A stretch of DNA of 62,938 nucleotides, counting the filler, from Aduncisulcus paluster (lineage: Eukaryota), in assembly GCA_024181965.1 (NCBI GenBank). It is 6 parts of 6 records of this genome, joined end to end, with 100 filler letters (N's around TTAATTAATTAA, not from the genome) between each part and the next. Parts side by side here need not be neighbours in the genome. Positions count along the whole stretch, not along the records: positions 9,687 to 37,475 come from BQXS01011084.1; 5 more parts are not named here. The stretch is one strand, 5' to 3'. A program made the translations under genes and the position numbers. This document shows, in pieces, positions 1-62,938 of this stretch. Within the stretch, counting starts at the first letter, position 1. Each line of letters starts with the position of its first letter. Below the pieces are notes generated by a model. That model made no database searches. It was not told the DNA's origin and worked only from the letters and a program-made list of their open reading frames with translations.

Positions 1-130
1 GTTGTTGTGTTGTGTTGTGTTGTTGTTGTGTTGTTGTTGTGTTGTTGTTGTTGTGTTGTGTTGTTGTTGTGTGTACGCCATATGTCGTGTTATGTGTTGT
101 ATGTGTACGCCATTTGATTGTGATTGTATG
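1..130. repeat. Degenerate (GTT)n/(GT)n low-complexity tract
   Basis: Almost only G/T (gttgttgtgttgtgttgtg...), decaying after ~75. The 12..215 ORF is a translation of it. Confidence 0.85.
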
Positions 131-408
131 TGTGTTCATGTTTGCATTGATGCTGTATGCGTCATGCGCCCATTTTGATCAGAATACCGTCTGTAGCCGG
201 TATATGCTACTATAAACGGGTCAAAGAGTGTTGTTTGCTTAAATAATAGTTGTTTGTTACGCCAAGAGAATGATCACGAAGAGGAGAACAGGGTTTCGGC
301 CATGAGATGCCCTCTTCAAGTGAGAGGAGGATGTGGTGACCATTCTCAGGGACATTCTAAAAATAGATTGGTTCGCTCGAGATCTGTTTATTAATAAATT
401 GGACCGCA

Positions 409-3103
409 TTATAGTTTAGTTTGGCCACACTAAAAACAAAACAAAACAAAACAAAAAACAAAAAAAAAATTAAATAGTTCAAAAAATAAAAAATAAAAAT
501 AAAATAACAGAAAATAGTAAGCAAACATACAGCTTCATGCCACATTTTTGAAGCGAGAACTTCAGTCGATTGCCGAGCAATAATTTCTTCAGCCGTTTCA
601 TTTCGAGTAAAAGCAAGAGATTTAACGGAAAAATCAAATCTATCCTGTTTAGATTTCCCTTCTATCTCACATAAAACAACATCAGGGAGGTCAATCGGGA
701 GAAAGAACCAAGAATTAATCGCCAGGTCAGGAAATTCATACTTGATCGATTGAATAATTCCTCTTGACGAAGAGAAGGTAAAGATAAGCTGGATTGGGGG
801 ATTAAAAGAGGAAGAAGACGTTAATTCGGAAAGAGAACTAGATATAGCTTTGGGCGTACAACAGATATAGGCTCCTTTGATATCGGAAGGAGGAGAGAAA
901 GGGATTGAAATAGAAGTGAATTTCCCTGCTGTTTTTTCTCCTTTTATCATTTTTTGAGCTTGTGAACTCTGGGTATATCCCCTTGAACCTTCCACATATC
1001 TTTCATTTTTTGCCATAATCCTTTCAAATGCAGGATTGATAATACTTGGAGCATCTCGAGGGATTGGAATACACGAATAATCTCCATTTTGAATAAACTC
1101 GGGTTTTCTCACATAAATATGTCTTTTGAGGAATATAAGAGAGTAAAGCCTAAAATATGGGCTATTCTTCCTCTTTTTCTCCCACATTCCTTTCCCTTGA
1201 ATCTCACACAAAATTACATTCGACAAATCAATAGGAAGGAAGTGCCATTCATATTCATATTTAAGTTCTGTGAATTCATACCTCTTTGAAATCTTTATTC
1301 CATCAGAAAGAGTAAAAGTGAAGAGCAGAGAAGGGATCATATCATTCTTATTTATACAAATGTAAGCACATTTAAAATTGGAAGGAGATGATTCTAGTGT
1401 AGAGAGGAAAGGGATGGAAAGATGAGATAAACGGACATAATCTTCCCCCTTCAACATTTTTAGTGCTCTTGAACTCTGGTCATAATGCTTCGATTCTTTT
1501 TTACAGCTACTATTGATTCCAAATACCCTGTCATATCGGGGCTTGATGACTGCTGAATCATCACGAGGAATGGGAATAAAGGAAACATCTCCAGGATTCA
1601 TGAAAGTGGTGTTTAAAACTGACTAAAGATTGCCCAAATCAAGAAAAAATGGAATTAATGAAAATAATATTATTAAAAACAATACTATCCATAAAATGTT
1701 TGAAAAAAATAAAACAAAATTAAAATAAAATAAACATACAGTTTCAGCCCAATGAGTTTCATACACATGGCGAATATGGGATTCTTCGATTGTTTCTTCT
1801 CGGACAAAATGAAGGCATTCAATTTCAAATATATGGCTATCCTTCTCTTTCCACGTTCCTTTTCCTTCAATTTCACACAAATTAACACTTATTAAATCAA
1901 TAGGAAGGAAGTACCACTCATATTCACGTTTAGGTTCAGTGAATTCATACCAATTAGATGTTTTTTTACCATCACAATCAGTGAAAGTGAAGAGGAGTTG
2001 AGGTGAACTGGAATGTTTGCGAATACAGATATAAGCGCCATAAATTGGACAAGGTGATGGGAAAGGGATAGAAAGATGGGATAAGGATACGAACCAGTCG
2101 CCTTTCAACATACTTTGCGCTTCTGAACTCTGATCACATTTTTCAAGGTCTTTACGATATAAATCATCAGTTTCCTTGATAGCCTTCACCATATCATATG
2201 CAGGGCAAACAATTGTTGGATCATCATGAAAAATCGGAGGATCATATCTATTTCCCTCGGTCACAAACACAGCCTTCATAAGTGTGGCTTCAGACGAACA
2301 AAGTTTCCCAAGATATGATCTTTCTTTGGACTTACAAGGAGTTGTTTCCTCGGAATATTCCATACCTCGAATGAAAACAAGGGAATTGATAATAAAACCC
2401 TTTCCTTCATTTTTAATGATCTCAATATAAAAACTCGAAATATCAGGGAGTTTGATTGGAAGAAAATACCAATTAGACCTATGATGAGGGTTTGATTTGG
2501 CCTTTGAAAAATTAAATATCTTCGTGGTTTTCATTCCTGAAGAAGAGGTGAAAACGAAGGTAAGAAGAGGTGGAAAAGTGTCTTCAAAGAGAATATATGC
2601 TCCTTTTGAGGATGATAACGAAGGAAAATAGTGTTGTCTGGATTCAAAGTTTTCAGTGTGGCTTGAAGGCTCACTTTCAAGGATCTTTGGAATTGATTTG
2701 GCACTGTCAAATTTAATTAAACTGAATTCAGCAGAAATAATTGAGGGATCATCTTGAGGGATAGGAATATGATGATAAGGTCCAGAAATTCCTTCTAGTG
2801 AAATCAGTTTGCCCCCAAGGATAAAAGTTCTTTGCTTAGGAAATTAGAATCAGATTTATGTATTAATTTAAAAGGAGTTAAATTTTAATAAAATAATTGA
2901 CAAAATAAATGATTGAAAGATCATTATGAGAAATGAAAGTTATAAGGAATAAAATAAGTGCATGTACTACATACAGAGATTGAACAACAAGAATTTAAAC
3001 GTGAAAATGTGGATTTTATATCTTCTCTCCCCTCATCTCGGACAAGAGAGCCTTCTGAAACTCTAGATGTTGTTGGCGCCTCTTTTGAATCAATTGAAGG
3101 CAT
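409..3103 (-). CDS. Spliced gene with four ~170-aa repeat modules (lineage-specific family; DOC/APC10-like fold inferred)
   Basis: Exons 3103-2975, 2834-1740, 1622-531. Phase-0 GTATGT..AG introns at 2974-2835 and 1739-1623 join the ORFs in frame (CCSIS|QRTF; HWAET|SVLNTTFMNPGD). A third donor lies at 530, but the last exon is uncertain (acceptor 430 gives a stop at 409; an alternative is at 357). Each module reads IPIPxDxP...SHLSIPF...GAYIC...YEF...WxFLPIDL..VxLCEIxGK...SLVF. Confidence 0.8.
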
Positions 3104-3638
3104 TTTATAATATTTCACAGCAATTTACAAATAAAAATATCACCTCAAAAAAATGGATATTGTTCTTAACACGGAGAAAATGGACAATTCGTTTCAAACT
3201 CCAATTCTATCGATATTGACAATATAACCAAGGAAGTCCATATCATGAGAGTGATATAAATGTATAAATTTGTGAACTAAAAAACATCTATATTTGATTA
3301 TATTGTTGATATCCAGAGATAGGAAAATGAATGCCGGAATAGCGTGTATAGTGTATAATTTCATACATTGGGGGGATTTATTGGGATGTAAATAAATGCT
3401 TTTTTGTGAAATCCATGAAATAATTATCAATTTCCCTGTGTTTAATCAAATCTTCTTTACTTTGGATTATCTCTCGAAATAAAAAGCTTCATCTCGAAAT
3501 AGGAAGATTGGCGAGGTGTTATTGTCGATATTTCTGGCCTTTAATTTGGAAAAAAATCTGATTCAAACGAAATAAACCACATTTCAGAATGTCTTCCATA
3601 TCTTGCATTCAGTACAGTGTAGTACAATGAATATATTT

Positions 3639-6600
3639 TTAAATAATCTTACCAATTTCATTGCACCCCTTTTTAAGGAGATGCTTGGGAGTTGTGTAAA
3701 TTAGCATAAACACCATGGAATTCAGAAATCCAAAGTTATCTCCGCCCATAATAATGACCACGTAAAGGTATAACAGTGAAAACGCTATGAGAGAGAACAA
3801 TAGAGCGATTGAAAATGAAGAGAAGGAGGTGGATCGATTTGTTATGGCGATTTCTTGACCAACGAGAAGCTCGGAGAATCTATCGGACATCATTTCCATC
3901 GATTCGTACTGCAAATATAATTGATGCAGTTGGAAAGTGTCGTCAGAGTTACTGAAAATGTCAATTTGTCCATCGGTTCCGAACAAATCCAACGAAAACT
4001 CACCAACATATTCAGTAATGAAATCGGAAATCAACAAATCAAATGGAGAATTTCTAATGCTGTTTTGAAGCTTTTTAGCGACTTGGATTTTCTTCATCCA
4101 TTGAGAGCTGAATAATTGCATCGAGTTCTTGAACAAAAGCGATTTGAGTGTTTTGTTCGAACCCAGGGATAAAGAACGCCAATCTATGAGTATATCTCTC
4201 ATTTCACTGTCGAGCAGAGGCATCAGAAGATTTGATTCTGGAATGTCAGCATGGGAAATGCCAACCATATTTGTGCCAACACTCATTGAAATATAACGTT
4301 CAGTTTGTACAATGAACCTAAACGATTGGACGTCATGAAGCAGATTGGAGGCTACAATGTAAGTGTATANNNNNNNNNNNNNNNNNNNNATCGAGTTCTT
4401 GAACAAAAGCGATTTGAGTGTTTTGTTCGAACCCAGGGATAAAGAACGCCAATCTATGAGTATATCTCTCATTTCACTGTCGAGCAGAGGCATCAGAAGA
4501 TTTGATTCTGGAATGTCAGCATGGGAAATGCCAACCATATTTGTGCCAACACTCATTGAAATATAACGTTCAGTTTGTACAATGAACCTAAACGATTGGA
4601 CGTCATGAAGCAGATTGGAGGCTACAATGTAAGTGTATAGGATAATGGAAACAATAAGGAATGAAATAGCTATGAAAAACACGAACGAACATCGCTTGAC
4701 TTTATCGATGAATGGAATGGCAGATGGAGATATGTGAGATATCGGGAACTGGTCCTCTTTTTCATCGATGCTACTGTATACATCATACAATTCATGCACT
4801 AAACTGTTAGCGTAATGATCAACACGATCAATAAAAGCCGATCCTTGCACCAAATCGTCCTTATCTTCACCGTGCGACTGATGCTGTTCCTGCTGATATC
4901 TCTTCTTAAATCTGAATCTATTGCTTGTCGGAACAAGAGCCTTGTCATCTCCTTCAGCGAAAGTTACTTGGTATGTTTTGCTGTTTCTTCTCATGACTTT
5001 TGGTCCAAGGGAAGGAAGATGGATGGCGAACAACTCTTTCCAAAAATCAATGCAAGAACTCACAGCCAACTTAACCTGTGAAATCGATACGCTAAAGGAA
5101 AAGATCAAAAAGATTGAGAGACAAAAGAAGAAAGCCACGATAATCCAAAGAATAAACTTAATGTATGAAGATTCTTGGATGGAAAAATACTCGCTGAAAA
5201 TGAAATTCTTAAGAACAGTCATTGAATCTCGAATATTCGTTGAAATATACTCGTTATATTCTATCAATGTCTCAGCAACAGCTCCAGCATAGTTCTGAAT
5301 GGTATTGGAAGCTCCGAATAGCTCCCCAAATTCATCACCAACGTGGGCCCACCAACTTACACAATATTCGTATATCCACTCATCGGAATCTTCAAGGTAA
5401 TAGTATGTTGAAAAATATGAGATAAACTTATTTGAGGAACAATCGGCAACATCGCTATAGTTTTCACTTTCACAGATAGTTGTTAATGTCAGATAAACCG
5501 AATATCCAACACAGAATAAATTCTCATCAATGGTTTCACCAATTAAGTAAGCACTTTCACCAGAAAGGCCAACGAAAGGGATTTCTTTCATGTTATCTGC
5601 ATGCTCAATTGCATCAAGGTAATTAGCAAAGATATCGCCAACAACCGAAGCATTGGTTTCTGCAAATAGTTTCTTTATCAGGTAAGAGGAAGTATATTCT
5701 GAGGAGAGGTCAATTATTCGAGAATCAGCCTCCAAATCTCGAATAACCGAATATAGAACATCAATGGTTCCAGATAAATATGTAGTCATCAAATTAGTTA
5801 GTTTCATGGAAGATTCTTGGAAAATGAGAATTGCAGTGATGTTTTCCATTAAAGTTTCTTCCTTGAGGAACATAAAAACCTGAAGAGTACACATTATACT
5901 CACAAATCCAAAAATAGTCACAGCAGCAAATACATGTTTGGTGGAATTGAATTTGCTTGGGAACTGGAAGAATATCCCGTCAGCATTGAAACTCCGACGA
6001 ACGATTTCAGTTTCATCAGATGTGCCGTGTAACAATGAAAATGGACTAGAAAGTTTCTGTCGATTGCTTAAAGTCGAAGCCGAATCACTATCAACATTTC
6101 CTTTTTCTCCATTTTGTTGATCTTTTTCTTTGCCATCTTCTTGACTCAAGAGCATTGAGTTACCTTTAACACGTTTTCTCAGCATTCTGTAATACATTCG
6201 AGCTAATCGAAGTGAATTCTGAGTCAAATAAGTCACTCTGTTCATGAGAATAAATAGTAAAAACATCACAACAAAGACGATAAAGAAAGGAAGAAGAGAG
6301 AGAGCAAAGTAATGCCTTCTCCAATTATTTTCATATTGTAAATGCTCAGTGATTCGGTGCTGTTCATGTGAAATAATTGTAAACATGTTGATAGAGGAAT
6401 GGGAAAACAATCTAGAATATATTGTGGATGAATTAAAAGCCGTCGAAATGCTGGTAAGTTGATCAAGATCGGGATCAGACAAGGAATCAGAGGATGAATC
6501 GAAATAATCGGCAAGAATACTGTATAAATAATCATTCTCGATTTCATCTGAGCATGACAATGGCCAGAATACTTCCTCAAATATCTGGGAGATCGATTCC

Positions 6601-9586
6601 ATGTTATAATCACTTGATCCATTAACCAAATCAAGAAATACCTGAACAGAATCAACAGAAACATTCAAAATATTGTAAATTACACTCATATCTTGACGAA
6701 TAGCACTGATAATGGATGAAAATTTGGGAATACTTTCGTTTCCTCCAAGAATGCTTAGCGATAGAGTCTTATCCATATTGGTTAAAGTGTCCTCGATTTC
6801 ATCATATCTACTCTGAATCGTTGTCAATATCCCCTCCATTGAAGCTAGTGTATCCTCAGTGGGATTGCTTTCGTAGATGGTTGCAAGGGTATTGTATGTT
6901 TGCATTTCGCCAAGAATCGGGACGAGCGCAACTCGAAGACTTGACATCACAAGACTAAAGATGTTCATGTATTGAAGTTGGTCAATCAAATCAAACACTG
7001 GGGTGTAAGAAGAGTCAGCCAAATTCATAGAACAAATGTGAGCAGTGCCTTCTCCGAGTTGGGTCTCTAATTGTGTGTGAGCATGGGAAAAATTATATTC
7101 ACTAATCGAGAATCCCGACACTGGTGTAGCGATACTAAAAATAGGCGAGCGATGGCACCGAAGTTTGATTCGTTCGATTTCTGCATCATAATGGTATGGC
7201 TCCCGAGGTAATAATGCATCCAACGTGTCGATAATTCCATGCTTAGAGTATAAATATATGCTTAAGACAATTCCAATTGTAGCAATAAAGAACACTGTCA
7301 GTAAAATCATGAGTAAGATGATACAGTTTCCAATGTTAAAGGTTTCATCAGTGATGGAACCGATTCCTCTTTTTTCTTGCGGTCTCAATCTGGTGGCCAT
7401 TGTACTCAAAATATTCTTGTATCGACCATCACTCACATTCACACTTCTCACGACTTCCCGTTGGCCAGATATCATCAATTTGAGCATCCTTGTTTTCTCA
7501 TTTTCAGTATACCGACGTAAAACATTTGTATTCGTGTTTCGATGGTTGTTTGTACTCCTTCCAACGATATTAAACCGCTTTAAAGCTTCATGATCAGACT
7601 CAGGGGAAGAAGAGGATTCATCGTCATCATTATCATCATTTTCCATGGAGAGGAACGTGTGTTGATCGGCAAAAACAGCCTTATCCTCCTGCGATACGTT
7701 AGCAAACACGGCTTCAGATCCATCTTGATTTCCCCATCCATGGAATATTCCTCCTTCTTGCTCTTGAGTATTTTCTTCGGTGAGATCAACTGAATCCCCC
7801 CAGTCAATGGAACTCAGGTCTTTCTTAATCCTGTTCCGGCTTTGACTCTTGCTCCTTGACCTGCTGCGGCTGCGTGACCGACTACGAGTAGCTCCATTGC
7901 CATAACCACTCGATGCATCATCGTACGAGTAAAGACCTGCCCTACTGGATGATTCTGTACTCTTGCTGGATTCGTTACTCTTGCTGGACTCACTGCAATC
8001 GGGAAGAACCTTGAATTTCCCATTGACATCCTTGGAGGACCTGGTTTTCTGTGGAGACTGGCGTTTCTTGAGTTCAGATGCAGAGTAGAACATGGCGACA
8101 GACGAATGCGTCGACGAGGATGTGTCAGAACACGTCGAATTATGGTGATCCCGAGCAGAATCAACAATAATCTCATGGGTTTGAGGCGAAAGATCACCAG
8201 GGTCTTGTCCAGTAGTTGAGAAGAGAGAGAAAACACCGTCTGAAAAGGGGACCGATAGATTAGGTGACAACGGGACAGCCTTTGGGGTGTGACTCAAAGA
8301 AACAGATGATTGAGGAGCAGTTAAAATCACACATTCAGGTCCCCCACTGTCGTCTTTCAAAACAATATCTTCAATGTTCTTTGAGCATGGAGAAGAGGCT
8401 GATGGTTCCTCAACGATGGAATCCATTATGAGCGGATTAATAGTTGAGGTCATAGCGCTCACTGATCGGGTGATATCATTCTCAATAGGAACACTGCTCT
8501 CGCCCTCACTCGAAAGATCATCATTGCTTCTCTCTCTTTTCCTTCGATGGGCTGATTCTTTCTGTCGGCTACTGTATGCATATTTACCTACTTGTTTCTT
8601 GGATGAGGACGAATGCGATGATGAATGTTTCCTTCCTTCCTGCTCTTCCTGTTTGGTTTCTAATTTGGGACTCAATATCTCCTCCTCTTCTTCTTTGTCA
8701 GAGGGGACAATTACTTGTGGTTCCTCTGAAGAAGATGATTCTGTGGGAACAGACAAATCATTCTCGTCGACAACAGTCTCCATTTTGGAATGCAATGAAG
8801 GAATGAACCCATTTGGAGGGATTCCTGGGGTCATTACTCTCTTGGGTCCAGCTCCAGCACTAACTCTTAATCCTCCTTCTTTGACTGGATTTAAAAGAGG
8901 GTATTTTCTTGGGGAAGACATCTTTTGAAGGCTTGATGCAAGGATACTGGCCGACAAGGTGCATGAAGTGCCAGTTCTCACGGATGATTCGGGTCCAAAT
9001 CCTTCATTGTCAACCTTACTCAGCGTTTCGGTCTGTGACGGCACAGGAGACAATGTCTTACGTCGTGAATAGAGCTTTGAAGAGTCGTCCTCATCTACGA
9101 TTTGACCCTCTGTCTCTCTCTCATCTGGGTGTAAACCGACAATTTCTAGTAAATTATTTGAGGAACAAAACTCAACGGCAGTATTAATGTGTTCACGAGT
9201 GCAAGTATCAAGGGCTCCATCATCAGAAAGATCATCGTCAGACTCAGAAATGTGTGTTAAAGCTGTAGGAGGTTCTTTGGATTTAATTGTCAAATAGCTA
9301 CGTGCACTGGTGCTAACATTCTTCTTATTCTTACAAGGATTCTTCTCTCGTCTCAAAGCCTCAGACTCTTTCGTGGGATCTTGACGAGCTGAGATGCTCT
9401 GTGGAGTTTTATGAGTGATTGCTGAACGTAACGAAGTCTTTTTCATACCACTAGAAGTCGTTTCCACAAGGAGATTGAGGTTTTTGGGTGAGGAAACAAT
9501 CCCACGATGGGATGCAGCAGCAGAGTGAGACCTTGAAGGAGACTGGGGAGTTGAGCTTGATGAGGAATGCCCAGCAGAGATGATAG
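3639..9586 (-). CDS. Large multi-pass membrane protein, 5'-partial (Ser-rich N-terminus, three TM-loop-TM units)
   Basis: The frame is open to the contig end. Six hydrophobic segments alternate with long loops. About 90 aa are duplicated artefactually around the N gap at 4370-4389. Confidence 0.8.
4120..4639. other. Scaffolding artefact: 250-bp exact duplication flanking a 20-N gap
   Basis: 4120-4369 is identical to 4390-4639, separated by 20 N. Confidence 0.9.
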
Positions 9587-9686
9587 NNNNNNNNNNNNNN
9601 NNNNNNNNNNNNNNNNNNNNNNNNNNNNNNTTAATTAATTAANNNNNNNNNNNNNNNNNNNNNNNNNNNNNNNNNNNNNNNNNNNN
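9587..9686. other. Artificial contig linker
   Basis: N44-TTAATTAATTAA-N44, with stops in all six frames. Confidence 0.99.
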
Positions 9687-9687
9687 C

Positions 9688-10380
9688 ATTGAATCATTAA
9701 AATTATTGAATCCCCAACAAACGTATTTTCTCACTGCGGCTATCGTCCTACAAGAATGGCCGATTGTTGAAGAATACATTGATTCATTTTATAAATATCA
9801 TCCTGAGGGTTTGACATTGGAGGAAGCTCTACAATCACAAGTTCGTGATGGAGTATTTAAGGTTCACTTATTATCTGTTATTCATGATCGCAGATTTGAA
9901 ACTCCACATGGTACATCTAGGGTCCTTCAAGATGTAGCTTGTATAAAGCGAAATAGTCATAAAGAAAATCAGAGTTTACTATCAAATATTTTAATTCATG
10001 AGAGTTATGCCCATATATGTGCTGTATCTGCCTCTCTTGCAAAGACTGATAAACATTATGAAACCGATGAAAAGCCTGGAGAACCAATCGTCCATTATAT
10101 TAAAGATGCTTTTAGCGGAAATAGTCAGACCTTTTTTGTTTTGCTTGCTGAATATGCTATTTCCCCTCCTCGTTCTCTTGCTAGAGCTATTCATGGGGCA
10201 GTTAAGGGGGTGGGAACAAAGAATTTACTGTTGAGTTATGTCGTTGCCATGATACGAGATAAACCAGATCCAGTTAAAGTTGAATTTGAACGAAAATATA
10301 AAACATCTCTTTCGAAATGGGTTCAATCGGATACCAAAGGGTTTTATGAAAATTTACTCTCTGAAATTCTTGGATTTTGA
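9688..10380 (+). CDS. Annexin (divergent, alpha-giardin-like), 5'-partial
   Basis: C-terminal annexin repeat: LARAIHGAVKGVGTKNLLLSYVV...VKVEFERKYKTSLSKWVQSDTKGFYENLL. The preceding repeat ends IKDAFSGNSQTFF. The frame is open to the contig start. Confidence 0.88.
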   Translation: MESLKLLNPQQTYFLTAAIVLQEWPIVEEYIDSFYKYHPEGLTLEEALQSQVRDGVFKVHLLSVIHDRRFETPHGTSRVLQDVACIKRNSHKENQSLLSNILIHESYAHICAVSASLAKTDKHYETDEKPGEPIVHYIKDAFSGNSQTFFVLLAEYAISPPRSLARAIHGAVKGVGTKNLLLSYVVAMIRDKPDPVKVEFERKYKTSLSKWVQSDTKGFYENLLSEILGF

Positions 10381-10552
10381 AGTAAATATGGTATCATTCA
10401 CATTTGATTTTTAAATCGAAGTTATTAATGATCCTCTTCTTTATTTTATCGAGATGATTTGGTGTTATAGTCTTCCGCCGATCAAGGTCAGAATTCTAAT
10501 TTTCCATTTAATTTCCCTTCGATTGAACAAAATTAAAAAAAAATTGATCCAA

Positions 10553-12649
10553 ATGTTATTCTGCCCTTCATTATCCGTGCTATCTCTGTTATTATTTTTT
10601 TGTTTCTGTTTTTTCCCTCGATCAACCTGTGTATTTGTTGCTGGTAATGATGGGAATGGTGGAGGACAAGCTGGAGTATTAATTACATTTACAGTTAATG
10701 GAATATATGATATTTTCTTCAATGGACTTGAGTATGTCATTCATAGTTTGAATTTTTGAAAATGCTTCTGATGAGTCAATTACACTTATGAGTATGATCT
10801 CTAAATATTTTTTCTCTATTTAGGCCTTGGTTTGATTCCTTTATGGGAACTTTCGGTATGTTGTTTTTATTTTTAATTTGAAATTTCATTTTTTGTTAAA
10901 GTCTCGATTTATAATTTTATTTATCTCTAATAATCAATGACACGATTAGATATACCTGACTTTTCAACTACTGTCGATTTTGGAGTTGGAAAAGCCTCTG
11001 TTTCTCTGCTAAATTTCCAGGTTGTCTCCTACAATTTTTTCCCCGGTGATAAAGTCATTGTTTCCACTATTCCATCAGAGAATGCAGTTTTTGTTGAAAT
11101 GTCTGGCGCAGGCGTCGCCCTTTCTCTTGATTATGATGTTAAGCTTCTTACGTATCCCTATACAGATATGAATGGCTCTGCATCGCTTTCTATTGGGGAT
11201 GCTGGTATAATCACAACAATTTCCGTCACATCTGAACTTGATTCTTCGGATTTATCTTGTAATAATGGATTTCAAGGATGTGGATATCTTCCTCTCATCA
11301 CAACACCCGAGTTGGAGGTTCATATGAACAATATCGCCTTAAAATTCATTGGTGACGCCAGTCCTGTCCTTCAAATGATTGCTGATTTAGTTAGTTCTGC
11401 CATTGTTCCTTTTTTGAGTTCTGCGATATCGGATGAAATAATGAAATTCATTAATAATAATCATATGGATCCAGATATGGGTCTGTATTCTCCAAAGTAT
11501 CTCTCCATGGATAACAGGTCCAAGTACTATTTTGGGTATGCTCAGAGCTTCATTTTTGGGGATAGTTTTATTGTTTTACCAATGATTGGAATTTCTACCT
11601 TTGGCAATACTCCCGGTGAAGATGATGCCGCTGTGTATCCTGATTTTAACCCCTCTAATCTTCCATATGCTGCATTTTCGAGTAGTATTCAGTTTACAAT
11701 TGCATTTGATGCCATTAAAGCAGTATTTTATAATACAATTTACAATTCAAACGAATATTTTTCTGATTGGAAAGGGACGTTTGATACCATTGCATGTGTC
11801 AGTACCGAAGATGGCTGTGTTGATAGCGATAGGAATTGGAATGGGGATCAGTCAAGTGCTTATGTCATCCAGCATAACCTTGGTAGGGATATTGACCAGC
11901 CTCCGAGTAACTTCTCGCCTTTGTATACAACTCGGTATTGGAGCGACCTTCTTCCTGATTTGTACTCTCTTTGTTCCAATTGTTATATTGATTTTACCTA
12001 TACTTTCAATACCGTCGATTATGTTCCAACCGTTCCCGATATTTCCATGCGCGTTGATGGTCTTGATATTGTATATCATGACTTCTACATCATTGTCGAT
12101 ATTGTTCAGGTTGATGACGGGAGTAGTGTTGCCTCTGTTGGAATTTCAGTGGATATTATTGCAGATGCAATCGTGTGGAGTGATCATGCTTACATCAACT
12201 TTCTTCAATCTGTGATGGATTTCGAGAATCTCTCGATTGAATCTTGTGCCATTCCAACTCTTGAATATGGCAATACCGATAAAGAATGTATTATGGGATC
12301 TGCTGAGTGGTTGCCATTTGTCAAACTAATGTCCACACTCTTTTTGGATGATATGTTCCAGAATACCTTCAAGCAGAGTTGGAGAGGTTGGTCTTGGTTT
12401 AATCGTATGCCACTTGCGTATTGGTATGTCTGTACAACTAAGGAGGAAGAGGTCTATTATGCTCCGAAAGGTTCCTCATTACACCGATCTTTATTCGGAT
12501 CGGAGTATGATGAAGATGTTATTAATACCCACGATGAGTATATTATTGTTTCAGCTGAATTTGATGAGTATATTTGTTGTGGATGGGATTTTGATGGTAG
12601 TTCTCGAAATCCGGATGGAACTTGTTATTGTGTCTCACAGGTGTCTTGA
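10553..12649 (+). CDS. BPI/LBP-like (TULIP) lipid-binding secreted protein, 3 exons
   Basis: Exons 10553-10731, 10824-10855, 10950-12649. GTATGT..AG introns of 92 and 94 nt give a continuous frame: signal peptide, then GVLITFTVNGIYDIFFNGLEPWFDSFMGTFDIPDFSTTVDFGVGKASVSL, a BPI N-terminal pattern. Confidence 0.75.
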
Positions 12650-13140
12650 TGTTTGTTTATTTTTAGTTTCTTTGCTACCATCCTTCTTAATATTTTGTTT
12701 TTGTGTTTTTATTTTTTTCTTCTAATTGATTATTTATTGTTACTATTCGAATAATGAAATTTGTTTTTCTCGAATTCTGTACAAAAATGTTATTATTACC
12801 TTAAATCAACGATATTCTTATTTACAATGTTATTATTTTTTTATTGCTTTCTGGTCTTATTTTTCCATTCGACTTGCAACCAACGATGTGAATTTCCTTA
12901 ATTGTTTGATATTCCATTTTTTCTCCATTGAAACCCCGAATTCGGTCCTGATCGTATTTTATGAATTATATGTTCCACTTTCCACAAGACCTATTTTTAT
13001 TATTATTATTTACAATGATAAAACTGAACAGTTGAAAATAAAGATGAAGTTATCAATTTCAAAATAACAAGACTGTCATATGAAAGTAAAATACATAATA
13101 TCTTCCCTTTTTCAAAAAAAAAAAAAAAAAAAAATTCTTG

Positions 13141-13479
13141 CTACTTCTCAATAGGTGGAATAATCTCAATCTGAGTGTTATCTTCATCACTAATAGATAA
13201 TAAGCTCTTAGAAGAATGTTCACATGATTCATAAGGTATTATTCCCTTATATATGGGATCAATAGGCTGCTCTATTCTTTCTGGAGAGAAGGGCGAAATT
13301 TTGCTGTGTCTTTGACTTAAGCAAATGCTATCAGATATTTCTCGCCGTTGAGACACATCTCTCGGAATTGATTGATGTTTTGTCACTTGTTTTGCATGTA
13401 ACTCCGATGTGGAAGTGTGTTCATGTTCATATTTAAAAGAAGCAAAAAAGACAATGTCATCGGAATCCATTTCATCCAT
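13141..13479 (-). CDS. Small hypothetical protein (112 aa)
   Basis: ATG-initiated ORF filling the gap, divergent from the DUF62 gene. No recognisable motif. Confidence 0.4.
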   Translation of the reverse strand: MDEMDSDDIVFFASFKYEHEHTSTSELHAKQVTKHQSIPRDVSQRREISDSICLSQRHSKISPFSPERIEQPIDPIYKGIIPYESCEHSSKSLLSISDEDNTQIEIIPPIEK

Positions 13480-13744
13480 GATCTCGCGATTTAAGGTTTA
13501 CAGAGATAACACGAGCTGCAGAATGTCATCGTAAGTCAAAAACAAAAAGTTCGTACACGAAACCATTCGGTCAGGGTCGGTATTCTCCTCAAAAAATGGA
13601 TAAAAAGACTTAGATCCTGGTAATCTCGCTATTTCATTGCATTGTGATTCTTTTCGATTCTAATAAATGGCATTGGGACTTAATGACTACAGTTGTCAAA
13701 CTTTGACAACATGCGCAATTCTAGCCTCTTATTTCGTTGTTAAG

Positions 13745-14956
13745 ATGCCAATTACAATCTCATTTTGTTCGGATTTCGGTCTTGAAGACTATTATGTTGG
13801 CCAAGTTAAGCATGTTATTCGTCGAATTAGCCCTTCGACTTCTGTCATAGATCTCACCCATCAAGTCCCTCGTCAAAACGTTATCCTTGGGTCTTTGTTT
13901 GTTGCCAATACACTCCCATATGTGGGACCAAATACCATCCATTTGTCTATTATTGATCCATCTGTCGGAACCGAAAGGAAAGGAATTCTTGCAACCTTGC
14001 CAAACCCCTTTAAAGGAGTTATTATTGCTCCTGACAATGGATTTCTTCAGTATGTATGTCACTTTGCCAAGATAGATATCAATGACGTTCAAATTTATTT
14101 CATTCGTTCCACTCCAACTCCATTCGTTATCAGGCCTTTATTAGCTGAAGTGGGATGTACATTTGATGGTAGAGATCTTTTTGGTCCGGCAGCTGGGGAA
14201 TTGGCTCGCTTTATGATTGAAATTGGGGAGGAAAAACTTTCTGCTGCTGAAGATCGAATCTACCCAGATCCGATTGTAGATGAGCTTAGCGAAATGAAAA
14301 AGGAGGAAAAATTGGAAAATGAATCTGATATATTATCGCCTGATCCCATTGTTGTGACTCCATCCGGATCAGAAATGAAAAAAGTTGAGTCGAAATCTCT
14401 TGGGGAGATAACACCTGGTAAGATACACAAAAGGGGGGCTTTTTATCTCTTGCATGAAAATGACAAAGCCTCTATTTCCCTTGGATCCCTTGTATTGGAT
14501 CGAGCTGAAGAATCGGATTTAACCAAACCAGATATCGATTTGACGAGTAAGCAACTTTATTACATTTCTCGTACAATTGATAGTGATGTCCATTATGTCC
14601 ATGCATTTGTGTTACATGTTGACCATTATGGGAATTGTATTATTTCTGCTCCATATTCATGTTTTAAGAAGGCTGCCGAAGCTGATACAACATGTACCGT
14701 TGAAATTGGTGGAGAACTTCTTTCTGGAGATGAATATCAGGGAGCGAAGTTCTCAACAGCTGCAACCATTACTAAAGGTTATGCTTGTGTTGAAGTTGGG
14801 GAGTGGTGTATTACTGGAAATAGTTATGGACTTATTGAACTTGCAATTAACCAAGGGAATGCTCTTGAGGAATTGTCAGAGGAATATGAACCTGAAATTG
14901 ACGCTTCTTCGCTATTTATGACTTCAGTATTCATCACTTGGAATGAGGGTGAATAA
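13745..14956 (+). CDS. SAM hydroxide adenosyltransferase / SAM-dependent halogenase family protein (DUF62)
   Basis: Motifs SDFGLEDYYVG, IDLTHQVP, IIDPSVGTER, IAPDNG, TFDGRDLFGPAA, HVDHYGN and NSYGLIELAINQGNA. Intronless. The start at MPITISF matches the family N-terminus; an upstream ATG exists at 13667. Confidence 0.93.
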   Translation: MPITISFCSDFGLEDYYVGQVKHVIRRISPSTSVIDLTHQVPRQNVILGSLFVANTLPYVGPNTIHLSIIDPSVGTERKGILATLPNPFKGVIIAPDNGFLQYVCHFAKIDINDVQIYFIRSTPTPFVIRPLLAEVGCTFDGRDLFGPAAGELARFMIEIGEEKLSAAEDRIYPDPIVDELSEMKKEEKLENESDILSPDPIVVTPSGSEMKKVESKSLGEITPGKIHKRGAFYLLHENDKASISLGSLVLDRAEESDLTKPDIDLTSKQLYYISRTIDSDVHYVHAFVLHVDHYGNCIISAPYSCFKKAAEADTTCTVEIGGELLSGDEYQGAKFSTAATITKGYACVEVGEWCITGNSYGLIELAINQGNALEELSEEYEPEIDASSLFMTSVFITWNEGE

Positions 14957-15692
14957 TCGATTGAAGCATATTATTTTGATGGTGATAATGATAACAATAT
15001 ATGATTATCTTCAGAACCAATGATATTAATGTTTGCTTCTCGAAGTTCAAGACTTGAACCTGGAGTAAAAATTATAATTTATACTGATAGTTAGTGGGAT
15101 ATTCTGTTGTCATATTTTAAAACGGCGCGGTAGACCTTTTTGTGTAATATCAAGTGCAGTAATTGAATTGGTGACATCTCGGAGAATGAAAATTTTCCAT
15201 TAGATGATGAGATGATGAAATAGAAATAGTTCAAATTTGATTTAATCAATTTGATAAGGCTTTTGCCACGTCACCCACTGGCAGTCCGATATTTGATGAA
15301 AAAGAGATGCGTTTTCATTGGAAAATCCCATGCATTACATTTGAAGCAAAAAATTGATAATATAATTATTATATTATAATTTATTATTCATAATTCGGGG
15401 AAACAAGTGAGAGCCAAATCAGAAAAAGCACGGCTCTACCATATATACGTCTCGAAAGTCGTAACATGGTGGTGAAAAGTAACGGAGTAGAAAGTTAAAA
15501 AGCGAAATCGTTTCAAAAACAATGATATACATTATTTAAAGGCGATTTGGTGGTTTGTTAAACAATATTATATTATAATGATAATAATTTAACATGCGAA
15601 AAGTTCAATGATTCTGATATATATATAGATAGATAGATATCAGATATATAAAAACAATATTTCATTGTAAAATCAAAATAAAAGGAGGAAAT

Positions 15693-17536
15693 TCAAAGAC
15701 AGATCGAATCATCGTCATTAACATCAATTTGGGTCCAATCAATCAAATTATTCTCAGCAAATTGGTACAACATTGCAAAGAAATCTTCTCCATACCACAC
15801 ATCTTCGTCAACCAGTTTAAAAATTCCCCTTGAACCTCCATAGCGAAATCTGCTATCTCCCTTGGATAAGAGGGTCCACTGGGGACACACGACAGTTGAT
15901 AGCACAACGGTCAGCATAAGTTCGAGAGTGGATGCTGATGGATATGGTTCTGAAGAAGCTGATATAGAGACCCCATAGGCGTCCATGGGGAAATACATTC
16001 CATTGACGATATTATGGATGTTATAATTGGAGGTGGGCTGGACAACAATGGTCAGAACCACATCGGTAGATACTATATCCTCTGAATCTTCCATCCATTG
16101 CTGAGTCTGCTGGTTGAACACAGAGAACTGGATTGACATGGGGGCATAAAGGGCAATTGCACCAGGCATCATGTCAGGATTTGGATCATCTGTCATGGTG
16201 TATGCCATTTTGATTGGAGAATCGCTGGAAAGGGATGAAACGGATGAAGGGAGCGAAGAGAATAGAGCAGAGAGAGTGGATAGAGAGAAAGGGAAAGAGG
16301 AAAGACTTGAAGGAAGCATCGACGCATCAACTGTTCCATCAAATGAACCACGNNNNNNNNNNNNNNNNNNNNCTGGATTGACATGGGGGCATAAAGGGCA
16401 ATTGCACCAGGCATCATGTCAGGATTTGGATCATCTGTCATGGTGTATGCCATTTTGATTGGAGAATCGCTGGAAAGGGATGAAACGGATGAAGGGAGCG
16501 AAGAGAATAGAGCAGAGAGAGTGGATAGAGAGAAAGGGAAAGAGGAAAGACTTGAAGGAAGCATCGACGCATCAACTGTTCCATCAAATGAACCACGGGG
16601 ACGATATGTATGGATGAATGAAGCTATAATGTGGGGTTTACAAATCACTTGGAAATGATTATTAGTCACAATAAAGGGAGGGTCAGAAAGATTGGGAGGA
16701 ACGTCATAATAGTCAGAATCTGTCCCATAATACGTGGCTGTGTTGGGACTTGAGGAATAGTTATCAGTGGTTACATTGTCGAAGGGCATTCTGTAATCAA
16801 TGGCGGTCTCATCATCGATCACTTTACATGTCACAGGAAGGAAAAAGGAGCTCACCAATTCATTTAAAACTTGAGCAAATGTGGAGTTGATAACGTCTTG
16901 AATCCCAGTTTGTATTTCAGGGCTCAGAACAGAGAGGAGTTCAGAAATAATATCAGACCCGGTGGCAGAGATATTGAAATCGCCGAGATTTATATTGATC
17001 TCATCTACATTAAACGATTGGCAATAATTTACGCTAATTATTCTCATAGATCCCTGAAGAGACACATTTGAACTATCGATCACGATCGAGGCCGATCCAT
17101 ACGTATATGGCCAAGTCAAAAGGCGGAAACTAAAGTCAAAACTGATTCGAAAAGTTGCATTATATATACCAATCGTATATCCAGACTCTGCAGAGGTGAA
17201 AAAGGTTAAAGAAGAGGCCGAAAACGTATCAACCGAAATATCATTGAAATCTAACTGCATTTTGCCTAAAGGAGTAGTGACATCAAATTCAAAAGGATCA
17301 ATTTGAATCGACAAAAGCAAATTCTCAATAATTTCAAGCGCGATAGGAGCAGCATATTCCATTCCGGAAAGAGGAGTAGTATAATAAAGAAAAACTTGTA
17401 AATTGTCGTTAGGGGCGGAAATTGAGTCATTTAAATCAAGCGGAAAGAAGGGAGAGGGAATAGACGAAACAGAAACAATATGGGGAGAAAAAAACAGTAC
17501 AAAAAAAACTGAGAGTGAAAACACAAAGCGATGCAT
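15693..17536 (-). CDS. BPI/LBP-like (TULIP) secreted protein, ~532 aa after collapsing an artefactual duplication
   Basis: Signal peptide MHRFVFSLSVFFVLFF, then TPLSGMEYAAPIALEIIENLLLSIQIDPFEFDV and IDDETAIDYRM. Removing 245 nt (duplicate plus gap) fuses ORFs 16193..17713 and 15693..16319 into a single 1599-nt frame. Confidence 0.78.
16128..16597. other. Scaffolding artefact: 225-bp exact duplication flanking a 20-N gap
   Basis: 16128-16352 is identical to 16373-16597. Confidence 0.9.
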
Positions 17537-17755
17537 AAATAAATAAATAATAAAGCGAAAACCAAGATATTCTCGACTCATTTGTAACAAAATTGCGATC
17601 CTTGTGTGTGTGATCAGATTGATCAAAAGGAATATATGGGTTTCAATCTTAATGCTGTCACTATTTAAATTAAACATCATGTATATTGTTGGAAATTTTG
17701 TGTAAACTTGCATAAAAGTTAAAAATAATAGAGATAAGAACTAAAATTCAAAAAT

Positions 17756-17827
17756 TGCCGAGACGGAGAATTGAACTCCGATTTGCCGGACCACAACCGG
17801 CTGTAATAACCATTATACTATCTCAGC
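17756..17827 (-). tRNA. tRNA-His (GTG)
   Basis: GCTGAGA/TCTCGGC acceptor stem, GCCGG-TTGTGGT-CCGGC anticodon arm, CGGAG-TTCAATT-CTCCG T arm, discriminator A and a downstream T5 Pol III terminator. No encoded G-1 or CCA. Confidence 0.95.
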
Positions 17828-18033
17828 GGGAGTAGAATTTTGTGGAAATTTCTTATGTTATAATAAAATCAAAAAATCGTTTCAAATTCATATATAAATG
17901 ATTAAAATAATCAAGATATTTACTTTATATTAATTATTTGTTCATTGTTGGCTCAATATTGATCTTCAATCATCCTATTCGGAAATCTGGAAAGGAAATC
18001 AAAAAATCTTTTCGTTTTGAGAAAATATGACTC

Positions 18034-20155
18034 ATGCAGTTTGAAGAAACTCTCGAAAATGGAGTTCAATATACAGAACAAGGAGCTGGAAGTGGTGCTA
18101 AGGCTTATGGTGTCTTTATTGCACGTGATCACGCTTTACATAGTGCTGGGCATGCTATTGCTCGAACAAGCCGTACTGCTACTATAGCAGCCTCGAGGAA
18201 ACGTCTTGTTACCCTAGCCCAGGCTCTAAAAATGCAGGAAACCCATGTTGATCAAAGTCAGAGATTATATATGCTTTGTATTGATAAAGGATGTGTAAAA
18301 GGCCATCCCAAAAATTTAGTTTCAACCATATGTCTTTATATTACTGCTCGTAGAAATAATCTTCCTCTTCTATTGCTTGATTTCATGGAGGCATCTAAAG
18401 CCGGGTTATATCGGTTAAGTAAGATATATATAAAAATTATTAAGACTCTCGATCTTCATTTATCAATTGTGGATCCTACAATATATTTGGCTCGTTTTTG
18501 TTCCGCCCTCTTGCTTCCACAAAGCAAAGCTCGAGAAATTGTCAAGACTTCGACAGTTTTGATAAAACGAATGAAAATGGACTGGATTACTATTGGTAGA
18601 AATCCATGTGGTATTTGTGGCGCTGCTCTTTTCCTTGCCTGTCGTCTTCATGGGGAGTTTAAGACAAAAGAAGAGATTAGCGATATTGTTCACATCTCTA
18701 AAGAAACTCTTGAACTCAGACTTAAAGAGATACAAGCATCTGGGTTTGGTTCTGCCCATGTCAAAGATATTCAAAATGATGTTCGCTCAATATTAGAAAT
18801 TGAATCCGAAGCATTACCTCCGGTGGAGAAAAAGAGGATTAGAAAGGAAGGAAAGGAAAGGCAACATAGGAAGAAATGGGAATTAATTCAAGTGGAAGAA
18901 GGAGAGGAAGAAGAAGAGAGAGAGGAATCGGAAGAGGTAGAAGAAGAGGATATGGAAGAGGCGGAAGAAGAGGCGGAAGAAGAAGAAATCGACAAAGAAA
19001 TTGAAGAAGAACAAGAAAAGGAGCTTCAAGAAGAAGATCTTGAAGAGCAGGCTCAAAGTGTTAGAAGAGATTAGCGATATTGTTCACATCTCTAAAGAAA
19101 CTCTTGAACTCAGACTTAAAGAGATACAAGCATCTGGGTTTGGTTCTGCCCATGTCAAAGATATTCAAAATGATGTTCGCTCAATATTAGAAATTGAATC
19201 CGAAGCATTACCTCCGGTGGAGAAAAAGAGGATTAGAAAGGAAGGAAAGGAAAGGCAACATAGGAAGAAATGGGAATTAATTCAAGTGGAAGAAGGAGAG
19301 GAAGAAGAAGAGAGAGAGGAATCGGAAGAGGTAGAAGAAGAGGATATGGAAGAGGCGGAAGAAGAGGCGGAAGAAGAAGAAATCGACAAAGAAATTGAAG
19401 AAGAACAAGAAAAGGAGCTTCAAGAAGAAGATCTTGAAGAGCAGGCTCAAAGTGTTCAGGATAATCGTTCCATGAAAACTATGGCAACAATATCTAAATT
19501 ATTCGAATCGATGGATAAAGTCAAGAAAAGTCAAGATAGAATTGTGTATATGATGGAAAATGGTGAGATTCGTTCTTCCGAAGTTGGAAAACGTCGTCAT
19601 ATGAATGAGGAAGAGGAAGAGGAAGAGGGAATTGATTTATTGAATTCTCAGCCTTCTCGGACATTTCTTTCCTCAAGTTCAGATCCAAAGAGCTCAACTA
19701 ATAATCATTCTGTCATTGTTCTGCAAGATTCCAAAATCCCAAAACTTGAAGATCTTACCCCTCTCCTGGAATCATTCATTGTGTCTTGTCCGGAGCAGTT
19801 AGAGACGAGAAGAACACTTTGGGAAGAGAGATACAGTGCTGTATATGCCCGGATGCAAGCCAAACGAAGGATTAAACAACGAGATGAGGATGAGAAAGAG
19901 AAAGAGAAAGAGAAAGAGAGAAGCAAGAAGAAGAGAGCTCTGGAAAAGGAAGGAGAAAGTTTGCAGTCCAGTCGAATTGACTATGGAGCCCTTCAATCTC
20001 TCTTGGGAGATGCTCCCATCACTTCAGAGCCCCTCGTATCTGCTCAAATTACTCATCAGGGAGAAATTGAAGCCGTGGGAGAGCCAGAGGAAGAAATGGA
20101 AGAGATGGAACACGAATTTGAATTCGAATTGGATGGACAATCCTCTGTTTTTTAA
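18034..20155 (+). CDS. BRF1: TFIIIB subunit BRF1 (~575 aa after removing a 394-bp duplication)
   Basis: TFIIB cyclin repeats (CLYITARR, IVDPTIYLARF, RMKMDWITIGRNPCGICGAALFLACRLH) and a C-terminal BRF homology block (ESFIVS...RRTLWEERYS). Collapsing the duplication gives one 1728-nt frame. Confidence 0.9.
18669..19456. repeat. Perfect 394-bp tandem duplication inside BRF1
   Basis: 18669-19062 is identical to 19063-19456, with no N gap. It shifts the frame. Confidence 0.9.
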
Positions 20156-20276
20156 TAGTATGGTATTCTATGGTATTCAAAATCATTCCTCGTGTGGTAA
20201 TCGCAATAAAAATGATTTGGTGTGGTTCACAATTTACTTCTTTTATACCATAATGGTAGATATCACTGATATCATA

Positions 20277-22886
20277 TCACAAATCGAGTTCAGCCACCAA
20301 ATTCTTCACCACAAATTGTGATCTCTTCATGGTGGCATGCCCACTTTGACTTACAGAAAGTCCGGCCACTCTCCGTATTACTCTCTTGGTGGATGTGCCT
20401 GAGTCAACAGGAGTTTGAGTGGAGGAATCTTTTGGAGGGAGCGCCTCAACAAATTCATCCCTCTTAAAGTGAGACCTGTCTGTCTGAACGGCATGAGTCC
20501 GTTTATGGGTGATATTTGTCAAATGGATGGCCAATTTCCTCAGTTCCCATTCACTTGAGGTGTATTTGGTATCTATATGTTTCTCTACAAAATGGATAGG
20601 TGTCTGTATTCCAAATTCTACAATAGCGTCGGACTTTCTACCCTGAATATCCAATAGTTCCAAAGGCTCGAACAAATTAGCGAGATAGTCAGCGTAATAA
20701 TCATTGGCCTTTCCAAATACGCTACATTGGCACATAGCAGAATAGTCTGTCAAAAAGCTGAGTGTCTTGATACGAGAGAAACCATGGCCAGCAACATACT
20801 CTCCGCTATCATACTCGTTGGCCTCGACAGGATCAGGGCCAGCCACATCGACTTGGTTTGCACTCGTCGCAGACGGAATAGCAGACGGAGCAGGTGCACA
20901 TGAACACCGAGCCTCAGCTGACGAAGGGGGGTGATTAAATAAACAAGGAAACCCGCGACGAGATGTCAATCCACTGCCCCATGACGGAGACTCATAGATC
21001 TTGTGTTCTACAATGCCCTGGACAAGGTCACCAATGCCACAAAGAGCAAGAGGGAGATGAGCAGGAGAGGCAAGAGGGAGTGAAATGAGAGAAGCTACGA
21101 CTCCAATGGTATCTGTGAGGAAACTATCCTTGCTCATCTGAGTATCAAAGACAGATATGCTTGGGAGAGAGGTGGGGAGAACAATGGAGTGGGTGTATGT
21201 ATGAGAGGGTTGAGAATACGGCACAAATGGAAGTGTGGGGTTCGACAGAGTGGGGGAGCAGAGTGTTTCTGGGTTTTTAGGAGCAGGAGCTGAGATAGAG
21301 GAGTCAAAGGAGTATTCTTTCATTTCTCTTAAGAACCCTGGACGTGATAGACTCATTCCAACAATCGTGGAAAGATCAGAATTGCCCATAAACCTTGGGA
21401 AGAACATGTTCTGCTCAGGAGAGAGAGCCTTGTACTGCTGGAGCTCGTGTAACCATGAAACATCATTCAAGACCTCGAGTGTTGTCGAAGCTATATCGCG
21501 TGAACCTTCCTTAGCAACTCCACGGAGCCTCTTCTTCTCAAGCTCACTCTCTTTCTCCTGCAGAGTCCTGATCCATGTGAGATCATTGATGGCATCAAGA
21601 GACTCAATGAGAGAGAGACCAAAACCTGAACAGATCGGAGGGAGGGAGAGAGAACTGGAGTCTGAGGGAAGGGAAGTCGTCTGTTTCTTCTCACGTTTCT
21701 CTTTTTCATCCAAAAAGGCCTGACGAACAACAGAACTGCCATGAATAGGTTTTGGACGTCTTTTTTCATAAATGTATCGAATGCTATACTTGGAATCATC
21801 AAGATATGACATCAAGCCAACAATTCCGGATTGAAGAATAGCAGCAGCGGAACAGCAGATGGCAATAGTATCATATAGAGATGCAACGTGGCTAAAATGA
21901 GGGAAAATTTGGTTTTTAGCAATAATAGATTTTCCAGTGACAAAATTTTCAACGGTAATTTGAGCTTTTTTAAACTCAGTGAGAGTATTACCCATTTGAA
22001 GGGTTATTTCGGCAAAAATTACTTGGTACCTCGTCAATAATAATCGAAGAATAAATCTATTATTGGATTCTTTAATTAAAGCTTTTGATAAACGGAGTAA
22101 GGCTGCGTCAACAGTCGAAGAATCAGCACTATCGCCTATTCCATGTGAATGGAGATATTTAATGATGATTGGTGTATAAAATTCATCATATTCTCTTTTT
22201 AAATCGGAAATTGTTGAATTAAGCTTGGCCAAATTGCTGTTAATGGTGGCCATCATTCCATCAAGTTCTGCTGTTGGGGGAGCATTTAAAAACCTAATTC
22301 CATGGACAATTTCACACAAATCATTGAGTTGTTCCCAGGCGGGATTCTGATCATCCGAATCTATCGATTGTTTGAAGATCAAGATTTGCTCTTGTGGTAG
22401 AACAGAAGCAAGGGCAGAAGCAGTATCAGAGGCCAATATTGCACTATCAGCTGCAGTTTTTAGATCACTGGGATGGGCAATTGTGGCAATAATATGAGTA
22501 CTTTTACAGAAATCAACCAACCTTTCAAAAACTTGGGTATTGACATGAAGATCACGCAAATCTATCATTGCAAGGTTACAATCTCTTCTCCTTTTTCCAC
22601 GTAGATCTCGAATTTGTTCAAAATAATCAGTTAACGACTGAGAATAATCAGATAGCATGCGAAGTGTATAAGGAACAGGATCACCAGGTGCTAGCAATAT
22701 AGTTTTACAATATTCTGTTATTTGTTCAAAAGTCTCCGATGAAAGTGGTTTATCGGGCTTGATTTGACGGAATGAATTGATAAGAACAGATCGACACACA
22801 AATTCTGCAAGATGCTCAGAAACTGGCCATCTTGCGATTCTGCATTCATTCACTACTTGTGAAACTAATCCAGGGATAGGTTTCAT
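20277..22886 (-). CDS. CFAP206: Cilia- and flagella-associated protein 206
   Basis: Diagnostic C-terminus GIQTPIHFVEKHIDTKYTSSEWELRKLAIHL...THAVQTDRSHFKRD...PKDSSTQT, plus the N-terminal VSEHLAEFVCRSV and QLNDLCEIVHGIRFLN. Confidence 0.88.
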   Translation of the reverse strand: MKPIPGLVSQVVNECRIARWPVSEHLAEFVCRSVLINSFRQIKPDKPLSSETFEQITEYCKTILLAPGDPVPYTLRMLSDYSQSLTDYFEQIRDLRGKRRRDCNLAMIDLRDLHVNTQVFERLVDFCKSTHIIATIAHPSDLKTAADSAILASDTASALASVLPQEQILIFKQSIDSDDQNPAWEQLNDLCEIVHGIRFLNAPPTAELDGMMATINSNLAKLNSTISDLKREYDEFYTPIIIKYLHSHGIGDSADSSTVDAALLRLSKALIKESNNRFILRLLLTRYQVIFAEITLQMGNTLTEFKKAQITVENFVTGKSIIAKNQIFPHFSHVASLYDTIAICCSAAAILQSGIVGLMSYLDDSKYSIRYIYEKRRPKPIHGSSVVRQAFLDEKEKREKKQTTSLPSDSSSLSLPPICSGFGLSLIESLDAINDLTWIRTLQEKESELEKKRLRGVAKEGSRDIASTTLEVLNDVSWLHELQQYKALSPEQNMFFPRFMGNSDLSTIVGMSLSRPGFLREMKEYSFDSSISAPAPKNPETLCSPTLSNPTLPFVPYSQPSHTYTHSIVLPTSLPSISVFDTQMSKDSFLTDTIGVVASLISLPLASPAHLPLALCGIGDLVQGIVEHKIYESPSWGSGLTSRRGFPCLFNHPPSSAEARCSCAPAPSAIPSATSANQVDVAGPDPVEANEYDSGEYVAGHGFSRIKTLSFLTDYSAMCQCSVFGKANDYYADYLANLFEPLELLDIQGRKSDAIVEFGIQTPIHFVEKHIDTKYTSSEWELRKLAIHLTNITHKRTHAVQTDRSHFKRDEFVEALPPKDSSTQTPVDSGTSTKRVIRRVAGLSVSQSGHATMKRSQFVVKNLVAELDL

Positions 22887-22979
22887 GATGATCTAAATGT
22901 ATGTGCAACAAAACCATGAATTCAGTTTTTTTGTTTTTGCTTGCGTTCACGGGAAGGAGACGTAATATTTTTCCCCATC

Positions 22980-23530
22980 ATGTCAGAAATTAGAGATATT
23001 CTTGAAAAAGATGAGGATAAATTTCAAATAACTAAGTTTTGTCCTGATTGGTATGTTTTTGGATTGATCGATTCTCTATGACCTTGAATGCTATTGAATT
23101 GATTTTTAGAATTTATTATTTGATATACGATAAATTTTTATTTTATTTTAGCCAAAAATTGCTTGACCCAAGGATTTCTCGAGTAGTTTATCCTGATGGT
23201 TCTTCAGCACCTCAATTTATCCTTAAATGTCATTTTTGTCCATACGATGAGCCAGTAGAAACTCAAAAAGAGGTTTTTGTTCGTGATTTGACGCCAAATA
23301 TGGTTGATCGTGCCGCCAAACGTACTTTTGCTTCTTTGAGGCTAGATCCTACTTTTCCTCGAATTGTTGGGGATTGTCCGAACTGCCACCACCACGTTGC
23401 AATTCCTTATCAGTTACCCACATCAAAATTCGATCAGAAAATGGAAAGAGTGTTGTTTTGTGCTAAATGTGGGACAGAATATAAGGAAAAGGCTGATATT
23501 CCAGATGGACAAAAAGATGAAGAAGAATAA
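22980..23530 (+). CDS. RPB9: RNA polymerase II subunit RPB9, 2 exons
   Basis: Intron 23051-23151 (GTATGT..TAG). Splicing restores the first Zn ribbon FCPDC...CHFC; the second is DPTFPR..CPNC...CAKC. It lacks the RSADE acidic loop of RPC11/RPA12. Confidence 0.85.
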
Positions 23531-23783
23531 TATCATAATATTAACAATGTGGGATACAAGAGTTTGAGAATCCAAGTGATATTAGCATGTAGCTAAGCTA
23601 CAGAACTACTGTAAGCAAGTTTCATTTTTAGATTTAGAGATTTTTAGAATATAAAGCATATATTAAATATTGAAACTTATTTCATTAAAGAAATAAAGAA
23701 ATATAACTGATTGTTTTTTCTTCCTGTCATCCGATTTTCAGATTTGATTTTTTGTGCTATTTCATGAAATAACATTATATATT

Positions 23784-24527
23784 ATGGATAAAATAGATGA
23801 TTGGCAGGCTCAGGTTCTTGCAGTTAAAAGAAGAGAACAATTTATTGTAAAACAATTGGAATTGATGAGTTCCGTTCATTCTAGTGTATGTAGGATAGTT
23901 GGGGATTCTTATATATCTGGAAAATCTTTATCTGCAATAGAAATATCAAATATTAAAAGAGATATTGATGAATTGGCGAGATCTATTGATGAAATGCAGA
24001 GTTTGTTTGAAGATCAAATTCAAACCTTTAGACAACTCCGAGAACTTGCCATGGATGATTCTGCGAGACAAAGTTCTTATGGCGTGTTGATGACTCAAAA
24101 TTCAACTTTACGTACTGAATGGGATCACTCACAAGAACAATTTCGTGCAACAATCTCCCGTGTGAAAATATTATTTCCGAGAAGCTCCATTTCGACTGAT
24201 ATTCTTCATGGCGAATCACGTGTTGTTGGTGCTCGGAGCGATGATATGAAAAGATCCCATGAACATGCTGAAGGAAGACAACTTGATATAGCTAGAAGGC
24301 AAGTTGAAGATATCATTGGGATCGCATCACATACACATTCGGCATTGCTTGAGGATGATGATGAAATTGATCGGCTTCGAGATGGAGTTGGGAAAATCCA
24401 TCTTGATATCTCAAAAAACAAGAATGCTGTATTTATGATCGGGAAACTGAAAGTTGATTTAAATGTTATTGGGGCGATTATCTTAGGAATAATTATTGCG
24501 TTAATAATAATATTGATCCTATTTTAG
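23784..24527 (+). CDS. Tail-anchored Qb-SNARE (GOS1/GOSR1-like)
   Basis: Helical N-terminal bundle, SNARE-like heptads (LDIARRQVEDIIGIASHTHSAL) and a single C-terminal TM segment. Confidence 0.7.
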   Translation: MDKIDDWQAQVLAVKRREQFIVKQLELMSSVHSSVCRIVGDSYISGKSLSAIEISNIKRDIDELARSIDEMQSLFEDQIQTFRQLRELAMDDSARQSSYGVLMTQNSTLRTEWDHSQEQFRATISRVKILFPRSSISTDILHGESRVVGARSDDMKRSHEHAEGRQLDIARRQVEDIIGIASHTHSALLEDDDEIDRLRDGVGKIHLDISKNKNAVFMIGKLKVDLNVIGAIILGIIIALIIILILF

Positions 24528-24534
24528 GCCTTTA

Positions 24535-24699
24535 GGGAAAGGAACGTGGTGGAGAAGAATAGCAAAAATGTTTCGACATTTTCTTGCTTTTACAATGCTA
24601 GAGGAAAGTGAAATAATCGATCGATTATCTTCATATTCCCAAGATATAACTGAATTATATGTATCAAAGGATGAAAAAGAGAAAGAAAGTGAAGAATAA
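24535..24699 (+). pseudogene. 5'-truncated relic of the repeat-module gene family
   Basis: Reads GKGTW...FTMLEESEIIDRLSSYSQDITELYVSKDEKEKESEE*, nearly identical to the end of the 37578-38303 gene. It has no start and carries indels after GKGTW. Confidence 0.85.
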
Positions 24700-24835
24700 T
24701 CGCCGAAAATTATTGAAGACATATCCCTGGTAAAAAACATTCAATCATTCTGATTTTTTGTTTTGACTCAATACATACAATTTATCCTATATTTTTCAAT
24801 ATTTCTTCGTTTTTAATGAATTTTGAAAAATGTAA

Positions 24836-24864
24836 TTCTAAAAATAGAATTTCTAAAAATAGAA
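24836..24864 (+). promoter_or_regulatory. Tandem TTCTAAAAATAGAA x2 element (CTA(A/T)4TAG core)
   Basis: Identical 29-mer at 38448-38476 and, reverse-complemented, at 59312-59340. A regulatory role is inferred. Confidence 0.5.
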
Positions 24865-25655
24865 ATGTTATAAATATTTTTGTTCCTTTCACAATATACA
24901 TGTCATTACTATTGGATTTTCTTCCCAAAATTTGTGATTATGGTGGTTTATCTTATTCGGATTCGTGTTATTGATTCCAATTGAACATATTTGGGCTGAT
25001 CAAGAGATATTAATTCTCACAAGGAAGTGTTTAGAATATTATCCATACCACAGCATGCAGACCTTTTAAAGAGAAATAAATCTTGAATTTTTGTTTATTG
25101 CAATAAATGACGAAGCCCTATAGCTATAGGACCTATAGAATAAATTCTACAACTATACTCGGAGGACGGCCTACATCTTACAAATAAAATGATCATTAGC
25201 AGGATCAGTGACTGGCCACAGAGTGAAGACCAAGTGGGTTCATCGACAAGGGGAGAGAGGTCGGTTCTAAATAGTCCAAGAGGCCTAAACAATGTTTATT
25301 TTTTCACGGAATAATAAATCATGGAAAACCGTTGTACTCTCGGATAATTTTGCAACTATGAGCACAAAAACAGTCATCAGGAATATCTACAAGATTAAAG
25401 CAATACATTTGTTTGGAAATATCATATTATTCGGAACCATTGGTCAGTTTATCGCATATGTTGGCTGACATGACTGAACTTCTGTAAATATCATCTTGAA
25501 GATGACATCTTGCAATCGGCGAACAAGGAAAAATAGCAAAGAATTTATCTGTCAGAACAGTTCAAACTTATCCAACAGCTTCTCAAACCGTCATCGCCAA
25601 AGAACTAGGGGCTATAAGGTGCCATCAGTAAGATGAGACGTCGATTTGAATATGT

Positions 25656-28600
25656 TCAAAGAACATCGTCAAGTTTATAATGTGGCCCCATGGGTAAAAC
25701 TGGAAGAATTGAACCAACCTTAATCCCTTGAGCACCTCGCATTCGCTGAACAGCAGAAACCGCATGCATTATTAGATCATGTTTCGTTGTAACGAAAATA
25801 TCCTTCTCCTGAATTTCCTCAATTACAGATTCAAGTTGAGTTGGCTCTAATTGCATCAACCCGCCCTTTTTAAGCAGGACATATGGCGATAACTTTACCT
25901 TTGAAACATCTAATACAACAACGGACTGATTAATCCCAATGTAAACATGAGAGATAGAAGAGGTGAAAGTCTCGGTCTTTGTTTTTGGTTTTGTCATGGA
26001 GGCAAGAATACCTCGAATTCCTTTCGTTTTAGGTTCAGGAGTGGGTTCTTCTTTTGGTTGAACAATCTTTGTATGTGAATCTTTCATTCTCCAAGCTTTT
26101 TTTCGGGAGATGTTTTGTTCCTTCTCTTTTACAAAAGGACACACATTCATGCAGGTAATATTCCCTTCAAAATAGAGCCTACGATCTGTCAACAGTGGTG
26201 ATATCACAGAAAACTCAGATTTTGGCGGTGGAAGAGATCCAAGAGAAGTCTTTTCCAAGATTTGAGCAAGATGAGTAATCATAGGCCTCAGATCATAAAC
26301 ATGAATGACATTACTTTCACTGTGCACAACTAACTGTTCAGCGTCTTTTGTAACAACAAAATCAAGGATGCGCTCAGAAAAAGGTTGCAGAGAGACGACA
26401 TCGGGAACGAAAATTACTTTCGCACTCAAGGATATTATCTGAATCCGTGGATCTCCATTAGTCATCAAAAACCCGCATACATTCCCATTGATATCAAGGG
26501 TAACATCACTGAGCTTTGTAAATGAGGGAATAGGTGGTGGAATCGGAACAATTTGTTTCTTCTCAATTATTTGAACATCACTAACACGTGACCGAGGAGA
26601 TCTGGATACGACTTTTCTCCCAAATCGATCTTCAGACACGGTAGATGTTCGAAGAGTAACATTTCTGAAAGATCGAGAAAGAGATGAGGACATTCCGACA
26701 GGTGGTCGAGGAGAAATTGGAGGCCGAGGGGTGAGACAAGACCTTGACAAAGACAAATCCAAATGTTTATCTCCAACCATTACTTCCTTTTCTTTTTCAT
26801 ACATTCCAGAACCAATCGCCTTTGAAAGCACCGTTTCAACTCTTCCTCCTCTTACATCAACCAATTTCACGATTCCCCCATCTTCTGCACACATACAAAC
26901 GATTCCACGTCGAATTTGAATGTAAACACAAGCGAACACGTCCTGTTGTTGTTTATCAGAGAAGACAGCGTGGAAATGACTCGGATTATGGGGATTAAGA
27001 AGAACAAGCGGACGTTCACAGAGAGAAAGAGTTAATGGCATTGGAAGAGAAGCAGTAATAGAGAGAGATAAGACATTTTTTTCCAACACATTGTTTGATT
27101 CATCCCATTTGAATGAGGGTATTGAACCAGTACACTGCGAATATTGCATGTCAATGACAGAACTTTTCTCAGCAACAACACTTGGAGTCGGAATTTCAGA
27201 GTTCTTTCTTAAGGAAATCATTTTCGAAATATTAATTTTCCATTCAACTTGAGCGCTAACAATTGTATGCGAGGACAGAATACCAATGTTATCCACAATG
27301 AATACATTTCTCCCCTCTCTGTCGCAACAAGCAGCTTGAATGGCAAGATCTTTGGTTTGTTGGATGAAATCAGTTGGAAGTGGTGAGGACATTTGAAGAG
27401 AATTCTCCAGTCTAAGTCTAGGATCTACTTCTGAAAGTAACTTTCGAGTCTGGAATCGAATATTTTCTCCACTGAGATCATGAAGAAAGGACACAACCTC
27501 TCCATCTTTGCCAATAACGACCAAATTATTTTTTGTCGGAATAATTTGACAAACACTTCCAGAAGTGACTTTGTTTGAAATTCCGGGGATATCAACACAT
27601 TTGGCTATCCGAAACACATCGGTATGGGTAAATAAGATTTGAACACAATTCGGAAGGATCGAGAGAGAATCCTGAAAAGCAGGAGAAACAAGAGATCTAA
27701 GTTGCTCCAGTGGTTTCTTATCCAAATTCTTAGTTTTTACATCGATAACTGATGCAATCTTATCATGAAGAGGCTGATTTTCAATGGTTTTCACCACTCC
27801 TTCGAGGTCAGCCTTTTCAAGCTTCTTCCCAGGTCTTGGAGGATGGAAAATGTCCAGGCCAGAGTAAGGGGCCAGTCGAGAGTTGTCGGGTCTCTCCATT
27901 TTGGTTTCTATCTTGTTTTTTTTTGAAGTTAATGAGGGTGAAAACGGAACCTTAATCTCCGAGAGAACTCCATTAAGATACGAATCTTTAGTGTCAATAT
28001 CTACCCTTTTTTGAGCCTGTTTAGACAAAAATTCTTTCTTTGGAATCTCCAATTTAATTGAATAATTATGTAATAATATCTTATTCCGGGATTTTTCATC
28101 AAATTCAATACTTTCACAATCATCATCCAACATTTCTTTCCATCTTTTCTTTGGGTCTTCTTCTTTCTCACTGGCAGTCATCTTTCTGCTCCTCTCTCTC
28201 ATAGTTTTCTTCAATTCATTCATCTTCGCCTTCTTTTGACTGACTCCGACCAAACTTTCTTCAGGTTGCGCCTCTTCGGAGTCTTCATCATCTTCCCCAA
28301 CAATTATCCTCATCCCTTCCTTGATTTTCTTTGCCACAGACACCTCATCATGAACAGCTTCTGTGACATGAGCAAGGGAAGATTCAGATTCGACATACTT
28401 GACAGATACATCATAGAGATCAGACACATCGTCAACAGCCATCAAATGAACAGGTCTTGAGGGATGTAAAGAAATAATCAATGGAGACAAGGGGTTTGTG
28501 TCTGTCAAAATTGCATCAGAGCCATGTTGTTCATCAATATCCTCATCTGAACACTTATCCTTTCGTTTCTTATTCTTGGTTTTGCCAAAATCGGGAATAA

Positions 28601-31466
28601 AATCTCCTTCACGAATTTCTGCGATACTTTTCAATTCATAAGGCCGTATGCAACTTCCAGCAATCAATAAAATCTTGGAATACATATCAAAAGCACTGGC
28701 TGTCAGCTGATTATAAGGGGAATGCTTTGTCTTATCAACCATTATAGCAATGGGAATCAGAGTTACAGAGTTCCACTGGATAATCTGTTTGTCTTCACTG
28801 ACACTCATGACACACCTCATAGAGTCACACACATGAATCCCGATAACCTTTGATTTATGTTCATCACCAATGGCTATTGGCTTATCTAAGACAGAATTCC
28901 ATACAGCAATACGTCCTTCAGATCCCGCAGAAAACAGTAGTCGTTGTGCATAAGAGAAATCAATATCTGTAACATTTAAGTGATATTTCAAACGACGATT
29001 GACGGATAATGTAGTCTTGTCCCACACGAAAATACACCCATCTCGACCAGAAGAGACCAATCCAACCCCACCTTTCCCATCAAACACTTTAATTTTAGTA
29101 ATAGCCGGATCGTGGACGTTTCTTACAATTTTAATTGGTGTGAGATCGAACAAATCAAAGAAAATAAGTGATCCATCCATACACCCAACCACCACAACTC
29201 TCTGGGAAGCATTGTATTCGTTAACTACACTCATTGGAATGATATTCCTATTTAAAGCCGACACACTCAAATGAGCAATGGTGGAGTCAGAGGAAGGGTG
29301 TTCTGGAAATACAAGCGATGCCTTGGGGTCTTCTCTTTTCTTTTTAATAAAGGGTGCATGGATTGGAGCTAATTCTCGGAATAATCCCCGAATCCGAAGA
29401 AGCTCCTCGTCTTTGGAAACCTCAGGTTTCGGAGGTCTCCGTCTTGTGAACATGGCACAACAAACAACAGATTTTCTAAGTTTAATTCGTCTAATAAGTT
29501 TAAAGTTATGACGTAAAGAATAAAATAGCATATCGCCAGAGGCTGAGAGAATGAGCATGAGCCCGCTTGGAGTGTCGATTGAAATTCCAACGCACCAAGC
29601 ACCATATTGTTTTCCCGCCCTAATTGATGAGACAACGAGCGATGGAGACGGTAACGGAGCTCCAACAGTCCCTTTCGAAATGTCAGGCTTTCGCGTGTAC
29701 ATTGAGTGGACAGAATGAGAATGGGATTCAACCTTGGAAGAAGGAACATGCTGTTTACGGATGGTATTGGCAAATCTAAATTTATGACTGGATTGGCTCC
29801 GACTTTTGGCACTTTGTGGGCGTCGACGAGGAGTTGAACGCGACATCACTTGAGCACTGGCACTCCGTTTGGCGCGTATAGATGCTGATTTTGGCCTGGA
29901 AGGTAACTTACAAGTATCTTGGGGGTCAAATTGTCTCAAATGATCAAAGCAACCCCCAAAAGCAACATTTTTCTTCATTTGTTGTGGACTTTTAGAATAA
30001 GAAGGCAAATGGGGTTGATTCGTTGGAGATTCTTTTGAAAACACGAAGGGATTTGTTGTCATCGGCAATGGTTCTCTCGTATTTTTCAATAAAAAACATC
30101 CATTTGGTGCAAAAACACTTGGAGGAGCCCGCAGCGAAGGCACAGGTGTTTCTAACTTCTCAATATCTGCGAGATATGATCCATAATATAAATATCCAAT
30201 ATTTTCACCTCCAAATCCATTGATCACACATCCTCCTCCTCCTCCTCCCACAAGCCCATCTTCATCTTTTCCAATGCCAGTATCTATGAACTCAGGAGGG
30301 ATGGATGAGTCTTCGGGGAGTATCGGGGCGGTTGGATCTATTCTTGGATGTAATAGAGTACGCACACACTTTCCGTGCATATTCCAGAATTGGAGTAATC
30401 CGTCTTTTGCACAGGAAACGATCAGGGATATTGTTGGAAGGAAGCACAAAAATTCAACGTTACTCCGATGTTGCCAATAAGGATTATAAGGAAACATGCG
30501 CACAGATTCCCCAGCCTCCTCCAGAGCATATCTACGCTCTAGTCGGTATGCGCCTTCGTTCTCATTGATATTGACTTCCGATTGGGCGCTTTCTATATGT
30601 TTTAGAAAGGTATTCCATGTCACAACAGAAACATGTGGAGGAAATAACAAGCTAACAAATTCAAACGCAGCAACTTCCGACAAGGAAAGTGTTGATTCAA
30701 GGAGCTTTTGAAGCTGTGGAATAGATAAAGAGTATTCGGTAATATTATCTTCTTCAAGCATGCAATCAATCTCAAATGGATCCAATTTATCAAAATCTTC
30801 CGTCGATGGCTCACAACTTGAAGATCCAGATTGTTGAACAGCACTTTCAGCACGTTGGGATAATAAACGTTTTATACTCTGTTTTCGAAATCCATCATAT
30901 AATATTGATAAATGATAGTCTGAAATAGCAGATAATTTAACTGAATCGTGAGATTTGGAACTTGAAAAACGCTGAAGAAGAGCAGCTGTTGCAGTACCAC
31001 ATCTGAGCTTTGACAAGAGTTTTTTCCGCTTTAATCGACGTTCCATCACATCCATTGGGTTATATTTAGCCTGTTTTATATACATTGATTTTTCTGTTTT
31101 AGAATATCCAACTGGAGTTGACAAAGATTCTGAACGCTGCTGCTTTCGTTTTAATTCAATCATTCGAATGAGATGTCGCTTCTTGGAAAGTTCATAATCA
31201 TCTCCTTTAAGCTTAACGTCAAGTTGTTTTTCAATATCTTTCACTAAAAATGAGGGTTTTGCAGAACGAAATAGTACTCCCCTGGCAGCAGCTAATTTCG
31301 CAGTTTTAGAATTTTCAAAATGTTTTCTTGCCGATATCAGAGATGCAGATTGGCTTCTCCTCAATAGTTTTGTTTTAATTAAAGCTTGACGAGCTGTGAG
31401 TTCGAGAGATCCTGAATACTCTCTTCTATTAAGATATTTTTTTTGTCCATCTGTAGGATGATTCAT
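25656..31466 (-). CDS. Large WD40-repeat protein with a degenerate EF-hand-like segment (WDR49/CFAP337-like architecture)
   Basis: WD repeats IVSCAKDGLLQFWN, LVSSGRDGCIFVWD, LFSAGSEGRIAVWN and VMSVSEDKQIIQWN. VVTWNTFLKHI precedes them. The subfamily call is tentative. Confidence 0.8.
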   Translation of the reverse strand: MNHPTDGQKKYLNRREYSGSLELTARQALIKTKLLRRSQSASLISARKHFENSKTAKLAAARGVLFRSAKPSFLVKDIEKQLDVKLKGDDYELSKKRHLIRMIELKRKQQRSESLSTPVGYSKTEKSMYIKQAKYNPMDVMERRLKRKKLLSKLRCGTATAALLQRFSSSKSHDSVKLSAISDYHLSILYDGFRKQSIKRLLSQRAESAVQQSGSSSCEPSTEDFDKLDPFEIDCMLEEDNITEYSLSIPQLQKLLESTLSLSEVAAFEFVSLLFPPHVSVVTWNTFLKHIESAQSEVNINENEGAYRLERRYALEEAGESVRMFPYNPYWQHRSNVEFLCFLPTISLIVSCAKDGLLQFWNMHGKCVRTLLHPRIDPTAPILPEDSSIPPEFIDTGIGKDEDGLVGGGGGGCVINGFGGENIGYLYYGSYLADIEKLETPVPSLRAPPSVFAPNGCFLLKNTREPLPMTTNPFVFSKESPTNQPHLPSYSKSPQQMKKNVAFGGCFDHLRQFDPQDTCKLPSRPKSASIRAKRSASAQVMSRSTPRRRPQSAKSRSQSSHKFRFANTIRKQHVPSSKVESHSHSVHSMYTRKPDISKGTVGAPLPSPSLVVSSIRAGKQYGAWCVGISIDTPSGLMLILSASGDMLFYSLRHNFKLIRRIKLRKSVVCCAMFTRRRPPKPEVSKDEELLRIRGLFRELAPIHAPFIKKKREDPKASLVFPEHPSSDSTIAHLSVSALNRNIIPMSVVNEYNASQRVVVVGCMDGSLIFFDLFDLTPIKIVRNVHDPAITKIKVFDGKGGVGLVSSGRDGCIFVWDKTTLSVNRRLKYHLNVTDIDFSYAQRLLFSAGSEGRIAVWNSVLDKPIAIGDEHKSKVIGIHVCDSMRCVMSVSEDKQIIQWNSVTLIPIAIMVDKTKHSPYNQLTASAFDMYSKILLIAGSCIRPYELKSIAEIREGDFIPDFGKTKNKKRKDKCSDEDIDEQHGSDAILTDTNPLSPLIISLHPSRPVHLMAVDDVSDLYDVSVKYVESESSLAHVTEAVHDEVSVAKKIKEGMRIIVGEDDEDSEEAQPEESLVGVSQKKAKMNELKKTMRERSRKMTASEKEEDPKKRWKEMLDDDCESIEFDEKSRNKILLHNYSIKLEIPKKEFLSKQAQKRVDIDTKDSYLNGVLSEIKVPFSPSLTSKKNKIETKMERPDNSRLAPYSGLDIFHPPRPGKKLEKADLEGVVKTIENQPLHDKIASVIDVKTKNLDKKPLEQLRSLVSPAFQDSLSILPNCVQILFTHTDVFRIAKCVDIPGISNKVTSGSVCQIIPTKNNLVVIGKDGEVVSFLHDLSGENIRFQTRKLLSEVDPRLRLENSLQMSSPLPTDFIQQTKDLAIQAACCDREGRNVFIVDNIGILSSHTIVSAQVEWKINISKMISLRKNSEIPTPSVVAEKSSVIDMQYSQCTGSIPSFKWDESNNVLEKNVLSLSITASLPMPLTLSLCERPLVLLNPHNPSHFHAVFSDKQQQDVFACVYIQIRRGIVCMCAEDGGIVKLVDVRGGRVETVLSKAIGSGMYEKEKEVMVGDKHLDLSLSRSCLTPRPPISPRPPVGMSSSLSRSFRNVTLRTSTVSEDRFGRKVVSRSPRSRVSDVQIIEKKQIVPIPPPIPSFTKLSDVTLDINGNVCGFLMTNGDPRIQIISLSAKVIFVPDVVSLQPFSERILDFVVTKDAEQLVVHSESNVIHVYDLRPMITHLAQILEKTSLGSLPPPKSEFSVISPLLTDRRLYFEGNITCMNVCPFVKEKEQNISRKKAWRMKDSHTKIVQPKEEPTPEPKTKGIRGILASMTKPKTKTETFTSSISHVYIGINQSVVVLDVSKVKLSPYVLLKKGGLMQLEPTQLESVIEEIQEKDIFVTTKHDLIMHAVSAVQRMRGAQGIKVGSILPVLPMGPHYKLDDVL

Positions 31467-31662
31467 TAAAATATAATCTACACTGGAATATATTACATTA
31501 ACAAGCAAATAGCTTCAAAAAAGCCAAAAGTAACAAAACAAGAACCAAACAATACAATATAATAAAATTTACTCAAAAATTATGCATGAATTTGATAAAT
31601 ATAAGACAATAAACTAATAAAAAATAAGAGACATATATAAATAGTGTCCCAGACATCAATTT

Positions 31663-33375
31663 CTAAAACAATGCAACGACAATACAAACGATGATAATAA
31701 TAAGAATAATAACGAGAATTATGACAATAGTTATAATTTTAGTTGAAGAATTATTTGTATTAACCCCCGAATAGGAGGAAAAATTCCTGTGAATAGAGAA
31801 ATTCCTTGATGACTCAAATTTTGTCCCTTGAGCTTTTGAAATCTCTGCTTGAAAAGCAATACGAGCAGGGTCGAGATGTCCCATGTGTTTTCTATCCATT
31901 CCGCTCATTGTAATAGGAGAAAGAATGCTGGAATCTTCCACTCCAAAGATAATCATTGATGCAGCAGCTTCTCCAAAAACGCATGAAATTGAGTGTGGAA
32001 TAACTGAACATTGTTTGGAACCGCTGTAAAGTGCATCTTTATAGATGCTAGAAATTTGGGCTGATGAGAAGGTAGAAACACCTCGGGACAACCTAACAAG
32101 ATCACTAGAACTCTCCACCATACTCAAAACTTCTGTGTGGGCAGATTTTGAATCAGAAATACTTGAAGTGGAATCATGAAATCCAACATCTTCCTTGAAA
32201 CTGTCAGAAAGGTCACATCGGATCATATTCTCAGCAATTTGCCTAAATCCATCAATCTTTTCCTTTTTGTCACCTATATCTCCCTTCGATTCCTCTTCCT
32301 CTTCCTCTGATATGATATCATGTAGAGATTCTTCTTGGACAGGAGGCAACAATGACATATCTTTGTGAATGGCCCCTAACCAAGAAATAATATTAACCTC
32401 ATTAATAATTAATGCCAAAAACACCTCGTTTTGATCATGCCAAGTCACATTTAAAGGGGACATCGGAGCCTTTTGATCTTTAGGAACAAAGGCACACGAT
32501 TCACGCATTTCAATCTGTGTGGGTGAGTGACCAACACAATTTTGGTATAAATATTCATAAAATTTCAATTGGCGAAACAAAAGTCCAGCAGAACGAAGAG
32601 CTACAATGTCTTTCGGATTACACCCACCAGATTCCACAAAAGCAATAATATTATAGAATGATGTTAAATTACAACCAATAAATGCCGCTCTAATACAATC
32701 GGCAACGCTGAAGAAGGGGAAATCATTCAAACCAAAACTATTTTCAGAATCACAGAAGATACCAGTCACAGGGACACCACACCATGCCAACAGTTTTGAA
32801 ACATAAAAATAATGACATAGAATAGCAATGGTTAATGGAGTTTGGCCCATATAATCCATATCAGTGTGAAGAGAAGATAATACACATGGAATTGATAAAA
32901 GATCAACAATAATAGACATCAGTTCTTTTTCCAAGCCTTTCCAAAACATTATTAACGTCGATAAGATAGATACTCCTCGGATAGACACAGGAAGTCGAAA
33001 ATGTGCACTTGCAGAAGGATCAGCAATATAAAACATTATTCCCCTTTTCATTATCATATAAAGACACGATGGAAGATATTTCGCACACAAATGAACAGGT
33101 GTGTGCAACTCTGAATCATATGGGAGGAATGGATTTATGTTACAATTTTCCAAAAACATCGTAACATAATCAATTCTTTTTAATTTTATACTATAACAGA
33201 AATATGACACTAATTTTGAATGGTGTTTTCCCTTCTTTAATTTTGGATAATACTCCCTCAAGAAATGGGAGGGGTCAGAGTCATTTATAATCTTTTTTAT
33301 AGAGGACGATGTTGAAAAAGAAGGAATATTGTATGAATAACAAATAGATTTCGGTTTTTCTTCTTCATGATCCAT
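31663..33375 (-). CDS. Ankyrin-repeat protein with a C-terminal tail anchor
   Basis: HTPVHLCAKY and DYMGQTPLTIAILCHYFYVSKLLAWCGV. Ends in a ~23-residue hydrophobic segment. Confidence 0.75.
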   Translation of the reverse strand: MDHEEEKPKSICYSYNIPSFSTSSSIKKIINDSDPSHFLREYYPKLKKGKHHSKLVSYFCYSIKLKRIDYVTMFLENCNINPFLPYDSELHTPVHLCAKYLPSCLYMIMKRGIMFYIADPSASAHFRLPVSIRGVSILSTLIMFWKGLEKELMSIIVDLLSIPCVLSSLHTDMDYMGQTPLTIAILCHYFYVSKLLAWCGVPVTGIFCDSENSFGLNDFPFFSVADCIRAAFIGCNLTSFYNIIAFVESGGCNPKDIVALRSAGLLFRQLKFYEYLYQNCVGHSPTQIEMRESCAFVPKDQKAPMSPLNVTWHDQNEVFLALIINEVNIISWLGAIHKDMSLLPPVQEESLHDIISEEEEEESKGDIGDKKEKIDGFRQIAENMIRCDLSDSFKEDVGFHDSTSSISDSKSAHTEVLSMVESSSDLVRLSRGVSTFSSAQISSIYKDALYSGSKQCSVIPHSISCVFGEAAASMIIFGVEDSSILSPITMSGMDRKHMGHLDPARIAFQAEISKAQGTKFESSRNFSIHRNFSSYSGVNTNNSSTKIITIVIILVIILIIIIVCIVVALF

Positions 33376-33658
33376 TGGGAACAGGAGAAAAACAGGAAAA
33401 AAAAAAAAAACAATCATGTATCGAGAGAGAGATATTTTCAAAAATAAAAATATATCATTTAATATCTAATCCAAACATTTTTTTTGACTCATTTTGCCAC
33501 GATAAACCTTAATACAAAAGTACGTAGAGTCCGCGAAATTCTGCAAAATCAAATCACTTCGAATGTAGTCGCATTCTTGGGTGCTATTATCTTTTTCAAA
33601 TTTCCCCCAAATTGTTTTTATCAAAATCACTTATTTCATTCAACATTTCTTATTTTTT

Positions 33659-35035
33659 ATGACCAATTTACTCGCTGTTGTCATTAGTGTGCTAGAAGTT
33701 GAAGCACAAATCATTCTCATTGTTCTTGTCGGTATCCTTTCTTCATCTCTTAAATTGATTGGCCGAAAGGGTATATATGCACTTAATCGATTTTCAACGT
33801 ATATTTCTGCTCCCGCTGTTTTTCTTGTTAGACTCTCAAAAGTTGATTATTATTCATTAGATTATAAGATACTTGGTGCTTTTCTATGTGTCAGAATCAT
33901 TTATTGGCTTTTTTTCACGTTTATTTTGGTAATATCAGATAGATTTAGTCTCGTCAAACTCTTTAGTTATGCGGCCTCAGCAACTTGGGGAAATGATATT
34001 GTTATTGGAATACCCCTTGTTGTATCAGTTTTGGGTGAAGATGCAGAATATATTGCTTTAGCATCATCCCTCGTCGACCGACTCCTTACACTGCCATTTG
34101 CATGGGGAATAATGGAAATATTTCGATATAAACAAGAAAAAAAACGAAAAGAGTGTGGATATGGAGATTATGCTAAAGAAATTACCCTTGAAGAGTCTCA
34201 ATCAGAGGCCCGAATTAATAGTCCAGAAAAAACATTAAAAGATGGGAAACAATCAATTGAAATGCAACCAACAGTGACAAAACGGATCCATTTCACAGAT
34301 ATTGAAGTCCATCATAGACCCATTGATAAGGAAGAGGAAGTATTCATGGATCTTCCACCTTCTCCAGGGATCATCAAAAATAATAATCTTATCCGTCCAC
34401 AATCTCCGCAAGATGAAATGAAAGTCAGAACACTCCTTGATTTATACATGGGAGAAGAGGAGGAGACTGATATTGTTTCGAAAGAAATTGAAGAAATTCC
34501 TATCTGTGAAAGTGTCCCAATCAAAATCATCGCAAAAATTCTATTTAAGAGAGTTGCATTACATCCTTTAATTATTGCAGCAGTTCTTGCTGTTATCATA
34601 TCCCTATGTCATGCAGAATTGCCTTCGGTTATCATTGCCCCAACAGCGGAAGCATTTTCAAACTGTATCACTGGAGTATCTCTATTTATTGTTGGTGCCA
34701 CTCTTCCAGAGCGGTTAAAAAGCTTAAGTGACCTCAAAGACAAAGAATTACTATTTAATGTTGGAATAAGATTATTATTTAAACACATTGTATCATTTCT
34801 ATTAACCATTGGCTTCGCATATCTTTTCGGGTTCAGCAATACTGTTTGTGTTGGCATTTGTCTCATTTCAGCGCTACCAATGGCTAGAACCGTATTTGGT
34901 ATTGCAACAGAATTTAATGTCTATGTGAAAGAGTTGTCTTTGGTTCTTCTTTTGGGGTTACTCGTCTTTATTCCTTTACTTCCTGCCCAAGCTGTTTTAG
35001 TGGCACTTTTGTGGCCGACAGAAACACCCATATAA
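33659..35035 (+). CDS. Auxin-efflux-carrier (AEC/Mem_trans; PIN/GPR155-like) transporter
   Basis: 5+5 TM segments around a ~140-aa hydrophilic loop. Motifs ALNRFSTYISAPA, GNDIVIGIPL, HPLIIAAVL, VSLFIVG and SALPMARTVFGIATEFNV. Confidence 0.85.
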   Translation: MTNLLAVVISVLEVEAQIILIVLVGILSSSLKLIGRKGIYALNRFSTYISAPAVFLVRLSKVDYYSLDYKILGAFLCVRIIYWLFFTFILVISDRFSLVKLFSYAASATWGNDIVIGIPLVVSVLGEDAEYIALASSLVDRLLTLPFAWGIMEIFRYKQEKKRKECGYGDYAKEITLEESQSEARINSPEKTLKDGKQSIEMQPTVTKRIHFTDIEVHHRPIDKEEEVFMDLPPSPGIIKNNNLIRPQSPQDEMKVRTLLDLYMGEEEETDIVSKEIEEIPICESVPIKIIAKILFKRVALHPLIIAAVLAVIISLCHAELPSVIIAPTAEAFSNCITGVSLFIVGATLPERLKSLSDLKDKELLFNVGIRLLFKHIVSFLLTIGFAYLFGFSNTVCVGICLISALPMARTVFGIATEFNVYVKELSLVLLLGLLVFIPLLPAQAVLVALLWPTETPI

Positions 35036-35274
35036 TCTGAATAAAAATATGGCATAATTTGAATTTGTCATGTTTGCTTAACCAACCAATAAAAACTTTA
35101 AATGTACTATTTATAGAATTATAAAATTTTATTTATTATAATAATTATTAATACATTATAATAATATTAAATAATAAACAAATTATAAAATAGAATAATA
35201 TATTTCTAAAATTAGATATTTTAGCGATACCAAAAAATAAAAAAATCCAAATCTTCGCCCACAAATTATTTAAA

Positions 35275-36309
35275 ATGAAAAAAATCCCCGATAAATCCCC
35301 CACAAGTTCTAATGATAGCGTTATTCAAGCAACTGAAACTGAAATATTTAATCCGGTTCGTGAAATTGAGGCAAAAGTGCGACAGATTGTATCCAAACAT
35401 CATTCAAAGTGTAAAAGTCTTCCATTAGTTAGTACATATTCAGAAATGATTAAACAGAGGGAGGAAGAAAGGAAATTATTTCTCAAAGAGGAGATGAAAC
35501 AAATTGAAAAGAAAAAAGTTCAACTCCCTGGCCAACGAAAGTTTGAAAAGAAAGTCACAGAGAGCTTTGCAAAAAAATGCACTGAAAAATCAATAATTAA
35601 GAAAATGAGAGAGCGAAACTCATCAGAACCAAACCCATCTTCCAAACAGTCCTTTACTCCGTCAGAAACACCAAAATCATATAGAGTACTATCTTCAACC
35701 AAATTAGGATTGTCTCAAAATTATTCTCGTCTTCATACCATCATCAAACAGATGTACAAATTAAAGGAGATGATGCTTGAGCATTTTGACCTTGCTTTAT
35801 ATAAAAAATCACGCTCAATACCTCTATTCAAAGCAGCATATGATACAATGGAAAGTATTTTGCAACAATATTTGGAATATGCTACAACAAAGAATTTCTC
35901 TCTTCTAAGAAAGGAGGAGACAATCCAATATTTAACTCCAACTGAATTAAAATTGAAATTAAAACCTTCTGATCAAAAGAATGATGAATCCATTGATGAT
36001 TCTAAAGAGAAGGAAGATATTTTGAAATATGCTGCTGGTCACAAAGTGAATATGTTTTTTGTTGGAGATTCATACTATGCAATTCCTGAAACTATAAAGC
36101 CACGAGATGGACCGAAAGATTCGTGCGACCTCCCATTTATTACCCAGTTCGAACAAGACGCAACTCGCTCAAGAATTGGATGGCTTTCTAAATTATCGAA
36201 AGAAATCAAATCTTTCCCTCCTTTAAATAATTATGACGTGTTTTTTGAATTTCGCAAGATTTATTCTTCTGTAGCTGAAAGATTATGCAAAAAACTTGAG
36301 ATGGAATAA
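35275..36309 (+). CDS. Hypothetical protein (344 aa, Lys/Glu-rich)
   Basis: Long ATG-initiated ORF between AT-rich spacers. No recognised domain. Confidence 0.7.
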   Translation: MKKIPDKSPTSSNDSVIQATETEIFNPVREIEAKVRQIVSKHHSKCKSLPLVSTYSEMIKQREEERKLFLKEEMKQIEKKKVQLPGQRKFEKKVTESFAKKCTEKSIIKKMRERNSSEPNPSSKQSFTPSETPKSYRVLSSTKLGLSQNYSRLHTIIKQMYKLKEMMLEHFDLALYKKSRSIPLFKAAYDTMESILQQYLEYATTKNFSLLRKEETIQYLTPTELKLKLKPSDQKNDESIDDSKEKEDILKYAAGHKVNMFFVGDSYYAIPETIKPRDGPKDSCDLPFITQFEQDATRSRIGWLSKLSKEIKSFPPLNNYDVFFEFRKIYSSVAERLCKKLEME

Positions 36310-36464
36310 AATGGAAAAAGATTTCTTTGTATTATTAAGAATTTGAGTTATACAAAGTGATATTATATGAAATAAGCGAACACCTTATTGAAGAACAGCC
36401 GATTTTCAAAAAGGACAGAAATTCACCCAGTTTGGTTTTCAAATACTATTTCATTTTGAGCTAA

Positions 36465-37475
36465 ATGGAGTTCTCAGTATATATTGATAATTTATTGCTG
36501 CTGTCTCCAGCTCTTTCAATTAAAAAAGCTTCTGCCTCCGAAATTGATAAGTCCTCGATTGGAATTAAGTGTAGATGTGTCATTACGATAAAAGCTCCTG
36601 GACAACAATTATATGAAGTTAAAAGCGATGAATTTATTATGTTTCCTGATTGTTCACCAGATTCTCCACCTTTACATATTCTCTTCCAAAAACATTCAGA
36701 ACCAATATTTGTAAAATCTCCAACATCAAAAATTGTACTAGAAGTTCGAACCTACAAAGCTGATGGAACTTGTGAATCATTTGAAGGTATATGTATCATT
36801 TCTTGCGAGCATTCTGAAAAGCCAATAACCGGAATTTTAAAGAATACAATTGATACAAAAGGATCTTTAACCATTATATTAAATCCATATAAACGCAATA
36901 CTGGTGGGATATGGCTTCCGAAATCTGCATCGGAATCAAAACCACACATATTAGATAAACCCAAAGATAAACCTCAATTCAAACAAAAAAAAGAACACAA
37001 ATCTCAGCCATTAAAACCAAAATCTCATTTTAAAACATCGCCCCCAGTGATAAAGCATGTTTCTCCCAAATCCCCCCTTCCAATTATTAAAAATGAATTA
37101 TTTTCACTGTCAATTGAGATTAAAGTTCTTGAAATGCCAATTGGATCGACCCATGCACTTCTTGAAGGGTTATTTTCTCTATTTCCTTCTAAATTGCTAT
37201 TTCAAGAGTCTTGTGGCTGTGATTATCCGATGACCACCAATTATGATACAATTAAGCGTTCGTTATACCAAAAGAAGCTTCCCATTTCCTTTTCCCAATT
37301 AAGAAGTTGCGGGAAAGCTCCTCCCTTGTTACTTTCATCCAAAAAAACCTCTACCAAACGGTTGTTTTATCAATTTAAATCTCAAACTCTAATTTCCCCT
37401 CCCTTTTCTCTTCCTCATCTTCTCTTGCCAGAAACATTTGAATCTCTGTCACCGTTGGCTGGTCTTTTGGTCTTT
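36465..37475 (+). CDS. Hypothetical protein, 3'-partial (possible N-terminal C2-like beta domain)
   Basis: ORF runs to the contig end. The first ~140 aa have an alternating beta-strand pattern. Confidence 0.65.
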
Positions 37476-37575
37476 NNNNNNNNNNNNNNNNNNNNNNNNN
37501 NNNNNNNNNNNNNNNNNNNTTAATTAATTAANNNNNNNNNNNNNNNNNNNNNNNNNNNNNNNNNNNNNNNNNNNN
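37476..37575. other. Artificial contig linker
   Basis: N44-TTAATTAATTAA-N44. Confidence 0.99.
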
Positions 37576-37577
37576 AA

Positions 37578-38303
37578 GGACGTGATTGGCGGGAAAAGGA
37601 TAGTTTTAAAATAGAATCTCTCGTTTTCTTTCGAAAAGAAACCCTTGAAGAAGCTTTTGCTCGTGAAGCTAGAAATAGAGAGAAACTCTGGTCTGAAGCC
37701 ATTTCTGTGAAACCAAAGATTATAAAAGATGAAGATGTAGAATTTGAACCTGTTGGTTCCGATTTTCCTGATTTTGATTGTTCAACTGTAATTAAGCCTT
37801 CATTTTCAATGGTTAAGGGATCTAATTTAACGCGAATTATGGACTCTAAGCGGTATGTTTCTTCCCAAAAGTTGTTAGAAAAAGGATGTAGGTTTGAGCG
37901 AGCAACCGAGTATGAATCGGTTTTATTATCCCATCTTTCTATTCCTTTTTCGTCTCCTAGCCATGTGAAAGGTGCTTATATCTGTGTGGGAATGTATCAC
38001 GTTCCAAGGTCACTTCTCTTCATTTTCTCTGATTCTGATGGAAAGAGAGTGTGCAAGAAATATGAATTTGTTGAACCAGAAAATCTTTTTATTTGGTTCT
38101 TCCTTCCTATTAATTTGTTGAATGTTGTTTTATGTGAAATTGAAGGGAAAGGGACATGGTCGGAGAGGAATAGTAGATGTTTCGAAATCTATTCCCTTGT
38201 TTTTACAATGCCAGATGAAAGTGAAATAATCGATCGATATTCCCAAGATATTACTGAATTATCTGTATCAAAGGATGAAAAAGAAAAAGAAAGTGAAGAA
38301 TGA
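37578..38303 (+). CDS. Repeat-module family gene, 5'-partial
   Basis: Frame open from the contig start (FKIESLVFFRKET...KLWSEA), then a full module SHLSIPFSSPSHVKGAYICV...KKYEF...WFFLPINLLNVVLCEIEGKGTW. Confidence 0.85.
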   Translation, partial: GRDWREKDSFKIESLVFFRKETLEEAFAREARNREKLWSEAISVKPKIIKDEDVEFEPVGSDFPDFDCSTVIKPSFSMVKGSNLTRIMDSKRYVSSQKLLEKGCRFERATEYESVLLSHLSIPFSSPSHVKGAYICVGMYHVPRSLLFIFSDSDGKRVCKKYEFVEPENLFIWFFLPINLLNVVLCEIEGKGTWSERNSRCFEIYSLVFTMPDESEIIDRYSQDITELSVSKDEKEKESEE

Positions 38304-38447
38304 TCATCGAAAATTGTTAAAGAAATATCTCAAAAGAGAAAACACTTTTCATTGTTGCATTTTCCATTGATTTTGACTCAATACATGCAATTTATCCCCC
38401 ATTTTCTAGGATATTTCTTCGTTTTCTATGGATTTTGAAAAGCGGAA

Positions 38448-38476
38448 TTCTAAAAATAGAATTTCTAAAAATAGAA
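38448..38476 (+). promoter_or_regulatory. Tandem TTCTAAAAATAGAA x2 element
   Basis: Lies ~145 bp downstream of the family gene stop. Identical to the other two copies. Confidence 0.5.
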
Positions 38477-38885
38477 ATGTAAAAAATATTTTTGTTCCTT
38501 TCGCGGCATACGTGTCATTTATATTGGATTTTCTTCCCAGAAGTTGTGATTTATGGTAGTTTTCGTGTCTTGATGTGGATGAAGAAGGATTGTAGACATT
38601 TTGAGATTTCATCCTAGTTTTTATTAAGTCTTGATTGCCATTGTAAGATTAACAAATATGGTATTATTTAAACTGGCTTGAGCAGACCGTTGGAGCATGG
38701 ATCCAAATCACTATCATTATCGATTTATTAATTTATGGTTGGTTGGTTGCAACTATGATTGCTTCAATTTACAGAAAGAAATTACAAAAACAAAAAATAA
38801 CGAAACAAATATAACAGAATATAAATAAATATATAAAATAAAAATTAATGATTCATATTATATGAAATTAGTGTTTGAATGAAAT

Positions 38886-41567
38886 TCATTCATTGGATAA
38901 TTCAAGAGGAGGAAGTTTTTTCCAGCGATCTCCCTTCGATTGTTTAAGGGAACCCCGACGCAACGATTGCTCAGATTGGAGCTCTTTAATGGCATCTGAA
39001 GAGGATATTTCTTCATTCTCATCCATTTTACCATCATTGCTTGGTACTTTGTCCTTTCCCTCAGTTTCCTCCTCCTCTTCCTCCTCCTCTCCCTCTCCCT
39101 TCATAAGTTTAGTTTTCAGTGCAAGAATCACACCTTTCAGCTTTTTCGCAATTTTCTTCCGTCCTGTGACTGACATTGCTAACATCATAGCAACTAAAAA
39201 TACGACATTAAACACGATAGTGAGGCCTGCAAATACCATGAACACCCATCTCCCTGAAGAATTGCTTGACAAGACCTCTCCCAAACCGAGGGTAAGATAG
39301 CTTAAGGCCAAGATATCAAACGACCAAATAGTCATTTGGTTTTCAGAGTCCTCTTCAAATGGAGAATATTTCCAGAATATAATCCTAAACAAAACGAGGA
39401 CAATCGCAGTCCCAAATATTTGGATAGTTCCACCATCAACAACCTCAATAAGAATCTGCAACAGTTGTCTAAATAGCAACAAACCAATTAAGAACCACGT
39501 AAAACCATCCTTAAGACCTTCCATGATAGGCAAAGATCTACCAACTTGATGTTTTTTCCAAGCACAGAGCGAGACAAAAAGAGGAACAAAAATAAAGTTA
39601 AATATAAAAATAGCAATGGCAACATAGCATAACAGTTTCCACTGGAAATCACTCAACCTAATATTGGGATCATACAACCATATATATTCACTCTGTGTTG
39701 GATCTGATCCCGAAGGATTTCCAAGTTTAAACACCCTAAATACATATGCGGCCGATTCCGTTGAGATCATCAAGAATAATTCACACAAAATAGAGAACAG
39801 AATGGAGGCATCGAAGACACTAAACATCGAGGAGAGCTTAGCCATTATCTTGGCCATACCACAGAGAGAAAAGATAATAAAAAGAGTGGGCCACAACATA
39901 TTGAGAAGAGTCATCAAAAACGGGGTAAAAGAATTCGGGAAGAGACACATGATTCCAACTGAGAATAATTGGGGAGTCAAATCAATGCAGTCAAGAGTCA
40001 AGATACCAAAGTTAATACTCCACGGAGCACCAATAAGGATTTGCCAATGACACAGCAAGAGTGAAAGACAGGTCGCCACACTAAGCATCTTATCATCCTC
40101 ATCCTCCTCTTCCTCCTCTTCTTCTTCCTCCCCAACTTCTTCCATCTGTTCCTCCTCTTCTTCTTCCTCTTCTTCTCCTCTCTCCATTCCTTCCTCTTCT
40201 TCTTTCCTCCTCCTCCTCTTCTTGCATCGTTGAGCGAGGTTGAATATCGTTAGAAACATTTGTAATCTGTTCAACAGTCGAAACATCAACCTTGGAGCCA
40301 TCAACATGATCCACAGACGTTGTTTGAATAGACTCTGATTCAGAACTGTCACCATATGCGACTGCTACACTGGCCCTTGAAAGTGGAGTGAGTCTTCCTG
40401 TTGAGGGCTGCATCACCAGCAAGGAAGATGAGGATTTCAAGGAAGAAGAAGTGGATCGAAGCGAAGAAGAGGAACGAAGAATAGGACGCGAGGAAATAGT
40501 ATTCTCGATCTCTTGGCTTTCAATATACAACGATAGTTCAGAAACACTCACACAGGGACTCATCCCAACCGGAAGTGGAGAAATAGAGCCATCAGAACGG
40601 ACAGGTTTAGCTATACATGGTGCTGAAGCACTGGTGACAATGGACTCGGAATGGATTGGTTGATCAGGAGATTCAATATTGATATTCTGCACTTCGCCAT
40701 CTCTTTCCTCTTCCTCCTCTTCCTCCTCTTCCCCTTCTTCGTCTTCATCGTCTGTTAAATCTTTAGCAACACTGAGGCAAGCATAGATAGTGAATACAAT
40801 CTGGATTGTCAATAATCCCCCAAAAGTAAATGCTGTAAACACAGCATTCCCACATTCTTCACAAGAGTCATTAACTTGCCCTCTGACCCAACTGGAATCA
40901 CAGGAAAGACACATGAGACCCCCATGTCCTTCCTCACACGCTCCATCGATCAACTCAGGAGTCATAACATAATCATTGGCTTCAAGGAGAGCCTCAGAAC
41001 CAACACACATTCCATCAATAGGACACTCATGGTGGATGACAGTACCATCAGAACGGAGAACAATGGCGCCAGTATCTGCATCAAGCCATGTCCAATAGCC
41101 AGAATCACTCCCAATCGACCCTCCATTATGACAGTTAGCCCCATCAGGACAAGGATGACACAGAGCACCAGTTTCATAAACTCCCTTGTACGTACTGGGA
41201 CCATTACAAGTAATGCACATGGCACGGAAGGCATTATCACCGGATACCTGGAGAGCTGAGTCGATATTACACGTGTCAAGGTAAAGGGAGAGACGATAAG
41301 CATTCATTTCATTTCCGTATAGTTTAATGAACGCCCAGCCATGCGTATCCTCCTTGATGGCAGCAATACTAATGTTCTGTTCAACCGAATGTGCAGCGCT
41401 TGAGAGAGAGGAGTCATATTGATAGAATATTGGCGATATTGCAGAAGAATTGAATGTGTCGTCATCCGAAGATGTTGCAACGGTAACAAATATCCCATCT
41501 TCACTGAGAGCAACTGTGGGTTCCATAAAATACGAATACAAATAAATTGTGACTGGATAATCGTATG
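38886..41567 (-). CDS. Cys-rich ectodomain plus multi-pass membrane protein, 5'-partial, with a 1-nt frameshift near 40203
   Basis: CHPCPDGANCHNGG..GYW..C..GHGGLMCLSC ectodomain, one TM, an acidic loop, then ~7 TM segments. Removing one A in the poly-Glu tract (GAGGAAAGAAGAA) fuses ORFs 40099..41541 and 38886..40355. Confidence 0.75.
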
Positions 41568-41667
41568 NNNNNNNNNNNNNNNNNNNNNNNNNNNNNNNNN
41601 NNNNNNNNNNNTTAATTAATTAANNNNNNNNNNNNNNNNNNNNNNNNNNNNNNNNNNNNNNNNNNNN
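41568..41667. other. Artificial contig linker
   Basis: N44-TTAATTAATTAA-N44. Confidence 0.99.
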
Positions 41668-42175
41668 GCCCGGTGATTTTTTTCACCTTCTTTCGAGCCG
41701 CTAATCTTTCTCGAATATCAGTAGTGCTCACACTAGAAGGGGACGCTGTTGTTGATCCTGAATCTCGAGCATGAAGTTTATCAGATCTAAATTTAGATTT
41801 GGTTGGCTTGGACATACTTGACAAGTATTTTTCAAGAGAAGACTGAATTTTGTCCAATTTGGACACATCATGATTGTTGGTAATAGATTTAACATCTTCC
41901 TCATGAGATTCAATGAAATGATTAACGAGATTCTTCAAAAAATTTTCGAAAACTCTCTGCTCGATTGGAAGAGACTTATCATAGGCAATTAAAAATACAA
42001 GAGATAGAGTATTATGAATTATCCACTGATAGACATTATTTCCATCTGTGATACGCTGCTTTTTATAACGTTGTTCAAAGTGAAAAGGAAGATCTCTATA
42101 TTCACCTTCAACAAAGGTTTTTTTGAATAAGACCAATCCACCGAAGTGAAATATCGATATGTAATCAATAAACAT
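41668..42175 (-). CDS. SRPRA: SRP receptor alpha subunit, N-terminal SRX/longin domain, 3'-partial
   Basis: MFIDYISIFHFGGLVLF...YQWIIHNTLSLVFLIAYDKSL matches the SR-alpha N-terminal pattern. Truncated by the contig end. Confidence 0.75.
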
Positions 42176-42385
42176 TAGAAATTAATTTCCAATAAACTAG
42201 ATTCGTTCCAAATCGATGCATTTTAGGAAATTTTATGATTGAGGTACAATAGTGGGAACAAAACCATTAGGCCATATAAAAGTAATTACATATCCTATTT
42301 CATAAAATTAATCAGATAAATTTGACGATATATTTATCATTGTATCATTCTTTCGTTTCTTGTCACACATATCATTGATTATACA

Positions 42386-43093
42386 ATGCAGGAATCAGCA
42401 TATTCATTTTCTTTGACTACATTCTCCCCTTCAGGAAAGTTAGGTCAGATTGACCACGCTTTTGCCGCTGTTGCTGGTGGATCAACTTCAATTGGTATTA
42501 AAGCTGTTGATGGCGTCGTCCTTGCCGCTGAAAAAAAGATAAGATCGGAATTAATTGAAAAAGAATCTGTTATAAAGGTTGCTAAACTCTCTAAATATTG
42601 TGGTGTTACATATGCTGGTATGGGACCTGATTTTAGGGTTCTTTTGAAAGAGGGTCGTAAAGATGCAGAGGCTTATCGTGTTAGATTTGGCGAAGAATGC
42701 CCAGTCAGTGAGGTTTCAAGGAATTTGGCACAGGTTATGCAAGAATACACTCAAAGTGGAGGTGTGCGTCCATTCGGGTGTTCTCTTCTTGTTATTGGTA
42801 AAGAAGCTGATGGAAAGCCTGGATTATTCCAAGTTGATCCCAGTGGATCCTTTTTCGCCTGGAAAGCTGCCTGTGTTGGTCACGGTGCCTCTGATGCTCA
42901 ATCATACTTGGAAAAACGATACGAAGAAAAACTCGGGCTTGATGACGCAATTCACATCGCATTACTTACACTTCAAGAATCATTTGATGGAAAATTAACC
43001 CCAGAATCATGCGAAATTGGTGTTTGTGGAGGGAAATATGGTAGTGAATTCAGAAGACTAACTATGGAAGAAATTGATGAATATTTGAGTTGA
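42386..43093 (+). CDS. PSMA2: 20S proteasome subunit alpha-2
   Basis: YSFSLTTFSPSGKL, YAGMGPDFRVL, VMQEYTQSGGVRPFG, QVDPSGSFFAWKA. Confidence 0.96.
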   Translation: MQESAYSFSLTTFSPSGKLGQIDHAFAAVAGGSTSIGIKAVDGVVLAAEKKIRSELIEKESVIKVAKLSKYCGVTYAGMGPDFRVLLKEGRKDAEAYRVRFGEECPVSEVSRNLAQVMQEYTQSGGVRPFGCSLLVIGKEADGKPGLFQVDPSGSFFAWKAACVGHGASDAQSYLEKRYEEKLGLDDAIHIALLTLQESFDGKLTPESCEIGVCGGKYGSEFRRLTMEEIDEYLS

Positions 43094-43167
43094 TTCGATA
43101 AGATATTATATGAAAATAAAGAGTTAAAGGTAATTTAGTGGCCAATTCTAATGTTATTTGCATATTT

Positions 43168-44157
43168 TTATTTCACTGGACAAACTCGATCCTTATCAAC
43201 ATATAACTCTTCAAAAACTCTCTTTCTCTCTGCTTCAACCTCCTTAAGAATATCTGAAACGCGTCTACGCTCTTCTCTTGCAAACTCTCCAGCAATATCG
43301 ACAATATCACCCATTGAGTCAATTTTTATACCAGTTCCTCCACAAACACGCATTCCAATGAGCTCTTTTTGGGCATTGCACACACATATAAGAGTATTTT
43401 CAGCCAATTTGGTCTCTTCAATAAGGGGATCAATCACATATGGCTCTGGAATGGAGCCAACAGCTTCTGGTAATAGATAACAAAACTCAGAACCGAATGG
43501 AGTCATAATTAATGTAATGGGGTTTGGAATTCTTTCTTTTTCTTCAAATATTTTAACTCTATCGCGTGTAATAATATTGCCATCATCATTAGTAACCTCT
43601 TCTTGGACCATTTCCCAATAAGGAACGCGAGCATTCATAAGCCCAGCAGTTCCAGCGGCAATAGCAACGGAACACACAGATCCCATGTTTCTCATTATTC
43701 GAATATCTAATGAAATAATAAAACACATTTTATGAGGCTTGATTACAAGAGATTCGAGATCGACAGCACAAGATCGTCCTTGGAAGGCTGAAGTGAGAAC
43801 ATCCCGAATCATATCCCTATCAGTATTTTCATCGTCTATGCATTGTTGAGAAAGTGATATAGAAAGAGATAATACACCAGCTCTGGGCCTGAACGGACTA
43901 GGAACTCCAACTCGAACAGTCGTTCTACAGCTAACTCTATAAAAAGAGGATAAAAAATTCATTTATATTAATATAAATTAGTTTTTGAAATGATTACATT
44001 CAAAAAAAAATATTTAGACATACATAGTCCCGCAAGATTGAACAATAACACTATCTTTATGAAAACTGTATTTTAGCGGTCTTCGCTCATGCCATTTCCT
44101 TCCATCAATTCGTATTCTTTCCTTTAAAGCCTGTAGGATAAACTCTTTTGAAGCCAT
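43168..44157 (-). CDS. RRP45: RNA exosome RNase PH subunit, RRP45-like, 2 exons
   Basis: Exon 1 44157-44024 (MASKEFILQALKERIRIDGR), intron 44023-43937 (GTATGT..TAG), exon 2 with PSPFRPRAG and AVDLESLVI. RRP42 or RRP43 cannot be fully excluded. Confidence 0.75.
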
Positions 44158-44311
44158 CTAGCACCAAACAGTGATTGAGACAAAAAACAGGACTATCAAT
44201 GAAAAGTACACTTATAAGCCATTTATTGAATTTTATTCAGCTATTACACGCAAAATTTAAAATAAATATACCTAGATTCATCCAAAATTAAACTTTGAAA
44301 AAAATAGCAAG

Positions 44312-44948
44312 TTAATCATCATCAAATGAATCATCAGGTAACATCATTTCATCATCATCATCATCATCAAGAGCTATTCCTATATCGTCATCCATAGTAT
44401 CTCTCCCTCCCTCTCCGGGCAACAAATCATATTCATCTCTTGCAACATAGGAGTGGGAAGAACGATGACGTCCTTCTCCTTCCAGATCATCATCAAGTCC
44501 CGACGGGTCATAATCATCTATTTCTCCTCTTCTATGACTTAAAAGATCTCTTGCTGCTGCATCTTTCTCTTCATGTGCATCATCCAAAAATGAATGGTAA
44601 ATATCAGTTTGATGGATCATGCCGGGTTTAATGGGAATTTTTTTTGAGAATTCACATGCAGAACAAGATACAGTTGCAGAAGAACTCCTTCCTTGCCCCT
44701 TATCTTTAGCATCCCTTTAAAAAAGAAATTATTGAACGAAATAGGTTAAAATAGATATATAAAGAACAATTTTGTTCACAAAAGTTAACATAAAATTTGT
44801 TTATATTAAGTGAAAAGCAATAATATATGTCATACATTTTTATACCTATTGAACGATCAGCATTACAATAAGGACAATTAAAATGAGTAGGTAATTTAGT
44901 TGATTTTTGTGGTTTTGGGGGCTGCTTCCTCTTCCTTTTCTTTCCCAT
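44312..44948 (-). CDS. ELF1: Transcription elongation factor ELF1/ELOF1 with acidic tail, 2 exons
   Basis: MGKKRKRK...KLPTHFNCPYCN; intron 44835-44715 (GTATGA..AAG); then SCSAC...DIYHSFLD, in frame with ORF 44312..44620. Confidence 0.88.
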
Positions 44949-45143
44949 CGAGAACCAGAAGAAATGAATGTTTTGATCTTTCCGCTTTGATAAGTCAAAC
45001 AAAATGGATTTGATGTCATTTTATTTTGTTAAATAACAGTGATAAAAAGAGGATAAATATTATTTTAAGCGAAATATTAACTAATAAAACAAAATGATTT
45101 TCGCCGATTGGAATGTTTGATTTTGCTTCAGACATTCAGGTAG

Positions 45144-46538
<1,395 letters not shown>

Positions 46539-46602
46539 ATTATTCAGTAACGTGTATTATTATAATATTCTTGATGATAAGGTTAAAATTAAAACAAGAT
46601 GA

Positions 46603-49122
46603 ATGATTATTATTATTTCTTCAAGAAATATGGGAAGTTCCCAATGTGTGATTTTGATCACTTCTGGAACCATGGAGGAAGAATCTACTCTTAAAGCTCT
46701 TGTTAGAGAACTTTCTAAGATAAAAGAAGTTGATATTACTCCGACTTTATCGTCAGAGTTATCTCCATTAGAAGTAGCTCATTCTTATCTCACTCCCACT
46801 GTTATGACGAAGCTTCAACCCAAAATAAGTGAATATCAGTTGGCATTAATGGGATCCTCGCTTGGAAATGTTTACTATAATAAGTATGTTAAAGATTCAG
46901 ACTTCCCAGTGATGTCTCCCGAGAAAGAAAAATTAGAGACAGCAAGAAAAGCATTATTGGAGTGTTCCCAGCTCATAAAACTCTTAAAACTATCGTTTTT
47001 AACTGTTGAAATGGGTAAAATGCAATATACATCTTCCAGCAAATCATTGCATGGCTCAGCTCCAGAGGAATATAGTGATGAGTCTGAGGAGGAATCTGAT
47101 AAAGAATCTGATTATAATTACGGTCAAACGATGAAAGAAGATCACAGAATGGATAGCAAAGAGTTTTTCTTGATGGGCGATACTTTTCAAACTCTTCGTC
47201 AAAATCAGTTCATCTATTTATTTCATGCACAAAAGAATACAGGAATGATAATAGCACGTTCAATCGCTCAAAAATACTATCAAACTCAATCTAAAATTCA
47301 CCATTGGGAACGTTCTCGAAGCGTGATAAAAATGATTCAAGATTCTGGATTGTTCGTTTCCGAACATCCTCAATCTCGCCTTTTATCTGTCCATATCAGT
47401 GGGCCCTGGCATGATTTACTTCACGATCAACCACTTAAAGCGATCATTCCATCCTCTTTCTCCTCTGAAGATGCAGAAGAAAGGGCTGTTCGAAGGTTCT
47501 CGTCCGATGTGCGCTCAAACTGTGTTGTTTCACTCTTTTCGTTGTTGTACGATGCAGCAGAGGATGCTGAGGAAGAGGATGATAGTAGTTCTGGAATGAT
47601 AATTGATAAGCGAACCCTAGAATATGAGTTCCATGGTCCTCCCTTTGGAAATGTTAAATGTACCATTAAGCTTGTTGAAGAGACAATGTCTTTGAAAGAA
47701 CTCTCCTTGTCTCCTTCTCCGTTCTATTGTTCACAACATATTGAAGAAGAATCCAAAGAAAAAGTGAAGGAAGAAGAGGAAGAGAGAGGAGAAGGAGAAG
47801 TACGGAACAGGAAGGATGGAATGATTGGACACCATCAAGAAGGTAACCGTGAGAGTCTGCATGATAATGATGATAATGATGATTCAGCAGGAGAAGATAG
47901 CTATGAGTATTCTTCATCATTTTCATCCTCACAACACAAAGTGCATAATCCAACAATTATATCGCATACTCCAGATGAAATTATGCTTTTCCGGCAATCT
48001 AAAGAGAAGGAATTTGTTGAAGAACCAACATTTTATCCTTCTTTGGTCTTGGCTATTACGATGGTTCCACACGGACTTGTCTCCTCCAAAACAGTCGTTT
48101 CACATTTATTGGGTGCTTTATGTGCTTGTTTAAAAGAGAAAAGGAATGTTAATGAGATTAAGGTGATTCTTGTGAGGAGTTTACAGATGATTATGACTCA
48201 TTATCTTGTTCTGAAGTCAGTTATAAATCTTATTCGTCAATTTAAACGTTCTATTGCTGATCAAACTGATAAAAGCTCTCCTTTTCAATCGATAAATATC
48301 TCCATTTTGCAGCATTCTGCCCTTTCTTCAACATTTTCTATCTCAGGAGTTGTTATTCTCATTGATCGTGGACGAGTCACTTTTTATTCCAATCAATTGG
48401 GAGTCAAACCGCATGTTTTTATTTGCGAATCCTCCGAAACATCTGCTTTATCGAAGAAATTTAATTCAATACTCGAGCATTTCATATCAAATAGTACCAT
48501 TCAGCCTGAACTTTCTCAATGGGATAAATCCATCCAAGCTCTGAAGAAATCCAGGGATGATCAACTCATACGCTCTGAAGAACAGGTAACGCAGAAGGAG
48601 CATTATATTGAAGATTTATTAAAGCAAAGGGAGATGCTGATTGCTCAGAGACAACGGCAAATGCAACAACAAATGCAACAACAAATGCAACAACAGCAAC
48701 GACAGATGACAACTCAGCTTGGTCCAACTCAGGTCAGATCACTTGGTGGCTCACAGGTTCTAATGCCTGCTCATTACAGTAGTCAGCCTCCTCAACGTAT
48801 TCAACATACTGCTGCTCGGGTCCCAGTGCAACAACAGTCTTCCCAGGGAGCTGCTGCTGCCATGCATCGACAAACCCATCCAGGTCAACCGATTCCAGCT
48901 TACGGAGGAATGCAATACTCTCCCCAAGGAATGTCGCAACCGACTCGGCCCATGATGTATGGAGTAATGCATCAAGCTCAGCCAAGAGCTCAAATGTTTC
49001 CAGGATATGCAGCCCAACGCCCTCAGCCTGCCTCTCAATACCCAAGCACACAAGGAGGATATCCTCAGCAACATCTTCAGCAAATGCCTCCTCAGTACCA
49101 TCGTTATCAGGGTCAAAAATAA
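46603..49122 (+). CDS. Hypothetical protein with a Gln/Pro/Met-rich C-terminal tail
   Basis: 839-aa ORF with acidic inserts and a ~160-aa Q/P/G/Y/M low-complexity tail. The start is ambiguous (46603, 46630 or 46672). Confidence 0.75.
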   Translation: MIIIISSRNMGSSQCVILITSGTMEEESTLKALVRELSKIKEVDITPTLSSELSPLEVAHSYLTPTVMTKLQPKISEYQLALMGSSLGNVYYNKYVKDSDFPVMSPEKEKLETARKALLECSQLIKLLKLSFLTVEMGKMQYTSSSKSLHGSAPEEYSDESEEESDKESDYNYGQTMKEDHRMDSKEFFLMGDTFQTLRQNQFIYLFHAQKNTGMIIARSIAQKYYQTQSKIHHWERSRSVIKMIQDSGLFVSEHPQSRLLSVHISGPWHDLLHDQPLKAIIPSSFSSEDAEERAVRRFSSDVRSNCVVSLFSLLYDAAEDAEEEDDSSSGMIIDKRTLEYEFHGPPFGNVKCTIKLVEETMSLKELSLSPSPFYCSQHIEEESKEKVKEEEEERGEGEVRNRKDGMIGHHQEGNRESLHDNDDNDDSAGEDSYEYSSSFSSSQHKVHNPTIISHTPDEIMLFRQSKEKEFVEEPTFYPSLVLAITMVPHGLVSSKTVVSHLLGALCACLKEKRNVNEIKVILVRSLQMIMTHYLVLKSVINLIRQFKRSIADQTDKSSPFQSINISILQHSALSSTFSISGVVILIDRGRVTFYSNQLGVKPHVFICESSETSALSKKFNSILEHFISNSTIQPELSQWDKSIQALKKSRDDQLIRSEEQVTQKEHYIEDLLKQREMLIAQRQRQMQQQMQQQMQQQQRQMTTQLGPTQVRSLGGSQVLMPAHYSSQPPQRIQHTAARVPVQQQSSQGAAAAMHRQTHPGQPIPAYGGMQYSPQGMSQPTRPMMYGVMHQAQPRAQMFPGYAAQRPQPASQYPSTQGGYPQQHLQQMPPQYHRYQGQK

Positions 49123-49258
49123 ATTATTTGTAAATTCATTTTATTAAAATAGCATGTATAAATACTAATTTAAGTAAAATGAATCGATTAGGATCAAATC
49201 TATAGCGGATATTACCACGGTACTTGCATTTTAATAAAATATTGACTAATAAAAGTGC

Positions 49259-50475
49259 TCATTTAAGCTCCTTGAAGATGGATGTGCGACGAGAAGAAAA
49301 TTTCCCCGCTTTAGGTGCTAAAGGCTTTTCCAAACTTTTAAACAAATTCTTTTCAAGATCAGCATTAATTTCACCAATGGAAGTATGCTTGGGGTTTCTT
49401 TCACTCTTTCCGATCTTTTGTTGAGCATGGAAAGCATCGTCACGGACAGAACGATAGGATATCACGTCAATGCCAGCGTATGCAACCTTATATTCTCTCT
49501 CCTGAGCCCTTCTTCCTCTTCCGATAACACCGGTCATGTTAAATACTTGGGCAGGCTTTGGGAAGAACGTTAGAAAAGAATCTAGTGCATGAATAGTTTG
49601 TTCAGAAAGAGAACGAGATAACAATGGGACAAATGGACGCCATGATATTGAAGTGGGGAGGATTAAAGAGGAGAAAGAGAGACAATCATGTGTGTATGAT
49701 TTTGAACATGTTGATTCAGAAGATGGTTCTTTCTTCGGCAATTCTAAGGATTCTGATTCACTCTTAACAATAACCTTTGCTTGGTCTTGTTCTTGACATT
49801 GAGATTGAGAAGAAAATCTTCTTTTCCCACATAATCTTTCTCTGTCAACAATGGTCATCACATCGCATAACCACTCGGATTCCCGAAGTTTCTCAAGAAG
49901 CGAATAAGGAGGAATAAACTCACATTCTTCTTTCAAACTGCTGTCCTTGCTCTCTTCTTCTTCTTCTTTCACCGTTTTCCGGCATTCTACACAAGATTCG
50001 AAGAATTCTTTCTCATCTTCTTCGTTAGAGATAAAAATACTCTCAAGAAAAGAGAAGAATGAGACCGGAAATAATTCTTTTGGTGGAGGACTTGGAAGAG
50101 AAAACATCCTTTTTTTTGCTTGGGGAATTGAACGATCTTTATCGGCATCTCTTTGGTACATTCCAAACAATCCAAGCAAGATTCCACACGACTTATCTCC
50201 TGACTGAGGTTTCTTTGTCAAGACTGCGGCAGTGGAGGAGCTTGGGGAGGAAGGGAGTGACTGGAAGGATGGAACAGAGGGGACCAGGGTTGCACCGCTG
50301 GGGATTTGTTCAATTTGCTTCTCCTTTTTTAACTCAATTGCCAGTTTTTCCTGTTGGGAATGCCATGATTCTCTATAATAACGACATACAAACATCCCAA
50401 CAGCGCTGACTATACAAGGCGAAGGAAATAGCAACGGGGCCTCATTTGAGGTTAGAATTGGGAAAATATTGAGGG
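49259..50475 (-). CDS. Hypothetical protein, 5'-partial
   Basis: Frame open to the contig end. No recognised domain. Confidence 0.7.
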
Positions 50476-50575
50476 NNNNNNNNNNNNNNNNNNNNNNNNN
50501 NNNNNNNNNNNNNNNNNNNTTAATTAATTAANNNNNNNNNNNNNNNNNNNNNNNNNNNNNNNNNNNNNNNNNNNN
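50476..50575. other. Artificial contig linker
   Basis: N44-TTAATTAATTAA-N44. Confidence 0.99.
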
Positions 50576-51126
50576 GAATGAAATGGGAGGAGGAAATGTC
50601 ATGTTCCATGAAGCATCAGGGGATCAGATTCGTAGCAGTATACAGACATATGTATACCATCATATTCCGAGTTCTTGATATTTTTGATTGTAAGCAAAAG
50701 CAAGTGAAAATGAACGCAAGGATAAGGATAGAAATGAAATGGAAATATATCCATGTTATTGAATAGCATTGAAATCGTTCATAAATGTTCTTAACACGTG
50801 AAATGGAACTATATCCAGTCCTGAGGGTTCTCCAAAAGCCTGAGATATCGAGAATAAACACCATGGCATGGAAATGAAAATAAAACATGTTTTTATCATT
50901 TACCAGCATTTAACTCGTTTATATGTGTTTTTATAATTTTCCAATCTTATCTATTGAAGGGTTGCTTGTTCAGTCCATTTTTTCGATTTCTTGACAAACA
51001 AGCAAATTGTATGTTTACTATATGTTGCGTCTTTTATTAGATGTATATTAAGAAATATTTTAACCGGATTCATTCATTATTCTGCTCGTATTTATTTTTT
51101 AGGTAAGAAATTCTATCTCTATTCAA

Positions 51127-52401
51127 ATGAGTTCATCCACAGATGCTGTTATTCAAAATGTGGAACCTGAGTTTGTTCATGAAGGATATTACGATTGTTG
51201 TCCAATTCCTGGAGATTCCCCCAATATTAAGAGTGCAGAATTTCCAACTATCAGAGCCATTAATGAAACCAAGGAAAAAGGTGATGAAGAGTACGATCAG
51301 AGTTCTAATGCACAAGATATGATGAAAGGAGGGTTTAATTATGGATTTTTTACTCATATCACTATTCCTTTCTCTTTATCTTCCCCAATGAAAGGGGCTT
51401 ATATCTGTATATCAAGCTCTTGTTCACCTCCATCACACCTTATTTTCACTCTCACATCTTCAAAGGGTGATAAAACGTCAAAGAAATACGAATTTCCTGG
51501 CTTTAGACGTAAACATTGGTATTTCCTTCCTGTTGATCTCCCTGATGTTGTTTTGTGTGAGATTACAGGGAAAGGAAGAGTGGAAGAGTATTTTAAAATC
51601 GAATCCCTTGTTTTCATTAGAGATGAAACTCCTGAAGAAATCAAATCGCGTGAAGCCAGAGAGAAATTATTGTCTGAAGCTCCAGTTGTGAAACCAGAGT
51701 TTGTTAAGGAAGGAGATTATGCATCTGAAGGTAGAGATTCTATTCCCATTCCACGAGATGATCCAAAGCTTGTAGCTCCTTCGTTTTCAATTGTTAAGTG
51801 CAAGAATGATTCGGTGAGTAAGGAATCTAAGGAGTATGATAAGAGTTCAGATGCACAAAAAATGTTAAAAGGGGAAGATAGTGTTGAATTATCCCATCTT
51901 TCCATTCCTTTCCCATCACCTAGTCCTATGAAAGGTGCTTATATCTGTGTGGATGATTTTAATAGTTCACCCTCTCTTCTCTTCATTTTCACTGATTGTG
52001 ATGGTAAGAAGACATCCAAGAAGTATGAATTCACAGAACCTGAACATAAATATGAATGGCACTTCCTTCCTATTGATTTGGATAATGTTGTATTGTGTGA
52101 GATTGAAGGGAAAGGAACGTGGTGGGTGTGTAATAAGAATAGTCGATGTTTCTGCATCTACTCCCTTGTATTTACTATGCCAGAGGAAACCATTGCAGCT
52201 GAACGATTATCGTTACTTCCATGGAAACTTGGAAACCTTTCAGAACAGAGTTCTAACTTAGTGTTTGACAAACAACCTAAAATAATTTTAGTAAAATTGG
52301 AAAAAGAAGGATATCTTCAGAACATAAGTAAAACATTAAGTAAAACAAATAGCGACCTATCCCGGGGGTCCGCTATCGGTTGGCTTAGTTGGGTGATGTG
52401 A
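51127..52401 (+). CDS. Repeat-module family gene (two modules), C-terminus extended by an insertion
   Basis: Two full modules. After ERLSLLPWK the frame runs 57 codons into inserted DNA. A probable 5'-UTR intron lies at 51009-51102 (GTATGT..TTTAG). Confidence 0.88.
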   Translation: MSSSTDAVIQNVEPEFVHEGYYDCCPIPGDSPNIKSAEFPTIRAINETKEKGDEEYDQSSNAQDMMKGGFNYGFFTHITIPFSLSSPMKGAYICISSSCSPPSHLIFTLTSSKGDKTSKKYEFPGFRRKHWYFLPVDLPDVVLCEITGKGRVEEYFKIESLVFIRDETPEEIKSREAREKLLSEAPVVKPEFVKEGDYASEGRDSIPIPRDDPKLVAPSFSIVKCKNDSVSKESKEYDKSSDAQKMLKGEDSVELSHLSIPFPSPSPMKGAYICVDDFNSSPSLLFIFTDCDGKKTSKKYEFTEPEHKYEWHFLPIDLDNVVLCEIEGKGTWWVCNKNSRCFCIYSLVFTMPEETIAAERLSLLPWKLGNLSEQSSNLVFDKQPKIILVKLEKEGYLQNISKTLSKTNSDLSRGSAIGWLSWVM

Positions 52402-52470
52402 TGGTAACCGGCATTCCCCGGCTGTACCGGCCACTACCTCCTTGAACGATTATCTTTACTTCCATGGAAA
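52200..52470. mobile_element. 215-bp insertion (52228-52442) between 28-bp direct repeats
   Basis: TGAACGATTATC(G/T)TTACTTCCATGGAAA at 52200-52227 and 52443-52470, one mismatch. The second copy is followed by TAA, the presumed original stop. Element class unknown. Confidence 0.6.
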
Positions 52471-52814
52471 TAACATTTATCTTCAAAATTCTGTAGAACG
52501 ACACAAATAAAATTTCTTGATTATTAACCCCAAAAACCTCTTGAAGCTGAATAAGCTTGCTGATATTTAAATTTTTTTCACAGATTTCACAAAATTAAAT
52601 GTCTATTTTTAGAATATTTGATAAAAAATGTGAGGATTTTCCACATTCTATTATTGCTCAAAGATGATGTGTTCATGTGTTCACTGAACTGGGCAGTTTC
52701 GACGAATCAATCAACCACCAGAGATAGAAATAACAGATCTATTTCAGTGTAGAACTTCTACATCATTGAATGATACATAATGTTAGAAAAAGAAAGAAAT
52801 CATGTTCCACCTTC

Positions 52815-53678
52815 TCAATTATTAGAATTTATAGGTATCTTCTCTTCGATTATTCCATCATTTTTTTGATGAATGTATTCAGAATATGCTTGAATAGTCG
52901 ATATGATATTGAAAAAAAATACTGCAGTCAAAACAAAACAAGATACCAATGCACTGCCTCCCACAGAACTAAAACATTCGAATTCAATTGGATTTGAATG
53001 GATTTTCCACAACTGTCCAACAGTAGCCCATATCAAAATTAATGGAATAATCATATCGTTGAACAAAAGAGAAATTAAACACCCGATCGAGATTCCAAGA
53101 CCTTGACTGATCGAAGATACGGTACATAGTTGATTTTCAAAAATCGATTGCGTATATCTCATGGAAATGAGAAGGTTTAGAGTAGAACAGAACAAACTCA
53201 TTCCCAAATAGGACGAGAGGAAAATACCATGCGAAAGAAATGTAATTGGTCGATATGATTTGTTAATTCCGGATTTCCACCCAGTTTTGGAGAGATATAA
53301 AGCGAAAGTGAGAAGAATTGAAATAAAAATAACCGAAATCGATGAATTGAAATTACTCTCACAAAATTGTTTGATCCAAACATAAGAGAGCCAATATGAA
53401 GCAATAAGACATAGATTAATCATGTATCGCCTAGGAACACTGTCGTGTAGTATCTTCATACTTAAAATCAATTGAAAAATTCCAAAGATGATTCCAATCG
53501 AAAATATACCAATCCAAACATAGAAGAAATAAGAGGGAGTCAGAGGAACAGTATAATATGAACTTTTTGAGAGCAGTTCCGATCGAAGGAACATAGTTAG
53601 GGCAGGAACGATAATACATGTAACAAAGAAAGACAATTCAACAACAATTGACGTTATTGAACGAGTTTTAGGCGACAT
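52815..53678 (-). CDS. Multi-pass membrane protein, TspO/MBR-related (tentative)
   Basis: About 8 TM segments, with LTPSYFFYVWIGIF, SSYLG and LILIWATVG resembling extended tryptophan-rich sensory-type proteins. Start uncertain. Confidence 0.55.
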   Translation of the reverse strand: MSPKTRSITSIVVELSFFVTCIIVPALTMFLRSELLSKSSYYTVPLTPSYFFYVWIGIFSIGIIFGIFQLILSMKILHDSVPRRYMINLCLIASYWLSYVWIKQFCESNFNSSISVIFISILLTFALYLSKTGWKSGINKSYRPITFLSHGIFLSSYLGMSLFCSTLNLLISMRYTQSIFENQLCTVSSISQGLGISIGCLISLLFNDMIIPLILIWATVGQLWKIHSNPIEFECFSSVGGSALVSCFVLTAVFFFNIISTIQAYSEYIHQKNDGIIEEKIPINSNN

Positions 53679-53931
53679 AATGTGAAAAAGTTTTCCAAAA
53701 AGAGGCGAATTCAAAAGAATCGGATGACATGTCATTGGAAATGGAATGCAGCCCAGTGACAATTTTGTTGAATAATTCACGTTATTATAACAAAATATCA
53801 AAGAAACATCGATATTATCAGTTATATAAGATATAAAACTCGATATCCTCAAAAATAATTGGTATTATCAACTCAAGTTCAGAAAATTATCACTAAACAA
53901 GGATTATACAAGTTGTATACAGCAAAAAACA

Positions 53932-54234
53932 ATGTCTGAAAGTGAAAAATCAAAGATAGAAGAAAAAAATCCCTCCAAGAAGACCCAAACAGATTCAGTT
54001 CCAATCCCACCTGAAGAAAGAAAAATCACTCGGAAGGTATCTCCTCCAACGCCTGAAAAATCATTGGGAAAAGTTTTCTGTGAATCTGCATCAACTGTTG
54101 GAAAGAAAGTAGTGTCATCTTCGAAAGAATTTTGCAGGAAACACAAAGTTAAAGAGAAATCGAAAAGAGCCTGGACAAAAACAAAAGATACAACAAAAGA
54201 AACTGCAAAAAAGGTAAAACATAAAGTCTTCTAA
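53932..54234 (+). CDS. Small basic hypothetical protein (100 aa)
   Basis: ATG-initiated Lys/Glu/Thr-rich ORF, divergent from the previous gene. Confidence 0.55.
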   Translation: MSESEKSKIEEKNPSKKTQTDSVPIPPEERKITRKVSPPTPEKSLGKVFCESASTVGKKVVSSSKEFCRKHKVKEKSKRAWTKTKDTTKETAKKVKHKVF

Positions 54235-54552
54235 TAATTTTCATGTTAATTAGCTACGATTATATCTATGAAGAACGGATAGAGCCGGGCCTTCATTATC
54301 CACCAAAATATTGATAAATGTCACATATAATGCAATAAAATAGATGCAATATAACCTTGAACATTTATAACGTCACCTAAGAATATTGTAAAACGTCATA
54401 TTTAATCAAATCGATTTTGATTAATTTGAAGATATGAACTTTGCCCCACAGCCAGAAAATCGTCGCCAAATCCATCGATGTTTCTTCCTCCGATTATTCC
54501 ATTTGTGTGACAGTACTTATCATTTTTACTATTCTTACAATAATTTGATTCT

Positions 54553-54996
54553 ATGTTATCTCAATTATCAATTTCAACTATTCCTTCCCTTCGGACAATT
54601 ATTACAACTCCCAAATCGGTTTCTGAAGTGAAAAAAATATTCAAATCGTATGGATTGGAGAAAGAATTGGCTTTATTACCTCAAGATCCGTCTGAAACGC
54701 CTGAGACCAAAACTTCTGGTGCGTCAAAAGTCGGAGAACCTTTAATTATTGATTTCTTTGCTCCATGGTGTGGTCCTTGTGGTCAATTATCCGAAGATTT
54801 TCATAATAATTTTGAAAAAGATCCCTCAGTTCATATTTTAAAGCTTAATGTCGATGAGAAGGGATTTCAACCGATTGCTTACCGTATGGGTGTTAGAAAT
54901 ATTCCACATTTAAAATTTGTTAAAGATGGAACTGTTCAAAGTGCGATTTCTGGGTACGATGAAAGTATTATCAGAAGAGTTAAAGAGTTTTTCTAA
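54553..54996 (+). CDS. Thioredoxin with an N-terminal extension
   Basis: IIDFFAPWCGPC, LKLNVDE and GVRNIP (cis-Pro loop). Confidence 0.93.
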   Translation: MLSQLSISTIPSLRTIITTPKSVSEVKKIFKSYGLEKELALLPQDPSETPETKTSGASKVGEPLIIDFFAPWCGPCGQLSEDFHNNFEKDPSVHILKLNVDEKGFQPIAYRMGVRNIPHLKFVKDGTVQSAISGYDESIIRRVKEFF

Positions 54997-55338
54997 ATCT
55001 CACAATAACAAAGTTACCAACTAACAACAAAAACTGTTTTTATCGGGTTCTTTAATCAACCGATTGTATCTATTCACTATTCGAACAGAAATCAAAACAC
55101 AAACTTTAATTTTCTTTTGAATTTTTTTTTTTTTTTTTTTGTTTATTTTACTCGACCAAGAGTGTTTACAAACAATCAATGATATAAAAATAATCAATTT
55201 AATGGCATATGGATCATCAATTTCTTTAGATCCATTACTTTTTAACGGCAAAAGAATATACGTTTTATATAGGGAAATGGAAAAATCAGTTTGTCAGTGC
55301 CAAAAAAATAGAAATATCGAAAATATAAAAGCAAATTA

Positions 55339-55370
<32 letters not shown>

Positions 55371-55703
55371 TAAATATAAAGATATAAATTAAAAATAGAT
55401 ATAGATTCTATACAAAGTGGCACAAATCTAAACAATTTCAATGATAACAAAGTTTGGTATAAGTTATATAACAACAATAAACAGTAATGCACTGTTTAAC
55501 ACTGTTTATATCTAACAAACAACTTGAACAACTTTATATCATTTCATTTCATGGCAATATCTATTGCCAATATAGAATAATGATTATTTAATAATCAAAT
55601 AAAGAATAATGTTGAATAGAAAACGAGATAAATAATCTATGTTGTTTTTGTGGCAGTTCATGAACAAGCACAAGAATCCAAAAACTTTCCTCACGAAAAG
55701 AGA

Positions 55704-55752
55704 GAAGAAGAAGAAGAAGAAGAAGAAGAAGAAGAAGAAGAAGAAGAAGAAG

Positions 55753-55781
<29 letters not shown>
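55704..55781 (+). repeat. (GAA)26 microsatellite
   Basis: Perfect trinucleotide run in a ~1-kb AT-rich spacer that also holds an (AAT)n run near 55339-55367. Confidence 0.95.
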
Positions 55782-55783
<2 letters not shown>

Positions 55784-55990
55784 TGCATAAAAAAAATGAC
55801 ATCAATATATATAAAAATAAATAGTAATGAATAATTTCCAAAAAGAATTACAAATAAAGAAATGGAGAAACAACAACAATAAATATAATAAATATAATAA
55901 TAATAAATAAGACAAAGGAAAGGAAGACAAAGGACAAAGGATAGGAAGTAAATATAATTCATGAGAGAAATTACTATACTAAAAAGAAAG

Positions 55991-56045
55991 TTCTCGAATC
56001 ATTCTCGAATCATCATCAAATCATTCTCGAATCATTCTCGAATCA
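55991..56045 (+). repeat. Four copies of the 11-mer TTCTCGAATCA (2+2)
   Basis: Directly visible, immediately beyond the stop of the 56050 gene. Confidence 0.85.
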
Positions 56046-56049
56046 ATAA

Positions 56050-56934
56050 TCAAGGAGAGCACCTTATAGGTTTCATCTGAATGATATCTGTAATGGATTC
56101 TTCGCCTTCAGAATGCCAAATGGCTTTTATGTAAGCAAATACAGATTCTTTACCAAACAGATCATCATATACAGCATTATCTTCTTTTGCAGCCAATCTT
56201 TGATGTAAAAGAACAATTATTGGGATACCACAGTTGAATTCAATGAGGGAATCAATGATTGTCGCTGTGAAAGTTGTTTGACGTATTCCTGATAAGAAAA
56301 GACTCATTTCAAAGACGCCTTCAACGGCTACACCCAATAAAAAGCATTTAAGGATGTCTTTTCCTCTAATACCCGCAAGAGCAAGGACGGCAAAGCCAGC
56401 CGTGGCCAAAAATATCATGGGACCTCGATTCATGTCTCTAGAAATTGAATTCGTGGGCTCTGGCCACCTTTGAGCCGAATAAAAGGCTGGAGTAGCTTGA
56501 ACAACCATAAAAACAAAGAACCAAAACATGAATATTCCTTTACCTTGGTTATTATTGCCCTTTTTGTGAAACATAGCATCAAGACCCATAATAACAATGG
56601 CGGGATGAATAACTCCGGGGGTAAGGGATATCCAGATTTCAGCAAGTGCAGGATGGATCCCAGACATGTCAATACTCCTCAAACCAGCGACTTCATACCA
56701 CATGACATAATCAACGAAATAATAGAGAAGAAACCCAAAGAACCCTATTTTGATCGCATGAAGATGCATAGGACAGAAATTCTTGGAAGATCCATTCTCT
56801 TTTTTCTTTCTTTGAGATTCTTTAAGGGCAAGTAAACTCATGGGGATGAGCCACAAAAGAACGAAAAAACCAATATCCACGAGTGGAAATTGCAATGAAA
56901 ATGATCTTCCAACAGTGTTATTATCTGAACCCAT
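56050..56934 (-). CDS. Hypothetical multi-pass membrane protein (~294 aa, ~7 TM)
   Basis: ATG-initiated ORF with repeated hydrophobic segments. Confidence 0.75.
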   Translation of the reverse strand: MGSDNNTVGRSFSLQFPLVDIGFFVLLWLIPMSLLALKESQRKKKENGSSKNFCPMHLHAIKIGFFGFLLYYFVDYVMWYEVAGLRSIDMSGIHPALAEIWISLTPGVIHPAIVIMGLDAMFHKKGNNNQGKGIFMFWFFVFMVVQATPAFYSAQRWPEPTNSISRDMNRGPMIFLATAGFAVLALAGIRGKDILKCFLLGVAVEGVFEMSLFLSGIRQTTFTATIIDSLIEFNCGIPIIVLLHQRLAAKEDNAVYDDLFGKESVFAYIKAIWHSEGEESITDIIQMKPIRCSP

Positions 56935-57200
56935 TGCAAGTATGCAGGAAAGCGATGTCTTTTTCAACAAGAGCTCAAATCATGAGTCATTCAATTGTTT
57001 AGGATATAAAATATATCTTAATGAGCATGAAAAGAATAATTTATTTTTTACATTATGCATTATTCGGCTAAATACAGGCCAAAAAATAAACCTCGATGAT
57101 TCCCTTCATTATGAGGGTCAATTTTTTCAGAAAATATAAAATAAATTAATATAGCCGATAAATTAAATAATTTGATGAATAAAAATGGCTCGTTTCAACA

Positions 57201-58366
57201 TCACCCATTCTTTCTTAGCAATTCACTATACTTCTCTTGTAATTCTTTGCTTTTTTCAACATAAGTATCAAGACTTATATCTCCTATTGCGTATTTCTTT
57301 CGTAATTTTGTTAAATTCCCCCTTATCTCACTGAGACCTACTAGAGGAGAAGGAGTAACAACAATTGATTTAGAAGTGCCCCCAATTTGTCCAACATATT
57401 TTTCAACCTCTGAATCAATTTCAATTGGATTAATGCGTGAAGATAACGATTGGAATGAAGATGATTGGAGAGATACATCTTCAATTTCAACTCCCGAAAT
57501 AGCATCATCTTGAGAAGAAGCTGGATGCTGATGATTAGCTGAGCGTTGAAGTTGACGTTGAAGTTGAATTTTAGACCTTGAAGATGCTGAAGACACCGCA
57601 GATGATGGATTTTTTGGACGTACCGATTTGTCTCTCTCTCTTTCTTCTTCAAGAACTGTCTCTGTCAATCGATCCATTCGATCGAAAGCGGTTTGATATG
57701 ATTTACAATACTGGTCTATAAATAGATCATCTCGAGTCTCTCTCTCTCTCTGAGAAAGTTGTCTCTCTCTCTGAGAAAGTTGTCCCTCAATAGGTATACC
57801 ATCTTGTTGGTGTTGTATGATAAGAGAAGCTGGTTGTTGAAGAGAAGATAGTGGTATAGTACAGTGCTTTGTGGTGCATGAAGGACCTTCAATTTCATTT
57901 CCTTTGCCTTGAGTATCAGTTAATCTATTATCAAAACCGTCAAATATACCGTCGAATCTACCGTCCAACCTACCGTCAAATCTTCTATCAATTCCACCGT
58001 CAATTCTATCGCCAATTCTACCGCCAATTCTACCGTCTAGGGTATTTTGAGAAAGTGTTGTTTGATGATGTTGAAGTGGCTGAGAAGAAGTTGTATAATG
58101 GTGGTGATACTCAATAATCTTTGTAGGAAGAGCACAAGAAGAAGAGGAAGAGGAAGAGGAAGAAGAAGAGGAAGAAGAGGAGGAAGAAGGTAATTGCTTT
58201 GTTGCTTGCTTCTCCTGTCTGTCATTATCCTTTCTTTTCTCCTCTTCTTCTTCTTTTTTCACAGCTTTTCTCGTGACCTTGGCCTCTTCTTCAATATCCT
58301 CTCTCTCTTCTCTTCCTTCTCTCTCTTCTCTCTCTTCTCTCTCTTCTCTCTCTTCCTCTTCTTTTC
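57201..58366 (-). CDS. Low-complexity hypothetical protein, probably 5'-partial
   Basis: EKR repeats, poly-Ser and (G/D)GR(I/F/L) tetrapeptide repeats. No upstream ATG; an in-frame stop near 58368 lies in a purine repeat, so an indel is likely. Confidence 0.5.
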
Positions 58367-58412
58367 TTATCTGACCTTTTCCCAGTGGTCCAATTTGACG
58401 TAATATTCGACT

Positions 58413-58512
58413 NNNNNNNNNNNNNNNNNNNNNNNNNNNNNNNNNNNNNNNNNNNNTTAATTAATTAANNNNNNNNNNNNNNNNNNNNNNNNNNNNNNNN
58501 NNNNNNNNNNNN
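58413..58512. other. Artificial contig linker
   Basis: N44-TTAATTAATTAA-N44. Confidence 0.99.
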
Positions 58513-58513
58513 T

Positions 58514-58600
58514 GATGATGTGCGATCCATCAGTTCTGCATGTCAGAGTAAGAAGCCACAGCATCGACCCACAGCAGCGGATCTGTTGGCGAAGATGTGA
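58514..58600 (+). CDS. C-terminal fragment of a protein kinase (subdomain XI)
   Basis: DDVRSISSACQSKKPQHRPTAADLLAKM* matches the C..xxP..RPTA..LL pattern. Lies at the contig start. Confidence 0.65.
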   Translation, partial: DDVRSISSACQSKKPQHRPTAADLLAKM

Positions 58601-59311
58601 GGTATGGAATGAAGAGGTATGAAATGGTGATATATTGAGGATATGAAATGATATTATTGATTGAGATTTGAGCCTAACTCAAATGTAGTATTGATTGCGT
58701 TCTATTTTCAGATGTTCTATTTTGAGATACATGATTCATTTCTGAGCGTGTATTTTTTATGATTTGTTGTTTTTCATCGTATATTTCATGGTTGTTTGCT
58801 TGTTTTTATTGTTATTGTTTATGGTTGTTCATTCTTGTTCATCTTTTCCTCCTTGTTCTCCGTTTTTGAAATCTGTTCTCGTGTTGATAATGTTGCTCTA
58901 TTGTTGTCGTTGTGAGTCTTTTGTGAGTTCACTCAGTTAACACCAACACAATCCCTGATCCAGTTATTTCTGTGGTCTTTCTGAAAGAGTAAACAACCAT
59001 CTTGCAAGTTGTCAACTTCACAAACACCCATTCATAACAGTTTATTGATCAGAGACCTGAAACCAACAATATGGGAAGGAGATGAAAATGCATCATCCCA
59101 TTCTCGTGCTCGGAAGGCTTCGAAGTGTGAATCTCTTTGTTGTTTCTCTTTCTCCAACTCTCGACGAATCTCAAGTTTCTGTTTTGTTTTCTTCCCTTAC
59201 GATGGAAATCAAAGACAAAGAACCAATAACACAAAGAAATGTCTAATATAATAAGAATATTTCCAAAAACTTGGTTATTTCGATCATTTTAGGCAAAAAT
59301 ACAAACATGAT

Positions 59312-59340
59312 TTCTATTTTTAGAAATTCTATTTTTAGAA
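59312..59340 (-). promoter_or_regulatory. Tandem TTCTAAAAATAGAA x2 element (reverse orientation)
   Basis: Plus strand reads TTCTATTTTTAGAAATTCTATTTTTAGAA. The flanks are only weakly similar to the other copies. Confidence 0.5.
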
Positions 59341-59643
59341 CACACAAAATTGAAAATGTCCTAAAATCGAATATTACCAATATTAACTTCCATAAAAATG
59401 TATTGATTGTTTAGTATTTTTTAAAATATTATCTTCTTTTCTCTCATTTTAATGGCTATTTCCTCTGACATTGTAACAGAAGTGTGGTAACCGGTTTGGC
59501 GTTATCAAATTTACTGAATAAATAATCCACGACAGAAGGAGTGGATGGTGCCAAAAATTACTGGCCAATTGATGAGATCTATTGCAAAAATTTGACCAAT
59601 GGGAACTTTACCCTTGTTCATGTCATTATATAAAGACAGAGAA

Positions 59644-62600
59644 TTATTTTACAAGTTCTTTAATCCATCCGTTATGGGTCAAAGGAATACTCTCCTCTCG
59701 TAATTGCTTTAAAACATAATTCCGCTTCAAAAATGGAGTTGTTCGAGTTCCTTCTTTCACTTGAACAGCCAATCGACAAAGATTTAGGAGCATTGGTTGC
59801 AACACGATCCCAGCAACGGAGATAGGAACAACGAAAGGCTGCAATAAAATATTAAAGTAAGCATCAAGAGAAAGTAATTCAATTCGAACCAAAAGCTCCC
59901 CGCATTCGCTACGTCTCTCTGATGAATCATACGAAAACACCTGTGAAGAAACTCTAAGAGGAGTGATGCATAAGACTGCAGAACATTGTTTAAATTCTGC
60001 AAGCATATCAATTGAGAACTCTGCTTCATTCCATACACATAAAATACTGTTATCTGTAAATAATTCAATGTTGTGTTTCAATTGTTTCAATTGCTGGTTT
60101 CGAATGGAAACAATAAGATCATGTTCATCTTCCGTCATTTCTTTCCTCAAAGTACTCATGACATGAGAGGAAGAATAACCTTGAGACTCAAGACTTTCCA
60201 GTTGACCAATCGAACTTGCTGAAGACGAGAGAGACGACGATAAAGATGCTGTTCCAGTTCCTGTTGTTTCCCACATTGACTCATTGAGTGGCTTGGACGT
60301 ATCACCAGCTTTAGAGCGAGATGGAGAGCCATGAGAAGAGACATCACCGCTAAGAACTTCAGATAACATGTTATCGACATCGGAACAAGTCAATAAATCC
60401 CCAACAGACGCATTCAAATGTGGAACAGGGAATACAATTGAAGGAGCAAGCGGCGCAGAACTTAAACCCGGAGAGCAGACGGAAGATACACAACCGTGAA
60501 CAACATCGTCGAAACTCTCAAGACCATGAAGAGGTCCCTTAAATGTCCTAGTATCAACGATAAAAGAGATTTGGGATAATAAATATAGATATTCTTGAGG
60601 AATATGTTGAGAAACAGAAGATATACTCTGAGATTCTTGACCATATCCTTGAGAAGAATAATCTGAGGAACTTATTGTAGTTGTCGTTCCAGTCGATGCA
60701 TGTGAATGAGTCGTGTAATTAGTAAATATTGATTTTAATATAGAATGGGATGAATATTCATGAGTTACATGGCCATTAAACACAAAGAATGGCACTCTAT
60801 AACTCTCTGAATGCACATTGCGCAATGAATTGAGTTTATGAACAGATGAAGAGTTGCAGGGAATGATATGAGTTAGCATTAAGTCAGGCGGTGGCAGAGA
60901 AGAAATAAATCCAAATTGGGTCAACAAAAGACGAGATACACGAAGCTTAGAAACAAGAGGAACAGGGTATTTCCCATGTTGATGCTCATCAGACTCCTGC
61001 TCACTCAGTTCTAGCCTTGTAGCATCACATGCATCTCCGACAATCCCACTCTCATCAGCAATCAAGGAGTCAGGGTGGTCTTGGGATTGAATCTGAGAGA
61101 TGTGAAGTCCAGATATCTCGTGATCAAGCTCATGCTCATCCTTAACGAGGGTAGAATTTCCTTGTTCCTGAGATGCACCAGTTTCCAAGGATTCTTTCTC
61201 TTTCTTACCCATCTTTGGCTCAGCATCAACATCTAGAATTGTGTCTGTTATTGTTAACGAACGGTCTCTTCCATCCTTTGCCTGCCTCTGATCTGATTTG
61301 ACAGTACCAGAAGAGGAACTGACTAAAACAGTGAATTTATCGACTTCACTCATTATGCTCTGTTCCTTTTCTCTCCATTCCTTTAAGAGTTTCCTCTCTT
61401 CCTTATCGGCTCTCTTACGGGCGATCCTCTCTTCTTTCATCTCATCTTTCTTTTTCCCTTTCTCTTCATCACGACACTGATCACGGGCAGCACACAGCAG
61501 ATCAGTAAGGTACGTGTCAACTCGGGGCATTGTGACATCTTTCTTCTTCTTATTCTGACTAGCCAAGGAGGGAGGCTGAGTGGTAGGCTGTTTGTGCTGT
61601 AAAACAGTAGTAGCATCATCAACATCACTGTGTGCTAGGTCTTTGAGTCGAGTGCTCTGAAGATCCATGCAAGAAGCTTCCAAGCCTTTCTCTTCCACTT
61701 CCCAACACCAAGTGCCAATTTCATTCATTACGATGCACTCACAAATACCATCTCCTTTTTCACGGAGCTCAAGAACACATTCTTCACTTACACTGAGTAA
61801 TAACGACTCACTCGCTTCCTCAATTGAGAGCGGAGGAACATATGAATCATAAAATCCAGTCACTGAGCGTATAACAGCTTCAGATCCCAATAAGGAATAA
61901 TCCTTTCCCTGAGTTGAATCAATACTTTCAGACGATCCTCCACTTTCAGCAGGGGAAAACTCTCCTCCATTCTTTTCCACTACACTAACAATATCATTTC
62001 CATTGATAGATTGTTTTATGTCGATCCATTTTGGGAGCTGAGACAGCCCACCACAAGAATATACACATCCATAAACACATTCACGACATTTCGAAGCCAT
62101 GGTGTCTAAAAATAGCAAAAGTTGACGATTTGCAGATTTTGATACAATTTCTTTATCACGCTTCAGAAGGGAAGGTGATAGAGAGAGATGGAACAAGGTA
62201 AGCAGAGGAGAATCAGAAGAAGCTGGGAATGATACAAATGACGTGAAACTTGATACAATGAGAGAATCAGTACCCTGGCCCGATCCTGACCATTTCTCTT
62301 TCCTCTGATGTTCGATCAGTGGGGAGGTGAAGAGAATGTTCCAGATATCACTTCCTCCCATGAATACGACGCATCTTGTGATGGCTTGGATACATAGGAG
62401 AGCAATGGATCTTCTGCAGACTATCAGTTCATCCGATTTCTTCCCGCTCATCATGATCGATATCGTCTCCACGCATGTCGATGCGAGAGAGACAATAACT
62501 CCATAGAAATAGGATAAGAATCGATTAATATATATCATGGCTGACCTAGTCTTTAAATTATACTGACGGGCATGGTCATAGCTCCAGTCCTCACCACTTT

Positions 62601-62937
62601 GAATGTGAAGCCTCTTCTTTCGTTGCAGATTAGCAATAAGGAGTCTCTTTCTCTTCACCTGACCTCCCAAACATGCACATATTCCTTCAATTGTATTTAG
62701 AGCAGAAACATAGGCACCAACCCTCATCGATTTAATGTCTGCCCTATTTGTAATGGGCACAGCAGTCGGAATCTGTGCTGGTGGCTGTGCTTGGGGATGT
62801 ATATCAGGAGAGAAGAGGGCAATAGAGGGGTACGAAGGACCTTTGAGGAAAGAAGACTCTGAATTTGGAACAGATGACTCCAGAGAGAGCGTGGAAGATG
62901 ATGGATGCGTTGAATAAGATTCTTCGTGAGATTGTTT
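59644..62937 (-). CDS. Rap/Ran-GAP-domain protein (RalGAP/TSC2-like), 5'-partial
   Basis: SRLLLTQFGF, YLYLLSQISFIVDTRTFKGPLHGL, DNSILCVWNE, AVLCITPL and PFLKR follow the Rap-GAP motif order. The frame is open to the window edge. Confidence 0.65.
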   Translation of the reverse strand, partial: KQSHEESYSTHPSSSTLSLESSVPNSESSFLKGPSYPSIALFSPDIHPQAQPPAQIPTAVPITNRADIKSMRVGAYVSALNTIEGICACLGGQVKRKRLLIANLQRKKRLHIQSGEDWSYDHARQYNLKTRSAMIYINRFLSYFYGVIVSLASTCVETISIMMSGKKSDELIVCRRSIALLCIQAITRCVVFMGGSDIWNILFTSPLIEHQRKEKWSGSGQGTDSLIVSSFTSFVSFPASSDSPLLTLFHLSLSPSLLKRDKEIVSKSANRQLLLFLDTMASKCRECVYGCVYSCGGLSQLPKWIDIKQSINGNDIVSVVEKNGGEFSPAESGGSSESIDSTQGKDYSLLGSEAVIRSVTGFYDSYVPPLSIEEASESLLLSVSEECVLELREKGDGICECIVMNEIGTWCWEVEEKGLEASCMDLQSTRLKDLAHSDVDDATTVLQHKQPTTQPPSLASQNKKKKDVTMPRVDTYLTDLLCAARDQCRDEEKGKKKDEMKEERIARKRADKEERKLLKEWREKEQSIMSEVDKFTVLVSSSSGTVKSDQRQAKDGRDRSLTITDTILDVDAEPKMGKKEKESLETGASQEQGNSTLVKDEHELDHEISGLHISQIQSQDHPDSLIADESGIVGDACDATRLELSEQESDEHQHGKYPVPLVSKLRVSRLLLTQFGFISSLPPPDLMLTHIIPCNSSSVHKLNSLRNVHSESYRVPFFVFNGHVTHEYSSHSILKSIFTNYTTHSHASTGTTTTISSSDYSSQGYGQESQSISSVSQHIPQEYLYLLSQISFIVDTRTFKGPLHGLESFDDVVHGCVSSVCSPGLSSAPLAPSIVFPVPHLNASVGDLLTCSDVDNMLSEVLSGDVSSHGSPSRSKAGDTSKPLNESMWETTGTGTASLSSSLSSSASSIGQLESLESQGYSSSHVMSTLRKEMTEDEHDLIVSIRNQQLKQLKHNIELFTDNSILCVWNEAEFSIDMLAEFKQCSAVLCITPLRVSSQVFSYDSSERRSECGELLVRIELLSLDAYFNILLQPFVVPISVAGIVLQPMLLNLCRLAVQVKEGTRTTPFLKRNYVLKQLREESIPLTHNGWIKELVK

Positions 62938-62938
62938 T

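What the first reader, a model, noticed from the sequence alone, without database searches (positions are those of the whole stretch)
409..3103. Expanded family of cytosolic tandem ~170-aa modules with a DOC/APC10-like pattern and variable loops
Seen: seven complete modules at three loci (409-3103, 37578-38303, 51127-52401) plus a relic at 24535, on four of the six contigs, which implies a very large family. There are two subtypes, A (PPxxLIFTxxSSxG...LPDV) and B (SPxLLFTFTDxDG...GKGTW), arranged A-B-B-A, (A)-B and A-B. No signal peptide or TM is visible. Putative strands are conserved while the loops after GAYIC, YEF and GK vary in sequence and length. Inference: the order HxSIPF...KGAYIC...SPxxL...EFxEP..W.FLPI...CEI...SR.F.I.SLVF parallels the DOC/APC10 jelly-roll (HxIxIxF..K.L.I...SY.P..I...EL.EP.GW..IPL...QI...GRDT.IR.I). 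DOC domains are substrate-recognition modules in APC/C, HERC2 and CUL7/9. This could be an undescribed diversified intracellular recognition repertoire.
Basis: partly seen in the sequence, partly recalled or inferred. Interest (0 to 1): 0.75.

Follow-up and report, generated by a model that had tools for sequence, protein, structure and literature searches.

The report
Expanded DOC-like jelly-roll module family
A free-living anaerobic flagellate carries hundreds of genes built from paired beta-sandwich modules that look like the APC10/DOC recognition domain, have hypervariable loops and are often fused to protein kinases, so they look like an undescribed intracellular binding-module family.

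Summary
The window is Aduncisulcus paluster (metamonad, Fornicata). At 210/409-3103 (- strand) lies a spliced four-module gene (A'-B-B-A); two of its three introns are joined out in contigs of a public run. Further copies lie at 37578-38303 and 51127-52401, and a truncated relic at 24534-24795. No module matches any Pfam family or any PDB sequence. AlphaFold models (pLDDT 93 and 78.5) show each module as a galactose-binding-domain-like jelly roll. Yeast APC10/Doc1 is the best single-domain structural match for module B (Z 13.2 and 11.9), about one Z unit above or tied with CBM32, muskelin, IFT25 and PITH. In hand are 263 distinct proteins carrying 632 module matches; every one that bears a name is from A. 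paluster. The A-B pair is the basic unit (134 of 263). Variation is packed into about 40 positions in a few loop patches rich in Tyr, Asn, Trp and Asp. Of 132 relatives scanned, 36 carry a C-terminal protein kinase, usually with intact catalytic motifs; two carry thioredoxin; none carries an E3-ligase domain. Best reading: cytosolic binding modules that target or regulate kinases. Homology to DOC is unproven and function is untested. This is a new sequence family and architecture in a known fold.

The parts
2975..3103 (-). Exon 1 of the four-module gene (ATG at 3103; 43 aa, MPSIDSKEAPTT...CCSIS)
   Evidence: DNA reading. A contig of run X1 joins 2834 to 2975. The product is identical to P0150.
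2835..2974 (-). Intron 1 (140 nt, GTATGT...AG on the - strand)
   Evidence: Joint 2834->2975 skips 140 nt, with ends CT..AC on the + strand (table 5). DNA reading.
1740..2834 (-). Exon 2 (365 aa): module m1 (divergent A type, about 2283-2810) and module m2 (B type, about 1740-2282)
   Evidence: HMM matches. AlphaFold model m0d919a8eb0e1: m2 pLDDT above 90, m1 sandwich core 80-94, m1 N-terminal part below 50.
1623..1739 (-). Intron 2 (117 nt, GTATGT...TTTAG), in frame and ending in TAG
   Evidence: DNA reading. Contig record 3 of X1 covers 1742-1994 and continues at 1622-1229 (table 8).
531..1622 (-). Exon 3 (364 aa): module m3 (B type, about 1113-1622) and module m4 (A type, about 531-1112)
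   Evidence: HMM matches. Identical to P0150 up to residue 772.
210..530 (-). Intron 3 and the last exon, unresolved. The database model splices to 356 and ends at the stop at 210-212 (48 aa tail).
   Evidence: No contig bridges this joint.
37578..38303 (+). Second locus: C-terminal end of an A module cut by the contig gap, then a complete B module and an acidic tail
51127..52401 (+). Third locus: intron-less canonical A-B gene (A about 51151-51684, B about 51685-52227) with a 57-aa C-terminal extension; it equals P0020 (424 aa)
   Evidence: AlphaFold model m70824c35f963: pLDDT 93.1, pTM 0.87.
24534..24795 (+). Relic: the 3' end of a B module plus tail and 3' flank, with no upstream module
   Evidence: 78% nucleotide identity to 38144-38405 over 276 columns, E 2.6e-57. 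Translation. The full-module HMM finds nothing there at E up to 10.

Best explanation
The locus encodes a spliced, transcribed four-module member of a family that, so far as named records show, is specific to Aduncisulcus paluster. The family is very large.

Shown or predicted:
- Each module of about 175 aa is a cytosolic beta-sandwich of the galactose-binding-domain-like (DOC/APC10-like) jelly-roll class (predicted with high confidence). It has an N-terminal extension and a C-terminal linker helix.
- The evolutionary unit is an A-B pair.
- Sequence variation among paralogs is packed into a few short patches rich in Tyr, Asn, Trp and Asp: the N-terminal GDxxC segment, the segment before the first core strand, and the loops after GAYIC, YEF and GKG. 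The core is nearly invariant.
- Many members carry the A-B array directly upstream of a Ser/Thr-type protein kinase domain with intact catalytic motifs. A few carry a WCGPC thioredoxin.

Inferred:
- The modules are ligand-binding domains, most likely protein-binding.
- The variable loops lie at one end of the sandwich and set the specificity.
- In the fused forms they bring a protein-modifying enzyme to its target or gate its activity.
- Stand-alone forms, such as the three genes in this window, act as adaptors, regulators or competitors of the same interactions.
- Some members are held at membranes by N-terminal acylation or C-terminal prenylation.
For: Gene and transcript:
- The exon model is identical to P0150 over residues 1-772.
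- Contigs of run X1 join across intron 1 (skip of 140 nt, GT..AG on the - strand) and across intron 2.
- One divergent member, P0241, comes from a transcriptome set.

Fold:
- AlphaFold pLDDT 93.1, pTM 0.87 for the 51127 A-B protein; 78.5 for m1+m2 of the focal gene.
- Foldseek top hits are CBM32 pairs (E 9e-10), allantoicase and neuropilin b1b2.
- VIA: Doc1 1gqp_A Z 13.2/145 aligned and 11.9/150; HECTD3, CUL7 and HERC2 DOC domains Z 10.8-11.3.

Family size and range:
- 153 hits at E up to 1e-3 in the 200-637 aa band. 119 of the 120 listed rows are named A. paluster; the other row is the window's own protein.
- 164 representatives of 50% clusters in 1.84 billion proteins.
- 263 distinct sequences carry 632 module matches.
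- The three divergent members whose names I could obtain are also from this organism.

Unit: architecture AB in 134 of 263.

Variation:
- Column entropy 0.64 bits in strands against 1.35 in coil.
- 40 positions at 2.3 bits or more lie in patches, enriched for Y 3.9x, N 3.4x, W 3.4x and D 2.0x.

Fusions:
- Pkinase in 15 of 30, 9 of 34 and 12 of 68 relatives scanned, 36 of 132 in all.
- 33 of 36 have HRDxKxxN and 33 of 36 have GxGxxG.
- By my reading against those Pfam coordinates, the module next to the kinase is usually B type.
- Thioredoxin in 2 of 68.

Cytosolic placement:
- 245 of 263 have no hydrophobic 19-mer.
- 22 of 239 Met-initiated members start MG, many as MGxxxS/T with Cys at position 3 or 4. 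Three end in CaaX-like boxes. That these are acylation and prenylation motifs is recalled knowledge.
Against: - No ligand, partner or activity is known for any member.
- A shared fold shows no function. The same fold binds sugars (CBM32, discoidin), degrons (DOC) or partner subunits (IFT25).
- That the variable loops sit at one end of the sandwich is inferred from strand order only. Model coordinates could not be inspected.
- Loops vary more than strands in most families. No dN/dS test was possible, because the coding DNA of close paralogs was not available.
- Long database proteins (up to 3335 aa) may be merged gene models, so the PARP, LRR and ankyrin fusions, and some kinase fusions, may be annotation artefacts.
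- The three genes in this window carry no kinase.
- The kind of run X1 is only guessed to be RNA.
Confidence: 0.5

Rival explanations
1. The modules are lectins, that is cytosolic or phagosome-associated carbohydrate-binding modules like CBM32 or discoidin domains. They would be diversified to bind glycans, for instance those of bacterial prey or of the cell's own glycoconjugates.
For: CBM32 and F5/8 type C domains fill most of the structural hit lists at Z 10-11.6. They are also the only named leads from the ESM Atlas (scores 0.76-0.79). Aromatic and Asn/Asp-rich variable loops also suit sugar binding.
Against: No Pfam CBM32 or F5_F8_type_C hit in 67 members at E up to 10. No signal peptide or membrane span in most members, and acylation or prenylation motifs in some, which puts them in the cytosol. 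The fusion partners are kinases and thioredoxin, not glycosidases. Atlas scores below 0.9 are leads only.
Confidence: 0.15
2. The modules are true, very divergent DOC domains. They would work as in APC10, HERC2, CUL7 and HECTD3, as substrate-recognition parts of ubiquitin ligases.
For: Doc1 is the top single-domain match for module B in two models (Z 13.2 and 11.9) and covers 145-150 residues, against about 115-130 for CBM32.
Against: No ANAPC10 profile match. About 10% identity in the structural alignments. Human APC10 is tied with CBM32 and muskelin. No cullin, HECT, RING, U-box or F-box domain in 132 relatives, apart from one sub-threshold LRR_FBXL18 line.
Confidence: 0.12
3. The proteins are structural or scaffold components, for example of the elaborate fornicate cytoskeleton or of flagellar transport (IFT25-like). 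The loop variation would be relaxed drift in a recently amplified gene family.
For: IFT25 scores Z 10.8-11.2. The copy number is very high, with 60-80% identity among canonical paralogs, which points to recent amplification. Truncated relics exist.
Against: The variation is confined to a few patches flanked by nearly invariant residues, and its Tyr/Trp/Asn/Asp bias is typical of binding surfaces. The recurrent fusion to apparently active kinases is not expected of a purely structural protein.
Confidence: 0.13
4. The family belongs to a selfish or mobile element, or is largely pseudogenic, and has no cellular function.
For: There are hundreds of dispersed copies, a truncated relic and apparent gene clusters. 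Several listed paralogs share the same longest-contig length, for example 41827, 32491 and 47250; that they share a contig is my inference.
Against: The frames are open and the cores conserved in 263 sequences. Introns are spliced. The neighbours are ordinary housekeeping genes: TFIIB, proteasome alpha subunit, TIP49, WD40. No transposase, integrase or capsid family appeared in any Pfam scan.
Confidence: 0.05

Closest known systems
DOC domain of APC10/Doc1 (Pfam ANAPC10, PF03256), also found in HERC2, CUL7, CUL9 and HECTD3
   Same: The same jelly-roll topology. It is the best single-domain structural match for module B (1gqp_A Z 13.2, rmsd 3.0, 145 aligned; Z 11.9, 150 aligned). It is a cytosolic module that recognises ligands through loops at one end of the sandwich (the last point is established knowledge, recalled).
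   Different: No profile-level sequence similarity. It occurs here in tandem A-B pairs, in hundreds of paralogs. It is linked to kinases and thioredoxin rather than to cullin or HECT ligases. It has hypervariable loops.
CBM32 / F5/8 type C (discoidin) carbohydrate-binding modules
   Same: The same fold class (Z 10-11.6). Tandem CBM32-1/CBM32-2 of ZmpB is the top two-domain match (Foldseek E 9e-10; Z 13.5 but rmsd 11.7). Binding in these modules is by variable loops at one end (recalled).
   Different: Those modules are secreted or extracellular and attached to glycosidases, proteases or receptors. The modules here have no signal peptide, no Pfam match and kinase partners. The mutual orientation of the two domains differs (rmsd 11.7-17).
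PITH domain of TXNL1 and PITHD1 (PF06201)
   Same: A galactose-binding-like jelly roll of the cytosol (1xpw/1tvg Z 10.0-10.9; TXNL1 chain 9e8o_u Z 9.3). Like TXNL1, two family members combine the jelly roll with an active-site thioredoxin (P0071, P0092).
   Different: The domain order is reversed: modules first and thioredoxin last. There is no PITH profile match. Thioredoxin fusions are rare (2 of 68).
Muskelin discoidin domain (substrate receptor of the CTLH E3 ligase)
   Same: A cytosolic discoidin-like jelly roll used for protein recognition (Z 10.0-11.7).
   Different: It is a single-copy conserved gene with LisH/CTLH/kelch context (recalled). None of these domains was found here.
Lineage-specific kinase expansions with repeated binding modules in other metamonads, for example the Giardia NEK kinases and ankyrin-repeat 21.1 proteins (recalled, not examined here)
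   Same: One protist lineage holds a very large set of cytosolic kinases and kinase-less relatives built on a repeated protein-binding module.
   Different: The binding module here is a jelly roll, not ankyrin repeats. The kinase subfamily was not determined (one search gave no PDB match). The variation is concentrated in loop patches.

Membership tests
DOC / APC10 (Pfam PF03256 ANAPC10) | Significant match to the family's sequence profile | tested here: not met
   0 families at E up to 1 for the two window ORFs. None of 67 members hits ANAPC10 at E up to 10. A family profile against all PDB sequences, which include APC10, HERC2, CUL7 and HECTD3 chains, gives 0 hits at E up to 10.
DOC / APC10 (Pfam PF03256 ANAPC10) | Beta-sandwich jelly roll that superposes on solved DOC domains | tested here: met
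   1gqp_A Z 13.2, rmsd 3.0, 145 aligned and Z 11.9, rmsd 3.2, 150 aligned. 1jhj Z 10.4-11.7. 9r6v_B 11.3, 7z8b_C 11.0, 7rgw_A 10.8. Other families of the same fold class lie within about one Z unit.
DOC / APC10 (Pfam PF03256 ANAPC10) | Occurrence in, or next to, ubiquitin-ligase machinery (cullin homology, HECT, APC/C subunit) | tested here: not met
   No cullin, HECT, RING or U-box family in 132 relatives scanned at E up to 1e-3 or 1e-4, nor in 22 other ORFs of the window.
DOC / APC10 (Pfam PF03256 ANAPC10) | Degron- or ligand-binding residues of the DOC loops | not testable with these tools
   No residue-level structural alignment or model coordinates were available, and no DOC sequences could be obtained for a profile-profile comparison.
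Galactose-binding domain-like fold (superfamily level) | Jelly-roll beta-sandwich of about 120-150 residues matching many members of the class | tested here: met
   58 of 48,161 representative chains score Z 8 or more, and the rows listed are CBM32, DOC, discoidin, IFT25, PITH, XRCC1-N and allantoicase. 282 Foldseek matches at E up to 1e-3.
CBM32 / F5_F8_type_C (PF18344, PF00754) | Match to the family profile | tested here: not met
   None of 67 members matches at E up to 10.
CBM32 / F5_F8_type_C (PF18344, PF00754) | Secreted or extracellular context; sugar- and Ca-binding site | tested here: inconclusive
   No signal-like N-terminus in most members (9 of 263 have a hydrophobic N-terminal stretch, some of them likely annotation artefacts). 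Binding-site residues were not testable.
PITH (PF06201) | Match to the family profile; thioredoxin-PITH architecture | tested here: not met
   No PITH hit. Thioredoxin is present in 2 of 68 but lies C-terminal to the modules. Fold similarity Z 9.3-10.9.

The most novel reading that the evidence does not exclude
A. paluster has evolved its own intracellular recognition repertoire. In this reading, hundreds of paired DOC-like jelly rolls carry loops under diversifying selection. Each would be tuned to a different protein or microbial ligand, from prey, symbionts or viruses. Some would be wired directly to kinases as cytosolic receptor kinases, and some held at membranes by lipid anchors. This would be an innate-sensing or self/non-self system built on a fold not known to serve that role.
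Probability: 0.2. Interest if true: 0.8.

Novelty: new variant of a known kind. Interest (0 to 1): 0.6.

Why it matters
The family may account for 1-2% of the predicted proteins of a free-living relative of Giardia: 263 distinct sequences against the 15,316 predicted proteins given in PMC9933649, which I read in full. It has no Pfam model and is not mentioned in the genome announcement. If the hypervariable loops are binding sites, the family would be a rare case of a diversified cytosolic recognition set in a protist. It would also be a new way of giving kinases their specificity. Even on the modest reading, it defines a new domain family that would improve the annotation of fornicate genomes. 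It also shows that the DOC/galactose-binding fold has been recruited into kinase signalling.

Tried and rejected
- Sequence searches for a known family found nothing useful: Pfam at E up to 1 and up to 10, and PDB sequences by phmmer and by profile. One search gave one chance hit at E 0.77.
- The ESM Atlas gave only low scores (best 0.83), so they are leads only; no structure search was possible there.
- The UniRef label 'NudC domain-containing protein' on P0004, P0007 and P0009 is rejected. These three proteins have no Pfam family at E up to 1e-4.
So there is no DNA-level genome-wide count, no names for most of the 164 representatives, and no coding sequences of close paralogs for dN/dS.
- The window's own copies are 37-60% identical at the protein level. 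That is too far apart for a meaningful dS, so I did not compute dN/dS.
- Two of the three homologous-protein runs returned only 1 and 2 rows. They served only to name three divergent members.
- Sequencing runs: no RNA holder is listed. The one run found (X1) is of guessed kind and is kept as contigs. Intron 3 and the last exon were not bridged, and 521-627 had no cover. I drew no conclusion from depth figures.
- phmmer of the kinase-bearing P0165 against PDB found nothing at 1e-5, so the kinase subfamily is not assigned.
- Earlier findings of this scan: nothing by place, by sequence or by words.
- Literature: three full-text searches, the whole text of PMC9933649 and passages of PMC11437800 contain no description of this family. 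Supplements were not consulted.
- A capsid or transposon origin is rejected for lack of any such Pfam family and because the neighbours are housekeeping genes.
Full report
**What the window is.** The window is AT-rich eukaryotic DNA in six pieces joined by paired 44-N runs. [quoted passage not shown] Other ORFs in the window are ordinary eukaryotic housekeeping genes: TFIIB, proteasome alpha subunit, TIP49/RuvBL and a WD40 protein. The genome announcement (PMC9933649, whole text read) reports 29.4 Mb, 25,863 contigs and 15,316 predicted proteins. It says nothing about this family.

**The observation.**
- The focal gene lies on the - strand. Exon 1 is 2975-3103 (43 aa). Intron 1 is 2835-2974. 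Exon 2 is 1740-2834 (modules m1 and m2). Intron 2 is 1623-1739. Exon 3 is 531-1622 (modules m3 and m4).
- All three introns start GTATGT, have a T-rich body and end in AG, and all are in phase 0. Intron 1 precedes the first module. Introns 2 and 3 each follow a two-module exon, so they lie exactly at module boundaries.
- The spliced product is 100% identical over residues 1-772 to the database protein P0150 (820 aa).
- Contigs of one public run join 2834 to 2975 (a skip of 140 nt with GT..AG ends on the - strand) and run from 1742 on to 1622. So the spliced form exists, although the run's kind is only guessed to be RNA.
- The 3' end is open.
- The locus at 51127-52401 is an intron-less A-B gene (P0020, 424 aa). 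The locus at 37578-38303 is cut at its 5' side by a contig gap.
- The relic at 24534-24795 is a true truncated copy: 78% nucleotide identity to 38144-38405, E 2.6e-57.

**Fold.**
- The A-B protein of the 51127 locus, aligned with 66 paralogs, gives an AlphaFold model with mean pLDDT 93.1 and pTM 0.87. It shows two beta-sandwiches (about residues 9-165 and 190-350). Each has an N-terminal hairpin, a short helix before the core and a long helix after it.
- Exon 2 of the focal gene gives pLDDT 78.5. Module m2 is above 90. The m1 core is at 80-94, but the N-terminal part of m1 and the m1-m2 linker are below 50.
- Foldseek and VIA-align place both domains in the galactose-binding-domain-like jelly-roll class.
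- Among single domains, yeast APC10/Doc1 (1gqp_A) comes first for module B in the second model: Z 13.2, rmsd 3.0, 145 of 180 residues. That is 1.3 above BF3416 and about 1.5 above muskelin, human APC10 and CBM32.
- DOC domains of HECTD3, CUL7 and HERC2 score 10.8-11.3 on module A. They are tied with IFT25, CBM32 and PITH.
- Sequence gives no help. There is no Pfam family for the window ORFs or for any of 67 members at E up to 10. A family profile finds no PDB chain at E up to 10.
- So the DOC likeness is real at the level of fold and is the best match, but homology is not shown.

**Size, range and architecture of the family.**
- The word-indexed search finds 153 proteins in the 200-637 aa band.
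- The exhaustive profile search of 1.84 billion cluster representatives finds 164 (110 at E up to 1e-30), some as long as 3335 aa with 8-11 matched stretches.
- The 263 sequences in hand are all distinct at 95% identity over 80% of the shorter sequence. They carry 632 module matches: 49 have one, 147 two, 31 three, 16 four and 20 five or more.
- Every sequence whose source name I could see is A. paluster. That includes three of the most divergent ones (P0264, P0247, and P0241 from a transcriptome set labelled Carplike_NY0171, the strain named in PMC9933649).
- I could not see names for the rest, so restriction to this species is likely but not proven.
- With separate A and B HMMs the commonest architecture is A-B (134 of 263). 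The focal gene is the only A-B-B-A in the set.

**Fused domains.**
- Pfam scans of 132 relatives found a protein kinase domain in 36: 15 of 30, 9 of 34 and 12 of 68.
- The kinase lies C-terminal to the modules in the compact models, for example P0165, P0166, P0167, P0182, P0072 and P0264.
- 33 of the 36 keep HRDxKxxN and 33 keep the glycine-rich loop.
- Two of 68 carry a C-terminal thioredoxin with a WCGPC site.
- Single cases of PARP, LRR, ankyrin plus NYD-SP28, and importin-beta repeats occur in very long models that may be merged genes.
- No ubiquitin-ligase domain was seen.

**Variation.**
- In the 67-sequence alignment the mean column entropy is 0.64 bits in strands, 1.11 in helices and 1.35 in coil.
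- Forty positions reach 2.3 bits or more, and most fall in short runs.
- In module A the runs are 21-23, 54-55, 70-74, 96-100 (after GAYIC), 127-129 (after YEF) and 152-159 (after GKG and in the last strand).
- In module B they are 198-201, 252-254, 276-279, 308, 331-336 and the alternate residues 341/343/345.
- These runs are flanked by nearly invariant residues.
- The hypervariable positions are enriched for Tyr (3.9x), Asn (3.4x), Trp (3.4x) and Asp (2.0x), and depleted of Pro, Val, Thr and Ile.
- The loops after GAYIC, YEF and GKG are separated by an even number of strand crossings. In an up-and-down sandwich they should therefore lie at the same end, which is where this fold class usually binds ligands. 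This step is my inference from the strand order. It was not measured on coordinates.

**Location in the cell.** There is no hydrophobic 19-mer in 245 of 263 sequences. Of the Met-initiated members, 22 of 239 begin MG, many as MGxxxS/T and some with Cys at position 3 or 4. Three end in CaaX-like boxes. From general knowledge these are N-myristoylation/palmitoylation and prenylation signals. They fit cytosolic proteins, some of them attached to membranes.

**Most likely mechanism.**
- Shown: a transcribed, spliced gene; a huge paralogous family; a DOC/galactose-binding-like fold; patchy hypervariability; recurrent fusion to seemingly active kinases.
- Inferred: the modules are binding domains whose variable loops set specificity. 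They deliver or gate a protein-modifying enzyme. The kinase-less A-B proteins, including the three genes in this window, act as adaptors or competitors.
- I put this at about 0.5. The rivals are lectin function (0.15), a structural role with drifting loops (0.13), true DOC homologs acting with ubiquitin ligases (0.12) and a selfish or decaying family (0.05).

**Novelty.** The fold is known. The sequence family, the A-B pair as a unit, its scale, the loop hypervariability and the link to kinases are not described in Pfam. Nor are they described in the papers I could search. I rate it a new variant of a known kind.

Noticed in passing
window 4100-4660 (gap at 4370-4389), inside the 1999-aa ORF 3639-9638 (-): The 20-N gap is flanked on both sides by the same stretch of about 80 aa (YTYIVASNLLHDVQSFRF...LLFKNS). 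This looks like a scaffolding duplication, not a real repeat.
   Followed up: no
window 1601-1739: Intron 2 of the focal gene is in frame and ends in TAG, and an ATG lies at 1601 just inside exon 3. If the intron were retained, the locus would give two separate two-module proteins (A'-B and B-A). Each large exon holds exactly two modules, as if two genes had been fused.
   Followed up: partly
family members outside the window (for example P0215, P0201, P0088, P0241, P0251, P0171): A subset starts with MGxxxS/T, some with Cys at position 3 or 4, or ends in CaaX-like boxes. This suggests lipid-anchored, membrane-associated members.
   Followed up: partly
window 13667-14953 (+): An ORF with both domains of SAM hydroxide adenosyltransferase (PF01887 E 2e-34, PF20257 E 4e-13). 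From recall this family is mainly prokaryotic, so this may be a lateral acquisition.
   Followed up: no
window 23748-24527 (+) and 24534-24795: The relic begins a few bases after the end of a 259-aa ORF with a hydrophobic C-terminal tail (…IGAIILGIIIALIIILILF*), perhaps a tail-anchored protein. The relic may lie in its 3' untranslated region.
   Followed up: no
window 52228-52401 (+): Most canonical A-B paralogs end at ...LSLLPWK, but the copy in the window reads on for 57 more codons to the stop at 52399-52401.
   Followed up: no
P0004, P0007, P0009 (relatives): UniRef calls them 'NudC domain-containing protein', but they have no Pfam family at E up to 1e-4. The name seems to be a propagated mislabel.
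   Followed up: yes

Follow-up and report, generated by a model that had tools for sequence, protein, structure and literature searches.

Enzymes of the DUF62 family bind S-adenosylmethionine (SAM) where two subunits meet; water then attacks its C5′ and methionine departs, yielding adenosine and methionine. The hydrolases carry the triad D68-R75-H127, according to the available text of PMC4859513, and this His-Arg-Asp triad is strictly conserved in hydrolases and missing from halogenases, as stated in the accessible part of PMC10491745; the halide-site residues are given as Y70/G131 in SalL and T80/S158 in FlA (PMC4859513, same portion). Two archaeal enzymes are (R)-selective, and knockouts in two archaea raised the share of (R,S)-SAM (10.1101/2025.08.29.672840, available text). 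Yeast, among other eukaryotes, removes (R,S)-SAM by homocysteine methyltransferases, and the accessible text of PMC12120602, which reports this, also argues that hydrolysing (R,S)-SAM is perhaps not what the family does physiologically, doubting clean-up for StDUF62. A DUF62 family member of Entamoeba histolytica is listed as a prokaryote-to-eukaryote transfer in supplement file 10 (tree TN033) of PMC4053834, in a row that bears the mark 'EH only', which refers to the 13 genomes of that study; on the strength of that listing, DUF62 transfer into an anaerobic protist is already known.

Here we describe a DUF62 gene of the protist Aduncisulcus paluster. The window, that is, the whole stretch of 62,938 nucleotides analysed, consists of six contigs with artificial spacers between them (N runs around a 12-base all-frame stop), so that genes on either side of a join are not neighbours. 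Positions 9687-37475, which hold the gene, are one contig (G000:C11084). The features of the gene are as follows.

13745..14956, + strand: gene of the DUF62/SAM hydrolase-halogenase superfamily, 403 aa, single exon, single copy
13757..14209, + strand: SAM_HAT_N domain, residues 5-155 (Pfam E 1.7e-34; 119.1 bits against a cut-off of 26.3)
13955..13957, + strand: Asp71, which corresponds to triad Asp68 of PH0463 and is retained; Asp in 254/254 homologues
13976..13978, + strand: Arg78, which corresponds to triad Arg75 of PH0463 and is retained; Arg in 254/254 homologues
14165..14167, + strand: Asp141, where PH0463 has the triad residue His127 (TFDGRD for TFHGRD)
14264..14542, + strand: inter-domain insert of ~100 extra residues, E/S/K/D-rich, predicted to be disordered, residues 174-266
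14609..14896, + strand: SAM_HAT_C domain, residues 289-384 (Pfam E 3.6e-13; 50.1 bits against a cut-off of 25.5)

An earlier note on this DNA had the position and family of the gene right: a 403-residue frame runs from the ATG at 13745 to the stop at 14956 without an internal stop, PF01887 is followed by PF20257, both above their Pfam cut-offs, and in a profile search of the genome's contigs this ORF is the sole PF01887 match. An upstream ATG in the same frame, at 13667, would lengthen the N terminus by 26 residues and is not favoured because homologues begin at the 13745 position. That the gene is intronless, as had also been stated, agrees with the open frame, with a contig of run X2 that spans 13146-15608 in one piece without a joint, and with an AT content that has no intron-like peak (at most 70% in any 70-nt stretch, against 74% and 81% in two neighbouring introns). 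On its sequence, the product is classed as a DUF62 superfamily member that is neither a canonical (R)-SAM hydrolase nor a halogenase.

A structure model has the alpha/beta/alpha N-domain and beta-sheet C-domain of the family, both at high confidence, with a pLDDT mostly of 80-96 in SAM_HAT_C, which carries the D-x-Y-G-N motif with conserved D293 and N297. The modelled N-domain superposes on PH0463 (1wu8) with Z 20.4 and an rmsd of 2.0 over 152 residues, and the top 21 VIA rows of a structure search all belong to the DUF62 family (Z 17-21), the next row falling to Z 7.1. Whole-chain rmsd against family structures is 13-16 because the model sets the domains differently across the insert. Residues 174-266 have a pLDDT <50 and hold a short internal repeat at the protein level; GRD and DxxGN lie 148 residues apart, where the median among 242 sequences is 48 and the next longest spacing 66. 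The insert lies in the linker, where it may leave both domains undisturbed. An intron was rejected as the source of the insert, given the open frame, the X2 contig without a joint and the lack of an AT-rich stretch; the sole donor-like site found, at 14050, sits in the conserved N-domain. Elsewhere in the family, P0132 (522 aa) has an N-terminal half, which from its motifs we take to be metallophosphoesterase-like, fused to DUF62.

The residues that characterize the hydrolases are largely in place. Strongly conserved columns are kept at 34 of 43 positions, D10, H39, D71, R78 and the PDNG, GRD and DxYGN motifs are all present, and D-P-x-V-G-x-x-R is retained. Measured against the strict (R)-SAM hydrolase triad, the protein has the equivalents of Asp68 and Arg75 and lacks that of His127, and because Asp141 occupies this place we do not file it as a canonical (R)-SAM hydrolase. 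The triad-His column reads H in 213, D in 29, Q in 7, E in 4 and A in 1 of 254 homologues, where both the query and the search pattern by which sequences were collected inflate the Asp share of 29/254; in an unfiltered match list it is 10/149. The same His-to-Asp exchange is seen in intact-looking bacterial and archaeal-clade homologues, and the Asp state, which changes 9 times on a 50-row tree, therefore arose several times. Seven of the His-to-Asp proteins that we located (L038, L046, L054, L085, L057, L058 and L061) come from Acidimicrobiia-type Actinomycetota and Nitrospirota. A literature search over openly readable papers and text-searchable journal supplements returned no assay of a His-to-Asp variant.

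We put the probability at about 0.5 that this old, prokaryote-derived nuclear DUF62 gene encodes a two-domain hydrolase of (R,S)-SAM that replaces the homocysteine-methyltransferase route. By analogy with its relatives, the enzyme would probably be a homotrimer with active sites between subunits, in which water would attack C5′ of SAM by SN2 to release adenosine and L-methionine. Its preferred substrate would most likely be the damaged (R,S)-epimer, Asp141 would keep the attacking water in place as His does elsewhere, and the ~100-residue insert would be tolerated. Such a hydrolase could take over the removal of (R,S)-SAM for which yeast uses homocysteine methyltransferases, and a methionine-dependent host without that route would gain by recovering methionine and adenosine.

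The metabolic setting is compatible with this proposal. The host is an anaerobic protist, as the earlier note had supposed, with PFO genes in pieces, one of them bearing a GT..AG intron, and six [FeFe]-hydrogenase matches on four contigs; on one host-like contig (G000:C11954; L007, L112) PFO and [FeFe]-hydrogenase genes stand head to head. It is likely a fornicate: a tree of 47 rows unites RUVBL1, which the window carries on a different contig, with Carpediemonas (SH-aLRT 97), a grouping flagged as two long branches meeting. Host-like genes for MAT, an SAHH-like and an MTA/SAH nucleosidase-like protein, MTAP and PNP are present. SAM turnover with adenosine and methionine salvage, as first put forward, is the likeliest role as judged from sequence. 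The SAHH-like (adenosylhomocysteinase-like) ORF, L099 on G000:C9769, is 820 aa long, has host-like codons and carries a very long insert after the first ~126 model positions. Homocysteine methyltransferase and MetE matches occur only on contigs of 465-1131 bases: the former as two fragments, on 742- and 465-base contigs, that best match MetH-type models, the 742-base one contaminant-like and the 465-base one (L003) of host or contaminant origin, and MetE on a contaminant-like contig. The host thus seems to be without a clear homocysteine methyltransferase, in a genome search that can miss divergent or intron-split genes. Counted against the hydrolase reading are the missing triad His, scores far under the NCBIfam cut-offs (NF058624, 106.8 against 350 bits; NF053629, 96.6 against 470; both equivalog models are narrow), the slowness of SAM epimerisation at low temperature and the doubted physiological role.

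Some of these points also bear on a second possibility, to which we give well under even odds, namely that the gene has the same origin and a changed job: an Asp-Arg-Asp site that uses another nucleophile or adenosyl substrate, or a weak SAM/adenosine binder whose acidic insert is regulatory or localising. The Asp at the His127 position would fit such a change, as would a terminal branch of 2.11 against a median of 0.62 (about three times), an insert of ~100 residues that is unique among the 242 sequences, and the published doubts about what DUF62 does physiologically (PMC12120602, available text). Yet D71, R78, D10, H39, PDNG, GRD and DxYGN are all kept, many prokaryotes have Q, E or D at the His position, a hint that some freedom exists there, and long inserts occur in other host proteins too, such as the SAHH-like ORF.

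Whichever reaction is catalysed, the relatives of the protein point to prokaryotes. A search of 1.84 billion representatives gave 6572 proteins with E <=0.001, the best non-self match has E 1.4e-26, and listed identities are 30-45% over the matched stretches. The source was sought for 30 of the 149 non-self top matches: an organism is named for 7 clusters, all of them prokaryotic, and no eukaryote source turned up among the 30. The best 80 of 582 genome loci fall in Actinomycetota, Bathyarchaeota, Chloroflexota, Cyanobacteriota and others at 29-40% identity, a metagenome scan gave 9 loci at 31-36%, none close, and none of the 25 and 13 non-self matches of word-based protein searches is labelled eukaryotic. 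Bacterial clusters alone are among the Atlas matches listed, which is no proof of absence elsewhere.

A phylogeny with prokaryotic and any eukaryotic homologues had been proposed; the trees built here hold prokaryotic homologues and the DUF62 protein, with no eukaryotic homologue among their rows, and the three of them give three unsupported places and a long terminal branch. FastTree (175 rows) sets the protein with P0027 (support 0.896), a quick tree (80 rows) sets it beside Actinomycetota (support 77), and in a careful tree of 50 rows hand-picked from 255 no supported set holds it. A union with nine Asp-type Acidimicrobiia-like rows is absent from the careful tree and is not rejected (AU p 0.265), and no single donor clade was singled out by the three trees. 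With relatives at no more than 45% local identity and a donor unplaced in the trees, the gene looks prokaryote-derived and its transfer old. Lateral transfer from a prokaryote, the central claim of the earlier note, is supported in that all nameable relatives are prokaryotic and the gene is integrated in the host genome.

It is unlikely that the gene is instead shared with other eukaryotes (Entamoeba, other metamonads) by ancient inheritance or eukaryote-to-eukaryote transfer rather than by prokaryotic uptake in this lineage. E. histolytica does have a family member (PMC4053834, table row), the trees give our protein no settled place, and names cover at most 30 of the 149 top matches and no lower ones. 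Against this, no match stands out above the prokaryotic scores, the insert is found in 0 of 242 scored sequences, no nameable match bears a eukaryote label, and the Entamoeba row of the same supplement is confined to that organism among its 13 genomes. Supplements on diplomonads, Kipferlia, Mastigamoeba and new metamonads are likewise without family terms (PMC7762791, PMC8136499, PMC11316075, PMC5874029, PMC13198582 and PMC4217692, most files covered), a weak argument, as they may not list such genes. The literature search, again over openly readable papers and text-searchable journal supplements, found no report of a DUF62 gene in a fornicate.

Very unlikely, too, is a SAM-dependent halogenase, chlorinase or fluorinase, that would give the protist the halide chemistry entertained in the earlier note. 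The fold is that of SalL, ClA1/2 and FlA, and the triad His is also missing from halogenases; yet the protist protein keeps the Asp-Arg pair of a triad that halogenases lack (PMC10491745, accessible part), and where Y70/G131 or T80/S158 would be expected (PMC4859513, available text) it retains D-P-x-V-G-x-x-R. SalL and ClA2 read YVYPETG and T-W-Y-G at these sites, with Tyr at the D71 place and no Arg, whereas our protein has Asp71 at the Tyr70 place and keeps Arg78; Gly131 of SalL does not discriminate because Gly is common to all hydrolases. At the FlA site, Gly142 stands at the place of Ser158, an equivalence taken from the motif. The (R)-SAM hydrolase models score E 1e-30 and 2e-27, against E 0.016 for the fluorinase model (TIGR04507, 14.5 bits against a cut-off of 400), and PH0463/TM0894-type solved structures match better than SalL/FlA. 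With a hydrolase-type D71 and R78 signature and the SalL and FlA residues missing, halide chemistry is not borne out.

The integration of the gene in the protist genome was judged in part from its neighbourhood, which comprises the following features, given with the joins of the window.

10564-12649, + strand: upstream BPI/LBP-like gene, with introns 10732-10823 and 10856-10949; the first intron seen starts at 10732
13141..13479, − strand: 112-aa ORF in head-to-head orientation to the DUF62 gene, the two ATGs separated by 265 bases
15693..17527, − strand: downstream LBP/BPI/CETP-like gene (Pfam PF01273, E 7e-4, below cut-off)
9587-9686, 37476-37575, 41568-41667, 50476-50575 and 58413-58512: artificial joins, N runs with the stop spacer

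The contig holds an annexin gene, two BPI/LBP-like genes, the DUF62 gene, a tRNA-His, BRF1, a CFAP206-like gene and a WD40 gene. The BRF1 and CFAP206 genes named in the earlier note do lie on it, the first with a Pfam match to the TFIIB repeat and the second with a weak FAP206 match (E 5.8e-5, below cut-off). The statement that no gap lies between the gene and the spliced BPI-like gene stands with a qualification: zero N separate the two genes, and the 112-aa opposite-strand ORF intervenes. An Atlas search with this ORF gave no usable match; it possibly shares a promoter with the DUF62 gene. The two GT..AG introns of the upstream BPI-like gene are spliced in run X2 only, and its product, without a Pfam hit of its own, is 23% identical to that of the downstream gene over 158 residues (E 8e-5). 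These two divergent genes, on opposite strands, converge on the DUF62 gene, and X2 contigs over the downstream gene have a much greater depth, which cannot rank expression.

Further along the contig, tRNA-His(GTG) (17756-17827, −) lies directly upstream of the gene for the Pol III factor BRF1, an RNA polymerase small subunit-like gene with a TFIIS zinc ribbon (about 22980-23530, +) and an apparent GT..AG intron from about 23051 stands head to head with the CFAP206-like gene, and a Mem_trans (PF03547) family transporter is encoded at 33569-35035 (+). The assembly has false duplications in the window, of 250 and 225 bases across 20-N gaps at 4370-4389 and 16353-16372, and of 394 bases within BRF1 at 18669-19062. 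Run contigs skip those at 16353-16372 and 18669-19062, and the apparent BRF1 frameshift is therefore an artefact.

One contig of DNA run X1 (record 3) covers 13261-17405, and the DUF62 gene is therefore physically joined to the downstream BPI-like gene. Its depth of 1239 is like that of neighbouring host contigs (1306, 1312, 1406 and 1379), and no loose contig ends were found inside 13261-15500 among those listed. The X2 contig over the gene reaches into both flanks and is therefore no sign of expression. Both runs come from a single sample; the assembly may have been made from X1, and X2 as RNA is a guess. The coverage break or chimeric join that the earlier note had named as a possible flaw was thus looked for and did not appear over the bridged stretch; on the upstream link, an A run near 13116-13135 is bridged by no single run contig.

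Composition had also been offered as an argument against contamination. AT-richness alone is none, because the assembly holds AT-rich bacterial contigs; what holds is codon use. In a two-table score of host against contaminant, the DUF62 gene reaches +0.218, a value like those of 15 host genes, which span +0.094 to +0.336, and opposite in sign to those of 7 bacterial-contig segments (-0.097 to -0.174), a test that is partly circular because the bacterial set was picked by the analyst. Host codon use is found in all three parts of the gene. A simple host codon table gave 0.171, against a best of 0.134 and a median of -0.33 for 88 prokaryotic DUF62 genes; as proof of integration it was rejected, since an AT-rich bacterial MetH fragment scored 0.168. 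The AT-rich bacterial contigs observed (L002, L101, L113 and L115) carry MetH, MTA/SAH nucleosidase, MetE and O-acetylhomoserine sulfhydrylase, the last intronless and adjoining an ORF that we take to be mnmA-like, and their presence means that any claim of lateral transfer in this genome needs a linkage check.

Contamination or chimerism, in which a bacterial gene of co-cultured microbes was joined to protist sequence, draws on those bacterial contigs, on the unbridged A run and on X1 as possible source data, and is highly improbable given the downstream bridge at flank-like depth, the lack of loose ends among those listed, host codons throughout, distant prokaryotic relatives (local identity <=45%), a host-style insert and a neighbourhood without bacterial genes. 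The DUF62 gene, as had been held, is no contaminant, and we regard its integration in the eukaryote's genome as practically certain.

As a case of lateral transfer this is ordinary for an anaerobic protist, and its novelty is limited because transfer of DUF62 into E. histolytica is already listed (PMC4053834, supplement). A eukaryote that has long kept a DUF62 gene, seemingly without the methyltransferase route, offers a natural test of the clean-up idea, and the Asp141 form shows that the triad His, though described as 'strictly conserved', can be replaced in natural proteins. Two wider ideas are doubtful: that Asp-Arg-Asp DUF62 proteins are a subtype with changed chemistry of which the protist holds the eukaryotic representative, or that anaerobic protists of two supergroups independently swapped the methyltransferase route for a borrowed hydrolase.

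Of the known systems, the E. histolytica protein (XP_651697.1/C4M0V6), a predicted SAM hydroxide adenosyltransferase, shares family, anaerobic protist host and a listed transfer with ours; it belongs to another supergroup than Aduncisulcus, and the likeness is drawn from a table row of PMC4053834, not from sequence or tree. SalL, ClA1, ClA2 and FlA have the fold in common with the protist protein (Z 19-20) and a family chemistry, SN2 at C5′ of SAM, like that proposed here, but they are without the Asp-Arg pair, their halide-site residues are missing from the protist protein, and their sequence match is much weaker (E 1e-10 to 9e-4). Among uncharacterised DUF62 proteins, those of the TFDGRD type from Acidimicrobiia, Nitrospirota, Planctomycetota and others have the same Asp at the His position, and TFDGRDLFGPAA and a Gly at position 61 recur in several of them as in the protist protein; they are without its inter-domain insert, and in the careful tree it lies outside the Actinomycetota clade (AU p 0.265 for the union). 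The two-domain fold is that of PH0463 (1wu8, 2wr8), Thermotoga 2zbu, MJ1651 (2f4n), StDUF62, SaciSAMH and HvSAMH, and the PH0463-type hydrolases, with which the protist protein shares the triad Asp and Arg, PDNG, GRD and DxxGN, are its best sequence matches among solved structures (E 4e-24), differing from it in the triad His that is Asp here, in the ~100-residue linker insert and in the eukaryotic host.
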